Source of the DNA: an uncultured virus (IMG/VR IMGVR_UViG_3300044639_000797)
Lineage: Duplodnaviria > Heunggongvirae > Uroviricota > Caudoviricetes
Strand: one strand, 5' to 3'
Length of the DNA: 64,000 nucleotides
IMG/VR virus record: IMGVR_UViG_3300044639_000797
Shown here: positions 1 through 64,000 of the stretch, one piece after another
Numbering within the stretch: position 1 is the first letter of the stretch
How the letters are laid out: each line of letters starts with the position of its first letter
Translations under genes and position numbers: made by a program
The notes under the pieces: generated by a model
What the model was told of the DNA's origin: nothing
Databases searched by the model: none
The model's input: the letters and a program-made list of their open reading frames with translations, nothing else

Positions 1-2
1 TA

Positions 3-1466
3 CAGTATACTTATATCCCCGGTTTCGGTGCTTATGGCTACGGGCTTATTCATCTTATTGGTGGCTTTGCTAAATCTGCAACTTCTATTGTCAGACAGTT
101 AATTGATGCAGGTACACTAAGTAACCTGCCCGGAGGCTTAAAATCTAGGGGTCTTAGGATTAAAGGTGATGATACTCCGATCATGCCGGGTGAATGGAGA
201 GACGTTGATGTTCCATCTTCTAATATTAAAGACAACATATTACCGCTCCCTTATAAAGAACCAAGCCAAACACTATTCACACTATTACAGAATGTAGTAG
301 AAGAAGGCCGTAGATTAGCAGCAGTTGCTGATGTTAAGCTGGATAACATGAATGGAGAGGCGCCAGTAGGTACTACACTGGCTATCTTGGAAAGAACTCT
401 AAAGGTGATGTCGGCTGTTCAGGCTCGTGTTCACTACTCGATGGAGCAAGAGTTTAAGTTAATTGCAGCGTTGGTAAGAGACTATACTGCCCCTGCTTAC
501 GACTATATGCCAGAGTTTGATGCTGAACCCTCAGCTAAGAAAGAAGACTACGATAAAGTTGATATTATTCCAGTCTCTGATCCAAATGCTAGTACTATGG
601 CGCAAAGGATCATTCAGTACCAAGCAGCTATCCAGTTAGCCCAACAATCTCCACAAATATATAACTTACCTGTACTACATCGACAAATGCTTGAAGTTAT
701 GGGCATTAAAGACGCGGATAAGATCGTTATTGTGGAAGAAGATCAAAAACCAACTGATCCTGTAACAGAGAATATGGACATTCTTAAAGCTAAACCTGTA
801 AAAGCGTTCATAGAACAAGACCACGATGCGCACTTAACAGTGCATAACAGTATGCTAACTGACCCTAAGATAGCGGCAGCAATGGGGCAAAACCCTCAAG
901 CTTCTGTCATAAAACAGGCGTTAATGGCACATATCATGGAGCATGTGGGCTTCCAATACCGTAGAGGTATAGAGACTCAATTAGGGACTACATTACCTCC
1001 AGAAGATGCAGAGTTAAGCCCTGAAATGGCAGTACAACTGGCAAAACTATCTGCTGATGCAGCTAAACAACTACTACAAGCGAACCAAGCTGAACAAGCC
1101 CAACAAACGGCTCAACAGCAAGCACAAGACCCTGTAGTACAGATGCAGCAGAAAGAGTTACAACTTAAACAGCAAGAACTCAATGATAAGAAAGAGATCG
1201 AGCTTAAAAAGATGGATACTCAGAAAGAGATAGCGATGTTGAACAACGAGGCTAAATTGCTGGTACAAAATGAAGATGCTAAGGTTCAAGGTCTATTTAA
1301 AGGGTTAGATATGGCGACTCAACAAATAGAAGCGCAAAGACAAGCTGCGGTTCCACCTATGCCTTTAGCTGGGCCACAAGGGGCTCCAGCAGCGCCTCCA
1401 CCACCACAAGGAGCGCCAGCACCTCCACCACCGCAACAGGCGCCTACGCCTAGGGGGCCTCTTTAA
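3..1466 (+). CDS. Portal protein, C-terminal part (5' part is at the window end)
   Basis: Frame is open from nt 3 (QYTYIPGFGAYGYGLIHLIGG...LIDAGTLSNLPGG) into the listed 427-aa ORF. Long Q-rich coiled coil and Pro-rich tail. Follows terL when the window is circularised. Confidence 0.85.
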   Translation, partial: QYTYIPGFGAYGYGLIHLIGGFAKSATSIVRQLIDAGTLSNLPGGLKSRGLRIKGDDTPIMPGEWRDVDVPSSNIKDNILPLPYKEPSQTLFTLLQNVVEEGRRLAAVADVKLDNMNGEAPVGTTLAILERTLKVMSAVQARVHYSMEQEFKLIAALVRDYTAPAYDYMPEFDAEPSAKKEDYDKVDIIPVSDPNASTMAQRIIQYQAAIQLAQQSPQIYNLPVLHRQMLEVMGIKDADKIVIVEEDQKPTDPVTENMDILKAKPVKAFIEQDHDAHLTVHNSMLTDPKIAAAMGQNPQASVIKQALMAHIMEHVGFQYRRGIETQLGTTLPPEDAELSPEMAVQLAKLSADAAKQLLQANQAEQAQQTAQQQAQDPVVQMQQKELQLKQQELNDKKEIELKKMDTQKEIAMLNNEAKLLVQNEDAKVQGLFKGLDMATQQIEAQRQAAVPPMPLAGPQGAPAAPPPPQGAPAPPPPQQAPTPRGPL

Positions 1467-1467
1467 C
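1452..1467 (+). promoter_or_regulatory. RF2(prfB)-type programmed +1 frameshift site AGGGGG-CCT-CTT-TAA-C
   Basis: Internal SD 3 nt upstream of a CTT-stop-C shift site, the same layout as E. coli prfB AGGGGG-TAT-CTT-TGA-C. The +1 frame is open to 1815. Confidence 0.8.
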
Positions 1468-1815
1468 TTTGCAGAAGGAGGGGTAGCGCACTCTGATTAT
1501 GATATAGAAGCCTATAATAACGCGGTTAGAGCAGGACAAATAGAAGATACCATGGCGAGTGGAGGCCATGGACCTGACACTTTTAAACTACCTAACCATC
1601 CAACTTTTTCAGAAGAAAGTATGCACTCCACATCAGAAACTCCGGGAGGCAAATGGCAAAAAGGGGGTAATGATAGGTGGTATTTCCATCCTTCGGAGCA
1701 TAATTTAAAAAATAGGCCCCCTGAAGAACTAAGTAAATATTTTATTAATAAAGAGAAAAAAGGAACTCACTTAGTGCTACCCACAGGCCAACTTATTGAA
1801 GGAACTAAAGAATGA
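1465..1815 (+). CDS. Conserved-looking phage domain (DYD...PDTFKLPNHPTFS), probably translated as a +1 frameshift extension of the portal
   Basis: Frame reads NFAEGGVAHSDYDIEAYNN... for 29 codons before the ATG at 1552, which lacks a well-spaced SD. Confidence 0.7.
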   Translation, partial: NFAEGGVAHSDYDIEAYNNAVRAGQIEDTMASGGHGPDTFKLPNHPTFSEESMHSTSETPGGKWQKGGNDRWYFHPSEHNLKNRPPEELSKYFINKEKKGTHLVLPTGQLIEGTKE

Positions 1816-1997
1816 AAACTGTACTAGATGTACTGCGTAGAGATCTTGAAGATGAGATAGTTGCTCATATGGACGCCCTTGCAAAAGGGCGTGTTGAGGA
1901 CTTCCCAGCTTACAAATTATTGGTAGGGACTTTATCGGGTCTGTCCTTAGCTCTTAATCGTTTAAAAGACCTGCAAAAAATCGAGGAAGAAAATTAA
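1812..1997 (+). CDS. Small hypothetical protein, head module
   Basis: Overlapping start/stop coupling with both neighbours. Confidence 0.7.
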   Translation: MKTVLDVLRRDLEDEIVAHMDALAKGRVEDFPAYKLLVGTLSGLSLALNRLKDLQKIEEEN

Positions 1998-2395
1998 TGA
2001 GTACCAAAGATATAGGAAATATAGATACGGATGCCACTATCGAAAAAGGGGAGTCATTAGCTGACCGCTTACCAGATCCGGTAGGTTACAAGCTTTTATT
2101 GATTAAACCTAAGATAGTGGATAAAACAGCAAGCGGTATTGAAATGCCAGACGCTTTCAAAAAGAAAGAAGAGGCAGGTGCTGTAGTTTGTATGGTGCTT
2201 AAAGTAGGCAACATGGCTTATGAAGATAAAGTAAAATTCCCAACAGGTCCTTGGTGTCAAGAAGGTGATTTCGTGTTAATTGGAGCATATCGTGGTTCAC
2301 GGTTCTCTGTTGATGGGGAAGAGTTCATCTTAGTAAATGATGACATGATTGAAGGTACAGTTGCTGACCCACGTGGCATTAGCCGCGCATACTAG
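1997..2395 (+). CDS. groES: GroES/Cpn10-family co-chaperonin
   Basis: PVGYKLL...KTASGIEMPD mobile loop, VLKVG, GDFV, F.VDGEEFILVNDD.I.G motifs. Confidence 0.85.
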   Translation: MSTKDIGNIDTDATIEKGESLADRLPDPVGYKLLLIKPKIVDKTASGIEMPDAFKKKEEAGAVVCMVLKVGNMAYEDKVKFPTGPWCQEGDFVLIGAYRGSRFSVDGEEFILVNDDMIEGTVADPRGISRAY

Positions 2396-2403
2396 GAGGA
2401 TAA

Positions 2404-3303
2404 ATGGCTGAAGAATACGAAAACGAAGATATTGATGTAGATCTTGATGGAGGCGATGATTACGAAGTTGATATCGTAGACGATACTCCTGAAGAAGATC
2501 GAGGTAGAACTAAGTTAGCTGATGCAGAGGACGATGACGATGATGAGTTAGAATCATACTCTAAAGGCGTTCAAAAGCGCATTAATCAGATAAACCATAA
2601 GTACCACGATGCTAAACGTGAGAAAGAAGCGTTAGAAAGACAGAACGCCGAAGCTATTCGTATAGCTCAAGCTATTCTTGCAGAGAATGAGCAGTTAAAA
2701 AGCACACTTAACTGGGGGCATCAGGAGTATACGAAGGAAGCTCAAGGCCGTTTAGAATACGCACATAAAATTGCGCAGGATAAATACCGTCAAGCTTTTG
2801 AAACGGGTGATACAGATGGAGTACTTGAAGCACAGGAAGAGTTAAGCGAATTAGCCAATCAAAAACGGCAGTTAGCTAACTTGGTGCCGCCTGTACAACA
2901 AAAAGCTTTACAACCACAAAGTAATGATGTATATATTCCACCATCAGTGCCAGAAGCGCCACCAAGAGACTATAAAGCCGAGAGCTGGGCTGGAAAGAAT
3001 CCATGGTTTGGTAAAGATGAAGAGATGACCGCCTTCGCTTATGGACTGCACGAAAAATTGGTTAAATCCGGTGTAGACCCTACCTCTGACGAGTATTATC
3101 AGCGAGTAGACTCCCGCATACGGGAAGTATTCCCAAAGAACTTCGACAAAAAGAAATCTTCACCAGTGGCATCGGTAGGTAGAACTACCGCACCTAAAAA
3201 AGTCACTCTGAACACATCTGAAGTCGCTATAGCAAAACGTCTTGGAGTACCTTTAGAGGTATACGCCAAGTATAAAGTAAAGGAGCAACAACTTAATGGC
3301 TAA
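2404..3303 (+). CDS. Putative capsid scaffolding protein
   Basis: Acidic N-terminus, coiled coil, C-terminal helix IAKRLGVPLEVYAK. Located between portal and capsid genes. SD AGGAGG. Confidence 0.6.
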   Translation: MAEEYENEDIDVDLDGGDDYEVDIVDDTPEEDRGRTKLADAEDDDDDELESYSKGVQKRINQINHKYHDAKREKEALERQNAEAIRIAQAILAENEQLKSTLNWGHQEYTKEAQGRLEYAHKIAQDKYRQAFETGDTDGVLEAQEELSELANQKRQLANLVPPVQQKALQPQSNDVYIPPSVPEAPPRDYKAESWAGKNPWFGKDEEMTAFAYGLHEKLVKSGVDPTSDEYYQRVDSRIREVFPKNFDKKKSSPVASVGRTTAPKKVTLNTSEVAIAKRLGVPLEVYAKYKVKEQQLNG

Positions 3304-3757
3304 CGTACAAATTGACAGAGCACCACGCTCTACAGAAACACGCGATAAAGAAGTTCGTCCAGTATCATGGAAACCTGCGCATGATTTGCCAGCTCCAGAC
3401 CCACAAGATGGCTACGTGTTTCACTGGAAAAGAGTTTCTATGATGGGGGTGCCTGATCCAGCGAATATGGCTAAGGCCAAACGCGAGGGGTGGATACCTT
3501 GTCAAGCGGAAGATCATCCTGAGTTATTGTCTGACTTTGCTGCCTTTGGTTTAAAACCCCAAGGGTTGATTGAAATTGGTGGACTTGTTTTGTGTAAGAC
3601 TACTGTCGAGAACTCAACCTCTCGTAAAGAGTATTATGCTAATATGTCCAGAGCGTCTGTGGAGTCTGTTGATAACAACTTCTTGCGCGAAAATGATCCT
3701 CGGATGCCCCTTTTCTCTGAAAAAGCATCTAAAGTGTCTTTTGGTCGCGGTTCCTAA
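3296..3757 (+). CDS. Head-module hypothetical protein
   Basis: Coupled ORF in the head operon. Confidence 0.7.
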   Translation: MANVQIDRAPRSTETRDKEVRPVSWKPAHDLPAPDPQDGYVFHWKRVSMMGVPDPANMAKAKREGWIPCQAEDHPELLSDFAAFGLKPQGLIEIGGLVLCKTTVENSTSRKEYYANMSRASVESVDNNFLRENDPRMPLFSEKASKVSFGRGS

Positions 3758-3796
3758 ATAATTAGGGCCGTGTTGAATCTTATTTAGGAGTTTTTT

Positions 3797-4519
3797 ATGG
3801 CATATCCTAGCAACGTCGGTCCCTACGGTTTTCTACCGAATACCTTAGAAGGCTTTCAGCCTTACGCTGGTGCAACTCGGTATTTACCGATTGCGTCTGG
3901 CTACGCAAAAAATATTGGTTATGGCGACCCTGTGTCTCTATTAGCTGATGGTACTATCGCACGTGTAGATTCATCTACTGGAGCTAAAACTGCTTGGGCT
4001 ATTAACCCAATCGGTATCTTCTTAGGTTGCTCTTACACTAGCCCAACTTTAAAATACAAAGTTTTCTCACAATACTGGCCTACTGGAACTTCTGCTTCTG
4101 ATGCCGTTGCTATTGTTGCTGACGACCCACAAATTTTAATGAAGGTTAATTTGACTAATGCTGGTACAGCTTACACTTCTGGTGCTGCTACTCTAGCTGA
4201 TGTTGGTCAAAACATTGGTTACTTCATTCCTACTAACTCAGGTTCTATTGTTGATGGCGTTAATACTGCTACTGGTAACAGCGCCATTTCAGTTGATTTG
4301 GCTTCTAAAAACACTACTGCAACACTGCCTTTGCGCATTGTTAGTATGGTTCAAGAAACTGCATTATCTGACGGTACGTTTGTAGAAGCTTTCGTAGCTT
4401 ATACAGCACCAACAATGACTGCGGCTGTGACTCAATCAGGTACTACTCCATTTGCTGTTTCAGCTGTGGCTATTACTGTCGTTGGTGGTCACGCATATCG
4501 CAACCCTGTCGGCATTTAA
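3797..4519 (+). CDS. Putative capsid decoration/minor head protein
   Basis: Thr/Ala/Gly-rich, beta-strand-like composition. Immediately upstream of the MCP. SD AGGAG. Confidence 0.55.
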   Translation: MAYPSNVGPYGFLPNTLEGFQPYAGATRYLPIASGYAKNIGYGDPVSLLADGTIARVDSSTGAKTAWAINPIGIFLGCSYTSPTLKYKVFSQYWPTGTSASDAVAIVADDPQILMKVNLTNAGTAYTSGAATLADVGQNIGYFIPTNSGSIVDGVNTATGNSAISVDLASKNTTATLPLRIVSMVQETALSDGTFVEAFVAYTAPTMTAAVTQSGTTPFAVSAVAITVVGGHAYRNPVGI

Positions 4520-4531
4520 GGAGTTTAACTA

Positions 4532-5446
4532 ATGGCTGCTATTTCACGCGCGCAACTACTAAAAGAACTACTTCCCGGTCTTAACGCTCTGTTCGGTTTA
4601 GAATATGATCGTTATGGTGAGAAGTATAAAGAAATCTTCGAAACTGAATCATCTGATCGTTCTTTCGAAGAAGAACAAAAACTGTCTGGCTTTGGTGCCG
4701 CTGCGGTTAAAAACGAAGGCTCAGGTATTACGTATGACAATGCGCAAGAAGCTTGGTCTACTCGCTACACCCACGAAACTATCGCTCTGGGCTTTTCTTT
4801 AACTGAAGAAGCTATTGAAGATAACTTGTATGACTCATTGTCTGCTCGTTATACAAAAGCATTGGCTCGCGCTATGGCGTACACCAAAGAAGTTAAAGGC
4901 GCTGCTGTACTAAACAATGCATTCAACTCCAACTATACTGGTGGTGACGGCAAATCTTTATGTAACAGTGCACATCCTTTAGTTTATGGCTCAACAATTT
5001 CTAACGTACCAGCTACACCAGCTGATTTGAACGAAACTTCATTGGAAAATGCGGTTATTCAAATTGCCTTGTGGACTGACGAACGTGGTTTATTGATTGC
5101 TGCTAAACCTAAAAAATTGGTTCTACCTCCTGCATTACAATTCGTAGCAACTCGTTTGTTAGAAACTGAATTGCGTGTTGGTACAACTGACAATGATGTG
5201 AACGCTCTTAAGAACAACGGTTCAATTCCCGGCGGCTATACTGTTAACCCATGGTTGACTGATACAAATGCTTGGTTCTTGTTAACTGACGTTCCAAACG
5301 GTCTGAAACATTTCGTTAGAACTCCATTAGCTACATCAATGGATTCGGACTTTGACACCGGAAACTCTCGCTATAAAGCGAGGGAACGCTATAGCTTCGG
5401 CTTTAGTGATCCTTTAGGTGTTTTTGGTTCAGCTGGTTCAGCTTAA
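4532..5446 (+). CDS. Major capsid protein (HK97 fold, Mu gpT-like family)
   Basis: 304 aa with MAAISRAQLLKELLPGLNALFGLEY, KNEG..I.YD, P.KLVLPPALQF and DFDTGN.RYKARERYSFG motifs. Strong SD, followed by a terminator. Confidence 0.9.
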   Translation: MAAISRAQLLKELLPGLNALFGLEYDRYGEKYKEIFETESSDRSFEEEQKLSGFGAAAVKNEGSGITYDNAQEAWSTRYTHETIALGFSLTEEAIEDNLYDSLSARYTKALARAMAYTKEVKGAAVLNNAFNSNYTGGDGKSLCNSAHPLVYGSTISNVPATPADLNETSLENAVIQIALWTDERGLLIAAKPKKLVLPPALQFVATRLLETELRVGTTDNDVNALKNNGSIPGGYTVNPWLTDTNAWFLLTDVPNGLKHFVRTPLATSMDSDFDTGNSRYKARERYSFGFSDPLGVFGSAGSA

Positions 5447-5480
5447 TTTATTAAGATAAATCAGTAACTTAGAGTAAATT

Positions 5481-5506
5481 AAGGGCTCCTTCGGGGGCCC
5501 TTTTTT
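5481..5506 (+). terminator. Rho-independent terminator after the MCP gene
   Basis: GGGCTCC-TTCG-GGGGCCC followed by T6. Confidence 0.9.
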
Positions 5507-5618
5507 ATGTCCGACTCGGACACATTTGCGGTTGTGACGCAATCACAAACCTACTATCGAGTATTACCTGTGTCAAAAAATAAAGCTTGTATTATTTTTA
5601 TACTCCTGTATATTACAT

Positions 5619-6230
5619 GTGTCAAAGACCAAACAGGAGATAGCAATGTACAGTCAATACCCAACAACTCGTAAAGAAGCTCAAGAAACTAAAGCAACTC
5701 ATTACTTTACAGGATTACCCTGTAAACATGGACACATAGCCCTGCGTAAAACCAAAGGCACATGCATGGACTGTTTAAAAATAGAATGGGAAGAGACCAA
5801 TGCTAAACGTGCGCTACTACCTAAATCTGAGGCTAGTAAAAAAGCAGGTAAAAAATACTACGAAAATAATAAGGAGCTAGTTAAATCTAAAGCTCTTGGT
5901 CGTTCTTTAGAGGACAGAAAAAGGTATAGGGATAAATGGGCAAAGGATAACCCTGAATTGCGTAAAGCTAATACCAAACACCGTAGAACAAAACATAAAC
6001 AAGCTACACCTAAATGGCTAACTCAAGAACAGAAAACTGCGATTAAACAGTTTTATCTGGACGCTATGGCGGCTACTAGAGTTACAGGTACGCCCTATGT
6101 TGTAGACCATATAATACCTCTACGTGGTAAGCTCGTAAGCGGTTTGCATGTACCGTGGAATTTAGCGGTGATAACCCGTGAAGAAAACCATATTAAGGCC
6201 AACAAATTAATTGACACTCAACCAAAATAA
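5619..6230 (+). CDS. Free-standing HNH endonuclease (start probably the ATG at 5646)
   Basis: YFTG.PC.HGH...C..C zinc motif and VDHIIPL...SGLHVPWNL...EN..K.N. Confidence 0.85.
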   Translation: MSKTKQEIAMYSQYPTTRKEAQETKATHYFTGLPCKHGHIALRKTKGTCMDCLKIEWEETNAKRALLPKSEASKKAGKKYYENNKELVKSKALGRSLEDRKRYRDKWAKDNPELRKANTKHRRTKHKQATPKWLTQEQKTAIKQFYLDAMAATRVTGTPYVVDHIIPLRGKLVSGLHVPWNLAVITREENHIKANKLIDTQPK

Positions 6231-6240
6231 ATGTTATAAG
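6211..6240 (+). promoter_or_regulatory. Putative sigma70 promoter
   Basis: TTGACA-18 nt-TATAAG with TGn extension, at the 3' end of the HNH gene. Confidence 0.55.
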
Positions 6241-6250
6241 GAGTACATAT

Positions 6251-6318
6251 CTGAGAATATTTTTAACTGCCTACTCGACTGACTCAGCAGATCCGCACAC
6301 AACGATAGGCGCAAGTGC
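6251..6318 (+). ncRNA. Candidate pseudoknotted 5' leader RNA
   Basis: Crossing helices CTGAG/CTCAG, GCCTA(C)TCG/CGATAGGC and GCAC/GTGC between the promoter and the RBS. Confidence 0.45.
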
Positions 6319-6333
6319 AATAAGGAATTAAAT

Positions 6334-6792
6334 ATGTCTTTTTCAACTTTTTCTGGTCCAGTTCGCGCAGGTACTGTTAGATATACTACTGGTACTACTG
6401 TTGGTTCTATTGATAACACTGGTCTTGTAGTTTTAGCGCAATCTGCGGCTTTAAGTTTAACTACTAGCACTCCTTTCGTACTCCCTGCAGGTGCACAAAT
6501 CGTAAACATCTTCATTGATGTAACTACTACTTTTACATCTGGCGCAACCTTAGCTGTCGGTAACAGCACAACAGCAGCAGCTTATGTAACTGCAATTACT
6601 ACTCCAGCAGCAGGACGTCAAGCGTTAACTCCAACTGCAGCTCAATTAACAGCTATGAGTAATGTCGGTACTACTGATATGCAAATAGTAGTAACTATGG
6701 CTGGTACAACTGCAACTGCAGGTGATGGTTTTATTACTATCAGTTATATACAAAAAACATCTAGTGGTGCTCAAGATCCTGCTTCTGCATAA
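6334..6792 (+). CDS. Putative virion structural/decoration protein
   Basis: STFSGPV N-terminus, LPAGAQI motif, Thr/Ala-rich. Confidence 0.6.
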   Translation: MSFSTFSGPVRAGTVRYTTGTTVGSIDNTGLVVLAQSAALSLTTSTPFVLPAGAQIVNIFIDVTTTFTSGATLAVGNSTTAAAYVTAITTPAAGRQALTPTAAQLTAMSNVGTTDMQIVVTMAGTTATAGDGFITISYIQKTSSGAQDPASA

Positions 6793-6810
6793 GAAATAGG
6801 TAGGTAGCTT

Positions 6811-7068
6811 GTGGAACATCAAAGAGCTTCAGATCCAGTGATACAAACGGCGCGGGAGCTCGCTACCCACAGTGCGGACATAAAACACTTACAGAATGAC
6901 ATGGACAAAATGATTAAAGATATGGATGAGATAAAAGAAGCCATAAAAGAAATCAGTAAAACCCTGTCTGAAGCTAAAGGTGGGTGGCGTATGTTCATGA
7001 TCTTTGGTGGAATAGGTGCTGCAATAGGTGCTAGTATGTCTTGGATAATAGATCTCGCAAGGAACTAA
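6811..7068 (+). CDS. Coiled-coil protein with a C-terminal transmembrane helix
   Basis: Heptad region followed by KGGW and a hydrophobic segment. Confidence 0.6.
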   Translation: MEHQRASDPVIQTARELATHSADIKHLQNDMDKMIKDMDEIKEAIKEISKTLSEAKGGWRMFMIFGGIGAAIGASMSWIIDLARN

Positions 7069-7069
7069 T

Positions 7070-7336
7070 ATGGCTACTAAAAAAGCTCCTAATTTAGCTG
7101 TTGGTAGAGGTGAAAAACTTCCAGTATCTAAAGGTGCTGGTTTAACTGCCAAAGGCAGAGCCAAGTACAATGCAGCTACAGGCTCTAATCTTAAAGCTCC
7201 ACAACCCCAAGGTGGTCCACGCAAGAAATCATTTTGCGCTAGAATGTCAGGGATGCCGGGGCCTATGAAAGATGAGAACGGCAAACCTACACGCAAAGCA
7301 GCTTCTTTAAAGAGGTGGAACTGTGGTAGTAAGTAA
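7070..7336 (+). CDS. Small basic protein
   Basis: Lys/Gly-rich, RKKSFCARM and SLKRWNC motifs. Confidence 0.7.
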   Translation: MATKKAPNLAVGRGEKLPVSKGAGLTAKGRAKYNAATGSNLKAPQPQGGPRKKSFCARMSGMPGPMKDENGKPTRKAASLKRWNCGSK

Positions 7337-7353
7337 ACTAACGGGAAAGTAAT

Positions 7354-7656
7354 ATGACTCGCCCATCACGCGGTATTTCTGATATACAAGAAAAGGCTAG
7401 AGGAAACAAAATGACTAAGTTAAAAGCGGGCATGGTCCCATTAAAGAAAAAAGATACTCTTAAAGCTAAAGTAACTAAACGTGCTCCAACTCCAGACATG
7501 GCTCAAATAGGTGCTATGCGTTCTGCTGGTTTAGGCGCTGTTCCGGGTTCTCCAACTTCAGCTATGAAAAAAGGCGGATCTTGCAGAGGTATGTACAAAG
7601 GTGGTAGTGTCGATGGCATTACTAAAAAAGGCAAAACTCGCGGGAAGATAATCTAA
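7354..7656 (+). CDS. Small basic KKGG-motif protein
   Basis: MKKGG, MYKGG and C-terminal DGITKKGKTRG. Confidence 0.7.
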   Translation: MTRPSRGISDIQEKARGNKMTKLKAGMVPLKKKDTLKAKVTKRAPTPDMAQIGAMRSAGLGAVPGSPTSAMKKGGSCRGMYKGGSVDGITKKGKTRGKII

Positions 7657-8363
7657 TGGCTACATACCGTAAACCTGCACGAGCTCCTATGGCTAAACGT
7701 GCACCTGCACCAGCTCCTAAGGCTACAACTGGCGGTAATATGGCTAAACGTGCACCTGCACCAGCTCCTATGGCTACAACTGGCGGTAATATGGCTAAAC
7801 CTGCACCTGCACCAGCACCAGCTACAACTGGCGGTAATATGGCTAAACCTGCACCTGCACCTGCACCTGCACCAGCTCCTATGGCTACAACTGGCGGTAA
7901 TATGGCTAAACCTGCACCTGCACCTGCACCAGCTCCTATGGCTACAACTGGCGGTAATATGGCTAAACCTGCACCTGCACCTGCACCTGCACCTGCACCA
8001 GCTACAACTGGTGGTAATATGTCAGGTATGGCTATGGGTGCAACTATGGGTGCAAAACCCGTTGGTACTACTGGCGGTAATATGGCGCTACCTGTTAAGG
8101 GTTCACCGGGAGGTCCAGCAAATACAGGTGTTGTGCCTCCGTCACGAGCTCCTATGGCTACAACTGGTGGTAATATGTCAGGTATGGCTATGGGTGCAAC
8201 TATGGGTGCAAAACCCGTTGGTACTACTGGTGCTGGCGGTTGGAAAAAAGGTGGTAAAGTTAAAACTAAATGCTACGCTAAAGGGGGTTCTGTTAGAACT
8301 TCTGCCTCTTCAAGAGGTGATGGATGTGCTACTAAAGGTCACACTAAAGGAGCAATGCGCTAA
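7656..8363 (+). CDS. Low-complexity Pro/Ala repeat protein with a KKGG C-terminal module
   Basis: MAK(PA)nMATTGGN repeats. C-terminus YAKGGSV...SSRGDGCATKGHTKG. Confidence 0.75.
   Translation: MATYRKPARAPMAKRAPAPAPKATTGGNMAKRAPAPAPMATTGGNMAKPAPAPAPATTGGNMAKPAPAPAPAPAPMATTGGNMAKPAPAPAPAPMATTGGNMAKPAPAPAPAPAPATTGGNMSGMAMGATMGAKPVGTTGGNMALPVKGSPGGPANTGVVPPSRAPMATTGGNMSGMAMGATMGAKPVGTTGAGGWKKGGKVKTKCYAKGGSVRTSASSRGDGCATKGHTKGAMR
7689..8232 (+). repeat. Intragenic tandem repeats
   Basis: Six ATGGCTAAAC...(CCTGCA)n...GCTACAACTGGYGGTAAT units, plus a ~70-nt duplication (about 8001-8073 and 8157-8230). Confidence 0.9.
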
Positions 8364-8884
8364 TGGCTGCAGTAACACGACTTGATAAACCTAAAGCCCC
8401 CTACGCTGAAAGAGAAAACTTATCTTTTATAACTCGAAAAGGCGGTGAACGTGATAGTACATCACGAGTTTCTGGTATGACTAAAAAAGCTGCTATCAAA
8501 CAAGCTAAAAGTGATGCAGAAGACGGTATGGATCGTAATTACGAAGGTATGAAAACAGCGTACGATAAGTACAAATTATCAGAAGACCCTTCATCAAAAA
8601 AAATAACTGAGCAGTTGCGTAGAGGTTCTGTAAAAGCAGAAAAACCACTAAGTAAAGCATTACAAGCTGCGGACGATGCCTATTATGCAACTTCAGAAGA
8701 AGTTGACAGTAGGTTGAAAAAAGAAGCATCCCCTAAACCGGGCGAGTACGACTTTAAAAAAGGTGGTAAAGTTAAGGCTAAACCAATGAAGGCTTTTGCT
8801 AAAGGCGGTTCTGTTAAGTCATCAGCTTCTTCAAGAGGCGATGGCTGTGCTACTAAGGGCCACACTAAAGGAAGGATATACTAA
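8363..8884 (+). CDS. Basic protein with the same C-terminal KKGG module
   Basis: FKKGGKVK...FAKGGSVKSSASSRGDGCATKGHTKG, near-identical to the upstream ORF's tail. Confidence 0.75.
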   Translation: MAAVTRLDKPKAPYAERENLSFITRKGGERDSTSRVSGMTKKAAIKQAKSDAEDGMDRNYEGMKTAYDKYKLSEDPSSKKITEQLRRGSVKAEKPLSKALQAADDAYYATSEEVDSRLKKEASPKPGEYDFKKGGKVKAKPMKAFAKGGSVKSSASSRGDGCATKGHTKGRIY

Positions 8885-9306
8885 TGGCTGGGGGAGGACA
8901 AGGCTACGCAGATGGTGGAATTATAGGTCAAGGGTTTGGGAACCAACAGGCGAACCCAACACCGCAGTTTAATACTCAGAGCGCGTACAATAACTTTGCC
9001 TCTCCTAATTCCAATTTTATGAGTTACCCGCAACAAGGGCAACCTAACCAACCACAGAGTATGTCCAATACGTTACCACCTGTACAAAGTGCTCCTAGTC
9101 CTGATATGGGCGGGGTGTCTCCAAGTAACAATATGGGGTATGATAATAGCGGTAGTGATGCAGGTATAGGTGGACAACCAGTGACTCAAATGCAATCTCC
9201 ATTACAGGGACAACCACCAAGTCTATCTCAGTATATGCCTCAACAAGGACTACAAATTCAGGGCAATCCTACTTCGGTGCCCGTACAACGACCACAACAA
9301 AGGTAA
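8884..9306 (+). CDS. Gln/Pro/Ser-rich disordered protein
   Basis: Coupled ORF with an N-terminal YADGG. Confidence 0.65.
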   Translation: MAGGGQGYADGGIIGQGFGNQQANPTPQFNTQSAYNNFASPNSNFMSYPQQGQPNQPQSMSNTLPPVQSAPSPDMGGVSPSNNMGYDNSGSDAGIGGQPVTQMQSPLQGQPPSLSQYMPQQGLQIQGNPTSVPVQRPQQR

Positions 9307-9312
9307 AAGATC

Positions 9313-9594
9313 ATGCAACAGACAGATGTAAATTCTACCCATAGGACATCAAGTGGTGCGGTAACTACTGATAGAGCTAGATTAAAGTCTATTTCTTACC
9401 GTGGAAACGGTACAGCAGGGTATGTTAGGGTTAGAGACGGCAGCGCATCAGGTACGATTCTTGTAGAATTAGATGTAGGTACTAGCGACACATTTACTAT
9501 TTATGTACCGATTCCCGGTGAAGGCATTTTATTCCCTACTAGTATATATGCTCAGTTATCTAATGTAGATGCAATCACTGCTTTCTGGGCTTAA
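9313..9594 (+). CDS. Small structural protein
   Basis: DG...G and IPGEGILF motifs, typical of small beta-sandwich virion proteins. Confidence 0.55.
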   Translation: MQQTDVNSTHRTSSGAVTTDRARLKSISYRGNGTAGYVRVRDGSASGTILVELDVGTSDTFTIYVPIPGEGILFPTSIYAQLSNVDAITAFWA

Positions 9595-9599
9595 AAACC

Positions 9600-10304
9600 A
9601 TGAGCACTTCAGGTCTTACTACATTTAATCCAGACATAGCTGAGATAATAGAAGAAGCATACGAACGTGTTGGGGTAGAAATCCGTACAGGCTATCAATT
9701 TAGAACAGCTAGAAGGTCTTTAAATTACTTGTTGGCTTCTTGGGCTAATAAAGGCTTGAACCTATGGACTATTGAACAAGGCGATATCCCTTTGTTAGTA
9801 GGGGTTGGTACGTATGATTTGCCTGATGATACTGTTGATTTAATAGAGACTGTGATACGTCAAAACCCCGGTAGTACTTCTAATCAAGTAGACCTACAGA
9901 TAGCGCGTATAAGTGTTTCTACATACGCAACAATACCAAATAAGCTAACTCAGGGCAGACCTATACAGGTATTTGTTGATAGGCAGACTCCTACACCTAC
10001 AGCTAAGATATGGCCTTTACCTAGTCAAACTGGGTACACTTTAGTTTATTGGCGTTTACGTAGAATGCAAGATGCAGGGCAAGCCGGAGTAAATACGCTT
10101 GATATCCCTTTTAGATTCTTAGAAGCTATGACTGCTGGATTAGCCTACAACTTGGCTCTTAAAACACCAGAAGCAGAAAATAAAATCCCTATGCTTAAAC
10201 AACTCTATGATGAGGCTTTTGAACTGGCGGCTGATGAAGATCGTCAACGAGTGTCTTTTAGATTTGTACCTAATATAGGCAGTGTAGGCGGCGGAGGCTG
10301 GTAA
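9600..10304 (+). CDS. Putative head-tail adaptor/connector protein
   Basis: ARRSLN.L...WAN.G.NLW, G.P, IWP.P and P.RF.EA..AGLAY.LA motifs. Position in the structural operon. Confidence 0.6.
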   Translation: MSTSGLTTFNPDIAEIIEEAYERVGVEIRTGYQFRTARRSLNYLLASWANKGLNLWTIEQGDIPLLVGVGTYDLPDDTVDLIETVIRQNPGSTSNQVDLQIARISVSTYATIPNKLTQGRPIQVFVDRQTPTPTAKIWPLPSQTGYTLVYWRLRRMQDAGQAGVNTLDIPFRFLEAMTAGLAYNLALKTPEAENKIPMLKQLYDEAFELAADEDRQRVSFRFVPNIGSVGGGGW

Positions 10305-10640
10305 ATGGGTACTCCGTTTGCTGGTGAGAAAAGAGCGTTTGGCTTCTGTGATCGTTGCGGGTTTAGATACGCATTAAAGAAACTGCACACCTATGTTATT
10401 ATAGGTAAACGGATAAATATGCGGGTATGTCCAGAGTGTATGGACAAAGTTGGTGGAGACCACCCACAAAACTGGGTTGGTATAATAGGTGCCCAAAAGG
10501 TAGCAAATGATCCACAGGCTCTACAAAACCCTAGACCGGATGTAAACTTAAACGCTTCTAGAGGTTTATTTGCTTTTAACCCTGTGGCGACACAGACTAT
10601 TACTACCACATTGAATGATGTGTTTATTACGATTACTTGA
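10305..10640 (+). CDS. Zn-finger protein
   Basis: CDRC...CPEC and DPQAL.NPRPD. Confidence 0.7.
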   Translation: MGTPFAGEKRAFGFCDRCGFRYALKKLHTYVIIGKRINMRVCPECMDKVGGDHPQNWVGIIGAQKVANDPQALQNPRPDVNLNASRGLFAFNPVATQTITTTLNDVFITIT

Positions 10641-10648
10641 GGTATACT

Positions 10649-10879
10649 ATGGCTAGTTTTGAAGGTTCAGCTAAAGACGTTAAAGAAGACAAAGTCCTTG
10701 CAAAGAAAAACAAGATGTCTATGTCTGACTGGGAGAAAAGCCCAAAAGACGCTAAGCATGACAAACAAAAATCTATGAAGGGTCTTAAAAAAGGTGGCAT
10801 TACATCTATGGATGCTAAGAAGATGGGTCGTAATGTAGCTCGTGCTATGAATCAAAAAAGTTCAGGTAGAGGTCGATAA
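10649..10879 (+). CDS. Small basic protein
   Basis: ATG after SD GAGGT. Lys-rich, contains LKKGG. Confidence 0.7.
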   Translation: MASFEGSAKDVKEDKVLAKKNKMSMSDWEKSPKDAKHDKQKSMKGLKKGGITSMDAKKMGRNVARAMNQKSSGRGR

Positions 10880-11046
10880 TGGCTAAGCAACATATTGAAG
10901 GATCTGCTGAGTATAAAGGCGTTAAATCTGTACCCACTCCTGTAGGTAACGGATACCCTGTGCAAATCGAAAACAAAAAGACAGTGAAAGTACGTGGTAC
11001 TGGTGCGGCTACTAAAGGCACTATGGCTTCTAGTAAAATGGGCTAA
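10879..11046 (+). CDS. 55-aa basic protein (not in ORF track)
   Basis: MAKQHIEG...VRGTGAATKGTMASSKMG. TAATG coupling. Shares the RG.G.ATKG motif with the 7656 and 8363 ORFs. Confidence 0.7.
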   Translation: MAKQHIEGSAEYKGVKSVPTPVGNGYPVQIENKKTVKVRGTGAATKGTMASSKMG

Positions 11047-11049
11047 GCT

Positions 11050-11730
11050 ATGACGTATGATGAGTTGACAACTGCTATACAACAATACCTTATGGTGGAG
11101 TATGTCGGTGACGGGGCAGAGCCTACATTTGTAGCAAATATTGACAACTTCATTCAACACACTGAGGTACTAATAAATAACTCGGTGCAACTACCCGCGT
11201 TTCGTAAAAATGTAACAGGTACTTTTACTTCTGGATTCCAGTATATAGAGCTACCTACAGACTTTTTATCTATATTCTCTTTAGCTGTTGTACCTAATAC
11301 TATAGTTAACGTAACCCCAACAGCAACCTACCAGTATTTATTAAACAAAGACGTAAACTATATTAGAGAAGCATACCCTTATCCTGTAGCTACAGGAATA
11401 CCTAAATATTATAGTTTATTTGATAATACTGCTCTTATAGTAGGGCCTACTCCAGACTCTAACTATACAGTTGAGCTGCATTACTACGCCTACCCGCAAT
11501 CTATTACAGAGGCTCCATCGGGTACAACTTGGCTGAGTCTTGAATTTCCTAATGCATTGCTTTGGGGGTCTTTAGTAGAAGCCTATATATTCTTAAAAGG
11601 CGAGCAAGAATTAATCCAAACATACCAAACTAAATTTGACCAAGTTATGGCTGAGCTTAAACAGTTGGGTGATGGTAAAAACCGTCAAGATTCTTATAGA
11701 ACTACACAAGTACGAGATAAGGTAAATTAA
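11050..11730 (+). CDS. Putative adaptor/tail-tube-type protein
   Basis: MTY.EL, LP.DF, G.PKYY, GPTPD..Y.VELHY and P.ALL.GSLVEA motifs. Confidence 0.6.
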   Translation: MTYDELTTAIQQYLMVEYVGDGAEPTFVANIDNFIQHTEVLINNSVQLPAFRKNVTGTFTSGFQYIELPTDFLSIFSLAVVPNTIVNVTPTATYQYLLNKDVNYIREAYPYPVATGIPKYYSLFDNTALIVGPTPDSNYTVELHYYAYPQSITEAPSGTTWLSLEFPNALLWGSLVEAYIFLKGEQELIQTYQTKFDQVMAELKQLGDGKNRQDSYRTTQVRDKVN

Positions 11731-11731
11731 T

Positions 11732-11836
11732 ATGAGTGAAGAAAACAAAACCCCTATTGCCGCTGTACTTAATAGCGTAAGCATACTAACAGAAAATAAT
11801 GAGCCTGAAGAGGCTGTAGAAACCGAGGAAGACTAA
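11732..11836 (+). CDS. 34-aa acidic peptide (not in ORF track)
   Basis: Fills the gap exactly, with TAATG coupling to the next gene. Confidence 0.5.
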   Translation: MSEENKTPIAAVLNSVSILTENNEPEEAVETEED

Positions 11837-12267
11837 TGGCTATAACCCAAGCAATCGCATCGACTTTTAAATCAGAGCTTTTAGGTGGATTGCAGGACTT
11901 TACTGCGTCTACTGGCAATACTTTTAAAATAGCTTTATATACATCATCTGCTACTTTAAACTCAAGTACAACTGCCTACACTACGTCTGGAGAATGTCCA
12001 AGTACAGGTAACTATACTGCTGGAGGAAATACTTTAACAAGCCAGAGCATAACTTTGTCAGGTACTACAGCTTATATTGATTTTGCTGATTCTACTTGGG
12101 CGAGCTCTACTATCTCTGCAGCTGGAGCGTTGATATATAACTCAACTAACTCAAATAAAGCAGTATGTATTTTAGACTTTGGTGGTACTTTTACCTCAAC
12201 TAACGGCGCATTTACGGTGGTATTCCCTGCGCCTACTACTACTACCGCTGTATTAATACTAAACTGA
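11836..12267 (+). CDS. Virion structural protein
   Basis: FKIALYT, Y.AGG.TL, DFAD..W, GALIYN and LDFGG motifs. Confidence 0.65.
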   Translation: MAITQAIASTFKSELLGGLQDFTASTGNTFKIALYTSSATLNSSTTAYTTSGECPSTGNYTAGGNTLTSQSITLSGTTAYIDFADSTWASSTISAAGALIYNSTNSNKAVCILDFGGTFTSTNGAFTVVFPAPTTTTAVLILN

Positions 12268-12274
12268 TAGAGAC

Positions 12275-13114
12275 ATGGCTGATGTTTCTGTAGGCATAAG
12301 AGGTTGGTCTGGAGGTGCATGGGGAGTTGAGGCGTGGAATACGCCTACCCCGACTACTTTTTTCTCTCCTCTAACGCTTACAGAAACATCAATAACTACA
12401 ACTGCAGGTGCAACACCCTCGGTTACAGGACAAAACCTTACTCTTACAGAAAACTCGGCAGCTCTAAGTACGGGTCAAAGCTTATCTGTTACAGGACAAA
12501 ATTTAACACTTACTGAGAGATCCGTATCCCTTTCTTTGGAGGCAACTCTATCTGTCACAGGACAGAATCTAAATTTAACGGAAAACTATGTAAGTATAAT
12601 TTCTGTTAATAGTATTTTTGTTACAGGCCAAAGCTTAACGCTTACAGAAAACTCTATATCCTTAAACGTAGGGCAAAGCTTATCTGTTACAGGACAAAAT
12701 CTAACCCTTACTGAGTCGCCAATAGATTTAGCATTAGACGCGGCAATGCTTGTTACAGGCCAAGGGCTTGTTCTTACAGAGTCCTTAGTAGACGTAATAT
12801 CAGTTAATAGTGTTTTTGTTACAGGGCAAAGCTTAACGCTTTTAGAAAATAGTGTAGATCCACAACTATCTGTAGCACCTAATACAATAGGGCAAAACCT
12901 AAACCTAACTCTAAATACTCCAAAATTCTGGTTCCCCGTTAACCCAGACCAAACACCTAATTGGCAGCAGATTAATAGCACAACTCCTGTAACATGGAGT
13001 TTAGTAAACACAACGCAGAGCCCAAGCTGGGTAAATATAGGCACAAACCAAACCCCCGCTTGGTCTCAAGTAAACACCGTACAAAATCCAGATTGGATTG
13101 ACATACCCCATTAA
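12275..13114 (+). CDS. Repeat-containing fibre-like structural protein
   Basis: About nine ~19-aa VTGQ.L.LTE.S repeats, C-terminal QTP.W repeats, N-terminal W.G..W motif. Confidence 0.7.
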   Translation: MADVSVGIRGWSGGAWGVEAWNTPTPTTFFSPLTLTETSITTTAGATPSVTGQNLTLTENSAALSTGQSLSVTGQNLTLTERSVSLSLEATLSVTGQNLNLTENYVSIISVNSIFVTGQSLTLTENSISLNVGQSLSVTGQNLTLTESPIDLALDAAMLVTGQGLVLTESLVDVISVNSVFVTGQSLTLLENSVDPQLSVAPNTIGQNLNLTLNTPKFWFPVNPDQTPNWQQINSTTPVTWSLVNTTQSPSWVNIGTNQTPAWSQVNTVQNPDWIDIPH

Positions 13115-13155
13115 AAATGGTATACATAGCACACAATTTTTGAGGATAAAACCCA

Positions 13156-15045
13156 ATGGCATCAACCTATTCACCTAATTTACGTATCGAGCTTATTGGT
13201 AATGGCGAGCAGTCCAATACATGGGGTACTACAACCAATACTAACCTAGGCACTTTAATTGAACAAGCCATATCTGGTTTAGTATCTGTTGATGTAACTG
13301 CGGGCAATGTTACTCTTACATCTTTAAATGGCGCTTCAGATCAGTCCCGTCAGATGATTATTGTAGCGACAGGAACTCCGGGTGTAACACGCACTATTAC
13401 GGCACCTGCGGTTAATAAAGTTTATATTGTTTACAACAACTCAAATGCGGCTCTTAGCTTTATAGCTTCCGGTGGTACTGGAGTGTCTTTAAGTGTGGGT
13501 GCTAAAAAATTAATATATTGTGACGGTACAAACTTTGTTGAGGCTATTAACTCTGTAGCTATTACTAGTGGCTCTATTAACGGAACTACAATAGGTGCAA
13601 CAGCTGCTAGTACTGGAGCGTTTACAACTCTTAGTGCGTCCTCTACGGTATCTGGCACTGGCTTTTCTACGTATTTAGCTTCACCACCAGCCATAGGCGG
13701 TACTACAGCAGCTGCAGGTAAATTTACTACCTTAGAATACACAGGCACACTCACAGGCTCTACAGGCATACTGAACATAGGCTCAGGTCAAGTTTATAAA
13801 GATGCTTCAGGTAACGTAGGTATTGGGACGAGTGCGCCATCATCAGTGCTAAATGTTAAATCTAGTGTGCCAATTTTTAGATTGGAGACAACAGGAACAG
13901 TCACTACAGGAGGGACTGCTTACAACTCAATAAGAGATTCCACGGGCAGTGACGTTTTTATAAATGGTTTTGCAGGATTAGCAAACTGCTATCAATTTGG
14001 GACAGTTTTTGCTAATGGTTTTATGCGGTTTCTGACTGGTAATCAGGTAGAAGCCCTGAGAATCGACTCCTCCGGCAACGTGGGTATTGGGACTTCATCC
14101 CCTACAGCTCTGCGAACAAGAAACTTAGAAGTATCTTCTAGTGGAACAAATGACAGCGCTGCAGTTATTGTTGGAAAACGAGGCACAGGAATAGCAACAG
14201 TTAGGTTGACAGGTTTAGATACCACTGTGGGAACGGATATTAATTTTAATTTTCCTAATACTGGTGATCTTTCATTTTTTGATAGAGCTTCTAGTTTAAC
14301 TAGGGTGTTAATCGACTCCTCAGGCAACGTGGGGATTGGTACTACAGCACCTAATAACAAACTAACTGTTGGCACTTCAAATACAACGGTCGGTGCTAAT
14401 TGTGTAGCTTCATTCTCAGGTGCAAATGTTATAGCTTCAAACACTTCAGGAATGGTTGTTATCACACCTACAGACTCTATAGCTGCTAATATTGGAGGTT
14501 CTATCGGTTTTGCGGCAAATGGAACGGTTGCTGGATACCCAACAGGTTCTATAGCTGGTAGACGGGAGAACGCAACAGCAGGTGATTACTCAAGCTATAT
14601 GCAATTTACAACTTCTAGTTCTGGTGGTTCAGTTCAAGAAAAAATGCGCATAGCCTCATCAGGCATTGTTACTATGGCGGCTTATGGTGCAGGGGCAGCT
14701 ACATTTTCAGCAGCGGGGGTTATTAGTTCTGTTTCCGATGAAACTTGGAAAACTAAAGATGGTGCGCCTAATAATCCTGATGAAATGTTACAAAAACTAA
14801 AACCGGGATATTGGTACTACAACGATGAAAAAGCACCCATATTTGGTACTGATAGGCAACTAGGTTTTTATGCTCAAAATGTAAACGCTGCCATTGGCCC
14901 AGAAGCGGCACCCGTACCTGAAGAAGGAAAACCTTGGGGCTACTATGATCGTTCTGTGTTGGCAGTAACTGTTCTGTCTTTGCAAAAAGCATTGACAACA
15001 ATAGAATCATTAACCGAAAGACTAACCGCATTAGAGAATAAATAA
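13156..15045 (+). CDS. Tail fibre with C-terminal intramolecular chaperone (peptidase S74-like)
   Basis: GE...TWG N-terminus, three SGNVGIGT repeats, SDE..K...L.P...GF.AQ.V and a terminal coiled coil. Confidence 0.85.
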   Translation: MASTYSPNLRIELIGNGEQSNTWGTTTNTNLGTLIEQAISGLVSVDVTAGNVTLTSLNGASDQSRQMIIVATGTPGVTRTITAPAVNKVYIVYNNSNAALSFIASGGTGVSLSVGAKKLIYCDGTNFVEAINSVAITSGSINGTTIGATAASTGAFTTLSASSTVSGTGFSTYLASPPAIGGTTAAAGKFTTLEYTGTLTGSTGILNIGSGQVYKDASGNVGIGTSAPSSVLNVKSSVPIFRLETTGTVTTGGTAYNSIRDSTGSDVFINGFAGLANCYQFGTVFANGFMRFLTGNQVEALRIDSSGNVGIGTSSPTALRTRNLEVSSSGTNDSAAVIVGKRGTGIATVRLTGLDTTVGTDINFNFPNTGDLSFFDRASSLTRVLIDSSGNVGIGTTAPNNKLTVGTSNTTVGANCVASFSGANVIASNTSGMVVITPTDSIAANIGGSIGFAANGTVAGYPTGSIAGRRENATAGDYSSYMQFTTSSSGGSVQEKMRIASSGIVTMAAYGAGAATFSAAGVISSVSDETWKTKDGAPNNPDEMLQKLKPGYWYYNDEKAPIFGTDRQLGFYAQNVNAAIGPEAAPVPEEGKPWGYYDRSVLAVTVLSLQKALTTIESLTERLTALENK

Positions 15046-15046
15046 T

Positions 15047-15379
15047 ATGTCAATAACAAACACTTGGAATATCGTAGCGATGAACTGCAAACCTGATGTC
15101 AACGGTATGCTTGATTATGTTGTGACGGCTCATTGGACTCTTACTGCAACTGATGGTACTTACACAGGTTCAGTTTATGGCACAGCATCTTTTGAAGTTG
15201 ATCCTGCTAAATCTAATTATGTGCCTTATGCTGACTTAACTTTAGATAAAGTAGTTGCTTGGGCTAAAGCAGCATTAGACGCAGAGCAAGTTGCCTCTTA
15301 TGAAAAGTCTGTTGCTGACCAGATCGAAGCACAAATTAACCCGACTATAGTAACTCCACCTCTACCTTGGATTGTATAA
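15047..15379 (+). CDS. Tail-fibre-associated protein
   Basis: PYADLT...V..W and PLPW C-terminus. Directly after the fibre gene. Confidence 0.6.
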   Translation: MSITNTWNIVAMNCKPDVNGMLDYVVTAHWTLTATDGTYTGSVYGTASFEVDPAKSNYVPYADLTLDKVVAWAKAALDAEQVASYEKSVADQIEAQINPTIVTPPLPWIV

Positions 15380-15381
15380 AA

Positions 15382-15540
15382 ATGATTGATTTAAACTTAA
15401 GCGTACAAGAAATTAACCTTATCCTACAAGCATTAGGTCAAGCACCTTATGCGCAAGTAGCAGAGTTAGTTGAGAAGATCAAAGCACAAGCCGTGCCTCA
15501 AGTTGAAGCATTACCTAAAGAAGAAGCAGAGGAGGTCTAA
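15382..15540 (+). CDS. 52-aa protein (not in ORF track)
   Basis: MIDLNLSVQEINLILQALGQAPYAQVAELVEKIKAQA..., coupled to the next gene. Confidence 0.7.
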   Translation: MIDLNLSVQEINLILQALGQAPYAQVAELVEKIKAQAVPQVEALPKEEAEEV

Positions 15541-15704
15541 TGAAAGCTTGGCTACTTGCGTGGTTAAAAGAAAAAACTACTTGGGCGGGAATGTTAGCTT
15601 TAGCTAGTATTTTTGGAGTGCCTGATTTAGCTGAGCCCCAACAAACTGCATTAGTTGCTTTAGCGGCGAGCCTTTTTGCTATGCCTGATAGAAACGGTAA
15701 ATAG
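15540..15704 (+). CDS. Putative holin, 54 aa (not in ORF track)
   Basis: MKAWLLAWLKEKTTWAGMLALASIFG...ALVALAASLFAMPDRNGK has two hydrophobic segments. SD GGAGG. Its stop overlaps the lysozyme start. Confidence 0.7.
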   Translation: MKAWLLAWLKEKTTWAGMLALASIFGVPDLAEPQQTALVALAASLFAMPDRNGK

Positions 15705-16156
15705 TGAAGACAAGCCACAACGGAAGAAAGTTAATACAAGAGTTTGAGGGGTTTAGAAGTACCCCCTATTTGTGCAGTGCTGGGGTGCCTACTATCGGTT
15801 TTGGCTCGACTATGTATCTAGAAGGAACACGAGTTAGGTTAGCTGACCCTGAGATCACTAGGGCGGAAGCAGAGAATTTATTTGTTAACACCCTTACTAA
15901 ATACGAAGATACGGTAAATAAAACTACTAAAGGGTTGAACCAAAACCAGTTCGATGCTTGTGTGTCCTTGTGTTACAATATAGGGCGAGAGGCTTTTACA
16001 TCTTCAACTTTAGTAAAAATGATAAATGCAGGGACTGCACAGGATTTAATAGCTCCACAGTTTCTTCGTTGGAACAAAGTGAAAGGTAAACCCGATAAAG
16101 GGCTCACACGTAGAAGAGAAGCTGAGAAAACCCTTTTTTTAAGTAACACCGCATAG
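15704..16156 (+). CDS. Endolysin, GH24 lysozyme
   Basis: FEG.....Y.CSAGVPTIGFG, QNQFDA.VS..YNIG and GL.RRR.AE. Confidence 0.95.
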   Translation: MKTSHNGRKLIQEFEGFRSTPYLCSAGVPTIGFGSTMYLEGTRVRLADPEITRAEAENLFVNTLTKYEDTVNKTTKGLNQNQFDACVSLCYNIGREAFTSSTLVKMINAGTAQDLIAPQFLRWNKVKGKPDKGLTRRREAEKTLFLSNTA

Positions 16157-16178
16157 ACACTATTTAGAGGATTGGTGG

Positions 16179-18272
16179 ATGGCTTTACAATACCTTCAGT
16201 TTAGACCCGGAGTCTCTAGAGAGTCTACCAACCTTGCTAATAGTGGAGGGTTTTATGCGTGTCAATGGGCGAGGTTTAGAAGCGGGTCTCCTGAAAAAAT
16301 AAATGGGTGGACGTTACCTAGCACATATACTTATATAGGCGAGTGCAGAGATCTTATAGAATGGGTGTCACTCAATTCTAACTACATCGTAGGGGTAGGA
16401 ACCAATTTAAAATTCTACCTTTATATAGGAGGGTTATACTCTGATATTACTCCTATTCGCCTATCAAGTAACCTCGCGGCTAGTCCTTTTTACCCTATAT
16501 ATTCTACCCTTTCAGCGGGTATTTCAGCTACTGCTACGTCAATATCTGTTACAAGCGGCACCTCTTTTACTCGTGTGTACCCTTATATAATTCGCATAGG
16601 GTCTGAAGATATTTACGTTACATCTGCAGCGGGTACTACATTATCAGGGTGTATACGAGGGTATAACGGAACAACAGCGACAACTCATAGTACTAGCGAT
16701 GTAGTAACCAGCCCTTATTTAGTTGTAGCAAGTCCTACTAATGGCGCTAACGTAGGAGATTACGTTACTTTTTCAGGGGCTACAGCTTTCGGTCCTTATA
16801 GCACTGCAGTGCTCAATGCGGAATATACAGTCTACTCTACCGCTACAAACTATATAAGCATATATACGGGCATACAATCTACATCAGTTACTAATGGTGG
16901 TGGAAGTGCTCCTGTTGTAGCTAAATACCAAATTCACGTAGGGCAGGCTATAGACACATTTGGTAATGGTTGGGGTATAGGTCCTTGGGGGTCTGGTCTT
17001 GGTTGGGGTACACCGTACCCAGTGTCAGTAAATACGCAAGAAATGCGTATATGGAGCTCCGCTAACTTTGGACAAGACCTTGTATATAACATCCGCAATG
17101 AAGGAGTTTATTACTGGACAGCTTCAACAGGTTTAACTCCTAGTGGTCAAGTAACCGCCCGCGGTGTGGATATAACAGCTCTTCCCGGAACTGATGGGCA
17201 AGCCCCTAACGTAGGTTCAAGAGTAATTGTTACTGAAGAACGCCATATAGTTGTACTTGGTGCTAACGACCCCTATGCTGTAGATCCTACAGAGCAAGAC
17301 CCTATGCTGGTTAGATGGTGTAGTCAAGAAGACCCTTTAACATGGACCCCAGCGGTAACAAACACTGCAGGTAGTCAACGCCTTGTATACGGTAGTATGC
17401 TGGTAACAGCGGAAATAACACGCCAAGAAACTTTAATTTGGTCAGATACATCCGTGTACTCTATGCGGTATTTAGGCCCTCCATATACTTTTGGTTTCAA
17501 CACAATATCTAATGAGATAACCATAGCTTCACCCAACTGTGTAGTCACAGCAAACAACATTACATATTGGATGGGTAACTCTAAATTCTATGTTTATTCA
17601 GGTAGGGTGGATACGCTACCATGTGCTTTACGTCAGTATGTATTTGATGATTTTAACTTTATCCAAGCAAACCAAGTATATGCGGGCACTAACGAAAAGT
17701 ATAATGAAGTATGGTGGTTTTACCCTTCTGCTGACTCTGACTATAACAATAAGTATGTTATTTATAACTACTTAGAAAAACTTTGGTACTATGGTGACGT
17801 AGAAAGAACTTCATGGCTTGACTCTCATATACAGGGGACGCCTTGGGCTACATATAATGGTATGTTGGTACAACAAGAGTCAGGCACTGATGATGGCTCT
17901 ACTAATCCTCCAACTGCTATCCCTGCATATATAGAGAGTGCTGACTTTGACATTGGTGAGGGGGATAAGTTCTCTGCTGTTAAACGGGTCATACCTGACG
18001 TTGACTTTATTGGGTCTACTACGACTACACCTTCTGTAACTATGACGGTATCAACACGCAACTTTCCGGGTCAGGGCCTCTTTCTTAACGATACACCTAC
18101 TAATATCTCCGGTTCTAAAGTGACTACTCAAGTTTATGATTACACCAACCAAGTGTTTGTTAGACTGCGAGGAAGGCAAGTTGCTTTTAGAATAGGTAGT
18201 GATGGGGCTGGAATTAAGTGGCAGTTAGGTACTCCGCGTTTGGACATTCAACCTGATGGAGTTAAATCGTAA
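16179..18272 (+). CDS. Tail hub/nozzle-type protein (P22 gp10 / tail tubular B-like)
   Basis: 697 aa, propeller-like W/G-rich repeats (RWCSQE, YWMG, EVWWFYP). Position before the ejection genes. Confidence 0.6.
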   Translation: MALQYLQFRPGVSRESTNLANSGGFYACQWARFRSGSPEKINGWTLPSTYTYIGECRDLIEWVSLNSNYIVGVGTNLKFYLYIGGLYSDITPIRLSSNLAASPFYPIYSTLSAGISATATSISVTSGTSFTRVYPYIIRIGSEDIYVTSAAGTTLSGCIRGYNGTTATTHSTSDVVTSPYLVVASPTNGANVGDYVTFSGATAFGPYSTAVLNAEYTVYSTATNYISIYTGIQSTSVTNGGGSAPVVAKYQIHVGQAIDTFGNGWGIGPWGSGLGWGTPYPVSVNTQEMRIWSSANFGQDLVYNIRNEGVYYWTASTGLTPSGQVTARGVDITALPGTDGQAPNVGSRVIVTEERHIVVLGANDPYAVDPTEQDPMLVRWCSQEDPLTWTPAVTNTAGSQRLVYGSMLVTAEITRQETLIWSDTSVYSMRYLGPPYTFGFNTISNEITIASPNCVVTANNITYWMGNSKFYVYSGRVDTLPCALRQYVFDDFNFIQANQVYAGTNEKYNEVWWFYPSADSDYNNKYVIYNYLEKLWYYGDVERTSWLDSHIQGTPWATYNGMLVQQESGTDDGSTNPPTAIPAYIESADFDIGEGDKFSAVKRVIPDVDFIGSTTTTPSVTMTVSTRNFPGQGLFLNDTPTNISGSKVTTQVYDYTNQVFVRLRGRQVAFRIGSDGAGIKWQLGTPRLDIQPDGVKS

Positions 18273-18598
18273 TGGCTAACAATAATAGAGTACCGTCTCC
18301 GGTACTGTCTTTACCTCCGTTAGAATATGATGTTCAGTATATGGATAATCTAATACGGCTATTAAACTACTTCATAGTACAGCAAGGATATCCGGGAAGT
18401 ATTCGAGGTACTGATCTTACACTTACTTTAACAGGATCAGGCACAGTACAGCCTGTAGCTTCTATAAACTATGTAGTAGACCCAACTAGCTCGCTAGTGA
18501 ATAAAACGATTGTTAACATTGTAAACCTTCCAACTTCTGCTACTGGGTTAAGCTCTGGTGACGTTTGGAATAGTGCTGGCACCCTTAAAATTGTATAG
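18272..18598 (+). CDS. Small tail protein
   Basis: Coupled ORF ending LPTSATGL..G.VW...GTLKIV. Confidence 0.6.
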   Translation: MANNNRVPSPVLSLPPLEYDVQYMDNLIRLLNYFIVQQGYPGSIRGTDLTLTLTGSGTVQPVASINYVVDPTSSLVNKTIVNIVNLPTSATGLSSGDVWNSAGTLKIV

Positions 18599-18607
18599 AG
18601 ATTACAC

Positions 18608-20134
18608 ATGGCATATAACACTACTGCAAAAGGCTTATCAGCTCTAGGACGTAACGGAGACAACACCCTCTTACATGTTAGCAAAGACGAACTAGCTGGG
18701 CTTCAATCACTAATAGGCCACAAACTTCCAACTAACCCACATACAGGGCTACAAGAGGCGTTTGACTTAAAGAACATAATTGCCATGCTAGGTATAGGTG
18801 CTCTTGGTGCTGCTACAGGCGGTGCAGCGTTAGCCGCCGCTCCCGGAATTACTACTATGGGTGCAACAGCATTAGGCGCAGGTGAAGGAGCTCTATTAGG
18901 GGGCGCATATAGCGCATCTCAAGGTAAAGGGTTTGGGGCAGGTGCATTAGGCGGTGCTCTTTCTGGTGGGCTTGGTGCTTATGGTGGTAGTAACTTGCCG
19001 GGCGCTTCTACTGCTCAGACAACCACATCTATGTCAGAACCCGCAGATGCTTTATTGACTACACCTAAAATAGCCGCCGCTCCTGAGTTACCCTATGGGT
19101 ATGATAAGTTTTTACCTGCTGCCCCTGATAAATTTACTGTTCCTTATGGAGCAGGTATAAAAACTCCAACAGAGTTTAGTTTAGGGGACACTTCTAAGTA
19201 CCAATCCCTTATTAATGATATCCCTGATGTAACTGCTAAAGATATACCGCTCACAGATAAGTTATCTACCGCTACAGGGAACCAACTCTCTGCTATGGGT
19301 AATAAGGACAACATGTGGGAGTGGGGTAAAATGGCTGGTATGGGGTCTCTTTTAGGCTCTAGTGCTCAAGATATGGTAGAGCAGAACCAAGCTATGGCTA
19401 ACCAAATACGCCAAGAAAAACTTGCAGCGCAAGCTAATGAACAGCAACAGCAGCAGTACTTTAAAGATTTAGGTTATCCATTAGCCTCGCTTTCTGATCT
19501 TAATAACTCTGACACCCAGTCACAATTTGACTATTATAAAAACATAATTAACCCTAAACAAGGGTATGCTGCGGGGGGTCCTATAACTATGACCCTACCT
19601 ATGGGGGGTGTGCCTGTAACTGCAACTTTCCCTGCTAGATATGCGTCTGAGTTAGAACAAATAGACATTCCGCACGAGATTAACCAAGCTCAAAATGTAG
19701 CTAAAGAAGGGACAGGAATGGCGAATGGGGGGTATATCAACACTCAACCTGTAAACCCAAACGCCTTTTACCCGCAGTCTCAAATACACAGTGCACAACC
19801 ATACCCTGCAGCTACACCACAACGCCATGAAATAATAGAAGGGTTTGAAGATGGCGGTATGTTAGACGGTCCGGGGGATGGTATGTCTGATGACATCCCT
19901 GCTAATATAGATGGTGAAGAAGAGATTAGGTTGGCTGATGGTGAGTTTGTTGTACCGCCTGATTTAGTACGTATGTTGGGTTTTGGCGATCCTGAAAAAG
20001 GTGCTGAATTATTAGACAACCTGCTACCCTTAGTAAGACAAGCGGCTCATGGTAAGAAAGAACAGATTAAACAAGATGCAGGTAAGTTAGCTGCTGAAAA
20101 GATGTTAGTTAGAGCGGCAAAAGGTAAGGCATGA
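18608..20134 (+). CDS. Putative internal/ejection protein
   Basis: GR.GD..L.H and NP.TGL.E N-terminus, glycine-zipper hydrophobic region, GPGDGMSDDIPA...LADGEFVVP C-terminal domain. Confidence 0.6.
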   Translation: MAYNTTAKGLSALGRNGDNTLLHVSKDELAGLQSLIGHKLPTNPHTGLQEAFDLKNIIAMLGIGALGAATGGAALAAAPGITTMGATALGAGEGALLGGAYSASQGKGFGAGALGGALSGGLGAYGGSNLPGASTAQTTTSMSEPADALLTTPKIAAAPELPYGYDKFLPAAPDKFTVPYGAGIKTPTEFSLGDTSKYQSLINDIPDVTAKDIPLTDKLSTATGNQLSAMGNKDNMWEWGKMAGMGSLLGSSAQDMVEQNQAMANQIRQEKLAAQANEQQQQQYFKDLGYPLASLSDLNNSDTQSQFDYYKNIINPKQGYAAGGPITMTLPMGGVPVTATFPARYASELEQIDIPHEINQAQNVAKEGTGMANGGYINTQPVNPNAFYPQSQIHSAQPYPAATPQRHEIIEGFEDGGMLDGPGDGMSDDIPANIDGEEEIRLADGEFVVPPDLVRMLGFGDPEKGAELLDNLLPLVRQAAHGKKEQIKQDAGKLAAEKMLVRAAKGKA

Positions 20135-20922
20135 ACTCCGTTCAAACACAAGGAATCGTAAACTCTATTGATGAGCTGGCTGTATGCATACAGGCTAAAG
20201 TGGACAGTGGTGAACTACAGAGTATGGAAACTACACTAAAGCACTACCACACAAAAGAGTTATACGGGCGTAGGATTATTGTCCCCGCAGGGTGCATCTT
20301 TACAACAGCAGTTCATAAGGTAAATCACATATCTGTAGCTCTAAGAGGGCGTATAACAATGTTAAATGCTGAAGGTGAATCTCAAGAAGTAATTGCTCCT
20401 GATATGTTTGTAACACCAGCTGGAACGCACCGTGTAGTTTATGTGCATGAAGAAGTGGAATTTGCTACTATACACGCATGTACTGAACAAGATGATACTA
20501 AAGTAGCTGAAGTGTTAACCTTTAACACAATGGCAGAGTACCAACGGTACGACTATATACAAGCTATTACAGAGGCGGGGTTTACAGATATGCAAGCTAG
20601 AGCACTTTCAGAGAATCTAGACGACCAAGTACCTATGCCAGAGAATGAGAAACTAACTTATATAGCCCCCTCTGCTATTGAAGGGCAAGGTGTATTTGCT
20701 TCTGAAGATATACTTAGTGGTTCTCGTATAGCTCCCGGACGCATTGGGCAATTTAGAACCTCTGTTGGAAGATATGCAAATCATAGCTCATTCCCTAATA
20801 CACAGTACGTGCTGGCTGGAGATAATATAGACATGTACGCTATAAAAAAGATATACAAAAACGAAGAACTTACTGTGGACTACAGACAAGCTAACCGAGT
20901 AAGACTAGGAGCGGAACAATGA
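20131..20922 (+). CDS. Cupin-like domain fused to a SET-domain methyltransferase
   Basis: N-terminal His-rich cupin pattern (Y.R.I.VPAG...H...H...PAGT.R...TIH). C-terminal SET motifs S.IEG.GVFA, RYANHS..PN and EELTVDY. Confidence 0.85.
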   Translation: MNSVQTQGIVNSIDELAVCIQAKVDSGELQSMETTLKHYHTKELYGRRIIVPAGCIFTTAVHKVNHISVALRGRITMLNAEGESQEVIAPDMFVTPAGTHRVVYVHEEVEFATIHACTEQDDTKVAEVLTFNTMAEYQRYDYIQAITEAGFTDMQARALSENLDDQVPMPENEKLTYIAPSAIEGQGVFASEDILSGSRIAPGRIGQFRTSVGRYANHSSFPNTQYVLAGDNIDMYAIKKIYKNEELTVDYRQANRVRLGAEQ

Positions 20923-22022
20923 GTTTCTTAGTATCAGCAGCAGCAACAGCAGCATCTACGGCAGCAGTAGCAGGGATTGGGGCAACTGCAGGTCTGACTG
21001 CTGGAGCTGTTGGTATGACCGCAGGAGCTTTAGCTGGGGGTGCTACTGCAGGTGCATTAGGTGCAGGTGTAGGAGCAATATCAGCCGCCGCTCAAGGACA
21101 AGATGTTGGCAAAGGAGCCCTTATGGGAGCCGCTTCTGGTGTAGTTACCGCAGGTGTTGCTAGTGGGTTAGGTGCTGCAGGGGCAGGAACTTTGATTGCA
21201 GGTACTGTTGGTGGAGCTGCAGGTGGAGCTGCAGGAGCAGCCGCAGGTGGTGAAGATGTTGGTAAAGGCGCTATGATTGGAGGTGCTACAGGGGCTGTTA
21301 CTAGTGGGGTAGGGGAGTTAGGTGGGGCTGTAGCGGGGCCAACTACTCCGGTAGATGTAGCCCCTGTAACTCCTTCAGGTCCTATGTCTCCAACTCCTAC
21401 TAGTGAACTTTCTTCTCTTAATAATGTAGCTCCTGTAGACGCACCCATTTCAGGACCCATGAGCCCAAAAATACCGGGATCAATTCAACCTTCTCCTTCA
21501 AGTGACCTTTTTGCTTCTGCTTCTATCGCGCACCCAGTAGACGCTGCGGCTAAAGGACTAACTAATCTAACAGGTTCTTCTATAACAGGCGACCAACTTA
21601 GTGGAGGTCTTAAAGCCTTAACTGCAGGGGCTCTAACAGATTATGCTGGACACAGTATGGTAAATGCCGATGAAGCGGCTAAAAAAGCAAACGAACAAAA
21701 CGCAATAGGCGCAGCAAACTTTGCAAATCAGGATCAAGCAGCCATGTCAAATTTAAAAGGTTTAGGTTTTAACTCTCCATCAGGACCACTATCTTCATTA
21801 GGTAATATAGGTAAAGCTACTGGAGGTCTTACAGCTCTGGCACATGGAGGTCAAGTTCCTCTTAAAGATGGCGCCTATATTATCCCTGCTGATGTAGTAA
21901 GCGCACTAGGTAATGGCTCCTCTAAAGCGGGTGCAGAGTTCTTAAGACAGCTTATGATGGAAGTGCGTAAAGAAGCAGTTAACATTCAAGGCTTAGGAGC
22001 GGCTAAAAAACATGGTGCTTAA
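20919..22022 (+). CDS. Gly/Ala-rich putative ejection protein
   Basis: Glycine-zipper hydrophobic N-terminus. C-terminal L.DG.YIIPADVVS.LGNGSS.AG resembles the 18608 C-terminus. Confidence 0.6.
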   Translation: MSFLVSAAATAASTAAVAGIGATAGLTAGAVGMTAGALAGGATAGALGAGVGAISAAAQGQDVGKGALMGAASGVVTAGVASGLGAAGAGTLIAGTVGGAAGGAAGAAAGGEDVGKGAMIGGATGAVTSGVGELGGAVAGPTTPVDVAPVTPSGPMSPTPTSELSSLNNVAPVDAPISGPMSPKIPGSIQPSPSSDLFASASIAHPVDAAAKGLTNLTGSSITGDQLSGGLKALTAGALTDYAGHSMVNADEAAKKANEQNAIGAANFANQDQAAMSNLKGLGFNSPSGPLSSLGNIGKATGGLTALAHGGQVPLKDGAYIIPADVVSALGNGSSKAGAEFLRQLMMEVRKEAVNIQGLGAAKKHGA

Positions 22023-22425
22023 AGTACAGCAAGTACCCTTAGAATACGTAAACCAAACATGGGATTACGTTGAGCCTTTTATAGAAGCAGCCCTTGAGTT
22101 TTCTGCTGGAGACTATAATGCAGAAGAGATACGGGTGATGTTAGCTCTAGGGTCTTGGCACCTTATTGTTGCTACTGATGAAGAAAATACTATACATGGA
22201 GCTTTAGTTGTGTCTTATTTCAATAGACCCGCTGACAGAGTTGGATTTGTAGTGGCTATTGGTGGTAAACTAGTATCTAACAGAGCTACATGGGCTCAAT
22301 TTGAAGACATTCTCCGGTTAAACGGTGCTACTTATTTAGAAGGTGCAGGTCGTGAATCTATAGTTAAGCTATGGTCTCGATACGGCATGAAACCCAAATA
22401 CACCATTATTGGTAAAAAACTTTAG
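22012..22425 (+). CDS. GNAT-like small protein
   Basis: 137-aa alpha/beta pattern ending G.GR.....LW.RYG. Position among internal virion genes. Confidence 0.45.
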   Translation: MVLKVQQVPLEYVNQTWDYVEPFIEAALEFSAGDYNAEEIRVMLALGSWHLIVATDEENTIHGALVVSYFNRPADRVGFVVAIGGKLVSNRATWAQFEDILRLNGATYLEGAGRESIVKLWSRYGMKPKYTIIGKKL

Positions 22426-22436
22426 AGATTAGAGCT

Positions 22437-24710
22437 ATGACATTCAAACCAAGTAGTATTCGTAAACTATTTTTCACTTATTTCTGCCCTACATTCTACG
22501 GCAGCCCCCCAGCAGCGCCTTCAAATACTACATCTACTCAGACTATCAATCAGTCGCCGTGGCAGAACCCAGTATACCAAGCTCTTATGTTAGGAACTGC
22601 GGATAAACCCGGACCTATTACTAGTATGCTACGTTCTAGTGCAGAACAAACAGCGGCATGGGACGCTATGAAAGCGGGCGGTTATTCTCCTGTGCCTACA
22701 CAAGCTCAATATACTGCGCCTTATACCCCTTCAACGGCGGTTGCTCCTACAACACCTGCTCCAACAGCGGCGCCTGTAGAACAACAAACAGCAGCTCGTG
22801 GTGGAATAATGTCCTTACAAGGTTACGCATCTGGAGGACTTACAGCAAAGCAAAAAGCCGCTCAAATTGCTAAACTACAAAAAGCAGTGAAAGGAGAAAC
22901 CGCCGCGCAACACGCCGCAAGGGTTCAAAAAATAATAGATTTAGGTGGGGCTCCTAATGAGGCTAATACTTCTTTCATGCAGAACTACACTGATGCTTCT
23001 GCTAATAAATATGAAGGCAAAATTGACCCTGCAACAGGAGTAGAATCTTTAAGACCTAGAGGTGCTACAGAATCAGCAGAGGATTATAAGAAATATACGG
23101 ATACATCTATAGCTGCAGGAGCCTCTCCTACTGAAGAAATGACTAAAGCTACCGCAGCAGCCAACTTAAAAAACACTATTGGCACCTCTATAACAAATGT
23201 AACTGCTGATACTACACCTGTATATGATGAAGCGGGAAATATAACAGGGTACAAATCTACAAACGAAGATTTTCAAAAACTTCAAGAAGCGGCTAGAAAA
23301 CTACAAACTCCAGAGCAGTTTGGGGCTGCTACTGACTTATATAAGTCTTCTGCAGCGGGGCTTCAAGCCGCAGCGGGGTATAAACCTACTGATATAGCCG
23401 CTCAAAAAGCAGACGTAGCTAAAGCAGAAGCTACAGGTTATGATGCGACTAAAATGAATGCTCCTGCTGATATAGCTGCTCAAAAGGCAGACGTGGCTAC
23501 TATGCAAGGTGCAGGGGATGTAAGTGCGAACCAACTACAACAATATCAAATGCAAGGTCCGGGAGCAGTTACTGCACCCACAGCGGAAGCTTCTCAAATG
23601 GCAGGGCCTAAGTCTTGGATAGATAAAGGCACTTCAGAAGCTTACATGTCTCCTTACATGCAGAACGTAGTTGACATACAAAAGAGAGAAGCTAATAGAG
23701 ACTACCAGCAACAACTTAATCAGTTAAATGCTCAATCAGTGCAAGCAGGTGCTTTTGGTGGGTCTCGTCAAGCTATACAACAAGCAGAAGCGGCTCGTAA
23801 CCAAGCTACTAGATTAGGTGATATTGAGGCTAAAGGACTGCAAGAAGCTTATGCATCAGGTATGGGGCAGTTTACTAATGAGCAAGGTCAGCAATTACAA
23901 GCGGGTCAAGCTAATTTAAGTGCAGCTCAACAAACTACTTTGGCTAATCAAGCGGCTCAAATACAAGCTATGATGGCTAATCAAGGTATGGACTACAATA
24001 CTGCGGTTCAAAATCTACAGGCTCAATTAGGTATTCAAAATACTCAAGCAGGGCAAGATTTGCAAGCGGCGTTAGCTAATCAACAGATCCAACAGCAAAC
24101 TCAAGGCGCTAATATGGCGGCTCAGAACCAAGCACAACAAGCCTACGTTCAACAAGCTCTACAAGCAGCTCAAGCTAATCAAGGTGCGGCTCTAACTGTT
24201 GAGCAACAAAACCAAATAGCTCAAAATGCTTCAGCTCAATATAACGCTACTAATGCACAAAATGTAAACTTAACTAACGCCGCAACTCAAAATACGGCTA
24301 ACCAACAATTAGTAGCACAACAATTAGCCGCTCAACAAGCTAATCAACAAGCGGGGTTAACCGCTAACCAACAAGGTATTTCTGCACTTCAAGGTGTTGG
24401 TCAAAATGCCGCCGGTTTAACGAGTACAGGCACAGCGGCAAACCAAGCGGGTATTGCAAACTTAGGGGCACAAGGTCAAGTTGTTCAAGCACAACAAGCT
24501 CTATCTCAAGCAGGGGTTAATGCTAACCAACAAACCGCTCAAAATGCTCTTGACTTCACTAATCAAGCTAATGCGGGGGTTGTTGCAGGGGTAAATGCTC
24601 AACCTGTGAGTGGAGGGACATCAACAAGTCAAGCCGTTAATAACCCAGCTACTTGGGCACGTGGTGGACTCATTAAAAACGGTAAAGTAAGCAAAAGAGG
24701 TGTGAAATAA
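22437..24710 (+). CDS. Putative DNA pilot/ejection protein
   Basis: YMSPY.QNV and AGAFGGSR motifs, long Q/A/N-rich coiled coil. Confidence 0.65.
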   Translation: MTFKPSSIRKLFFTYFCPTFYGSPPAAPSNTTSTQTINQSPWQNPVYQALMLGTADKPGPITSMLRSSAEQTAAWDAMKAGGYSPVPTQAQYTAPYTPSTAVAPTTPAPTAAPVEQQTAARGGIMSLQGYASGGLTAKQKAAQIAKLQKAVKGETAAQHAARVQKIIDLGGAPNEANTSFMQNYTDASANKYEGKIDPATGVESLRPRGATESAEDYKKYTDTSIAAGASPTEEMTKATAAANLKNTIGTSITNVTADTTPVYDEAGNITGYKSTNEDFQKLQEAARKLQTPEQFGAATDLYKSSAAGLQAAAGYKPTDIAAQKADVAKAEATGYDATKMNAPADIAAQKADVATMQGAGDVSANQLQQYQMQGPGAVTAPTAEASQMAGPKSWIDKGTSEAYMSPYMQNVVDIQKREANRDYQQQLNQLNAQSVQAGAFGGSRQAIQQAEAARNQATRLGDIEAKGLQEAYASGMGQFTNEQGQQLQAGQANLSAAQQTTLANQAAQIQAMMANQGMDYNTAVQNLQAQLGIQNTQAGQDLQAALANQQIQQQTQGANMAAQNQAQQAYVQQALQAAQANQGAALTVEQQNQIAQNASAQYNATNAQNVNLTNAATQNTANQQLVAQQLAAQQANQQAGLTANQQGISALQGVGQNAAGLTSTGTAANQAGIANLGAQGQVVQAQQALSQAGVNANQQTAQNALDFTNQANAGVVAGVNAQPVSGGTSTSQAVNNPATWARGGLIKNGKVSKRGVK

Positions 24711-26368
24711 TGAGTGCTCCAGTAACTAATCAATCTTATATCCAGCAAAATAACCAGCTTTTTGATTGGGCAAAAACAGCTACCCCACAGCAGATAGAGG
24801 CGGCTAAACACGGACTACCAAAAGACTCTCCTCTGTTATTAGCTATAGGTATGGGGGTTCAATACCAACAACAAGCTAGGGCTCCACACCCACAGGCTCC
24901 ACAAAAAACTGTAATGGAGCAAAAGTTAGGTGAGTTTGCGCAGACTTCACCACAAGGACTACCATCTGTAGGTGGGAACCAAATGGCTATGCAACAAGTA
25001 GACCCAATGCGAGGGGCAGGAATAGGCGTAGCCCCTGAAAATACTCCCGCTCCACAACAAGCGGCTACAGGTGGGTTAGTTGCACTGGCTCAAGGTGGTG
25101 AGGTTAGGCGTTTTGCGGTTGGAGGAGGTCCTCTAAGTAATCTTAATATAGACCCTAATGATCCAAACTTAGAAAACCTATTTAACGAAGAAGCTGCAGC
25201 AGCAGATGTTGCTGTTGCTAATGAAGCGTTAGGCGGTACTCCAGACGCTAGTAGTCTTCAGTACGGTGATAATAAGTACGCTAAAGATAGAGCAGTCGCA
25301 ACACATAAGAATTTATTAAGTGAAGCTAAAACAAAAAAACAAGCCCCTTCTGAGAAAGGTATTGCATCGTTGCCGGGAGGAATTTATGTACCTTCTGATA
25401 TATCTAAACTAAGTGAGTATTTAACTCCTAAAGGATCTAAAGTAGACCCTAACTCCTATAATGCAGATGCGATAGTAGCTAATATGTTAAACAAGGATAC
25501 TACCCCAAAATATAGTGAACAGCCTATAGGTAAACACGACATACTATTTGCTCCTGCGGATACAAGCTCAGCTGCACGTAATGCATCATCGCCTACTGCT
25601 AAAGGAGAAACTTACACATCTGCTGATACTGATGCCGCTATTGCAGAGATTGCTAGACTACGTGGTCCTGAAGCGGATATATCTGAAGAAGTAGCTGCAG
25701 CTAAGGAAGCAACCAGAAGCGCTAACAAAGAAAAATGGGGCACTGCGTTAGCTCAAGGTATAGGAGGTATGTTATCTGCTCAGACTCCGTACATGAGCCA
25801 AGCATTAGGTGCAGGGTTGTTATCAGGCGTATCAGGGTATCAGTCAGGCGCTAAAGACGAAGCTGCTGCAGAGAAAGAACAAAGAGCCCTACAGATGGCT
25901 CAGAAGAAAGCAAACCTTGCAGGGCATAGAGAAGCTACAGATATATGGTTAGCACAGAATGCCGAACAACAAAAAGCAGAAGCGGCAGCTAGAGCTAAAG
26001 CACATGAGCTAGGGTATAATAGAGAAACTGAGCTTATGAAAGGGAAACAGACTGGGTTGTTCGGTCAGTTGAATAAACAAGCAGATATTACGGCTAACTT
26101 AGAACTTGAAGGGTTTAAGCAAGGCAATAGAATGGAACAAATTGCTTATGAAGCTCAGTTAAAACAAATTGCTGCTGAAGCAGATCCAAAGACTAGACAA
26201 GCTTTAGTAACATCATTAGTGGCAGCAGGATCAAAAGGAGGACTTACCCTAGATGATGTATACGGTGATTTAGATAGGTGGATGAATTATGTAAATCAAG
26301 GGTCTCAAGCTGCACCTCAATCAGGAGGGTTTGGGCTGCCTTTAAAAGGTGGGATGTTCTTAAAATAA
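24710..26368 (+). CDS. Putative ejection protein
   Basis: Ala-rich helical protein with a hydrophobic hairpin, in the ejection cluster. Confidence 0.55.
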   Translation: MSAPVTNQSYIQQNNQLFDWAKTATPQQIEAAKHGLPKDSPLLLAIGMGVQYQQQARAPHPQAPQKTVMEQKLGEFAQTSPQGLPSVGGNQMAMQQVDPMRGAGIGVAPENTPAPQQAATGGLVALAQGGEVRRFAVGGGPLSNLNIDPNDPNLENLFNEEAAAADVAVANEALGGTPDASSLQYGDNKYAKDRAVATHKNLLSEAKTKKQAPSEKGIASLPGGIYVPSDISKLSEYLTPKGSKVDPNSYNADAIVANMLNKDTTPKYSEQPIGKHDILFAPADTSSAARNASSPTAKGETYTSADTDAAIAEIARLRGPEADISEEVAAAKEATRSANKEKWGTALAQGIGGMLSAQTPYMSQALGAGLLSGVSGYQSGAKDEAAAEKEQRALQMAQKKANLAGHREATDIWLAQNAEQQKAEAAARAKAHELGYNRETELMKGKQTGLFGQLNKQADITANLELEGFKQGNRMEQIAYEAQLKQIAAEADPKTRQALVTSLVAAGSKGGLTLDDVYGDLDRWMNYVNQGSQAAPQSGGFGLPLKGGMFLK

Positions 26369-26411
26369 AGTATAATATCTTCTATACTAACAAACACTAG
26401 ACGGAAGCAGC

Positions 26412-29400
26412 ATGGCTAATACAGAAATAGATCCTTTTGCATATAACCCTGCTGCTGCCGCCAGCATATTCGGAGAGTTGCCTCCACAAGCAGCTCCTGA
26501 AGAAGTAGATATCTCCCAGTACCTTCCTCAAGCCCAGCCTATGCAAGGGCGTAGCTCATCTTACGATGAAGCATTTCAACAAGCAGAAAGTCAGTATGGG
26601 TTGCCTAGCGGCCTTCTCTCTACTATAGGGTTTCACGAAAGTAGGTTTAATCCTAACGCAGTAAGTCCTGCTGGAGCTGAAGGTTTGATGCAGTTAATGC
26701 CTCCTACTGCCAAAGAATACGGGGTTAACGCTCGTGATCCATATGCATCTATTGATGCTGCTGGTAAGAAGATGTCAGGGCTGGTCAAGTATTATAATGG
26801 TGATATGGCTAAGGCTGTTGCTGCTTATAACTACGGCGAAGGTAATCTCAATAGAGCTATACGTAAAGCAGGGGATAACTGGATATCAGCTGTCCCTAGA
26901 GAGACACAATTTTATGTTTCCAAGGTACTAGGCGGTCAGCCGCAAGGTCAAGAGGCACAAGGACCACAAGAAGATACTTATCCTATACCCCTAGCAAGTG
27001 GTAAAACTTTGTACGCCCCTAAAGGAATGCCACGAGAAGAAGCTTTGGCAAGTGCAAGAGCTCAAGGTGTAGATGCAGTTGGGCTACGTGATATATCTCT
27101 AGCTAGTGGGAAGACTTTACAAGTACCTGAGCATTTAACTGATGAGGAAGCTATTAAGCGAGCCTCTGAAGCACACCCTGATATAGACTTCACCCTTGCT
27201 AAAAAAGACTTAGGGCCTCGTACTACTGGAGGTTTCTTTAAAGATGTAGGGGCTACAACACTGAAAGGCGTTACAAGTTTAGCTCAATCTGTTATCGGGT
27301 TAGCAGACATTATTACTCCGGGAGATTTAGGTGCGGCAGTTGAAAATAATGTAGTAGATCTAAGCAAATATCAGGACTATCTAGACAAACAATTCTCACC
27401 TCAAACACAAGAAGCTATTAAAAACCTAAACGAAGCTCACGGTTTAGGTAACATCTTGCAAGCAGCTAAAGAAAACCCTTCCGCTGTATTATCTATGGTA
27501 GGTCAAGCTATCCCTCAAATGGTAGGTGCAGCAGGTCCTGCTAAAGCCGCTCTGTATGGGTTAGGTAAACTATCAACTAAAGCTACACCAGCAATAGCAT
27601 CAGCTATAGAGAACTACGGGGCATATGGTGCTGCAGGTGCAGGGGAAGGTCTACTAGGTGCGGGGGGAGCAAAAGAGAATTTAAGAGAGATAAATCCAGA
27701 AGGTGAAGCAACAGGGGTAAACACTCTAGCAGCACTAGGTACGGGCGCTGGAACCGCGTTGTTTGGTGCAGTCGGCTCTAAAGCTACTACTGCATTAGGC
27801 GGTGTTGACCCTACTGTGATGTTTATGGGGGGTCTTAAGAAGGCGGCTGTTGATGCAGTGGGTGATGTTGCTACTACTCCGGGGTTCTTTAAATCAACCT
27901 TAGTCTCTATGGTAGGAGAGGGTGTATTAGAAGAAGCACCTCAATCGGCAGTTGAACAGATGTTTCAAAACTATGCTACAAATAGCCCGCTACTTGATGG
28001 TGTACCAGACTCCGCATTTAAAGGTGCGGTTATAGGCGCTCTTATGGGGGGTGGTGCAAACGTAGGTAGTAGAATAGCAGCACCTCCAACGCCAACGCCA
28101 ACGCCAGAAGTAGCACCGCCAGAAGCGGGAGTAATACCTCCAGAAGCAGAAACAGAAGTAGAAGAAAAAGAACCTGTAGTTAGAGGTAGAGGTACGTTAT
28201 TTACTCCTGAAGATGAAGCTATACTTGCAGAAAGAACTAAAGGTAAGAAAGAAAAGCAAGCGGTTGAACAAGTAGTGGCAGGAGCCCCAGCGGTTGAAGA
28301 AGTAGTGGCAGGAGCCCCAGCGGTTGAAGAAGTAGTGCCTGAGCCTACTGTAAAAGCTAAGAAAGAAAAACCTGTAAAGACTGAACCTACATGGCTGACA
28401 GAAACATTAGGGCTACCTGAATCAAGTGCAGTATATAAACGAATAGCATCTCAAGGATTAGATATAAACAACCCTGAACAGCACGATGCTATTGATAGGG
28501 CTCTTGCACCTCTTAGCACTAATAAAAAAATAAGCGGCGATCAGTGGTCTGTCTTAGACCAACGTATGGAAGCAGTAAAACAAGGACAACCTATACCTAC
28601 ACCGGAGATACAAAATGCCCAGCAAATCCCCAGCCCAAGCCCGATTGTTCGCGATGGCAGCACACAACCCCAAGAAGGCCAAGCAGTTGAAAATATCCCC
28701 CAAGTTGGCAAAGGAATGGAACCAAGCAGACAAGGGGAGCCCATTGCTCAAAAAGGCGCTGAAGAAAAAGAAGTAGGAAAAGTAGGAAAAGTAGGAAAGG
28801 TAGAAGAAGCCCCAAGGGAACATGTGGTATGGCGAACACCTGATGCTAATGATAAGACATTTACTTATAACCACCCTAAAACAGCCTTAGACTTAGGTAA
28901 CTACACATACGTATTTGATACAAAAGATAACTCTTATAGTGTTAATGATAGAGATATACACATATATAAAAGAGGGGAAAAAAGAGAAGGGTTTTCAAGT
29001 AAAGCCGACTTAGGTACTTCTGGGCACACATATATACGTTCTCCTAAGCTTGATGCTAGAAGCACTTTAACTGAAACTCATATAGATGAAAATACTCCTT
29101 GGCCTTCTGATGTACCTTTGACTCTTAGAAAAGCATTGATACAACATGCAGGGGCAAAAACTACTGAACAGATTAAAGCATCTGAGAAAAACCTTTTAAC
29201 TGTTGTTAATCAACTAGAAGAAGACAACAGAGCTGAGCAAGTAGTTCTGCCACAAGGTATAAAAGTACCTAAAGTACAAGTGCCAGAAGTAAAAGCGCCT
29301 ACTGAAAAACCAGTAAAAGGGTTAAATGCAGTACAGAAACGCTATAAAGAGCATATTGTTAATGGTACTTTAGATGAAGCCGATAATGCTGTTAAAGATC

Positions 29401-32400
29401 TTAACAATGCCCTAAGAACTAGTGATCCTCTTTTATGGGATAGTCTACAAAAAGCCCATACCCAAGCTAAGCAAGCTAAGAAAGCAGTTGCAGAAACAGC
29501 TAGAGTTGAAAGAGTACAAAAAGTAGCTGAGCGAGAGAAACTAGAAACACCTCCTGCAACAGGGTTAAAAGCAGTGGTAGCTAAAGCTACTAAACGTACA
29601 TCTAAAGATATAAGGGCGGCTGTTGAACGTAAGAAAGCATTAGATGCTCAGATAACACAAGAACTGCAAGGCATACAAGCTGCTCACCCTGAAGATATTA
29701 TTGAGCCTGAAGTTGAAGTTAAAAAACCTGAGCCTATAGTTGAAGTTAAAAAACCTGAGCCTATAGTTGAAGTTAAAAAACCTGAGCCTGAAGTTGAAGT
29801 TGAAGTTAAAAAGCCTGAGCCTATAACACAAGCAGTTCCTGTAACATCCTTAGACGAACAAGAACTTAATAACTCATTTAAAGAGCTAAGCCATAAAAAA
29901 GCTACGGGTATAGGAAAGGGAGTGTCAGATACATTTGACCTCCAAGACTATCTCATGAAGACAGCTACTACTACGGCAGGTATTAATGACGTCCATGCTA
30001 GTAACGTAAAAACAGCTCTAATAAACCACGCTGCAGAAACAAAGACAGTAGAGGAATTAATAAATAAAGTTGCAGGGGGGAAAGACTTTAACTCTTTAGA
30101 TGAATCTAGTAAAGCTAAAATAAGGCACTTACAGTCTCTTGAAACTGACGCTATAAAAGAAGTAAATGATATAGAAGAAAAATTTGGGCACCATGACTGG
30201 TTTAAAAAGATTAAAGAAGAAGTGAATAAAGCTGCTTCCAAATCTGAAACAGTCCCTAAACCCAAAAAAGCTAAACCTAAAGCTGAAGCTAAACCTAAAG
30301 AAAAAGTAGTAACTAAACCTAAAGTAGAGAACGCTCCTGAGTGGGCACAATATTATGCTACTAGAGCTAACGGTACAGTTGTACACATATCTAAAGGAGA
30401 GAAGGGTAAAGAAATGGCCCTAATACAAGGATACAATGCTTTTGGCAGCCCAACATTTACTCCTGCTAAAGAGGGGGCTAGAGGGACAAAAGATGTTGAG
30501 TCTTATAAAGAGGATGAGTTTTTTTCTGCTGACGAATTAAAAACACTTATTGAAGCTAAAAATAAATGGTTAGAAGCAGATAAAGCATTACATGAAGCTA
30601 ACCCTAACGGCCCCTTTAAAGCTGGAGGAGATACAGCTTACTCTGAAAATGTACCTGAAAATATTAAAGGTGTTATAGAAGGGTGGAAAAAGTTAATGGG
30701 TATCAAGGAGCGTGTCTATTTTACTACTATCAATGATGCTAAGTCAGCAGTTTATCACGGTCCTTATGCAGCTATACCTTCTCATGCTTTAAATGAGATG
30801 GAGGGGGGTAATATGCGTAAGTTATCTAATGGAGATTTTATTGTTGCATATAGACCTAGTGCTAAGCTAACTCAAACATTAGAAATCATCTCGCATGAGA
30901 TGGGGCATATATTAGAAAAAACTAGTTATGCTAATGCTGATGCAGCTACTAGAGCTGCTATAAAAGCTGATTTTAATAAGTGGTTAGCTTCTACGAAAGG
31001 TAAGACTGCTAGAGAACATGTTGAGAGTCTACGTGCTCGTAGCACAGGGAAAGGTACTAAAGGGTTAGAGGGATACACTAGTGAAGAGTTAAATAGGTAT
31101 TGGAGAAAAGAAGAAGAATGGTTCTCAGATCAAGTATCTCGATGGGCGACCACAACTGCTAAACCTGTGTCTATAGTAGAGAAATTCTTTTCACGTTTAG
31201 GTAAGGCTCTAAGAAACTTTTTCTTAAGTAACAGGCAGTATCTACCAACTAAGAACATGCATGCATGGTTAGATTCTTTAGAAGGTATTAACATATCAGA
31301 AGGAAAAGAAGTTAAGGATACTGGGGAACTAGAGCAAATGAAATCCACAGTAGGTCCAAGCAAAGCCGCTAAGGATCTGGGTAAAACTATTGTTGATGAA
31401 GGCCTTGTTAAGACATCAGATAAGAAGCCTATAGACTCTGTTAAGGACGGGTTTGAACTTGCTAAGAAACACGGAACGCTTACAAAACTTGCTACAGGTT
31501 GGATAGATTCTAGTAGAGGGTTAAGTAGAGCTCTGTCTGAATTAGACTCTATAGATGTAAAAGGTGAGATGCGGGCTGATTTGATCCACAGTAAACTGCA
31601 ACAGATATACAACCTAGTGCGTGAGTGTTTTAGTGAAGGGTATTTAGTCCTGTCAGGTGATGGTGGCTTGATGACTAAGCTAGATAAATCTCTCGCTCTG
31701 GAACATATATTTAAACGTATTGATGCTCTTGGTTATCCAGACTCCCGTAAAACATTTTTCTCGGTAATGCGTGTACTGGCTGGGGAATCTAACCTACGTC
31801 ATGATGCGGAACAACGAGCACTTGCTAAGAGGTATACAGACTATATACGTGTTAGACAGAAAGATGTTGAGAACCTTGAAGGTGGGATTGTTGATGCTAA
31901 GAGGGCTAAAAATAAAGTAGCTGTAGCCCAACTACAAAAAGACCTTAGAGAACTAAATAGCAAGTTGTCAGCATTTAAAGCAGAAGCTAAAAGGGTATAT
32001 GATCGAGTAGGTAAGAAGTCTTTAGTTGATATAGAGGCTGACATAGCTCGTAAAGAAGCCGTTGCCCAAAAGAAAGAAGCGTTAGCTGCCGCTACTGCTG
32101 ATGCTACTATGAAAGATAAACTTAACAAGGAAGCATCTGACCTACGGGACAGTATAGAGCGGTTATCTAGCAAGATAGAGGGTACTGGCGTAGGTACTGA
32201 GAAACGTGTAACTCAAGAACAGATTGATATAGTTAAAGAACTACTAGCTAATGATGATAGGCTAGAACCTATTATGGCTGACATATACACCGCACTGCGC
32301 AAGTCTGTAGATTTATGGGAAGAGACAGGACTAATAGATGCAGATACCGCTGACAACTGGCGTGATAACCCTGCTTATATCCCACTCTATAAGAGCATGG

Positions 32401-34325
32401 ATGATAAAGAAACAGATGATATGCTAAATGATCCTTCTAAGTACGTACAGATGTTGATGGTTGGGGCTAAATCTGAAGCTAAAGTACATGCACGTAAAGG
32501 TGGCTTACACGATGTAAATGTCGGTGAGAACTTAGTAAAGCATTTTGCATTTATGGCAGGTGCGGCTGCACAGAATCAGTACAGAAAGATAGCGGCTAAG
32601 CAGCTAGAAGTTGTAGGTGCTGCAAAAGAAATACCTACAACAATTAATGGGAAAGAGGTTACGCCTGATGACCCACAAGCAGTTATGTTTAAAGAAGATG
32701 GAAAAAAAGTTTATTATCACGTGAGCGATCCAGTTGCGTTTGAAGCATTTCAAACCATGATACCTGTTCTTGGATCTTTTGCTAAGGCTGCTCAACACTA
32801 TACCAAGTTTTTTAGAACAGCAACACTGGTTAATCCTGTATATTGGTATCGCCAGCTTATTCGTGATCCTCTCCATGCTAATCTTGTCTCACGTACTGGA
32901 ACTATTACACCTCTACATGCACTGAAAGCCTTTGCTGAAATCTTAACAGACCGATCAGGTACATATAAAACATTAAAGAGACACGGGGTTGTAGGTGCAG
33001 TTGACTCTATATCTGATCCTAAGCAGTTTGTTAAAGCAGCGGCTCTTGAGCGGGGTGTAGTTAGGAAGTCGGCTGATTGGGTTATGCGTATCCATGAGGC
33101 GGCTGATGCTGCTACTCGTGTAGCTATTTTTGATAAGGCTGTAAAAGAAGCAAATAAGAAGGGTATTAAAGGCCAACAAGCTGAGAACTTTGCCGCTATG
33201 CGGGCTAGGGAGATAATCAACTTCTCTAAGAAAGGTAACGCTCAACAGATAGCTGCTATACGAGCTACTGTACCCTTTTTCTCTTCACAGTTAAATGCTA
33301 TGGATACCCTTGCTAGAGCTGCATTTCCGGGTAAGTATGGTAACTTAAATAAAGCAGAAGCGGCTGAAGCTAAGAAACATTTTTATGCTAATGCGGCTAT
33401 GTTAGTTACAGCGTCTATGGCATTTGCACTAGTTATGCAGGACGATGAAGAATATCAGAAATCTCCTGATTGGGTAGATAACTGGCTTATTCCTACAGGC
33501 GACAAGGAAAACCCTTTTTGGAAAATACCGATCCCGTTTGAAGCAGGGTTTTTATTTAAAGTTATCCCTGAAGCTATAATACGTATGCTGAGTGGTACGC
33601 TTACTTACAATCAAGGCATGAAGTCTATTACAGATGCGGGGAATAGGTTGTTAATACCCTCCTTACCAATACCTCAAATACTAAAACCGATAGCTGAAGT
33701 AGTAGCAAACCATGATTACCATACAGGAAACCCTATTGAAAATTACTCAGAGAGCCGTCTACCTAAAGAGCAACGCACAGCACATGCCTCAGAACTTTCT
33801 AAGTTACTAGGTGAAGCCCTACCAATATCTCCGGATAATATAGAGCATCTAGGGCGTGGTTGGGCTACAGGTGCATGGGCTATGTCAGCTGCATTAGCTG
33901 ACGCTTTCTTAAATAAAGGTGTATCGGCCCCAGAAAAGGCTTGGAGTGAAACTTATTTGGGTAAAGGAGTTCTTTCAAAAGGACATACAGATAGAGCCTT
34001 AAGCGAGTTCTATAGTGCAGCTACAGGCGCTTCTCAAATACACAATGCTGTAATGGCGGCTAATAAAATGGGGGATAGAGAAACTGTTGATGCTATTAAG
34101 AACGACCCCGATAAGCTAAAACAGTTTAAAGCATCTCCTGCTCTTCAGGACATAGGCACAAGCATCAGTGCTATGCAGCATAATATTAAACGTATTAAAG
34201 CTATGAAGGATACAGAAGTGTCCCCTGCAGAAAAAGCTAAACGTATTAGGGTAGTTCAAGATAGGATCAACAAACTAGCACAAAAAGCACTGGTTGTTGG
34301 TAAGCGGTTTGACTTAGACATATAA
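26412..34325 (+). CDS. Giant polyvalent internal virion protein: lytic transglycosylase + zincin-like HExxH + LPD38-like C-terminus
   Basis: ES.FNP.A.S..GA.GLMQLMP.TA and AAYN.G (SLT). HEMGH...EEWF. DDEEY....W..NW.IP.....KIPIPFE.G. Confidence 0.85.
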   Translation: MANTEIDPFAYNPAAAASIFGELPPQAAPEEVDISQYLPQAQPMQGRSSSYDEAFQQAESQYGLPSGLLSTIGFHESRFNPNAVSPAGAEGLMQLMPPTAKEYGVNARDPYASIDAAGKKMSGLVKYYNGDMAKAVAAYNYGEGNLNRAIRKAGDNWISAVPRETQFYVSKVLGGQPQGQEAQGPQEDTYPIPLASGKTLYAPKGMPREEALASARAQGVDAVGLRDISLASGKTLQVPEHLTDEEAIKRASEAHPDIDFTLAKKDLGPRTTGGFFKDVGATTLKGVTSLAQSVIGLADIITPGDLGAAVENNVVDLSKYQDYLDKQFSPQTQEAIKNLNEAHGLGNILQAAKENPSAVLSMVGQAIPQMVGAAGPAKAALYGLGKLSTKATPAIASAIENYGAYGAAGAGEGLLGAGGAKENLREINPEGEATGVNTLAALGTGAGTALFGAVGSKATTALGGVDPTVMFMGGLKKAAVDAVGDVATTPGFFKSTLVSMVGEGVLEEAPQSAVEQMFQNYATNSPLLDGVPDSAFKGAVIGALMGGGANVGSRIAAPPTPTPTPEVAPPEAGVIPPEAETEVEEKEPVVRGRGTLFTPEDEAILAERTKGKKEKQAVEQVVAGAPAVEEVVAGAPAVEEVVPEPTVKAKKEKPVKTEPTWLTETLGLPESSAVYKRIASQGLDINNPEQHDAIDRALAPLSTNKKISGDQWSVLDQRMEAVKQGQPIPTPEIQNAQQIPSPSPIVRDGSTQPQEGQAVENIPQVGKGMEPSRQGEPIAQKGAEEKEVGKVGKVGKVEEAPREHVVWRTPDANDKTFTYNHPKTALDLGNYTYVFDTKDNSYSVNDRDIHIYKRGEKREGFSSKADLGTSGHTYIRSPKLDARSTLTETHIDENTPWPSDVPLTLRKALIQHAGAKTTEQIKASEKNLLTVVNQLEEDNRAEQVVLPQGIKVPKVQVPEVKAPTEKPVKGLNAVQKRYKEHIVNGTLDEADNAVKDLNNALRTSDPLLWDSLQKAHTQAKQAKKAVAETARVERVQKVAEREKLETPPATGLKAVVAKATKRTSKDIRAAVERKKALDAQITQELQGIQAAHPEDIIEPEVEVKKPEPIVEVKKPEPIVEVKKPEPEVEVEVKKPEPITQAVPVTSLDEQELNNSFKELSHKKATGIGKGVSDTFDLQDYLMKTATTTAGINDVHASNVKTALINHAAETKTVEELINKVAGGKDFNSLDESSKAKIRHLQSLETDAIKEVNDIEEKFGHHDWFKKIKEEVNKAASKSETVPKPKKAKPKAEAKPKEKVVTKPKVENAPEWAQYYATRANGTVVHISKGEKGKEMALIQGYNAFGSPTFTPAKEGARGTKDVESYKEDEFFSADELKTLIEAKNKWLEADKALHEANPNGPFKAGGDTAYSENVPENIKGVIEGWKKLMGIKERVYFTTINDAKSAVYHGPYAAIPSHALNEMEGGNMRKLSNGDFIVAYRPSAKLTQTLEIISHEMGHILEKTSYANADAATRAAIKADFNKWLASTKGKTAREHVESLRARSTGKGTKGLEGYTSEELNRYWRKEEEWFSDQVSRWATTTAKPVSIVEKFFSRLGKALRNFFLSNRQYLPTKNMHAWLDSLEGINISEGKEVKDTGELEQMKSTVGPSKAAKDLGKTIVDEGLVKTSDKKPIDSVKDGFELAKKHGTLTKLATGWIDSSRGLSRALSELDSIDVKGEMRADLIHSKLQQIYNLVRECFSEGYLVLSGDGGLMTKLDKSLALEHIFKRIDALGYPDSRKTFFSVMRVLAGESNLRHDAEQRALAKRYTDYIRVRQKDVENLEGGIVDAKRAKNKVAVAQLQKDLRELNSKLSAFKAEAKRVYDRVGKKSLVDIEADIARKEAVAQKKEALAAATADATMKDKLNKEASDLRDSIERLSSKIEGTGVGTEKRVTQEQIDIVKELLANDDRLEPIMADIYTALRKSVDLWEETGLIDADTADNWRDNPAYIPLYKSMDDKETDDMLNDPSKYVQMLMVGAKSEAKVHARKGGLHDVNVGENLVKHFAFMAGAAAQNQYRKIAAKQLEVVGAAKEIPTTINGKEVTPDDPQAVMFKEDGKKVYYHVSDPVAFEAFQTMIPVLGSFAKAAQHYTKFFRTATLVNPVYWYRQLIRDPLHANLVSRTGTITPLHALKAFAEILTDRSGTYKTLKRHGVVGAVDSISDPKQFVKAAALERGVVRKSADWVMRIHEAADAATRVAIFDKAVKEANKKGIKGQQAENFAAMRAREIINFSKKGNAQQIAAIRATVPFFSSQLNAMDTLARAAFPGKYGNLNKAEAAEAKKHFYANAAMLVTASMAFALVMQDDEEYQKSPDWVDNWLIPTGDKENPFWKIPIPFEAGFLFKVIPEAIIRMLSGTLTYNQGMKSITDAGNRLLIPSLPIPQILKPIAEVVANHDYHTGNPIENYSESRLPKEQRTAHASELSKLLGEALPISPDNIEHLGRGWATGAWAMSAALADAFLNKGVSAPEKAWSETYLGKGVLSKGHTDRALSEFYSAATGASQIHNAVMAANKMGDRETVDAIKNDPDKLKQFKASPALQDIGTSISAMQHNIKRIKAMKDTEVSPAEKAKRIRVVQDRINKLAQKALVVGKRFDLDI
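29704..29825 (+). repeat. Intragenic 27-nt-based repeat (VEVKKPEPI)
   Basis: Four copies of GTTGAAGTTAAAAARCCTGAGCCT. Confidence 0.85.
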
Positions 34326-34326
34326 G

Positions 34327-34354
34327 GAAGGGGGCGATATGCCCCCTCTTTTTT
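34327..34354 (+). terminator. Terminator at the convergence of the late and replication arms
   Basis: AGGGGGC-GATAT-GCCCCCT followed by C and a T-run. Confidence 0.85.
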
Positions 34355-37154
34355 ACTGGATTTTTGATGCGTCTAATACTAATGCTAATACTGCAGGGCT
34401 GTCTTGTGGCGTACCTGCTGACATCCGTACTCTGGATATATCTAAGAGAATCCCCATTTTAGATAAGTCGTCTGTCATACAACTATACGATATCTGCTTC
34501 TTAGCACACCATGATTTTAATACCGAAGATATAATATATGCTCGTTGTACATCAGGCTCCCTCCTAACGATCAGTGCGCCGCGAGGTGATTCTATCGGTA
34601 GTGTCATCATACCCTCTATAGTCGGTGCTTTTTGATTTATAACCAGTTGATTCTGTATATGCTCAGATAAGAATGTACCTAAAAACGCACTCGATCTTTC
34701 AAGAGAAGACTCAGCAGGTATCTGTGCTTTCCTATTTAACTGCTTAACCATACGATCAAACACAGGTTTAACTGGGATATCTACTAACCCTAAATCGTTT
34801 GCTACCTTACCACCCCATAGAGCTGTTGCACATAATGCTGAGTAGTATCTGTCAGGCTGTCCAAGCCCTGCCGCCTTATCAAACTCTATTTGTATAAGCT
34901 CTAAGTCTTTAATGCAGTCATCATAGTTATCTAGTACATACTGCATCATTACCTCGCCAGCATGTCCGTAGTTTTTTATCATGTCTCTAGAGAATATCTG
35001 GTCAGTCTCTTGCTTAGTCATACTATCACTACGTACTACCTCTATCTCCAACACACGCAACAGCTCGCCTTCTGGATCAGCTTTATCTGTCTGTAATACT
35101 TCGTGCAAACTGTTGTTCCCAGAGGTGATGCAAGGTAGAGACCATGTTGTGTTATTCACTCGCTCTGAGTTAGCTGATGCTTGTAGCCTGTTTTTACCAC
35201 GCCCATTAGTAACACCAAATGCCAAGTTACTTACTTCGGTAGGGTGTAAATTAGTAAGCTCATCCATACACAGAATCATATTCTGCACTACACCCATACG
35301 ATGGTACTTAGACTGCACTGTATCATCTCTCACCAGCATTGCTAAATCAGGATGTCCCCAAACACTATTAGCTACCTTTTGAACAGTCGATTTACCTACC
35401 CCAGAAGATGCATTAGTTAAGTGCACAATAGCACCACCTAAAGAGAAAAACTTAAACATCGGTGCGCCTAAGCTAAGGAACAAAGCAAAAGCCCTTACCT
35501 CATTACCTTCCAATGCATAGCAATTCGCTACCTTTTTCCACTCGTCTAAGGTCCCTGCCTTAGAGTATATGTGCACTATGTTTTCAGTAGCCGCCGATGG
35601 AGGGCTATACTTAGGAGGAGCGTCTTTTGTGAGCTCCCGTGTACCTATAACAAAAGATCTGTCACTATCATTCCAACCAAATTGTACTCTCACTAATTCC
35701 GCCTTAGATGTATTCTGTAAATGTTTAGTCCATATCACCAAATAGCTCATTAGATTTCTCATCTGATTGCTACCTGCGGCGACACCACGCTGTGATAACA
35801 TATCTCTGCATTTATCCCCTGCTGTTACCGTAGCAAGAGGTGCTGTAAAATCACTAACCCCATCATGGGGTCTAATAAGTCTCATGTGGATAACTTCTCC
35901 TGCATCAGGATCAGTACGTCTACCCACTACATATAAGTCGTTCTCATACACGAGGTTCTTATCATCTTCTCCTTCCTCTATATCGTCTAGCGGCTTCTTG
36001 ACATATACGCCACCTTTCGGTCCTCTGAAATAAGGGAAAGGGTATTCTGGTATCTCTATATCAACCACACCCAAATCAGGGCTAACTGCAGTTACTATAT
36101 TCTCAGTAGGTGTAGCTTCTAGTATCTCTTTCCCTAATACGATAGGGGTGCGTATCTTACCCCAAAAAGAACACCCATCACATAAAGACTCATTAAAAGG
36201 TCTAAACGTCTTGCATAGTTGTGGAGCTTCACATTTCGTAGCTTTTATCTCTGTTTCAACAGGATTGTATTCAGCATGTTTATTAGACAGGTTGTGTATA
36301 GCCGTCTCCCTATCAGTGCAGTATTGAGCAATAGATAGTCCAGCTCTCCAATGAGGTTCCGTTATGTCATCAGGGTTATTAAATATGTAGGCTAAATGTG
36401 CACAACCTTTACCCTCTAAACTCTTCTCCATAATGCGAGAAAACTTGTAAACCGTATTGCCAAGTAATGCTCTTGTAGTGTCATTTAACCCATTACCTGA
36501 TATAGACCCTGAGCCTGACAGCTCCATCATAGCTACAGGAGATAGATCACCTGTACTTAGTATCTGCTTAAACATCTCTACTGGGTTTGGCGGGCTCAGC
36601 TTTAAGAGTGTTACATCAGCTTCCAGACCACCTTTGAAATTAATAGTGCTGGGGAGTCTTAAAATTCTAACTGCATCTGTCGTTATCCCTAAATCCTTTA
36701 CACTAAACTCCGAGGACATAATACGTTCTTTAAGGGAGTTAGCTAGAGGCTTCCAAATGTCATAACCTACAGCCTCAGTAAAAGTCCAGTAGATGTGCAA
36801 CCCATAGCCAGACGATACGATAGTAGGAGCAGGGAGCTTTAACGCCGCTGCAAAATTCTTTAAAGCAACTAACCCATCATGTTGAGTAGGGTAATCTGTA
36901 TTCTTACCTATATCTAAATCAATAAATAAGTTTTTAAATTCTTTAGCGTTCTTTGTGTTTCTACTTTTGTTGTTGTTATATGTTGAAGGAGAAAAATACG
37001 CATCTCTCCCTTGCGGTGGTTGCTCTTCAGCCCACTTATCTATAGCCTCTATGGAGTCAAAAAATACCTGCCACGCTTTACCTTTTTGCATAGCAGCTAC
37101 ACAGTACACCCCCTGAGACGGTAAAACAGTGTTTAAAAAATCTAGCCTATTCAT
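34353..37154 (-). CDS. Primase-helicase (AEP-like N-terminus, DUF927-like region and P-loop C-terminus)
   Basis: DLD and SG.GLH.YW, C..C cluster, Walker A SGVGKST, Walker B LCMDE. Confidence 0.85.
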   Translation of the reverse strand: MNRLDFLNTVLPSQGVYCVAAMQKGKAWQVFFDSIEAIDKWAEEQPPQGRDAYFSPSTYNNNKSRNTKNAKEFKNLFIDLDIGKNTDYPTQHDGLVALKNFAAALKLPAPTIVSSGYGLHIYWTFTEAVGYDIWKPLANSLKERIMSSEFSVKDLGITTDAVRILRLPSTINFKGGLEADVTLLKLSPPNPVEMFKQILSTGDLSPVAMMELSGSGSISGNGLNDTTRALLGNTVYKFSRIMEKSLEGKGCAHLAYIFNNPDDITEPHWRAGLSIAQYCTDRETAIHNLSNKHAEYNPVETEIKATKCEAPQLCKTFRPFNESLCDGCSFWGKIRTPIVLGKEILEATPTENIVTAVSPDLGVVDIEIPEYPFPYFRGPKGGVYVKKPLDDIEEGEDDKNLVYENDLYVVGRRTDPDAGEVIHMRLIRPHDGVSDFTAPLATVTAGDKCRDMLSQRGVAAGSNQMRNLMSYLVIWTKHLQNTSKAELVRVQFGWNDSDRSFVIGTRELTKDAPPKYSPPSAATENIVHIYSKAGTLDEWKKVANCYALEGNEVRAFALFLSLGAPMFKFFSLGGAIVHLTNASSGVGKSTVQKVANSVWGHPDLAMLVRDDTVQSKYHRMGVVQNMILCMDELTNLHPTEVSNLAFGVTNGRGKNRLQASANSERVNNTTWSLPCITSGNNSLHEVLQTDKADPEGELLRVLEIEVVRSDSMTKQETDQIFSRDMIKNYGHAGEVMMQYVLDNYDDCIKDLELIQIEFDKAAGLGQPDRYYSALCATALWGGKVANDLGLVDIPVKPVFDRMVKQLNRKAQIPAESSLERSSAFLGTFLSEHIQNQLVINQKAPTIEGMMTLPIESPRGALIVRREPDVQRAYIISSVLKSWCAKKQISYSCMTDDLSKMGILLDISRVRMSAGTPQDSPAVLALVLDASKIQ

Positions 37155-37176
37155 GGCACATACCTGAATTTACGGG

Positions 37177-37203
37177 AAAAAAAGGGGCGGTATTATCCGC
37201 CCC
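37177..37203 (-). terminator. Rho-independent terminator
   Basis: GGGCGG-ATAATA-CCGCCC followed by C and T7 on the - strand. Confidence 0.85.
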
Positions 37204-37222
37204 GTAAGCACAGGAGAGTAGG

Positions 37223-38098
37223 TTAATCAGCCCATTCAGCTAATACCGATTCCATAGAGGCTGGTGCCGCCGCTGGTTTCTTTTCCCTAACAGTAGGTTC
37301 TACTGTCGCTTCAGGTGTAGGAGCAGGTGCGGGTTTCTGTACAAATGTAAGTTCTTCAGGCTCTGAAGACCTCGCCGCAGGTGGTTGGAAAGACATAGTA
37401 ACTGCAAGTTTAGCTTCTGGGGATTCCCCATGTTTCTTAATAGCTTCTAGCTCTGGGATATCTAAAGCACGTACCGCTCTAAATACCATCTTAGGTGTAG
37501 CAGAGTCAGTATCAAAGCGCATCTCAGTAACTACGTCTGTGATGTTAAGCCCATTTGCTCCTAGCAATTTAGCATACTGGAATAAAGGCATTTTGTTGTT
37601 CTCACCTTTACCGAACAGAGAAGTAGCCGCTAAAGACAGTTCATACAACTCACCACTAACTGCATCATTCTCTAACAAAACTGCTAGTCTATGCGTATAT
37701 CGGCAAGCTCTACCATTACCTTGTTTTGCTGAACCTTGAATGTTCTGTGGGCATGTTGCACAGTTCACAGACTGTGGTGCTTCACTGCTTTTATCAGGAC
37801 GTTCCCCATCATTGCTCCAGCATACAGGTGCAGTAACTACACCCTCTTGATACGTTGCCGAGTAATACTGTCTTGATGTTTTAGGAGCCGCCGCCGCAAT
37901 GATGATGTTCATTGCGCGATCTTCATTCTTAGCAATCTCTTGCCCACCCACTACCATACGGAAGATATTACCCTTGATAGAAATACGTCTAGAGCTAGTG
38001 CCCCCCATAAGAGCTTTAGTAGTTGCACTTAACTCTGTGTTTCTGAAATGTGCTGGAACTGCACCGCCGTTTTTAAAAATACTTAATTCGTTGCTCAT
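37223..38098 (-). CDS. Putative ssDNA-binding protein
   Basis: P.CWS.DG..P, C..CP...GS...G.AC, flexible tail with acidic/aromatic end. Replication module. Confidence 0.55.
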   Translation of the reverse strand: MSNELSIFKNGGAVPAHFRNTELSATTKALMGGTSSRRISIKGNIFRMVVGGQEIAKNEDRAMNIIIAAAAPKTSRQYYSATYQEGVVTAPVCWSNDGERPDKSSEAPQSVNCATCPQNIQGSAKQGNGRACRYTHRLAVLLENDAVSGELYELSLAATSLFGKGENNKMPLFQYAKLLGANGLNITDVVTEMRFDTDSATPKMVFRAVRALDIPELEAIKKHGESPEAKLAVTMSFQPPAARSSEPEELTFVQKPAPAPTPEATVEPTVREKKPAAAPASMESVLAEWAD

Positions 38099-38314
38099 TT
38101 AAATTTCCTCGGTTGGTTGTTTGGTTATTGTAGTTCTTTTGGTTAATAGGTCTCTGACATTGTCTTCTCTGAAGAGGACACTCTTTCCTCCCATGAAGTA
38201 TGTTTCAAGGGCACCTGACTGTCTTAATCGGTGTAGGGAACTGCGAGAGAGGCCTAGTATCTTACTAACTTCTTTTCCCGTCAAGTAAACTTGATCGGTT
38301 TCTTCATCAATCAT
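38099..38314 (-). CDS. Excisionase/HTH_17-like DNA-binding protein
   Basis: YLT.KEV..ILGLSRSSL.RL..SG.L. Confidence 0.8.
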   Translation of the reverse strand: MIDEETDQVYLTGKEVSKILGLSRSSLHRLRQSGALETYFMGGKSVLFREDNVRDLLTKRTTITKQPTEEI

Positions 38315-38315
38315 A

Positions 38316-38699
38316 TTATTTTCTCCTAACTGTAATGCTATAACGACTATCTACGTTCATACCGGGAGGCATGAGAGTAGGGTTTTCTTCTAAAAAGTTT
38401 TTCATATTGGTTTGGTGTACTCGTTGCTCCATTAAATCTAATGCGTCGTGGTCTTTAATGAATTGCTTCATGCTCCCCCAATCCGATGTCCAATACCTAG
38501 TTTTAATGGTTTTAAACACACTACCTGCAGGTGTTCGTAATCCTTCAGCTCCAGTCTCTTTACACATTTCTAATAAGGCTTGTGTAACTTGCTCTTGCTG
38601 TTCTTTTATTTTTCCATCTGCTTCATCAAACTCTCTTTGGAGCTTTACTCGTGCATCGCGCATTTTTATGTATATTGTTACTAGTTGTTCTGCGTTCAT
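38316..38699 (-). CDS. Replication-module hypothetical protein
   Basis: Coiled coil, then T..G, DW and PPG motifs. Confidence 0.7.
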   Translation of the reverse strand: MNAEQLVTIYIKMRDARVKLQREFDEADGKIKEQQEQVTQALLEMCKETGAEGLRTPAGSVFKTIKTRYWTSDWGSMKQFIKDHDALDLMEQRVHQTNMKNFLEENPTLMPPGMNVDSRYSITVRRK

Positions 38700-38708
38700 T
38701 TCTGTCTC

Positions 38709-38996
38709 CTATTCTACAGGTAAGCCTATATCAGTCCCCGGAAGGGGTATAAGCATCTCAGGTGTTGCAACACCAGCATCTGGAATTATGAATGTTGTTG
38801 GTGCGTTTGGTCCTACGATAGCTGTCATGCCACCTACATCCATAACTTGTGTAACCCCTTCACCGCCCATGTCAGCTATAGCATACCCATTAGCTGTAGG
38901 TATAACCGCTTTCATAGCTTGCCCCGGAGTTAGTATAAGAGCCGCCGCTATAGATACTGTTGGTGCTAACAACATTAAAAACATAATACTTTTCAT
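38709..38996 (-). CDS. Hypothetical exported protein
   Basis: Signal-peptide-like N-terminus MKSIMFLMLLAPTVSIAA. SD GGAG. Confidence 0.55.
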   Translation of the reverse strand: MKSIMFLMLLAPTVSIAAALILTPGQAMKAVIPTANGYAIADMGGEGVTQVMDVGGMTAIVGPNAPTTFIIPDAGVATPEMLIPLPGTDIGLPVE

Positions 38997-39005
38997 AGCT
39001 TTCTC

Positions 39006-39320
39006 CTAGTGTAGAGATTTAGGGGTCTCTAAAAAAGCACGTATCTCTTTAGCTAATACCCCCCGTTCATGTTGTTCACAACTCATAATTAAATTTTGAA
39101 TTGTGTTTATAGCTATTGTCCTATGCATATTTTCTAGGGCTTTCATATAAACCTCTGCGTAAGGTTCTCCATTGGGTACACTAAACCCTACCCCTCCCTC
39201 TGAGACAAATAGTTCTACCCTTACGAATACGCCTTCAGGGTCTTCTCCAAACACTTCCTCAAATTCTTCTCTCATTGTTTCATCATCATCTTCTCTAGTT
39301 ATAATATCTTCTCTAATCAT
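39006..39320 (-). CDS. Hypothetical acidic protein
   Basis: Coupled ORF. Confidence 0.6.
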   Translation of the reverse strand: MIREDIITREDDDETMREEFEEVFGEDPEGVFVRVELFVSEGGVGFSVPNGEPYAEVYMKALENMHRTIAINTIQNLIMSCEQHERGVLAKEIRAFLETPKSLH

Positions 39321-40873
39321 TGTATTGCCTCTTTAAATAAATCTAATAACTTCGTTTGCGAAGCCCCTTTACTCTCAAGTACATTAAGTACCCTTTTCTC
39401 TACTGGACTTCCTATTAAATGCACAACCGTACACCTATTAATCTGCCCTGCTCTATGTATGCGAGCGTTGGCTTGCATATATGTTTCTAATGATAGGGTC
39501 ATACCCCACCAGATAATTGTATTAGCCGCATGTAAAGTAACACCATGCGCTGCCGCTTGCGGCTGGATGACCAGTATGCGGGGGTCTTTGCTAGTTTGAA
39601 ACTGATTGAATAATTCCGCCCTCTTACCCACACTTATGCCACCATGTACTATATCTACAGTGTGCCCCTCACCCTGTAATACTTTCTGAACTAACTCGAT
39701 AGTATGTCTAAACATAACGAACACGATTACCTTATGCGGTGTCTCGTCTATAATACTTAATAGCTCATTGGATCGGTGCTTAACATCAAACTCTATTATC
39801 TCCCCTGTATCCGAATACACCGCCCCTGCTGATAACTGCAGTAACTTATTCAAAGCCACCGCTGCGTTCGCCGCTGATATTTCCTCACCCCCTGCCATCA
39901 TAAGCATCTCTTTCTTGAGCAACTTATAATACTTCTCCTGTTGTGCAGATAACGGTACATCTCTAGTCTGATAAACTAACTCTGGTAAGTCTAAGCACTC
40001 TTCCTTTGTGTAACGTATAGCAGGTTGTAGGATGCTATGTACTATCTCTTCAGCTTCAGGTCGGTTCTTAAATACAAACATAGACTGGCGTATCTGTACT
40101 AAGTCTCTAAAAGCATTAAACGCTCTAGGTACACTTTTAGGGTTCATTATCTTAGCCAACCCATACGCATCTACTGGAGACTGTGCCGCAGGTGTACCTG
40201 TCAGCAACCACAACCATGTATCATCCTTAATTAATTTATTCAGTGTCTTCCATCTCTTAGTAGCTACGTTCTTAAGATGAGTTGCCTCATCTACTACAAT
40301 TAAATCAAAACCCCCTGCATCTATCTCTTTCTCTACTATCTCTACACCATCGTAGTTAATGATGACTATCTCAGCACTGCCGCTTATAATCGCGGCTCGC
40401 TTCTCACGACTCCCATGTGCTATCTCTACAGACCTGTGCATAGTTGTCCTAAATAAATCCCTACGCCATGCGGCGTCCATAATAGATAGTGGGCAGATTA
40501 CTAGCATACGTCTTACCACGCCTAGATTCATTAGATAGTCTGCCGCCCATATTACAGAGTTAGTTTTACCTGTGCCCATCTCAGATAAACAGAAAGCCTT
40601 TTTGTTCAGAGTTAAGAACTCTGCCGTTACCCGTTGATGCTCAAACGGTTTGTACATGCCTGTCCATTTATATTGAGTTCGGATAGGTGATGGCACGTTT
40701 GGTATCTTCAGGTTGTTTAGGATATATGTTTCACCCAAACCAAAATTCACCCAGACTTCATCCTCAGCTACCTGCTTACTTCTTTCTATTACCGACAGAA
40801 TACTGTCGGGGTCGTCCGTTTTTATCGACAGTATCTTGTCGTTTATTACATCTATTTGCATTGCATACCTCAT
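39317..40873 (-). CDS. SNF2-family (SF2) helicase
   Basis: MGTGKT, DEAT, LTGTP and QANARIHRAGQ motifs. Confidence 0.92.
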   Translation of the reverse strand: MRYAMQIDVINDKILSIKTDDPDSILSVIERSKQVAEDEVWVNFGLGETYILNNLKIPNVPSPIRTQYKWTGMYKPFEHQRVTAEFLTLNKKAFCLSEMGTGKTNSVIWAADYLMNLGVVRRMLVICPLSIMDAAWRRDLFRTTMHRSVEIAHGSREKRAAIISGSAEIVIINYDGVEIVEKEIDAGGFDLIVVDEATHLKNVATKRWKTLNKLIKDDTWLWLLTGTPAAQSPVDAYGLAKIMNPKSVPRAFNAFRDLVQIRQSMFVFKNRPEAEEIVHSILQPAIRYTKEECLDLPELVYQTRDVPLSAQQEKYYKLLKKEMLMMAGGEEISAANAAVALNKLLQLSAGAVYSDTGEIIEFDVKHRSNELLSIIDETPHKVIVFVMFRHTIELVQKVLQGEGHTVDIVHGGISVGKRAELFNQFQTSKDPRILVIQPQAAAHGVTLHAANTIIWWGMTLSLETYMQANARIHRAGQINRCTVVHLIGSPVEKRVLNVLESKGASQTKLLDLFKEAIQ

Positions 40874-40907
40874 TCAGCTCCTTAAGGGAGCGACTCGTTT
40901 CTTCTAT

Positions 40908-41114
40908 TTAGTCGTCTAGTATATCAAATAACTGCGCCTTGTTCAAGTTTCGATCACTATACCACCCACGTATTTTATTCTGGCATAGTTTTCGTTCTGC
41001 TGCTCTAAGGCGTAATGCCATTCCACATAACGCGTCTAAATGCCTATCAATTAAAGTATCGGGTAAACCAGCATCTGCCGCCATTACCCGCACAGATTTT
41101 ACAGATATTTTCAT
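40908..41114 (-). CDS. Hypothetical protein
   Basis: ATGA overlap with the upstream gene. Confidence 0.6.
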   Translation of the reverse strand: MKISVKSVRVMAADAGLPDTLIDRHLDALCGMALRLRAAERKLCQNKIRGWYSDRNLNKAQLFDILDD

Positions 41115-41392
41115 TTTTTCTTTTTAGGCTCATTGATCTTTACAGTGTGGTCAGAGTTGCGGGTAAAAGATCGGTTCTGTGATGGTGTTCTAAGTCTCAA
41201 GTTAGCTTTCCCATTACCTGCCTTTGTACCGTGTATGTGGTCTATGTCCTTACCCGTTCTGTCTATACCCGCTTTGTCTGCCGCTCGTCTTGCACGTTGC
41301 CTTTCCATCCTAGCCTCATGAGCTCCGGGACGCTTCTTCTCCAGCTCTACTTCACGTGCTACGTTTCTATCAGCTTTGTTCTTGTATGCCAT
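41111..41392 (-). CDS. Small HNH-like protein
   Basis: R..ARR...GKDIDH......GN...NLR......NRS. Confidence 0.7.
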   Translation of the reverse strand: MAYKNKADRNVAREVELEKKRPGAHEARMERQRARRAADKAGIDRTGKDIDHIHGTKAGNGKANLRLRTPSQNRSFTRNSDHTVKINEPKKKK

Positions 41393-41549
41393 CTTTTAAC
41401 TCCTCTGCTTTTTTTAAATCATCTAACATTATCTGGTCCACTATTAGAGCAATTCTTTGCTCTTCCCGCGATTTATACTCTAGCCCAAATAGCTCATTAA
41501 GTCCGGGTAATAGCTCTTTTAATAACTCAGCTCTACTTATCGCCATCAT
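41370..41549 (-). CDS. 59-aa protein mimicking the major-capsid N-terminus
   Basis: MMAISRAELLKELLPGLNELFGLEY... SD GGAGG. Overlaps both neighbours. Confidence 0.8.
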   Translation of the reverse strand: MMAISRAELLKELLPGLNELFGLEYKSREEQRIALIVDQIMLDDLKKAEELKDGIQEQS

Positions 41550-42237
41550 ACCTCCCATTATGTACACACCTAACTGCTTGACACCACTGCCGACAAAGCC
41601 CATTAGGTTTAGTATTGAAGATACCTGTTTCGTATGCTACTTCACGTTGCATTAAAACTTCTTTCAGGTTATCAAATATCTCAAAGCGCCTGTCATACGT
41701 GTACTCAGCTTTCACTACTTCTTGGGACACTACAAATAACAGCATTCCTTTAATAGTTTTAACTGCTGGGTACTTTAAAAATACAGCCGCCGCTAGTAGT
41801 GCAAGTTGCTTGGTATCCGCATACTTGGCAGATTTACCTGTCTTGTAATCCACAATATACGCCTTACCTGCCGCCTCGTCTACAATTACTAAGTCAGCAA
41901 TCCCACGCCAGTATCTGTCCTTCGCCTCAAAATCACATAGGCTATACTCGCCACCTTCTAACTTAATGCCCAGTTCAAGCTCACAGAACTTATCGCCCTT
42001 GATATTATTTAATGTATCAAGATAGCCCTTAATATAGTTGTACTTCTCAGGCAACGGGGTGCCTGACCCTATATAGTGTTCTGCTGCTAAATGGACATCC
42101 TTACCGTACAGTGTGGCATCTGTGTCAGTAAACGGTATGTACTTTAAAACCTTGTGTGCCTCGTAATTTTTTGGGCAAGTTATAAACTGCGATAAACTAG
42201 AATATGAAAAACTAGGAGCCTTCATACCCACGACCAT
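41533..42237 (-). CDS. PD-(D/E)xK exonuclease (Cas4/RecB-like)
   Basis: SYSSL....CP, G..VH, G.AD, VDYKTGK, QL and C-terminal C..C...C. Confidence 0.88.
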   Translation of the reverse strand: MVVGMKAPSFSYSSLSQFITCPKNYEAHKVLKYIPFTDTDATLYGKDVHLAAEHYIGSGTPLPEKYNYIKGYLDTLNNIKGDKFCELELGIKLEGGEYSLCDFEAKDRYWRGIADLVIVDEAAGKAYIVDYKTGKSAKYADTKQLALLAAAVFLKYPAVKTIKGMLLFVVSQEVVKAEYTYDRRFEIFDNLKEVLMQREVAYETGIFNTKPNGLCRQWCQAVRCVHNGRYDGDK

Positions 42238-42704
42238 TTTTTATTGTTTACTATTTTAGATATGTGAGCGGGGTGAACTTGATACTGCATAGCCAAGTCT
42301 TTCTGTGCAATTCCATCTTCAATGTAAGCGGTTCTGATATTAACTATATCTTGCGCGGATAATTTAGCATTACCTGAGGAGGTGCCCCTAGCACTATTTG
42401 TTCTGCCTTTTATATCTCTATCATTAGCATTATCTTTAGCTGTCCCATTGAACAAATGTTTAGGGTTTACACAACTAGGGGTATCACATGTATGACACAC
42501 TTGGTCATTGGTATGTAGCCTGTTAAGAGACACCGCTATTCCAGCTAGGTATGCAGATATACGATGGGCATATACTAAGCAATCTTTACCTATACCAAAT
42601 TGCCCATAGCCTTTTTTAGTTTTACATGCAGTCCAATTCCAGCACTCGTCATCACCTTTTATATCTACTTTAGCCCAAAATCTTTGTATGTCATTCTCTT
42701 TCAT
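42222..42704 (-). CDS. HNH homing endonuclease with C-terminal HTH
   Basis: RFW.KV, CW.W, AHR, VCH.CD.P.CVNP.HL..GT..DN..D. Confidence 0.9.
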   Translation of the reverse strand: MKENDIQRFWAKVDIKGDDECWNWTACKTKKGYGQFGIGKDCLVYAHRISAYLAGIAVSLNRLHTNDQVCHTCDTPSCVNPKHLFNGTAKDNANDRDIKGRTNSARGTSSGNAKLSAQDIVNIRTAYIEDGIAQKDLAMQYQVHPAHISKIVNNKKWSWV

Positions 42705-42895
42705 TCGTCTTCTTCCTCACCCCAACCCATAAGCTGACTAACCATATCACACATGCTACTCAAGCAGTCAGGACAAAACGCTACTGGCAATATGCCAAAG
42801 TATCCTGTTACTCCACCTTCATCATCAGTAAAATCTGTGCTACACACATCACACTCATTCTCACCACTATCATCATGCCCTAAACCGTCTATCAT
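42701..42895 (-). CDS. Small Zn-finger protein
   Basis: CDVC...FCPDC. Start placed at the ATG after SD GAGG. Confidence 0.6.
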   Translation of the reverse strand: MIDGLGHDDSGENECDVCSTDFTDDEGGVTGYFGILPVAFCPDCLSSMCDMVSQLMGWGEEEDE

Positions 42896-42897
42896 AG

Positions 42898-43044
42898 CTA
42901 CCTCTGATGTTTTATTATGTTCGCTTCCCACAAGGGGCTTTCTTTTTTACACTCATCGCATATCTTTAAGTTCAACCCATAATACTGCCTGAACTTTGTA
43001 CACTTATGCGGTGGGCAAAACCAACCTTTAATCTTTTCAATCAT
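42898..43044 (-). CDS. 48-aa Cys/His protein (not in ORF track)
   Basis: MIEKIKGWFCPPHKC...ICDECKKE. Fills the gap and overlaps the upstream gene end. Confidence 0.55.
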   Translation of the reverse strand: MIEKIKGWFCPPHKCTKFRQYYGLNLKICDECKKESPLWEANIIKHQR

Positions 43045-43363
43045 CCCTCTGTACCTCAGCTAGTTTAGCTATGTAATGTGCCGCCTTCCCTGCATCTTGA
43101 GAGTGATCTTTCTTACCGTCTCTCATTGAATACTTAATTATGTTACCTTTAAGAAAACCTACAAACTCTTCATAAGTTAGTATAGACTCCATTACTGTCC
43201 AAGGTTGTATTGCCATATCTTTATAGTGGTTACCGCCAACTTGCATATCGTCTGCATTGCTTTGTTTTGGTTTCCATACAGGTTTTACAGTTGATTCTTC
43301 GTTTATCATATTAGGGTAGCTCCATAGGTTTATCGGGGGGAATACAAGGTCAGCCCATTTCAC
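43037..43363 (-). CDS. DUF3310-like protein
   Basis: QVGG.HY....IQP, GF..GN.IKY..R...K....D..KA.HY. Confidence 0.85.
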   Translation of the reverse strand: MKWADLVFPPINLWSYPNMINEESTVKPVWKPKQSNADDMQVGGNHYKDMAIQPWTVMESILTYEEFVGFLKGNIIKYSMRDGKKDHSQDAGKAAHYIAKLAEVQRDD

Positions 43364-43563
43364 TCATTCCCTACCTCACGTTCATAGTCATCACGACACT
43401 GCTCATCACACCACCGTCTACCATCAACTACATCATCGTCACAGAACCAACATCTATTAGACTCGTTCTGGTATATATCCAGTGGCTTGCCACGTTGTAG
43501 TGCTATTTGTTTCTCCAGTATTAACTGGGCTTGCTCGTTGGCTTTATCTGCAATGTCAGCCAT
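43360..43563 (-). CDS. TraR/DksA-like C4 zinc-finger protein
   Basis: N-terminal DxxDxA (DIADKA) helix followed by C..C...WC...C. Confidence 0.7.
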   Translation of the reverse strand: MADIADKANEQAQLILEKQIALQRGKPLDIYQNESNRCWFCDDDVVDGRRWCDEQCRDDYEREVGNE

Positions 43564-43632
43564 AGTTCTCTCTCGCTCTAAAAGGATTAGGTTTTTTCTT
43601 TCTATTTTTGTTACTTGTTTTGTTCGCCATTA

Positions 43633-45453
43633 CTAACACTCTGCTAAACTTTTACCATACTTACCTTCAGCATCTAGGGGTAGCCCAGCCATCCAAAGGG
43701 GTGTTTTAGTCATCTCTTCTATCAGAAAATCTAAAGCCTCTTGAGCCTCATCTTCTGGAGCTAGGATATATAAAGCATCATGAATAGTCAGTACAATAGG
43801 ATACCGTTTATTCACTCTTACCATAGCTTCTGACATAATGCATCGGGCTGTACCCTGCACTAGATTGTTCGTTAATTTACCGCCGTATAGTCTATCATAA
43901 CCATTTCTAAGTTTATATTTATATCCTCGTTCTCCTGTCTCTTTATTAACCTCATGAGCCAACTCAGGGTACTGCATGTACATGCCTGAAGGAAACTTAA
44001 TACCTTTCGTACCCTCAACAGCGAATATATCATTATTACCAAAAGTAAAATTACTGTTAAGTGCCATAGCCTTAATAGCATCACCACACTTACTCCACAG
44101 ACCAGTAACACCTGTGTAAGTCGATCTATATAAGTCCACAATCTCTTGTGCATTGGGTAAGTCCTTCCCTGACCCCGCCTTCACAGCCGCTCGTAGCTTT
44201 GCCGCCCCAACCCCAAAGATTAAACTTAACTGCGATGTCTTACCGATAAACCTCTGGTCTTTAGTTACCTCATCATAAGGCACATCAAACACCTTACTAG
44301 CAAAGTCCTTATATAAATCACCCCCTTCACCTAGTAACTTCAAAGCACTCATCTCACCTGCCACCCACATACCCACACGTAGCTCGATGTTTGATAAGTC
44401 AGCACCTACTATTACCTGCCCTTGTGGGGCTACGATGGCTTCTTTTAATATCGACCCTCTAGGTAAGTTCTGAAAGTTTACCTTCTGCCCACTACCTGCA
44501 GCCCATCTACCTGTCGCCGCCCCATAGTATTTTAGAGGGATAGGGAGGCTACCCATTCTATTAGCTATATTCATAAACCGAATTGTTCGAGTCTCTTCTA
44601 ATGTACTCTTAACCCCCAACCTAGCTAGTGCTAGAGCTTGTACTGTAGGATTAGAATGTTCTAGTAGGGCTTTAAACCCATCATCAGTTTTAGCAAATGC
44701 GTAGGTGTTCTCCCCTGTAGTAGGTGATACCTTCATAGGTACTTCTACCCCATGCTCCTCTAACAACTTAGCAAACTTAGGGTTACTCATGAGCTCAGAC
44801 TTATCTGCCGCTACAGTCGATAGCAACCTTTCTTTCTCATCCAAAACGTAGTCAAGATGGGCTTGTAGTAACAGCATATCTACTTCCAGCTTGGCATCTG
44901 CACCCATCCTAATGGTCATGTCTATTAGGCTTAGCTCTGTCGAGTTAAAGTGGGGTGTTAGTTTCTGCAGTAACTTATAAGTTAATTCTGTGTCGTTAAT
45001 ACAATACTCGCCGTACCTAGCTAACTCCTCCTTAGTAAAGTCTTTACGGTATTTACCCATAGCATCGACAACCTCAGTGCCCTTAACCCCAAGCTCATAA
45101 TGCTCTGCCAGCTTAGCTAAGCTACCTCCTACCGATATACCATGTACAGCACGTGCCATAGATAGAGTGTCCATATACCTAGCTGGAAAGATACCAAAGT
45201 AAAGGCTAAGGATAGATGCATCAAAGAAACAGTTGTGTGCTACTAAAGTAATGTCGTTCCAATCATATCTATTAAGTATATTAGTTATCTGTAATCGACT
45301 GCCTGTATGCCACTTAGTACGGGCTTTGCCTAACTTAATAGATACTCCAATAACTTCAAACGCATCATCATTTATATACTCTTCTGTTGTTAATTTAGAT
45401 AGGCTGTATGATTTCGAGTAAAAAGTTTCGAAGTCTATTGTCATTAGTTGCAT
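43633..45453 (-). CDS. polA: Family A DNA polymerase with 3'-5' exonuclease
   Basis: DFET, HN..FD, Y...D, TGR, QN.P, DLSNIELR, R...K...L...FG and HD motifs. Confidence 0.92.
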   Translation of the reverse strand: MQLMTIDFETFYSKSYSLSKLTTEEYINDDAFEVIGVSIKLGKARTKWHTGSRLQITNILNRYDWNDITLVAHNCFFDASILSLYFGIFPARYMDTLSMARAVHGISVGGSLAKLAEHYELGVKGTEVVDAMGKYRKDFTKEELARYGEYCINDTELTYKLLQKLTPHFNSTELSLIDMTIRMGADAKLEVDMLLLQAHLDYVLDEKERLLSTVAADKSELMSNPKFAKLLEEHGVEVPMKVSPTTGENTYAFAKTDDGFKALLEHSNPTVQALALARLGVKSTLEETRTIRFMNIANRMGSLPIPLKYYGAATGRWAAGSGQKVNFQNLPRGSILKEAIVAPQGQVIVGADLSNIELRVGMWVAGEMSALKLLGEGGDLYKDFASKVFDVPYDEVTKDQRFIGKTSQLSLIFGVGAAKLRAAVKAGSGKDLPNAQEIVDLYRSTYTGVTGLWSKCGDAIKAMALNSNFTFGNNDIFAVEGTKGIKFPSGMYMQYPELAHEVNKETGERGYKYKLRNGYDRLYGGKLTNNLVQGTARCIMSEAMVRVNKRYPIVLTIHDALYILAPEDEAQEALDFLIEEMTKTPLWMAGLPLDAEGKYGKSLAEC

Positions 45454-45857
45454 TACCTACCCCGCTCCTTTAAAGCTAAGCCCCTAAGAGTAAGCATATC
45501 TTTTATCTCACGTAGAGTATGTTTACCTAAGTTAGGTGTTTTTAATAGCTCAACTTCAGTCCGTTGAACTAAGTCTTCAATAGATACTATCCCCTCTGCT
45601 TTTAAACAGTTTTGGGCACGTGTGGTAAGATCAAGGTCTCTTATCAAAAATTTAAGGTGTGGGTTAGGTGCCTCCTCTAGTTTGTTCCTCTCCGCCAGCT
45701 CCCTTCTTTTTTTCTCTATTATCATTGCATCAGCTATATCATATGACCACATTGCTATCCTCATAGGGTCTTGTGCAAATTCCTGTAAATCCCAAGTCTT
45801 CTTAGTCATTAACCCATTCATAGCCGCTATAGCTATCTTATCTCTTGTATTCATCAC
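45453..45857 (-). CDS. Phage module fused to an RNA polymerase alpha-subunit C-terminal domain
   Basis: C-terminus [40 protein letters not shown] matches proteobacterial RpoA CTD. N-terminus RD..A..AM.G...Y.IADAM. Confidence 0.9.
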
Positions 45858-46029
45858 TCTTCTCCCTCTCTGCTAACATCGCATCGGCATAGGCATATGC
45901 TGACTTACTTAGAGCATGTTTATTTTTCTGCTCTCTTTTTGGGTATAATAAATCTTCAGGATCGCACCCCATATATTGAATAAACCCCTGCAGTACAGCT
46001 GTTGCTATCGTATCTCTTAGTTCAGTCAT
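45838..46029 (-). CDS. RD..A..A.QG / AY..ADAML module protein
   Basis: Paralogous to both neighbours. Confidence 0.75.
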
Positions 46030-46288
46030 CTTTCTTCACCCTCTCTGCTAACATTGCGTCTGCTATTTGGTAAGCCGCCTTTGGTAATGAATCTATTCCC
46101 AGCTTATGTGCTATTAACCCCTGCATAGCCATGCCAGCAAAATGGTCTCTTAAAGTTCTTTCTGGGGGAGCTGTATAAAGAGGTTCACATGTCAACCCTT
46201 TCAATTCCTCAGCATGATAGCTCCAAGTTTCTGTAGTAGGGTTCCATCTTCTCCATACCACAGGCCATTCATTTAATAATTTACTCAT
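46022..46288 (-). CDS. PLYTAPP module plus RD.FA..AMQG / AY.IADAML module
   Basis: Shares modules with both neighbours. Confidence 0.75.
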   Translation of the reverse strand: MSKLLNEWPVVWRRWNPTTETWSYHAEELKGLTCEPLYTAPPERTLRDHFAGMAMQGLIAHKLGIDSLPKAAYQIADAMLAERVKKDD

Positions 46289-46614
46289 TCCCCACCTCCA
46301 ATGCCGTGTGCTTTTTCTATTGCTTTAACAAAGTCTGTTATTGGGTTTACGCTATCGTAAGTATCTGTAAAAAATTTCATATACTGCTCTTTATTCAAAG
46401 GCTCACGTTTTGGTGGTGATGTATATAGCGGTATTACTTCAAACATATCTTTATTATACAAATCTGGAAAAAGACTCACTTGTATCCTATAGCCAGTATC
46501 TCTATTAACTATTATCCACGCTTCAGGTTGTTGCTCAGGTTGGGCGAGCAGTTCTTTATATCTAGTAACTATAGAATTAGGCACTGCATCTGTGTATTTT
46601 ATTTCTTTACTCAC
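46285..46614 (-). CDS. Modular mini-protein (QPE..P.AW, PLYTSPP, IEKAHGI)
   Basis: Recurrent phage accessory modules. Confidence 0.7.
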   Translation of the reverse strand: MSKEIKYTDAVPNSIVTRYKELLAQPEQQPEAWIIVNRDTGYRIQVSLFPDLYNKDMFEVIPLYTSPPKREPLNKEQYMKFFTDTYDSVNPITDFVKAIEKAHGIGGGE

Positions 46615-46963
46615 CTTTATTCTCCAGTTCTTTTACATAGTCGTTTAGCTTAGACTCAATAATCTTTTTAACTTTGATACCAATATCAGATTGCATAACA
46701 TCTCTACCCATTGCTGTACCTGCCACCATGTATATGGTTTGTTGTGATGGTATAAAAAAACATATCACTACAATTATTGCACTTATACGCCCTACTTTTT
46801 TACAATAGTCTATCGTTTTAGAGTTATCGTCATACGTATCCGCCATATTTACCCCAGCAACAATTAAAGCGCCAATAATAACTATGACGGCGATACCTAT
46901 AATAGCTGGAACTCTGTTAGCTAAATCCGCAACATAAATCAATAGTTCAATACTCATACTCAT
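46607..46963 (-). CDS. Membrane protein
   Basis: Two hydrophobic helices and an IPS..T.Y motif. Confidence 0.7.
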   Translation of the reverse strand: MSMSIELLIYVADLANRVPAIIGIAVIVIIGALIVAGVNMADTYDDNSKTIDYCKKVGRISAIIVVICFFIPSQQTIYMVAGTAMGRDVMQSDIGIKVKKIIESKLNDYVKELENKGE

Positions 46964-47181
46964 TCCCCGTCTAAACTAATATCAAAAACTGAATTTATTT
47001 CCCAAATTATGAACCTTATTTGTTCTTCTAAATATTGACGACTGGGTGTATGCCCCATGCAATCTATAACCTCAGAACATTTCCTTAGTTTTTTGATTAG
47101 TTTTAAACGTAACTCATTATCTATCACTCGTCTGTCAAGATACGCTTGCTCGTCTTCATCTATTATTCTTTCTTTACTCAT
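46960..47181 (-). CDS. Hypothetical protein
   Basis: SD GGAG, MSKE start. Confidence 0.6.
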   Translation of the reverse strand: MSKERIIDEDEQAYLDRRVIDNELRLKLIKKLRKCSEVIDCMGHTPSRQYLEEQIRFIIWEINSVFDISLDGE

Positions 47182-47195
47182 CTTTCTTCTCCACT

Positions 47196-47405
47196 TTAAT
47201 TATATGAGATGCAATTTATCATTATTTGTCTTATTCTTTCCTCGTCAATAGTATCTTTTAACGTTTGTTCAAGTTCAGATTCTTTATTAACATATATCTC
47301 ATTTAAGTAATCTTTTACCTCATCAGCTAACCATTCGTATTGCTTGTCGTCCTCTAGAATCCTCGCTACTTTTTTAAATAAGTTTATTACTACTTCCTCG
47401 TTCAT
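47196..47405 (-). CDS. Hypothetical protein
   Basis: ATGA overlap, SD GGAG. Confidence 0.6.
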   Translation of the reverse strand: MNEEVVINLFKKVARILEDDKQYEWLADEVKDYLNEIYVNKESELEQTLKDTIDEERIRQIMINCISYN

Positions 47406-47671
47406 TTCTCTTCTCCTTTATTTGTCCAACCTAAAACCCTAAATAGTTTCTTAGCAGCTACATCAGCAGTAAATAGACTCTCTTCATTTGACTCTTTATA
47501 AAATCTAAAGCTTATCCCGTAAGTTTTTCGTTCGGCATCGTATCTTTCTTTAATACCGTTATGTATCTCTATACCAGCTGCATCTGCAAACTCTCTCAAT
47601 GCCCATATAACTGTATGAAGCTCACGTTGTTTAAACCCTTGTAGTCCTAGTGTCTTCAGCTCTTTACTCAT
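47402..47671 (-). CDS. Hypothetical protein
   Basis: MSKE start coupled to the upstream stop. Confidence 0.6.
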   Translation of the reverse strand: MSKELKTLGLQGFKQRELHTVIWALREFADAAGIEIHNGIKERYDAERKTYGISFRFYKESNEESLFTADVAAKKLFRVLGWTNKGEEK

Positions 47672-47868
47672 CACACACCCCACTCAATAAAAAAGTCACA
47701 TATCTCGTCATCATCTATTTCTTTCTTTACGTCCATATGCCACACGTAGTTCTGTGTGTCTATCTCAATGGTCAGGTATCTCTGACATAGGTTCTTCTGG
47801 TTGCAGTTAGTACCCATACATCTGGCACTGGTTGTTGGCAGTGGATACTGCATTTGGTGTAGTTTCAT
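47671..47868 (-). CDS. Small Cys-rich protein
   Basis: C.G..C.....C.RY...C..F. Start at MKLHQ after SD GGAGG. Confidence 0.6.
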   Translation of the reverse strand: MKLHQMQYPLPTTSARCMGTNCNQKNLCQRYLTIEIDTQNYVWHMDVKKEIDDDEICDFFIEWGV

Positions 47869-47991
47869 TTCTACCTCCCCAAAGGTTTTAATAGATTCCC
47901 AAGTAATGCTAAGGGTACAAACACGGCTATAAAGATACTGCTTACTACGAACACCACCCCTACTAACAACCAAAAGCACAGCCCTTCTAAC

Positions 47992-48315
47992 TTACTTGTA
48001 CCTTTCGCATACATTTTCCTCACCATTTGACATTCTCCTCAAGTGCTCAACTAATTTATCTACGTTCGTAGCGTTTATGCAGATGCCAGCCCCACCACTC
48101 TGAATGATTCTATCTAGCTCACGTTGTTGGATTGCCGTAGGCTTTAAGTCATTTGCCTTACACTCAATAGCTAAGAACTTACCCTGCACACAACATATTA
48201 TATCTGGTATAGCTGACCTGCCATACCCATTAGCCGCTGGAAAGAAGTGCCATACACCTGCATCAATTAGTGCCTTCTTAACTTTATCTTTAACCTCACC
48301 TTCTTTAGTCCTCAT
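47992..48315 (-). CDS. VRR-NUC nuclease (putative resolvase)
   Basis: E..V, PD.I....G.F.AIE.KA, Q.......I...GG. Confidence 0.88.
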
Positions 48316-48997
48316 CTACAAGCTCCTTACTACTTCTGTATTCTAAAAACGCCAAGTCATCTGCTAGTTTTTCTTCTGCTATTTTTGTAGCACTCCAAAT
48401 GCGGGACATGTCAACTTCGTCCTCCCCCAAACAAACACGAACTCTATTAAATCTAGAAGGGTGTCTTAGCTTCCTAAGAGCCTTAGCTTCTATCTGTCTT
48501 ACACGTTCTCTTGTTACTCCTATTACGTCTCCCACCTGCTCTAATGATAAAGGGTCTCCTTCAAACCCAAACCTTAACTTTAATACATTAGATTCTCTAG
48601 GGGTTAATTTTGTGTCTAAGGTAAAGTCTATAACCTCTTTTAGTTGGTCGCTCTCAAGACTTAGTATAGGGTCAGAGATATTCTCAAGTCGTGTTAGCTC
48701 ATGGTAGGAGAACTCAAGCTCTCGTGTATTAGACTCTATAGGGGTAAGCTGTTCTAATGACCATACTTCTTCAACACATTTACCAAAATAAGAACATATC
48801 TTCTGCGCTGTTTCTTTTACAATGCCTTTTGGGTTTAAGGGGGATTCAGACATATTGATATATTTACTTAACACAGCGTATGAAATACCCGCCTCCTTAG
48901 CCGCCACATACCCAGCTACTCCCTTAGCCTCAATCAAATTAAGTATATTGTTATTCCTTACTCGTACCGTTACTCGGTAATCTTTATGCTCATTCAT
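48305..48997 (-). CDS. HTH protein fused to sigma70 region 4
   Basis: LTPRE..VL.LRFG...LE.VG...[23 protein letters not shown] matches RpoD region 4. No region 2 seen. N-terminal XRE-like HTH. Confidence 0.88.
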
Positions 48998-49238
48998 CTG
49001 TAAATTCTCCTACATCTATATAGTCCCCTATACGTGGTGGGGATTCGCCTGTCGCTTTAAGCCAGTAATCTAGCATCGCTATACCTTCTAACCACCCTGC
49101 TGGTGGGGCTTTAGTTTCTTGTTTAACACAACTCAGTGTACCCATAGCTGTATCAGTCTTTCTAGCTATATCAGCTAGTGTGTGCCCTCTCTTATACAAC
49201 ACTTTTAACATCAGCGCGAAGTCAAGCTGTCTAACCAT
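48990..49238 (-). CDS. Small HTH protein
   Basis: G.TLADIARK......TLS. Confidence 0.7.
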
Positions 49239-49843
49239 AAACCCCTCAATCTAGTTCGTTCTTTATCACAGTGAGCTATTACTTTTTTATTCTTACGCAT
49301 GAAATTAACTATGTGTACTGCATCTCCTGATAATGTTATGCGGGCTTTCTTATGTGCTGACGGGTCAAATGCTAATAGGTCTACAATATAGGGAAGCCAG
49401 TCATCTATCTCTTTTTTGTTATATAACTTACTGCCATCTAACCTAGTGTACATATGGGCTGGCATCATATACCGCTTATCCTTTGCTATCCTAGAACGTA
49501 GCCTCTCGTATGTTATACCTATCATCTTGGCTATATCTATCATGGTATAAGCACCGTTATCTCCATCAAGCGGTGGTACAGGGTCAAACACACTTGTAGG
49601 CTTGGTACGTCTAGGCACTCTTTTGCGTTTGATTGGAGCGGGCTCGACAGCTTTAAAGGAAACAGGTTTCGGATTCAGAGTCATTTGAGCTTGTACCTCC
49701 TCCATTTTTAACGCTCGTTTGTTTTCGTTAAGCCGCTCTTTATTCTTATGGTAATACTCTAAAGCTTTCGCCCTATACTTTTCTCTATTGAGCTGATAAT
49801 AATCTTTGCGGTATTGCATATCTGTGGTATCTTTGTCTTGCAT
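49211..49843 (-). CDS. Putative DNA-binding protein
   Basis: YY..NRE repeats and YTM.DIA.MIGI.Y..L winged-HTH-like region. Start at MQDKD. Confidence 0.6.
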   Translation of the reverse strand: MQDKDTTDMQYRKDYYQLNREKYRAKALEYYHKNKERLNENKRALKMEEVQAQMTLNPKPVSFKAVEPAPIKRKRVPRRTKPTSVFDPVPPLDGDNGAYTMIDIAKMIGITYERLRSRIAKDKRYMMPAHMYTRLDGSKLYNKKEIDDWLPYIVDLLAFDPSAHKKARITLSGDAVHIVNFMRKNKKVIAHCDKERTRLRGLWLDSLTSR

Positions 49844-49921
49844 AATGTGTTTCCTTTTATTGTTATTGGTTGGGTTGGTTTTGCGCTCATAGGGGTTACG
49901 GTAAATACGTAACCCCATTTT

Positions 49922-50014
49922 TTAATGAACACCCTTTACTACATCTACCAATATAATTAATACTTGTCCTACGATTACAACTATTCCCAAGCTATACCAA
50001 ACTATCTTGTTCAT
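49922..50014 (-). CDS. 30-aa hydrophobic peptide (not in ORF track)
   Basis: MNKIVWYSLGIVVIVGQVLIILVDVVKGVH with ATGA overlap. Confidence 0.45.
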   Translation of the reverse strand: MNKIVWYSLGIVVIVGQVLIILVDVVKGVH

Positions 50015-50634
50015 GAGTATTCAGCAGCGTCTGCTTTACTCATCTCCTTAAGGGCATCTTCCACAAGCTTAACAATATACTCTGGTCTATCCTGAGAAAC
50101 TAATGTCCTAACCCAAGTATCAATCCATGCTCGTGCCTCTCTATCAGCTACAATCTGTGGGTGGTCTCGTCCAATACCTACATCTGCTAAGAGTTGGTAG
50201 TCAATACAATCAAGAGACTTTTCTAATCTTCTATGCTCCCTCAATATAGCTTTAATACTTTTACTAGCACTGATTGAGAAGTGGTCTTTAGGATGTACTA
50301 ACAAATACCCTTTTGATTTTACAGATTGTAAGAGACGACTACCCCTTTCACGTACCAAGTGTATTATGGCACTTTTATGAGTGCCGTATGATTTGTTAAA
50401 GGTGTTATGGTTTTCCATAGTATCTACGTATTGAAACGTAAGACCTACTTCCTTCTGTATCCACTTGTGTGGTACTAACTCTCCTACATTAAATGTCCTT
50501 AATAGCTTATCGGCTATACCTTTTCGCATCTCACGGAGAATTTGTTTATCCGTCTTTTCATCTTCCTCTTCCTCTTCTCCTTCCTCTTCATATATAGCAC
50601 TTTGCATTTCTTCTTCAGACATATCATTTTGCAT
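50011..50634 (-). CDS. Hypothetical protein
   Basis: Start MQND after SD GAGG. Acidic N-terminus. Confidence 0.65.
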   Translation of the reverse strand: MQNDMSEEEMQSAIYEEEGEEEEEDEKTDKQILREMRKGIADKLLRTFNVGELVPHKWIQKEVGLTFQYVDTMENHNTFNKSYGTHKSAIIHLVRERGSRLLQSVKSKGYLLVHPKDHFSISASKSIKAILREHRRLEKSLDCIDYQLLADVGIGRDHPQIVADREARAWIDTWVRTLVSQDRPEYIVKLVEDALKEMSKADAAEYS

Positions 50635-50680
50635 TTTTACTTCCTCTTTAAATAGCCCCTGAAAGGCAGGGGCGTAACCT

Positions 50681-50896
50681 TTACATCTCATTCACTACAT
50701 AGGTATGCTCGTCTATCCGCATACCAATACCTTCTACATGCTCCCCATGAGGGCTTAACTTAAGTAGTGCCACCCTCTCTGGCACTGGGGGGTCTAGCTC
50801 AGAGACATCACTAAACGATATGACATCTCCCTCCTTCAGAACCACGTTATCTAAATGAGTAGCTTTATTGGAAGTTAAATCTATTCGTATTGTCAT
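50681..50896 (-). CDS. Hypothetical protein
   Basis: TAATG coupling. P..VALLKL.......GIG.R motif. Confidence 0.65.
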   Translation of the reverse strand: MTIRIDLTSNKATHLDNVVLKEGDVISFSDVSELDPPVPERVALLKLSPHGEHVEGIGMRIDEHTYVVNEM

Positions 50897-52050
50897 TAGT
50901 CCACCCGTATTACTGAGCCAAATGGAGGCACAGTTGTTGTATTACCCACCATTACCCAGATAGTAGGGTACAGTGGGGCTGTCTGTGGAAACTCAATCCA
51001 TCCGTCTGTAATCATTACAATGCACTGTGGCTCTAACTTATTCTTAACGACATAGTCAAATACACACAGGGAACTAGAGCCACCTCCACCTTTAGGCTTG
51101 GTAGATGTGAGTAACCCACTGTAATTCTCTTCACGATACTGCTCGTGAGCGGCAACCTCTGTATCCCAGTAAAGTAAATCTACTTTTTCGGGAGTTGTAT
51201 TATCACATATACTAACTAACTCTGCCAATGCTTTTGCAATATCTTCGCCTGATATACTGCCTGATGTATCTATACCTACACAGATACTACCAATGCTCTC
51301 ACTGATTTGACTAGGCATATACACATCATGCTGTAACCAGCGTCTATTAGGCTTAGCCCATGTGCTATCACCCTTACCTGCACATACTGTCGATACGAAC
51401 TCACGTAACTGCTCAGCCCAATTAACCTTAGACTGCATCACAGCATCAAAGCTACGGTCTACCTCACCGCCTTGCTTACCTGCTAACAGTGCACCAGTAC
51501 GTACAGCACTATCTATCTCCTTAGCTAACGCCTCCTTCTCTGCCTCGTCTAAACTCTTAGCACCGTCCCAGTCATGCTCGTCCAGTGGCTTACCGCCGTT
51601 GCCCTTACCGTTCTTCTTATCTTCCTTCAACCTAGCGAACACCTCGCCGCTATCTAGCCCTCGATACATCTCATCTACTAACCCACCCTCTGGCATAACA
51701 AGGAAGTCGCCCCACTTGTTAAGGTCTTGTATCTCTAGGTTAATAACGTAATCACATGCTTGGTTAGCCAACCAAGCATCTTCCTCATGAATCTTACGCC
51801 ACACAAATAGATGCTGATATAACTTGTGCTTGGTCTCATGTAGTATAAGAAACCGTAACTCACTATCCTTAAGGCTCTCAACAAAGGCACGACCGTATAT
51901 AACATCACGCCCATTGGTACATGCTGTAGGGCAGTCATCTTTCACCTCTACCTTACCTACCATCAACAACCCTGAGTATGCTAGGGTACGCTTGTCTTGC
52001 ATCAAAGCTATGTGAGCTTTGGTTATTCTATCCTCTGCACTTAGTACCAT
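50896..52050 (-). CDS. Metallopeptidase-like + vWA domain protein (DUF2201-like)
   Basis: TA.TNG, HETKH, N.A.D..IN. MIDAS DTSGS, GGG, TDG. Confidence 0.9.
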   Translation of the reverse strand: MVLSAEDRITKAHIALMQDKRTLAYSGLLMVGKVEVKDDCPTACTNGRDVIYGRAFVESLKDSELRFLILHETKHKLYQHLFVWRKIHEEDAWLANQACDYVINLEIQDLNKWGDFLVMPEGGLVDEMYRGLDSGEVFARLKEDKKNGKGNGGKPLDEHDWDGAKSLDEAEKEALAKEIDSAVRTGALLAGKQGGEVDRSFDAVMQSKVNWAEQLREFVSTVCAGKGDSTWAKPNRRWLQHDVYMPSQISESIGSICVGIDTSGSISGEDIAKALAELVSICDNTTPEKVDLLYWDTEVAAHEQYREENYSGLLTSTKPKGGGGSSSLCVFDYVVKNKLEPQCIVMITDGWIEFPQTAPLYPTIWVMVGNTTTVPPFGSVIRVD

Positions 52051-52076
52051 CTCACTCTCCTATGGGTACATGTACC

Positions 52077-53153
52077 CTAATTAAAAAGGTAGCCATTGTT
52101 CACAGCCCATTCAGTAAAGACCCTATTAGTAACTGCTATGCTACGCTTAGGGGACTTACTACTCATAACACTCATAGCGAACAGAGCCTGTGCTTCTTTA
52201 GACAGTCGTGCCATATACTGCATCCAGCTACCAAAGGTAGTATCTTCTACGTTACTTAGTGCCTTTGATACTATCAAGCAGGTGGACGCACCGTTATGTG
52301 GGACTACAGTAGTAGTCGGGTTATTAATAATCTCAGCCCAGCTAGGCATGGTGTTGCTTAACTTCAAGACATTCATCATATCCATCGTAGCCCTCTCACC
52401 TATCACACCGAACAGAGCATGAGTCAGTACATCTTCTGGCATATCACGGCACATCTTAAGTATGTCAGATGCTTTCTCTAATGAACGTGGCGTAACGAAC
52501 GCCGCTCTTGGTACACGTGGGTCATTGATGTACTCATTCATATCAGGACGCTCATAGTCCTCGAATGATGCCAGCATAGCTGGATACTCTATAGCTGTAG
52601 CTATTACTACAGGGTCAACCCCTGCGTTCTGTGCATAGTCCCATCGCCATTGCTCCGCAGTAGGCTTACTCATCTTTACAATACACACCCTGTTACGTGC
52701 ATGGGGTGGTATGTTGTCGCCTATACCCTCTACTGCTAGGTTAGTAGTAGCAAATACAATAGACCCCTCTGGCAGTGAGTGAATACCCAGCTTACGTTCA
52801 AGCATAAGTCTAAGACATGCGTTCATCACAGCCTTACCTGCCTTACCTACTTCATCAAGCATAAGTATCAGAGGTTTGTTTAAGTGAAAGCCAAACTCCT
52901 CATTGGGTATGAATGAGCAGACAGGTGTACCATCTATGGTACGTATCTGTGGAACTAAGAAGTCACCCACATCTTTAGTAGTGATGTCTATGTAGCATGG
53001 GATATGGTTGGGGTGGGACTCTGATAGAGTCTTAAGTATAGATGACTTGCCTATCCCCATCTCTCCCTGTACAAGGACAGTGAGCCGCTCACCTACTGAG
53101 CTGATAAGTTTGATAGTATCTTGCATAGTGATTGAACTATATGGTTTTTTCAT
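52077..53153 (-). CDS. MoxR-like AAA+ ATPase
   Basis: GEMGIGKS, LMLDE, TN, NR and TPRS motifs. Adjacent to the vWA gene. Confidence 0.9.
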   Translation of the reverse strand: MKKPYSSITMQDTIKLISSVGERLTVLVQGEMGIGKSSILKTLSESHPNHIPCYIDITTKDVGDFLVPQIRTIDGTPVCSFIPNEEFGFHLNKPLILMLDEVGKAGKAVMNACLRLMLERKLGIHSLPEGSIVFATTNLAVEGIGDNIPPHARNRVCIVKMSKPTAEQWRWDYAQNAGVDPVVIATAIEYPAMLASFEDYERPDMNEYINDPRVPRAAFVTPRSLEKASDILKMCRDMPEDVLTHALFGVIGERATMDMMNVLKLSNTMPSWAEIINNPTTTVVPHNGASTCLIVSKALSNVEDTTFGSWMQYMARLSKEAQALFAMSVMSSKSPKRSIAVTNRVFTEWAVNNGYLFN

Positions 53154-53240
53154 TGTCTTATCCTAATTGTTTGGTATGGGTACTTGTACCCGAAATGTCA
53201 GCCCCTTAAGGGAGCGATGCTTTACTTCAACTGCAGGTAT

Positions 53241-53269
53241 ATTATACGCTGTATGCTACGCTGTGTCCA
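53241..53269 (-). promoter_or_regulatory. sigma70 early promoter
   Basis: TGGACA-17-TATAAT. Confidence 0.75.
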
Positions 53270-53663
53270 GCGTCTCCCCTATGGGGTATGGTTCGCCTTC
53301 TGTTTCTACATATATGTACTGAGTGGGGGATACTATATCAGGGGAATCTATATGCTTCCCATTGTCATCTGTACCATACTCCCTATCATAAACTATATCT
53401 CCTATATCCTCACCTACTCTACAAAATTCATATGAACAGCCTTGTGCTGAAGCATCTATAAGTATCTGGCTATGTTGTTTAACATCTTCATATTCATCGT
53501 ACCATTTAAGACCGCTCTTATTAAATAGAATAGTTGTGTCATCTATTAATGAGAAGTCCTCTGGCTTAATCCACTCATTCATAAACTGTACTGCCATAAA
53601 CCTAACTCTATGTTCTTTTGTTTTAAAGCGTATGCAATACGCTACCTCACTACGGTATCCCAT
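53256..53663 (-). CDS. Early hypothetical protein
   Basis: MGYRSEV, KWY..Y and F.R.GE...D motifs. Confidence 0.75.
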   Translation of the reverse strand: MGYRSEVAYCIRFKTKEHRVRFMAVQFMNEWIKPEDFSLIDDTTILFNKSGLKWYDEYEDVKQHSQILIDASAQGCSYEFCRVGEDIGDIVYDREYGTDDNGKHIDSPDIVSPTQYIYVETEGEPYPIGETLDTA

Positions 53664-53673
53664 CTCTCTTCTC

Positions 53674-53844
53674 CTATGTTTTATTAATTACTTTCCAAGC
53701 ACTATACTTTTTAAATGGTACAGCTTGCTCACGATTCCACATCCAAATGCTACCCCCATGTCTTGAGGTTCTTAATGTCCAAGCAAGATTTCTAATACCG
53801 TACTTGCGTTTGTCTAACTTCCAAGCTACTACACCGTGTAACAT
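53674..53844 (-). CDS. 56-aa basic Trp-rich protein (not in ORF track)
   Basis: SD AGGAGG. MLHGVVAWKLDKRKYG... Confidence 0.6.
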   Translation of the reverse strand: MLHGVVAWKLDKRKYGIRNLAWTLRTSRHGGSIWMWNREQAVPFKKYSAWKVINKT

Positions 53845-53852
53845 ATAACCTC

Positions 53853-54725
53853 CTAAAATAAGTCCAGTATGGCATCTACGTCACGCTTCAAGGTAACACG
53901 TACATAGTCGCTATCTTTAATGTCTTTACTATCAATACCAGTAAAGCTGTCCTCTAACTTAATACGCATAGCCTCTAGCTGTGTGTCGCCCTTGATATTG
54001 AAATGCGTAAGCAACCCACACAACTCACGTGTGTTCTCCAACACACTATCGTATATCTTGCCCTTACTGCCGTCCTCATTAGTACGCAACCCAAAGCTAA
54101 GCTGAGTAAGTATCCTGTGCAACCTGTCGTATGCGTCAGCATGTACCTTCTCTATGTTTGCATTGTACATTGCATCGTACTGGTCTTTCAGGTCGTTAAG
54201 CCCCTCGTTACCTATATCAATACGCCAGTCGCCTGACTCTGGCAATGGGTTGTACCGTACTACAAAGCCGAACTTGCTTATAACCTCCTGTGCATCAGGA
54301 TACTCAGCTCTATCAAAGAGCGTACCTAACTGGAACGCCGCCGCACTTACCCTTAAGTTGTAATCTGCAATAAAGTCATTCACTAAGCCCCAATACTGCT
54401 TCTCAAGTCGTGCCATCTCACTCTTATAAATGAAGAACTGAGCAGTCGTAAGCAACCTATCGCCATTGTCATTCCACGGTGATGTCTGTGTCATGTGGTA
54501 AGTACGAATTAACCCTGCCAGCTTTTGGATTGCCGCAAGTGAGTCATCACCTGCTAACAAGTTCTTGTGGTAGTTCCCCGCCTTAGTACGTGTTGAGTTA
54601 CTGATGTCTACATCATTGCTGACTTTCTTATCCAGCTTGCGAGCTGTCCACAAAGAGATTGAAAGAGATACCAGCATAGCTGAACTGCTTAATGATTTTA
54701 CGTTTGTATTTGTATTTGATGTCAT
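53853..54725 (-). CDS. Early protein near the AAA/vWA pair
   Basis: AMLV.L.IS.W..RK.D, PW...G.RLL and F....YP motifs. Start at MTSN after SD GGAG. Confidence 0.75.
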   Translation of the reverse strand: MTSNTNTNVKSLSSSAMLVSLSISLWTARKLDKKVSNDVDISNSTRTKAGNYHKNLLAGDDSLAAIQKLAGLIRTYHMTQTSPWNDNGDRLLTTAQFFIYKSEMARLEKQYWGLVNDFIADYNLRVSAAAFQLGTLFDRAEYPDAQEVISKFGFVVRYNPLPESGDWRIDIGNEGLNDLKDQYDAMYNANIEKVHADAYDRLHRILTQLSFGLRTNEDGSKGKIYDSVLENTRELCGLLTHFNIKGDTQLEAMRIKLEDSFTGIDSKDIKDSDYVRVTLKRDVDAILDLF

Positions 54726-54782
54726 GATGTTCTCCAAAATTAAAAGGTGGGTACTTGTACCCAATAAAAAGAAACCTGTTGC

Positions 54783-55106
54783 TTAACTTATATATGTGGC
54801 AACCTTTACTGCATCACCACACTCGCTATACTTCACTAGCACTCCACTAAAAAATGAATCGTTGTGGTATCCGTCCCACCCTTTGAAAGGTATGTTCTCT
54901 TTGAAAGGCGCGTTGTAATTTACTCGCATGAAGTCCCCCAGAAAGTAACACCACTTCCTATATCTAAAGAACGAACAATCGTTTACATCTTCTCCGCTCT
55001 CGCTGTCATTAAGATACGCATACTCCTCCTGCTCTTTTGGCAATAGGTCGTACCAATACAACACAGGGCGGTATTTGTTATCAGTTATAATCTTTAACTC
55101 GCTCAT
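54783..55106 (-). CDS. Early hypothetical protein
   Basis: FFRY....Y.L.DFMR and WDGY..DSFFSG.LV. Confidence 0.7.
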   Translation of the reverse strand: MSELKIITDNKYRPVLYWYDLLPKEQEEYAYLNDSESGEDVNDCSFFRYRKWCYFLGDFMRVNYNAPFKENIPFKGWDGYHNDSFFSGVLVKYSECGDAVKVATYIS

Positions 55107-55399
55107 GACATACACCCAATAATAATATTCTCACCGTCCCAATACTCACCGTTTAAATACCAAACTCCTTTTTTCTGTACTATGCTCACACCAGCTAACC
55201 CATTCAACCGTTCCTTAGTAGTGGGTGTGAACCAACCGCAGTTGGTGATGGTATAAGCTAGAGGTGTACGCTGTGCTATGCAGTTGCCATGCAATAACAA
55301 TTTAATTACGTTACCTTCTACAGTAACCTTTGTATTACCCCGACTAAAATATGCCCCACTATGAAAGTGGTCAGCCGCTAATGATGTTATGTTTCTCAT
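55103..55399 (-). CDS. Early hypothetical protein
   Basis: LHGN.IA, GW.T.TTKERLN. SD AGGAG. Confidence 0.75.
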   Translation of the reverse strand: MRNITSLAADHFHSGAYFSRGNTKVTVEGNVIKLLLHGNCIAQRTPLAYTITNCGWFTPTTKERLNGLAGVSIVQKKGVWYLNGEYWDGENIIIGCMS

Positions 55400-55484
55400 T
55401 TGATTCTCCTAAAGGTTATGGGGTACTTGTACCCGATTCGTCAGCCCCTTAAGGGGGCGAGGCTTTACTCAACTACTGGTACAT

Positions 55485-55513
55485 ATTATACAGTAAAACT
55501 CCTTATATGTCAA
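55485..55513 (-). promoter_or_regulatory. Consensus sigma70 early promoter
   Basis: TTGACA-17-TATAAT. Confidence 0.9.
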
Positions 55514-55791
55514 GGGGTTAGAACATATTGTTCACCTCCTTTCTTAACTTTCTCAACCTTAGCCATTTGCACAGGCTTCTCACAAGGCTTACTTAAATAG
55601 TACAGGCAATACCCTGCACCTGATAGGGATAACACAAGGGCTAACACCAACCCTGCACAGATGTTTCTATAGTGGTCTACATAGTCTGCCAGTATGTCCA
55701 CCTCTTCCTCATGTTGTTTCATAATGCGGTTCAATGCCTCACTACGTAGGCGTGTTTCTTGTTCTGTTCGTATCTCTTGTTGTGCTTTCAT
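55510..55791 (-). CDS. Membrane protein
   Basis: Single TM segment. SD AGGA. Confidence 0.6.
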   Translation of the reverse strand: MKAQQEIRTEQETRLRSEALNRIMKQHEEEVDILADYVDHYRNICAGLVLALVLSLSGAGYCLYYLSKPCEKPVQMAKVEKVKKGGEQYVLTP

Positions 55792-55974
55792 GTTTTTATC
55801 CTGTTAGTTGTGTGGTTGGGTACAAGTACCCAATGGTTGGGGTGTATCAGCACAAGGCGGTAAAACGTACATATAATAGGCTGCCCTGCCTGATACCTCT
55901 GCGGTTAATTCAAACGCCCACTCACAGATATACGGCGTCTGGGCTTATTCACCTACCCAGCTTAGGTCACACAT

Positions 55975-56100
55975 TTAACTATTTTTTAATGCTAACATTT
56001 CTTGGTACGTTCCTGTCGCTATAATTCTATAGCTGTTTCTTACATCTGTTCCTTTGCACACTATGATGTTACCGTGTGCGTTCTGTTGTGCTGAGTACAT
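55975..56100 (-). CDS. 41-aa protein (not in ORF track)
   Basis: MYSAQQNAHGNIIVCKGTDVRNSYRIIATGTYQEMLALKNS. SD AAGGA. Confidence 0.55.
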   Translation of the reverse strand: MYSAQQNAHGNIIVCKGTDVRNSYRIIATGTYQEMLALKNS

Positions 56101-56275
56101 AGGGGTTTCCTTTTAGTAGTAGGGTTAATAAGGTTTCATCTGTTTTAGTTGCTATAAAGTTTTTACACCGCTCAGTAAATTCCGTTTCATCAGCTATGGG
56201 GGCATAGCTATTCGCTGCTTTTAGCATACGCTCTAATAACATCTCTGATATTTTCTCACGCTCTTCACTTGTCAT
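56069..56275 (-). CDS. Hypothetical protein, paralog of the adjacent ORF
   Basis: MT.EEREKIS..L.ERML shared with 56265..56450. Confidence 0.7.
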   Translation of the reverse strand: MTSEEREKISEMLLERMLKAANSYAPIADETEFTERCKNFIATKTDETLLTLLLKGNPYVLSTTERTR

Positions 56276-56450
56276 CGTCTACTCCCAATAGCTCAGCTAT
56301 CAGTTTTTCATCGCTATATTTGTTTAGATAAAATCTTATATACAAGTCAGTCTTAAGGTCAATACTAAGGTCAGACCATGCTATACTATTCTCTTCTAGC
56401 ATACGCTCTATCAATATATCTGATATTTTCTCACGCTCTTCCTTAGTCAT
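56265..56450 (-). CDS. Hypothetical protein, paralog of the adjacent ORF
   Basis: Same N-terminus as 56069..56275. Confidence 0.7.
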   Translation of the reverse strand: MTKEEREKISDILIERMLEENSIAWSDLSIDLKTDLYIRFYLNKYSDEKLIAELLGVDDDK

Positions 56451-57028
56451 GATAGCGACCCGTCCTCTTCAAAGTCCATGTATTCCACACCTTCAAAGAA
56501 GTTATCCATAGAAAACTCATACTCATAAGCGTTCTCCAGCTCACGGTACAGTTGCCGCATATGCTCTCTGCATTGCTCTAATATGTCAGGCTCAGCCTGA
56601 GTCATTATGTCATCGAACTTACCTAAGTCATTAGTCCATATCTCCCACTCAAGCGTTATAGTGTTCTCGTGGTAATAACTATGGTGCTGTGTTTTTCGTA
56701 AGAGTAAGGTGTACTCACCATAGTCGTCTGACAATGTATCAAACGGTACTGTGCTTAGGTACAGCTCAGCATGATTCTTCTTTAAATCAGGGTGTGCCTC
56801 AAGAAACTCTTTTAAGTTTATAACACCTTCAAAACTAGCACCATCTCCCTGTGAGTGAAAGCCTGTGAAGTGCATATCATACACCTCCGTATCAATGCCT
56901 ATTGCTCCTAGCCTTTCCACCCAGTCTTCGAGCACATGATGTGCCCAATGGTTGTCATAGAGCTCCCTGTTTTTAAAGCTCTCAAAGGCATGTTCCTTTG
57001 CCTCGTCTGATAATTCGTTATAGTTCAT
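56447..57028 (-). CDS. Acidic early protein (ELS..AKE.A, GF.SQGDGASF motifs)
   Basis: Recognisable conserved motifs and strongly acidic composition. Confidence 0.7.
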   Translation of the reverse strand: MNYNELSDEAKEHAFESFKNRELYDNHWAHHVLEDWVERLGAIGIDTEVYDMHFTGFHSQGDGASFEGVINLKEFLEAHPDLKKNHAELYLSTVPFDTLSDDYGEYTLLLRKTQHHSYYHENTITLEWEIWTNDLGKFDDIMTQAEPDILEQCREHMRQLYRELENAYEYEFSMDNFFEGVEYMDFEEDGSLS

Positions 57029-57037
57029 CGTTTGCTC

Positions 57038-57205
57038 CTACGCATACCATTTAGGTAATGCTTTATACTCTTTTACTAAGTTGGGGTACTCAGCTTCAAG
57101 CAATTTGCACAGCAGTCTGTCTGCATATAAGTGTACGCTCTCTATGTCCCCTTTATGTTCATCACATAAAGTTTTTAATTGTTCTAATGCTTGTTGCTCA
57201 TTCAT
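57038..57205 (-). CDS. 55-aa hypothetical protein
   Basis: Start MNEQQ after SD AGGA. D.E..H..AD.LLC..L...KWYA. Confidence 0.65.
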   Translation of the reverse strand: MNEQQALEQLKTLCDEHKGDIESVHLYADRLLCKLLEAEYPNLVKEYKALPKWYA

Positions 57206-57369
57206 TGTCTGTGTCCTATTAAGTGTTGTTATGGGTACTTGTACCCAACTTATTCTTCTTCCATCTCTACAGTAAAGAACGCACACACGTCCCAATACTC
57301 CCACTCTTCTTCTGTTTGTGGTGTTTCTAAGCGACTGTTTCTTTGTATGTGTTACTACGCTGGTTAGGG

Positions 57370-57630
57370 TTATACCTCCAATACAATTTCCTCCTTGTTT
57401 TCGTCCCATACATAATATCCATATTTAATCTCCTTCCACTCTTCCATGAGATGGTCGTGTTGGGTTCCCCAACCACAGTAAACCGTAGATGAATCCCTTC
57501 TTTCATTTAGAATGTCCGCTTCTAAAGCCTTAATCTCACCGTCAATACGGTGAAGTTCTGATGCTCTTTCAGCATCGTTTTTTCTGTTCATTGCTTTTAT
57601 TAAAGCAGTTACTGAATTTTTTGTTTTCAT
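57370..57630 (-). CDS. Hypothetical protein
   Basis: First ORF after a promoter cassette. Confidence 0.6.
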   Translation of the reverse strand: MKTKNSVTALIKAMNRKNDAERASELHRIDGEIKALEADILNERRDSSTVYCGWGTQHDHLMEEWKEIKYGYYVWDENKEEIVLEV

Positions 57631-57734
57631 TGTCGTATTCCTATTAATAAGTGTTATGGGTACTTGTACCCGAGTTAGTGGTCAGCTCCTTAAGGGAGCG
57701 AATCTTTCTTCTCTTTCTTCAAACTACAGGACAT

Positions 57735-57763
57735 ATTATACGCCCTTTCCTAGTGTGTGTCAA
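57735..57763 (-). promoter_or_regulatory. Consensus sigma70 early promoter
   Basis: TTGACA-17-TATAAT. Confidence 0.9.
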
Positions 57764-57813
57764 GTCCTTGATTTATTTAGCTTTTATTTAGGGGAATGGG
57801 GATTCCCCTGTTT

Positions 57814-59091
57814 TTACTTGCTTTCTTTAGAGACCTGTTTCTTTGTCACCAATATGTCGCCGTTCCTTAGCTTCTGTTTGAACCCTTTCAGCTTAGCTAC
57901 TCGTTTCTCGAACTCTCGTATGGCATCAGCCTCACTCCACGCATAAAAGTCAGGTATCTTGCCTCTCTCTACCACTCCTTGCACCACCCATTGCCCTTTA
58001 ATATGCTTTATGTTGCGTGTGTGCCCATACACTCTCTTACACGCACGTGCGCGCACCTGCTTCTTTAATGTAGGGTCTTTAGTTATAGTCGCCGTACTGA
58101 CAGCGTCAGGCTTGATGTTGTCCCATCTTAAGTTGAGTGGGTCGCCGTCCCTGCATGGCTTGCGTCTGGGCTTGTTGGTCTTGTGGTCGTATAGCTTCAG
58201 ACCCTCTGGTGCTATGGTGGTATTTACCCTGTATGCGTTATCAATGCCGCGAGTGTAGTTCCAGTCGCCTCCTGCACCCATATAAAGGTATGCTAGTTGA
58301 TTGGCAGTGTATTCTTTCCCTAACAACACTATGCGTACGTATGGATTGTTCTTTTTAAGGTAGTATGGCACTCTTATCAGCTCGTCTGTCGCTCCTTGTG
58401 GTGCTTTCTTTGCATAGAACAGTCGGTATATGTCCGTTTGGGGTTCTTTCTGGTTCTGGTTCTGATTCTGTGCTTGTGCTTGTGCTTGTGCTTGTGCTGT
58501 TAAATACGCCTCCTCATTCACCATATGATAACCTGACAACCTTGCTGGCTTGCGTGGTAGTTTGCTCTTGTCCTTTGCCTTTGCATTGGGCTGTTTTGTA
58601 TGCTTACTTGGTGGCTTAGTTGGTGGCATTACTACTCTACCTGCTCTTTTACCTGCTAGTGAGCCTGTTTGCCACTCAAATGTGCCTTCCTCTGGGTCGT
58701 AGTATAAGTGGTGCTTCAGTTGCTCTTGTGTTAGTGGTTGCGCTCGTGCTTGCAGTCGCCGTTCTTTGTCTTGGGTACGTGTACCCGATATTGCATCTTC
58801 TATCGCCGTCTTTACGTAATGTTTAAGTAGTAGGGTCTCTTTGCCAGTGTTAGGGTTAGTGTATATATAGTTAGCCAGTGCTGTTAGTTCATCTATTACT
58901 GCATTACGTCTATCTCTTTTCTCTATCTGTTCTTGCATCGACAGTCTTTTTTGCAGCTCTTTCTTTTCCCTCTCTGCTTGTTTGCTTAAAGCGTATTTAT
59001 ACCGTCTGTATTCATTCGCATGAATTCTATTTAATCTTGATGCTTCAGATAGTCCTAAGTAGTATTGTGCTGTTCTTTTTATAGGTTGCAT
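57814..59091 (-). CDS. Basic protein with a degenerate, interrupted HNH-endonuclease scaffold
   Basis: LTQE.LK..L.YDPE.G.F.W...GKRAG, Y.A.QLAYLYMG, DGDPLN.RWDNI. Catalytic His residues not evident. Confidence 0.65.
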   Translation of the reverse strand: MQPIKRTAQYYLGLSEASRLNRIHANEYRRYKYALSKQAEREKKELQKRLSMQEQIEKRDRRNAVIDELTALANYIYTNPNTGKETLLLKHYVKTAIEDAISGTRTQDKERRLQARAQPLTQEQLKHHLYYDPEEGTFEWQTGSLAGKRAGRVVMPPTKPPSKHTKQPNAKAKDKSKLPRKPARLSGYHMVNEEAYLTAQAQAQAQAQNQNQNQKEPQTDIYRLFYAKKAPQGATDELIRVPYYLKKNNPYVRIVLLGKEYTANQLAYLYMGAGGDWNYTRGIDNAYRVNTTIAPEGLKLYDHKTNKPRRKPCRDGDPLNLRWDNIKPDAVSTATITKDPTLKKQVRARACKRVYGHTRNIKHIKGQWVVQGVVERGKIPDFYAWSEADAIREFEKRVAKLKGFKQKLRNGDILVTKKQVSKESK

Positions 59092-59705
59092 TTGATTTGT
59101 CCTTTTGGGGTGTTTTGAGGCTGTAATTGTAGTACACGTGTCACATAAAAATCAAGATATACGTTGACAATGAACAACTAAAAATTCTGTAAGGGCACGT
59201 AGAATGGGCTTGTGACGGAGTAGGTAAGGCAAAAAATAGCGTTATTAAAGATTTGGAATTATGAGAGAGGAAGAACAAAAAGAAGTAAAAAAACATATAT
59301 TCCCCTGTGACACCTACTACACAGGGAAAAAGAAGAAATTTTGAAAAACTTTTCTCTCTATATATATATTATAATAATAATAATAATAATAAGACCTTTT
59401 TTTTCTACCCCTCACCACTGCTGGGCTCACAGGAATTTTAGTTGTTCATTGTCAATGCATTGCGCCCTATTTTCTGTTACACGAGTTTCTCACCTACTCA
59501 CTATCCTTATGCTAAACATCACCATCACGCATACACATTACAGACAACTAGCATGTTCTTTATAAAGCGATTTAAGGCTCATTTAGGGCAATGTAGCACT
59601 TTTTTATTATCGACGCGTAAAGGGCATGCTACTTCGCTTAAATCGCATAGCTTAGTTTAGTAAAAGAAACAGGTATCAAATTCGGCGCGTGGCTGAATTT
59701 TAGAC

Positions 59706-59731
59706 AAAAAAAAGCCCTCTTTCGAGGGCTT
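59706..59731 (-). terminator. Rho-independent terminator
   Basis: GCCCTC-GAAA-GAGGGC followed by T8. Confidence 0.9.
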
Positions 59732-59751
59732 GGTGTTCGGGTACGTGTACC

Positions 59752-60393
59752 CTATTTTGTTTCACGCTCCACGTAGGCGTTTATATCTTTTGCCAGAACT
59801 AGCAGTTCTGGTAGACTCAGATACTTAACAAGGCTGTTAAGGCTTGCATCAACCTTTTTCTGGCTAGCATCACCTATTTTAAGGTCAGGTTTGAGTGCAA
59901 CCTTAGTTGGTTGCTCAACAGTGTTTTTACTGGCTGGTGTAGCGTCATGGGTACTTGTACCCGAAACTTCAGCTTTTATCCTATCTTGTACGGCTTGTAA
60001 CTCTTTTTCGGTTAGTGCCTTGCTTGCCTTTTCAGCCTTAACAAATGCCGCCTTCTTAACCGCTAGCTCTTCAATACTAAGCAAGCGCACTTTTTCAATA
60101 GTGCTAGTGCTATCGAGGTATGATGCAAAGTTTTTGGCGCGTGTCCCATTACTATCTAGCCAATTACAATATACGGTCGATAGTTCAAAAGCTTGTACTC
60201 GCTTGTGGTCGGTATATAGTCCTTTTGCGATACTGCGAATTGCGTCGCGGGTTGGATTGGTTGCCATAATAGCAAGACTTTCTTTTTTAAACAGCTCAAT
60301 ATCCTTGTTATCAAACAGCCTATTGGCTATAAGGCTTAAAGCAGTTAGTTTAATAGTTAAAGTTTCAGTTTGTTTTTTAGTGTTAGTAGTCAT
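59752..60393 (-). CDS. First early gene, hypothetical protein
   Basis: Has its own promoter and terminator. Start MTTNTKK after SD AGGA. Confidence 0.75.
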   Translation of the reverse strand: MTTNTKKQTETLTIKLTALSLIANRLFDNKDIELFKKESLAIMATNPTRDAIRSIAKGLYTDHKRVQAFELSTVYCNWLDSNGTRAKNFASYLDSTSTIEKVRLLSIEELAVKKAAFVKAEKASKALTEKELQAVQDRIKAEVSGTSTHDATPASKNTVEQPTKVALKPDLKIGDASQKKVDASLNSLVKYLSLPELLVLAKDINAYVERETK

Positions 60394-60469
60394 TTGATTA
60401 AGTCCTATTAAGATGGTTGGGTACATGTACCCTAAAAATGTTGAACCGTTATTGATTCAACTGGTAACT

Positions 60470-60498
60470 ATTATACTCGCAATGTGTCATCGTGTCAA
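60470..60498 (-). promoter_or_regulatory. Consensus sigma70 early promoter
   Basis: TTGACA-17-TATAAT. Confidence 0.9.
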
Positions 60499-60567
60499 CT
60501 ATTGATTCATTGTGTTTCTAACGGTCTATATTATAAGGAGTAGAATAAACTAATAAAACTCTATAAA

Positions 60568-60580
60568 AATCAATGACTTA
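60568..60580 (+). promoter_or_regulatory. IHF-consensus site
   Basis: AATCAATGACTTA fits WATCAANNNNTTR, with an A-rich tract upstream. Confidence 0.55.
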
Positions 60581-60714
60581 CGAAGGGTACGGGGTGGGCA
60601 ACCCCCCTTTTCAATTAGGAGTCCCTATTTTGTACTATACTATGTTACACACAAACAATTCCTAATTTCCTCAAAAACACCTAGCCCCTTAGTACTAACC
60701 CATTCAAATTCCCC

Positions 60715-60759
60715 TTGACCCCCAATTTATTTTTTGATAAGCTGTGCACAGCTTATCAA
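60715..60759 (+). promoter_or_regulatory. Putative rightward promoter overlapped by a perfect 26-bp palindrome
   Basis: TTGACC-17-TAAGCT. TTGATAAGCTGTG|CACAGCTTATCAA at 60734-60759. Confidence 0.55.
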
Positions 60760-60897
60760 TTTTCACCGCCTCCCGCCAAAACACCCCCCGTCACTAAATA
60801 AAGTGCCAAAGCAAAAAATTTTTTCTACAAAAATTTAGAAAATCATGATAGGCTAGAGACTATCTGGACCTTTGAGTTCTGCGCATACTGGTATATT

Positions 60898-61485
60898 ATG
60901 GATCCTGAATTAGAAACAATTCTAGAATTAGAAGCCCTTTTAGCTCCATCCGAGCGAAGTGCTGAGAGCACCTTTTTACAAGCCCAAGAAGTGTTTGCCG
61001 ACAGAGCATTCTTACTGAACAACGGCGTACCTTATACAAAACTCCCCCCTGAATTTACAGCCCAAGAAAAGAACGAAGCCTTGAGCATTTTTCTTGAACA
61101 GCCCGATGCACCTCTAGCACCTACTACATCCGGCGCCGCGAAAGCCCTTGAGAAACTATTAAAACGGTTCGACTATAATCTCCCCAATGCAACAAACAAG
61201 ATGCGGCAGTATCTAATCTTTAAGATGTTTGAATTGGCAGAGAGTGAAGATCCTAAGTTAGCTATAAAAGCCCTAGAGATGCTAGGTAAGGTGTCAGAGA
61301 TTGGGTTGTTCAGTACCAAAATAGAAATAGCAACGACTGATAAGCCTACAAAAGAGTTAGAGACAGAGCTTTCAAGCTTATTAGCCACATATTCACTAGG
61401 GGATTTAGTTGCTAGAGAGGTTAAAGAAGCCCCACAAGAGATTACTGACGAAGAATTACGAGGAGAAGTGCATGAGGATGGATGA
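60898..61485 (+). CDS. terS: Putative terminase small subunit
   Basis: Helical ...IKALEMLGK...GLF motif. Upstream of terL. Confidence 0.65.
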   Translation: MDPELETILELEALLAPSERSAESTFLQAQEVFADRAFLLNNGVPYTKLPPEFTAQEKNEALSIFLEQPDAPLAPTTSGAAKALEKLLKRFDYNLPNATNKMRQYLIFKMFELAESEDPKLAIKALEMLGKVSEIGLFSTKIEIATTDKPTKELETELSSLLATYSLGDLVAREVKEAPQEITDEELRGEVHEDG

Positions 61486-61582
61486 GGCTAATTGGACAGT
61501 AGTTATTGTTTGGGGCCTAATGTCAATAGGTATAGGGTTAGTTGTTTTTACCTGTTATTTTACCCATATATTTCAGTGTTAA
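61472..61582 (+). CDS. 36-aa membrane peptide (not in ORF track)
   Basis: SD GAGGAG. MRMDEANWTVVIVWGLMSIGIGLVVFTCYFTHIFQC. Confidence 0.55.
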   Translation: MRMDEANWTVVIVWGLMSIGIGLVVFTCYFTHIFQC

Positions 61583-61596
61583 TGGAGGAGAAGTGC

Positions 61597-61698
61597 ATGA
61601 TGAGGCCTGAAGATGACGTACGTTTAGCGATTATAAGTTGGGCGGTATTAGTTGCAGGGCTTGTTGCCCTTTATTTTAACCCTCTAATGCATTGTTGA
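61597..61698 (+). CDS. 33-aa membrane peptide
   Basis: SD GAGGAG. MMRPEDDVRLAIISWAVLVAGLVALYFNPLMHC. TGATG coupling to terL. Confidence 0.55.
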   Translation: MMRPEDDVRLAIISWAVLVAGLVALYFNPLMHC

Positions 61699-63182
61699 TG
61701 AAAGATAAACTAGCAGCTTTACCTGAATCTGACCGTATACACCTTGCGCAGCTTATAAAAGAGCTAAAAAAGCGTAAGGCTAGGGAAGATGCACAGACAA
61801 GCTTCTTATCTTTTGTGCAGGAAGTGTGGCCTAGTTTTATTTATGGGCGGCACCATGCGCGTATAGCGAAAGAATTTGAACGAGTGGCTAATGGTGAGTG
61901 CAAAAGACTGATTATTAACTTAGGTCCTCGTCATACTAAGAGTGAGTTCTCTTCTTACTTGTTACCTGCGTGGTTTTTAGGGCGCTTTCCAGAGAAAAAG
62001 GTCATTCAGTGTTCGCATACGGCAGAGCTTGCGGTAGGTTTTGGTCGTAAGGTACGTAACTTAGTAGGGTCGGACGAGTATCAGTCCATATTTCCGGGTG
62101 TAGGGCTACAAACAGACTCTAAAGCAGCGGGGCGATGGAACACAAACGCGGGAGGGGACTATTTCGCTATCGGTATCAGTGGTGCTGTAACGGGTAAAGG
62201 TGCGGATCTGTTGATAATTGACGACCCTCACTCAGAAGGCGATGCGGTTATAGCTCAGTACAATCCTGAAGTGTACGATAAGGTGTATAGTTGGTACTCA
62301 TCTGGTCCTCGTCAGCGGTTACAGCCCGGTGGGGCTATTGTTATAGTTATGACTCGTTGGAGTCTACGTGACTTGACAGGGCAGATATTAGAGTCTGCAG
62401 CAATGGGTGGCGACAAGTGGGAGGTGATTGAGTTCCCAGCTATATTACCTAGTGGTAAGCCGTTATGGCCTGAGTTCTGGCCCATTGAAGAGTTAATGGC
62501 GGTAAAGGCTGAGATACCTAGCGGCAAATGGCAAGCACAGTACCAGCAGCAGCCCACATCTGAGTCTACGGCTATCGTTAAGAGAGAGTGGTGGCGAGAG
62601 TGGGAGGGGAAAGAGCCACCTGACTGTGACTTCCTGTTGATGTCGATGGATACGGCGTTTGAGAAAAAGACCAGTGCTGACTATAGTGCCATCGTGATAT
62701 TTGGTGTGTGGAACAACCCAGAGGATGGGGACCAACCGAACTTAATACTGTTAGAGGCTTGGCGAGAACGGCTAGAGTTCCCTGATTTAAAGCAACGGAC
62801 ATTAGAGTTTTATCAAGAGTGGGAGCCAGATGGTGTTATTATTGAGAAGAAAGCATCAGGAGCTCCACTAATATATGAACTAAGACGTATGGGCATTCCT
62901 GTACAAGAGTTTACACCATCACGCGGACAAGATAAGATATCACGACTTAATGCAGTATCTGATATGTTTGCTTCAGGTAAAGTCTGGGCACCGTCTACAC
63001 GCTGGGCTGAAGAAGTGATTGACGAGGTGGCTTCGTTTCCATCGGGTAGGAATGATGACTTTGTAGATGCTGTAACATTAGCCCTTGCACGGTTTAGGTC
63101 TGGGGGCTTCATTGGCTCCGCTAAAGATAAGGATATTGATGAGGACAGCTGGCTGATAAAGAAACGCGCTAACTATTATTAA
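61698..63182 (+). CDS. terL: Terminase large subunit
   Basis: GPRHTKS Walker A, TG.GAD.LIIDD Walker B, TRW coupling motif, RNase H-like DTA...DYS, IE.KASG, DD.VDA. Confidence 0.95.
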   Translation: MKDKLAALPESDRIHLAQLIKELKKRKAREDAQTSFLSFVQEVWPSFIYGRHHARIAKEFERVANGECKRLIINLGPRHTKSEFSSYLLPAWFLGRFPEKKVIQCSHTAELAVGFGRKVRNLVGSDEYQSIFPGVGLQTDSKAAGRWNTNAGGDYFAIGISGAVTGKGADLLIIDDPHSEGDAVIAQYNPEVYDKVYSWYSSGPRQRLQPGGAIVIVMTRWSLRDLTGQILESAAMGGDKWEVIEFPAILPSGKPLWPEFWPIEELMAVKAEIPSGKWQAQYQQQPTSESTAIVKREWWREWEGKEPPDCDFLLMSMDTAFEKKTSADYSAIVIFGVWNNPEDGDQPNLILLEAWRERLEFPDLKQRTLEFYQEWEPDGVIIEKKASGAPLIYELRRMGIPVQEFTPSRGQDKISRLNAVSDMFASGKVWAPSTRWAEEVIDEVASFPSGRNDDFVDAVTLALARFRSGGFIGSAKDKDIDEDSWLIKKRANYY

Positions 63183-63206
63183 CGAACACAACTTAAGGAT
63201 CTACAG

Positions 63207-64000
63207 ATGGCTGAAGTCCCAAACAACATATTTAAGGCAATGCAACCGCAGAGTCCCTTTTTAACAGAAGATGATGAAGCACCAATAGAGGTTAATATAG
63301 GGGATCCTATGGATCCTATTGATACTGAAGTTGATGTAGAGATGGAACAAGAGCCGGGGTTTGATGCGAACCTCGCGGAGTACATGGATGAGGCGGATAT
63401 GGCCTCGTTAGTAGCTGATTTGATGGATGACTTTAACAATGACAAGAACGCTCGTAAAGAGTGGGAGTCTACCTATATAGACGGCTTAGATTTGTTAGGT
63501 TTAAAAATTGAAGAGCGTTCAGAACCTTGGCAAGGCGCTTGTGGTGTATACCACCCCATGCTAACAGAAGCGGCTATCCGCTTTCAGTCTGAGATGATCT
63601 CTGAAACATTTCCTGCTCAGGGACCTGTAAAAGCCCGAATAATCGGTAAAGATGACCCTGATACCCAGAAGTCTGCGGAACGTGTTGTAGAAGACATGAA
63701 CTACCAGCTTACGGAAAAAATGACTGAGTTTAGACCTGAACACGAAAAGATGTTGTGGTCCTTAGCATTGGCAGGAGCCGCGTTTAAGAAAGTATATTTT
63801 GACCCCTCACTAAACCGTCAGGTAAGTATGTTTGTACCTGCAGAAGATCTTTATATACCCTATGGAGCCTCTGATGCACGTACTTCAGAGCGACTGACTC
63901 ATGTCATGCGTAAAACCAAGAATGATGTTAAGAAGCTACAGTATGCGGAGTTCTATCGTGATATAGACCTTGGTGAACCAACAAAAGACCTTGACGATAT
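63207..64000 (+). CDS. Portal protein, N-terminal part (runs off the window end; not in ORF track)
   Basis: MAEVPNN...NLAEY...R.EWE..Y..GLDLLG...PWQGACGVYHPML.EA..RFQ...FPA.GPVK...MNYQLT...G.AFKKVYFD, open to 64000. Confidence 0.85.
   Translation, partial: MAEVPNNIFKAMQPQSPFLTEDDEAPIEVNIGDPMDPIDTEVDVEMEQEPGFDANLAEYMDEADMASLVADLMDDFNNDKNARKEWESTYIDGLDLLGLKIEERSEPWQGACGVYHPMLTEAAIRFQSEMISETFPAQGPVKARIIGKDDPDTQKSAERVVEDMNYQLTEKMTEFRPEHEKMLWSLALAGAAFKKVYFDPSLNRQVSMFVPAEDLYIPYGASDARTSERLTHVMRKTKNDVKKLQYAEFYRDIDLGEPTKDLDD

Follow-up and report, generated by a model that had tools for sequence, protein, structure and literature searches.

We found that the portal gene of an uncultured freshwater phage very probably ends in a programmed +1 ribosomal frameshift site of the prfB type, placed at the portal stop codon. 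In the 64,000-nt stretch of DNA analyzed here (hereafter the window), which makes up most of a ~64 kb genome, the 3′ end of the portal frame holds every element of the full cassette that a preliminary description of this DNA had pointed out (1452–1467, + strand, as are all features below unless noted): an internal Shine-Dalgarno (SD)-like AGGGGG (1452–1457) located 3 nt 5′ of the shift codon; the 3-nt spacer (1458–1460), which reads CCT here and AGT, AAA or TCT in relatives; the shift site CTT-T (1461–1464; CTT at 1461–1463); and the portal stop TAA followed by C at position +4 (1464–1467; stop at 1464–1466, C at 1467), which is TAG-C in five other junctions. The +1 frame (1465–1815) is intact, as had been reported, and its 116 codons encode a 116-aa passenger, P0001, whose translation yields a confident alpha/beta model over residues 8–116. 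It starts with a module-boundary motif, F-A-E-G-G (1468–1482), recognized by motif comparison. The first in-frame ATG comes at codon 30 (1552–1554); gene callers start there and give an 87-aa product, but this codon is not conserved and, in agreement with the earlier account, is not preceded by a well-spaced SD (the closest SD-like word is AGGA, 15 nt 5′). The frameshift reading offered in that account is supported by conservation of the cassette, by in-frame fusions in relatives, and by a conserved passenger core upstream of Met30.

The genes of the region run in the order terminase (61692–63182), portal (63207 to the window end plus 1–1466), a 61-aa gene, GroES, a scaffold-like gene and the capsid gene. 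The 3′ part of the portal gene (3–1466, frame open throughout) matches the portal family phrog_1216 (E = 6e-13), the 5′ part occupies 63207–64000, and the full-length protein has 833 aa in a matching contig (L006), while a PDB sequence search with the portal returned nothing below E = 0.25. The two ends of the window (64000 and 1) both lie inside the portal gene and are out of frame with each other, so some portal codons must be missing between them. A long helix is predicted at portal residues 686–792 in a poor model (pLDDT 37.5 for the full-length portal), and the residues from 793 on are predicted, at low confidence, to be disordered; the C-terminus is a low-complexity linker rich in Pro, Ala and Gln (1345–1451), delimited by the tails of relatives and by a contig that joins 1423 to 1825. 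The next gene (1812–1997, 61 aa) overlaps the passenger stop (ATGA) and directly follows the portal in passenger-less relatives. Portals of HTVC023P/HTVC027P, CRP-901/902, DSL-LC04 and MinM2 belong to the same family (41–45% identity) and show the same order of portal, small genes and GroES. The phage is contained in lake and river metagenomes (14 entries with at least half of its words, 6 of them possibly the source itself), and the window holds no tRNA genes.

The exact cassette occurs once in the window, and no second one was found there; with up to two mismatches allowed there were 6 matches vs. 2.63 expected, so only the exact match counts. From base composition, the cassette is expected at any one stop with a probability of ~4e-7 (2.5e-5 across ~62 genes), and the choice of AGG, GGG and CTT to encode Arg-Gly-x-Leu has a probability of 0.006 in this genome. 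Among the other window genes, 5/61 have a stop with C at +4, and TGA is the stop in 13/61 window genes. An identical junction is present on three IMG/VR contigs, and contigs of three sequencing runs (X7, X10 and X13) span it with no indel listed there, which argues against an assembly error. Read-through is excluded, since the 0 frame closes 9 codons beyond the portal stop. By eye, no competing SD is evident directly 5′ of the stimulator in the window, whereas two relatives (L059 and L076) have an SD-like stretch there; prfB genes avoid an SD at this place, according to the part of PMC5009743 available to us. No strong RNA structure was found downstream (−6.5 kcal/mol over 63 nt, without shuffle control). 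RNA run X15 yields no contig across the junction, which is uninformative as to expression.

The preliminary description had proposed aligning the portal 3′ ends of related phages, and here the SD, the 3-nt spacing, CTT, the stop and the long +1 frame proved to be kept together. We took the best 80 of 209 portal relatives, not selected by motif, of which 76 reach the stop. The cassette is present in 7 of them (5 distinct junctions), another 7 run on into a long in-frame extension, and 62 have a plain end. All 7 cassette loci combine SD, CTT and the +4 C with a +1 frame of 115–140 codons, whereas among the other 69 stops we found AGGGGG at this spacing in 0, CTT before the stop in 0, and a +1 frame of at least 60 codons in 0. 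The cassette is therefore a minority state among related portals. It was present in 0/78 of the portals that reach the stop in another, more distant set (the best 80 from at least 597) and was absent from the portal stop of the three cultured relatives checked (HTVC023P, MinM2 and DSL-LC04); no cultured phage with a portal cassette was found among the relatives checked. On a quick tree of 79 portal cores (in which L047, a fusion, is mislabelled as having no extension, and L050, L081 and L184 have no assigned 3′ state), cassette rows are spread over several branches, each adjoining a near-identical or close portal without a passenger. The cassette junctions probably share one origin and so are not independent of one another.

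In motif scans, with the stop left as TRR, the full pattern gave 10 matches in IMG/VR, all of them at portal stops (10/10). A scan in which the SD was not imposed gave 37 matches; nine of these end a frame of at least 100 codons, and all nine are portals with AGGGGG at the exact spacing, vs. 0/28 of the others (Fisher p = 8e-9; the nine loci represent 6 distinct junctions). A metagenome scan with a variable spacer yielded 35 matches, comprising 4 new portal cassette loci and 31 that are not portal cassettes; one of these 4 loci, L138, is assigned by its tail sequence alone because its contig begins close to the site. Across the 9 distinct junctions, AGG GGG, CTT and the +4 C are constant, the spacer takes the four forms given above, and the stop is TAA in 4, TAG in 5 and TGA in 0; 7 of the 9 came from searches that did not require the SD. 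When the downstream motif was left out, a long frame ended at 9/102 TAA sites and 8/73 TAG sites (with ~300 bases of flank for 22 of the TAA loci); a +1 frame of at least 60 codons followed at 8 TAA and 8 TAG long-frame sites, vs. 16/93 and 15/65 of the rest, and the portal family of the window accounts for 10 of these 16 long-frame sites. A GTDB scan gave 5 matches, none ending a frame of at least 100 codons, and hence no clue to the host.

Three unrelated passenger domains lie 3′ of the cassette: the P0001 type (the window, L004 and L023, with diverged forms in L095 and L149), a DUF6973 domain (L059, L076 and L138, with a Pfam match for L059), and a third type (L094). All passenger frames behind cassettes are intact. 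The expectation that the domain might be fused in frame in some relatives was confirmed for each of the three, in P0007–P0017 for the P0001 type (11 matches), in L043–L048 for DUF6973 and in L049 for the third type. Passenger and portal differ in their histories, as the passenger of L023 shares 89% identity with the in-frame tail of P0009, whose portal is distant, and the P0007 passenger is 93% identical to that of the window on a portal that is 58% identical. P0007 stays in frame through the junction, keeping Arg-Gly-Pro and having Phe at the Leu position. This protein and its twin P0019 may contain an indel error, since each comes from one 1,894-nt contig; no portal nearly identical to P0007 turned up when it was used as a query (best match 80% identity over 352 residues), and the metagenome scan with variable spacer returned no in-frame form like it.

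In run X13, a passenger-less variant exists beside the cassette form (1423 joined to 1825, on one contig). Sequence comparison shows the passenger to be both optional and exchangeable, since it is missing from most close relatives and unrelated domains take its place in others. We infer that the end of the linker, the cassette, the F/Y-A-x-G-G motif and the passenger would together form an optional 3′ module, swapped by recombination in the Pro-rich linker (1345–1451 being the probable recombination point); that the module is optional and exchanged follows from the differing histories, the spread over the tree, and the coexisting passenger-less variant. Separately, one cluster at 90% identity (P0015, P0030 and P0041) contains near-identical portals that either lack a tail, have one of the P0001 type, or have a fourth kind of in-frame tail, of 226 aa, attached after the same G-F-K-x-G-G joint.

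The P0001 domain is widespread, with 1,186 clusters at 50% identity (E of 0.001 or below), both as short proteins and inside large ones. Its invariant residues are H35, D38, K41, T47, S49, S52, G61, G62 and W64; the nearly invariant residues include Y12, D13, H45 and E97. The AlphaFold2 model (pLDDT 91.8) is an alpha/beta fold with three helices, in which residues 1–7 are disordered and helix 14–22 is confident. The conserved core includes residues 8–29, all upstream of ATG 1552, and from this and the confident helix the fold needs residues upstream of Met30. The preliminary description had considered that homologues might start the domain independently at the Met equivalent to 1552, and this is not what we see: across 95 aligned homologues, Met30 is kept in 8, Tyr12 in 92 and Asp13 in 86. 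The passenger had 0 matches in Pfam and PHROGs and 0 in a PDB profile search; Foldseek of the model against the PDB gave no match at E of 0.001 or below, and the best VIA-align hit had Z = 2.7 (rmsd 3.5, 58 aligned). These blank family and structure searches do not imply a new fold. Among predicted structures, the domain matched proteins of uncultured phages and crAss-like proteins, one of them a putative structural protein from Azobacteroides phage ProJPt-Bp1. Conservation of the His, Asp, Lys and Glu residues weakly hints at a possible ligand or catalytic site. We rejected toxin-domain names suggested for P0001 by the ESM Atlas, as their scores were 0.80 or less, which is chance level.

The F-A-E-G-G tag had been said to occur on other proteins of the virion region, and the [FYLMWK]-[AKE]-x-G-G form of it is indeed found in 8 other ORFs of the structural region (33 scanned). 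A motif of the x-x-x-G-G type lies within 75 residues upstream in 11/140 matches to the P0001 domain, in some cases inside the domain itself. The A-x-G-G motif would be a putative joint, docking site or cut site; a literature search on it returned nothing relevant. At 7354–9306, 10637–10879 and 18608–26368 the [FYLMWK]-[AKE]-x-G-G motif recurs, often two or three times, and its carriers are small basic proteins and putative internal virion proteins. The neighboring ORFs at 7656–8363 and 8363–8884 have nearly the same 25-residue C-terminal tail.

We weighed three other explanations of the junction. The +1 frame could belong to a separate small gene that starts, or is re-initiated, at ATG 1552, leaving the cassette as a coincidence or a relic; gene callers do give the 87-aa products from Met 1552 on many contigs, and many members of the P0001 family are short and apparently stand alone. 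We regard this as quite improbable. Besides the poorly placed AGGA, the Met is missing in L023, and the position of the first start codon varies among the cassette loci (codon 10, 14, 18, 22, 30, 42, 55 or 88); the conservation of Tyr12 and Asp13 and the confident helix 14–22 place part of the domain ahead of this start, and a separate gene leaves the presence of the cassette before three unrelated domains unexplained. In codons 1–29, synonymous vs. non-synonymous codon differences from the window number 5 vs. 12 to L004 and 1 vs. 11 to L023, counts that favor neither reading, although the +1 frame is the only one free of stops in all three sequences.

That the frame is changed by a polymerase rather than by the ribosome, through slippage in the G5 or T3 run, either during transcription or as a replication contingency locus, is in our view very unlikely. 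One G lost from the run would also give the +1 frame, and contingency loci are known in phages, as the accessible part of bioRxiv 10.1101/2025.10.21.683753 describes; by the same source both runs are below the 6-base threshold for such loci, and slippage has no need for CTT, the exact 3-nt spacing or the +4 C. No indel variant at the site is listed in the contigs (which drop rare variants), and P0007 has not lost a G, since Arg-Gly-Pro is kept. It is extremely unlikely that the site is a decayed in-frame fusion, in which a one-base insertion inactivated the passenger, or an assembly error. The existence of in-frame fusions, with P0007 one base off the cassette reading, and of the many relatives that manage without a passenger speaks for decay; against it, the same break and signals stand before three different domains with all passenger frames intact, and 40 of the 60 differences between the window and L004 passengers are at third codon positions. 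An assembly error is at odds with the contigs of three runs that match the window at the site.

We therefore return to a prfB-type shift as the preferred reading. After the model of E. coli prfB, the ribosome would pause while its P site holds CUU and its A site UAA, the anti-SD of the 16S rRNA would pair with AGGGGG, and tRNA-Leu would re-pair from CUU to UUU, so that translation would resume at AAC. Two products would result, the 833-aa portal and a 949-aa form comprising portal and passenger, in a ratio that would be set by release-factor competition, with RF1 and RF2 acting at UAA and RF1 alone at UAG. UAA is read by both factors, UAG by RF1 and UGA by RF2 (PMC12421855, from the text available); RF1 would thus be the common competitor, being the sole release factor that reads every version of the stop (TAA/TAG). 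In the accessible part of PMC5009743, the SD spacing for +1 shifts is given as 3 nt, and CUU-U is the most efficient of 32 shift sites even when the stop is UAG; TAG junctions should therefore work.

The likeness to prfB is close. The consensus of prfB in 8,164 genomes is AGGGGG, CTTT three bases on, a stop and C (PMC12421855, in the part available), and the portal cassette has AGGGGG, the 3-nt spacing, CTTT and stop-C in common with bacterial prfB, the gene of RF2 (PMC12421855; PMC5009743; both available in part). The stops differ: in those genomes the prfB stop is reported as TGA in 98.6%, TAA in 1.4% and TAG in none (PMC12421855, same part), whereas portal junctions have TAA or TAG and never TGA. 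The portal site also ends a structural gene, both of its products would be useful, and there would be no release-factor feedback. Of the RF2-style cassette proposed earlier, the prfB-like architecture consequently stands, and RF2 autoregulation does not, since UAG is used in 5 of 9 junctions and TGA in none, and the shifted product is a portal joined to a phage module, not RF2.

Recoded virion proteins offer a second comparison. As described in the accessible part of PMC5009743, some virion subunits of T7/T3 (gene 10), Lactobacillus A2 and Listeria PSA/A118/A500 gain a mobile C-terminal domain, as we propose here, and in these capsid and tail systems, as here, it depends on the phage whether the mobile domain is in frame or out of frame. 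Those phages use −1 sites, or +1 sites at CCC_UGA or at CCC with a pseudoknot, on capsid and tail genes and often for Ig-like domains (PMC5009743, same part); here, instead, the gene is a portal, the site is CUU-stop with an internal SD, and the passengers lack an Ig-like match. The portal has several traits of such extended virion proteins: it is a structural gene, it has an overlapping downstream frame without a start of its own, and the mobile domain is in frame in relatives. The word portal does not appear in the available text of the frameshift review (PMC5009743) or of the PRFect paper, and RECODE +1 sites with CUU before the stop are all prfB according to the latter, in the same text. 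Our literature search, for which subscription journals were mostly out of reach, returned no prfB-type cassette in a phage gene and no frameshifted portal in the texts available; the supplements of PMC3711429 and PMC10885494 could list phage cases. Frameshift extension of capsid and tail proteins and the prfB cassette are already known; distinctive here are the use of UAA/UAG, the swappable passengers, and a natural series in which the passenger is absent, shifted or fused.

As to function, we tentatively suggest that the site may serve to equip the portal ring with a small number of accessory cargo domains. Because relatives manage both without a passenger and with one on every subunit, the most likely role of the shift is to adjust how much of this accessory cargo is carried. 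P22 and crAss001 portals have a C-terminal barrel with cargo nearby (PMC4992974; PMC10172136; both available in part), and a long C-terminal helix is predicted here as well; the P22 barrel is thought to point into the head (PMC4992974, same part). If the helix forms a P22-like barrel, passenger copies would probably lie inside the head, a location that we infer, as the portal model is poor. The available text on these two portals mentions no recoded extension (PMC4992974; PMC10172136), and crAss-like structural proteins also contain the P0001 family. A broader proposal, which we consider doubtful, is that the prfB slip signal would be a portable, RF1-responsive (UAA/UAG) plug setting the number of cargo-bearing portal subunits, with the cargo released at A-x-G-G inside the head and delivered to the host, and with late loading and methylation possibly tied to the host release-factor supply through the methyltransferase cassettes described below. 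That the textbook prfB signal is conserved on a phage portal, with stops avoided by prfB itself, suggests that it is reusable for setting subunit stoichiometry, and portals would join the virion proteins that exist in two forms. Gene callers would then be cutting such passengers short at internal Met starts. The near-identical portals whose passenger is absent, shifted or in frame would be a natural series for testing what a tethered cargo domain does.

The same cassette was also seen in other genes. It splits phage C-5 cytosine DNA methyltransferase genes in L359:901–917, L400, L376:901–917 and L334, as AGGGGG-TCA-CTT-TAG-C (with TAA in L334). In L359 and L376 both frames match PF00145, and L334 is short and is assigned by likeness only; judging from the frames, a full C-5 cytosine methyltransferase would need a +1 shift. 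In L389:901–917, a gene resembling adenine/N4 DNA methyltransferases changes frame at AGGGGG-TGT-CTT-TAG-C, with the +1 frame matching PF01555, and in L425:901–917 (− strand) a 149-codon frame ends at AGGGGG-TGT-CTT-TAG-C, with a +1 frame of CHB_HEX_C_1/Fn3-associated repeats; each is a single locus.

Elsewhere in the window, a SET-domain protein (PF00856; 20131–20922), whose N-terminal part matches PHROG tail-fibre families, is encoded among the putative internal virion genes. Directly 3′ of the capsid gene lies a 203-aa ORF (5619–6230) that we take, by eye, to resemble an HNH endonuclease, and a 55-codon ORF (10879–11046), too short for the ORF listing, occupies the space that separates two structural genes.
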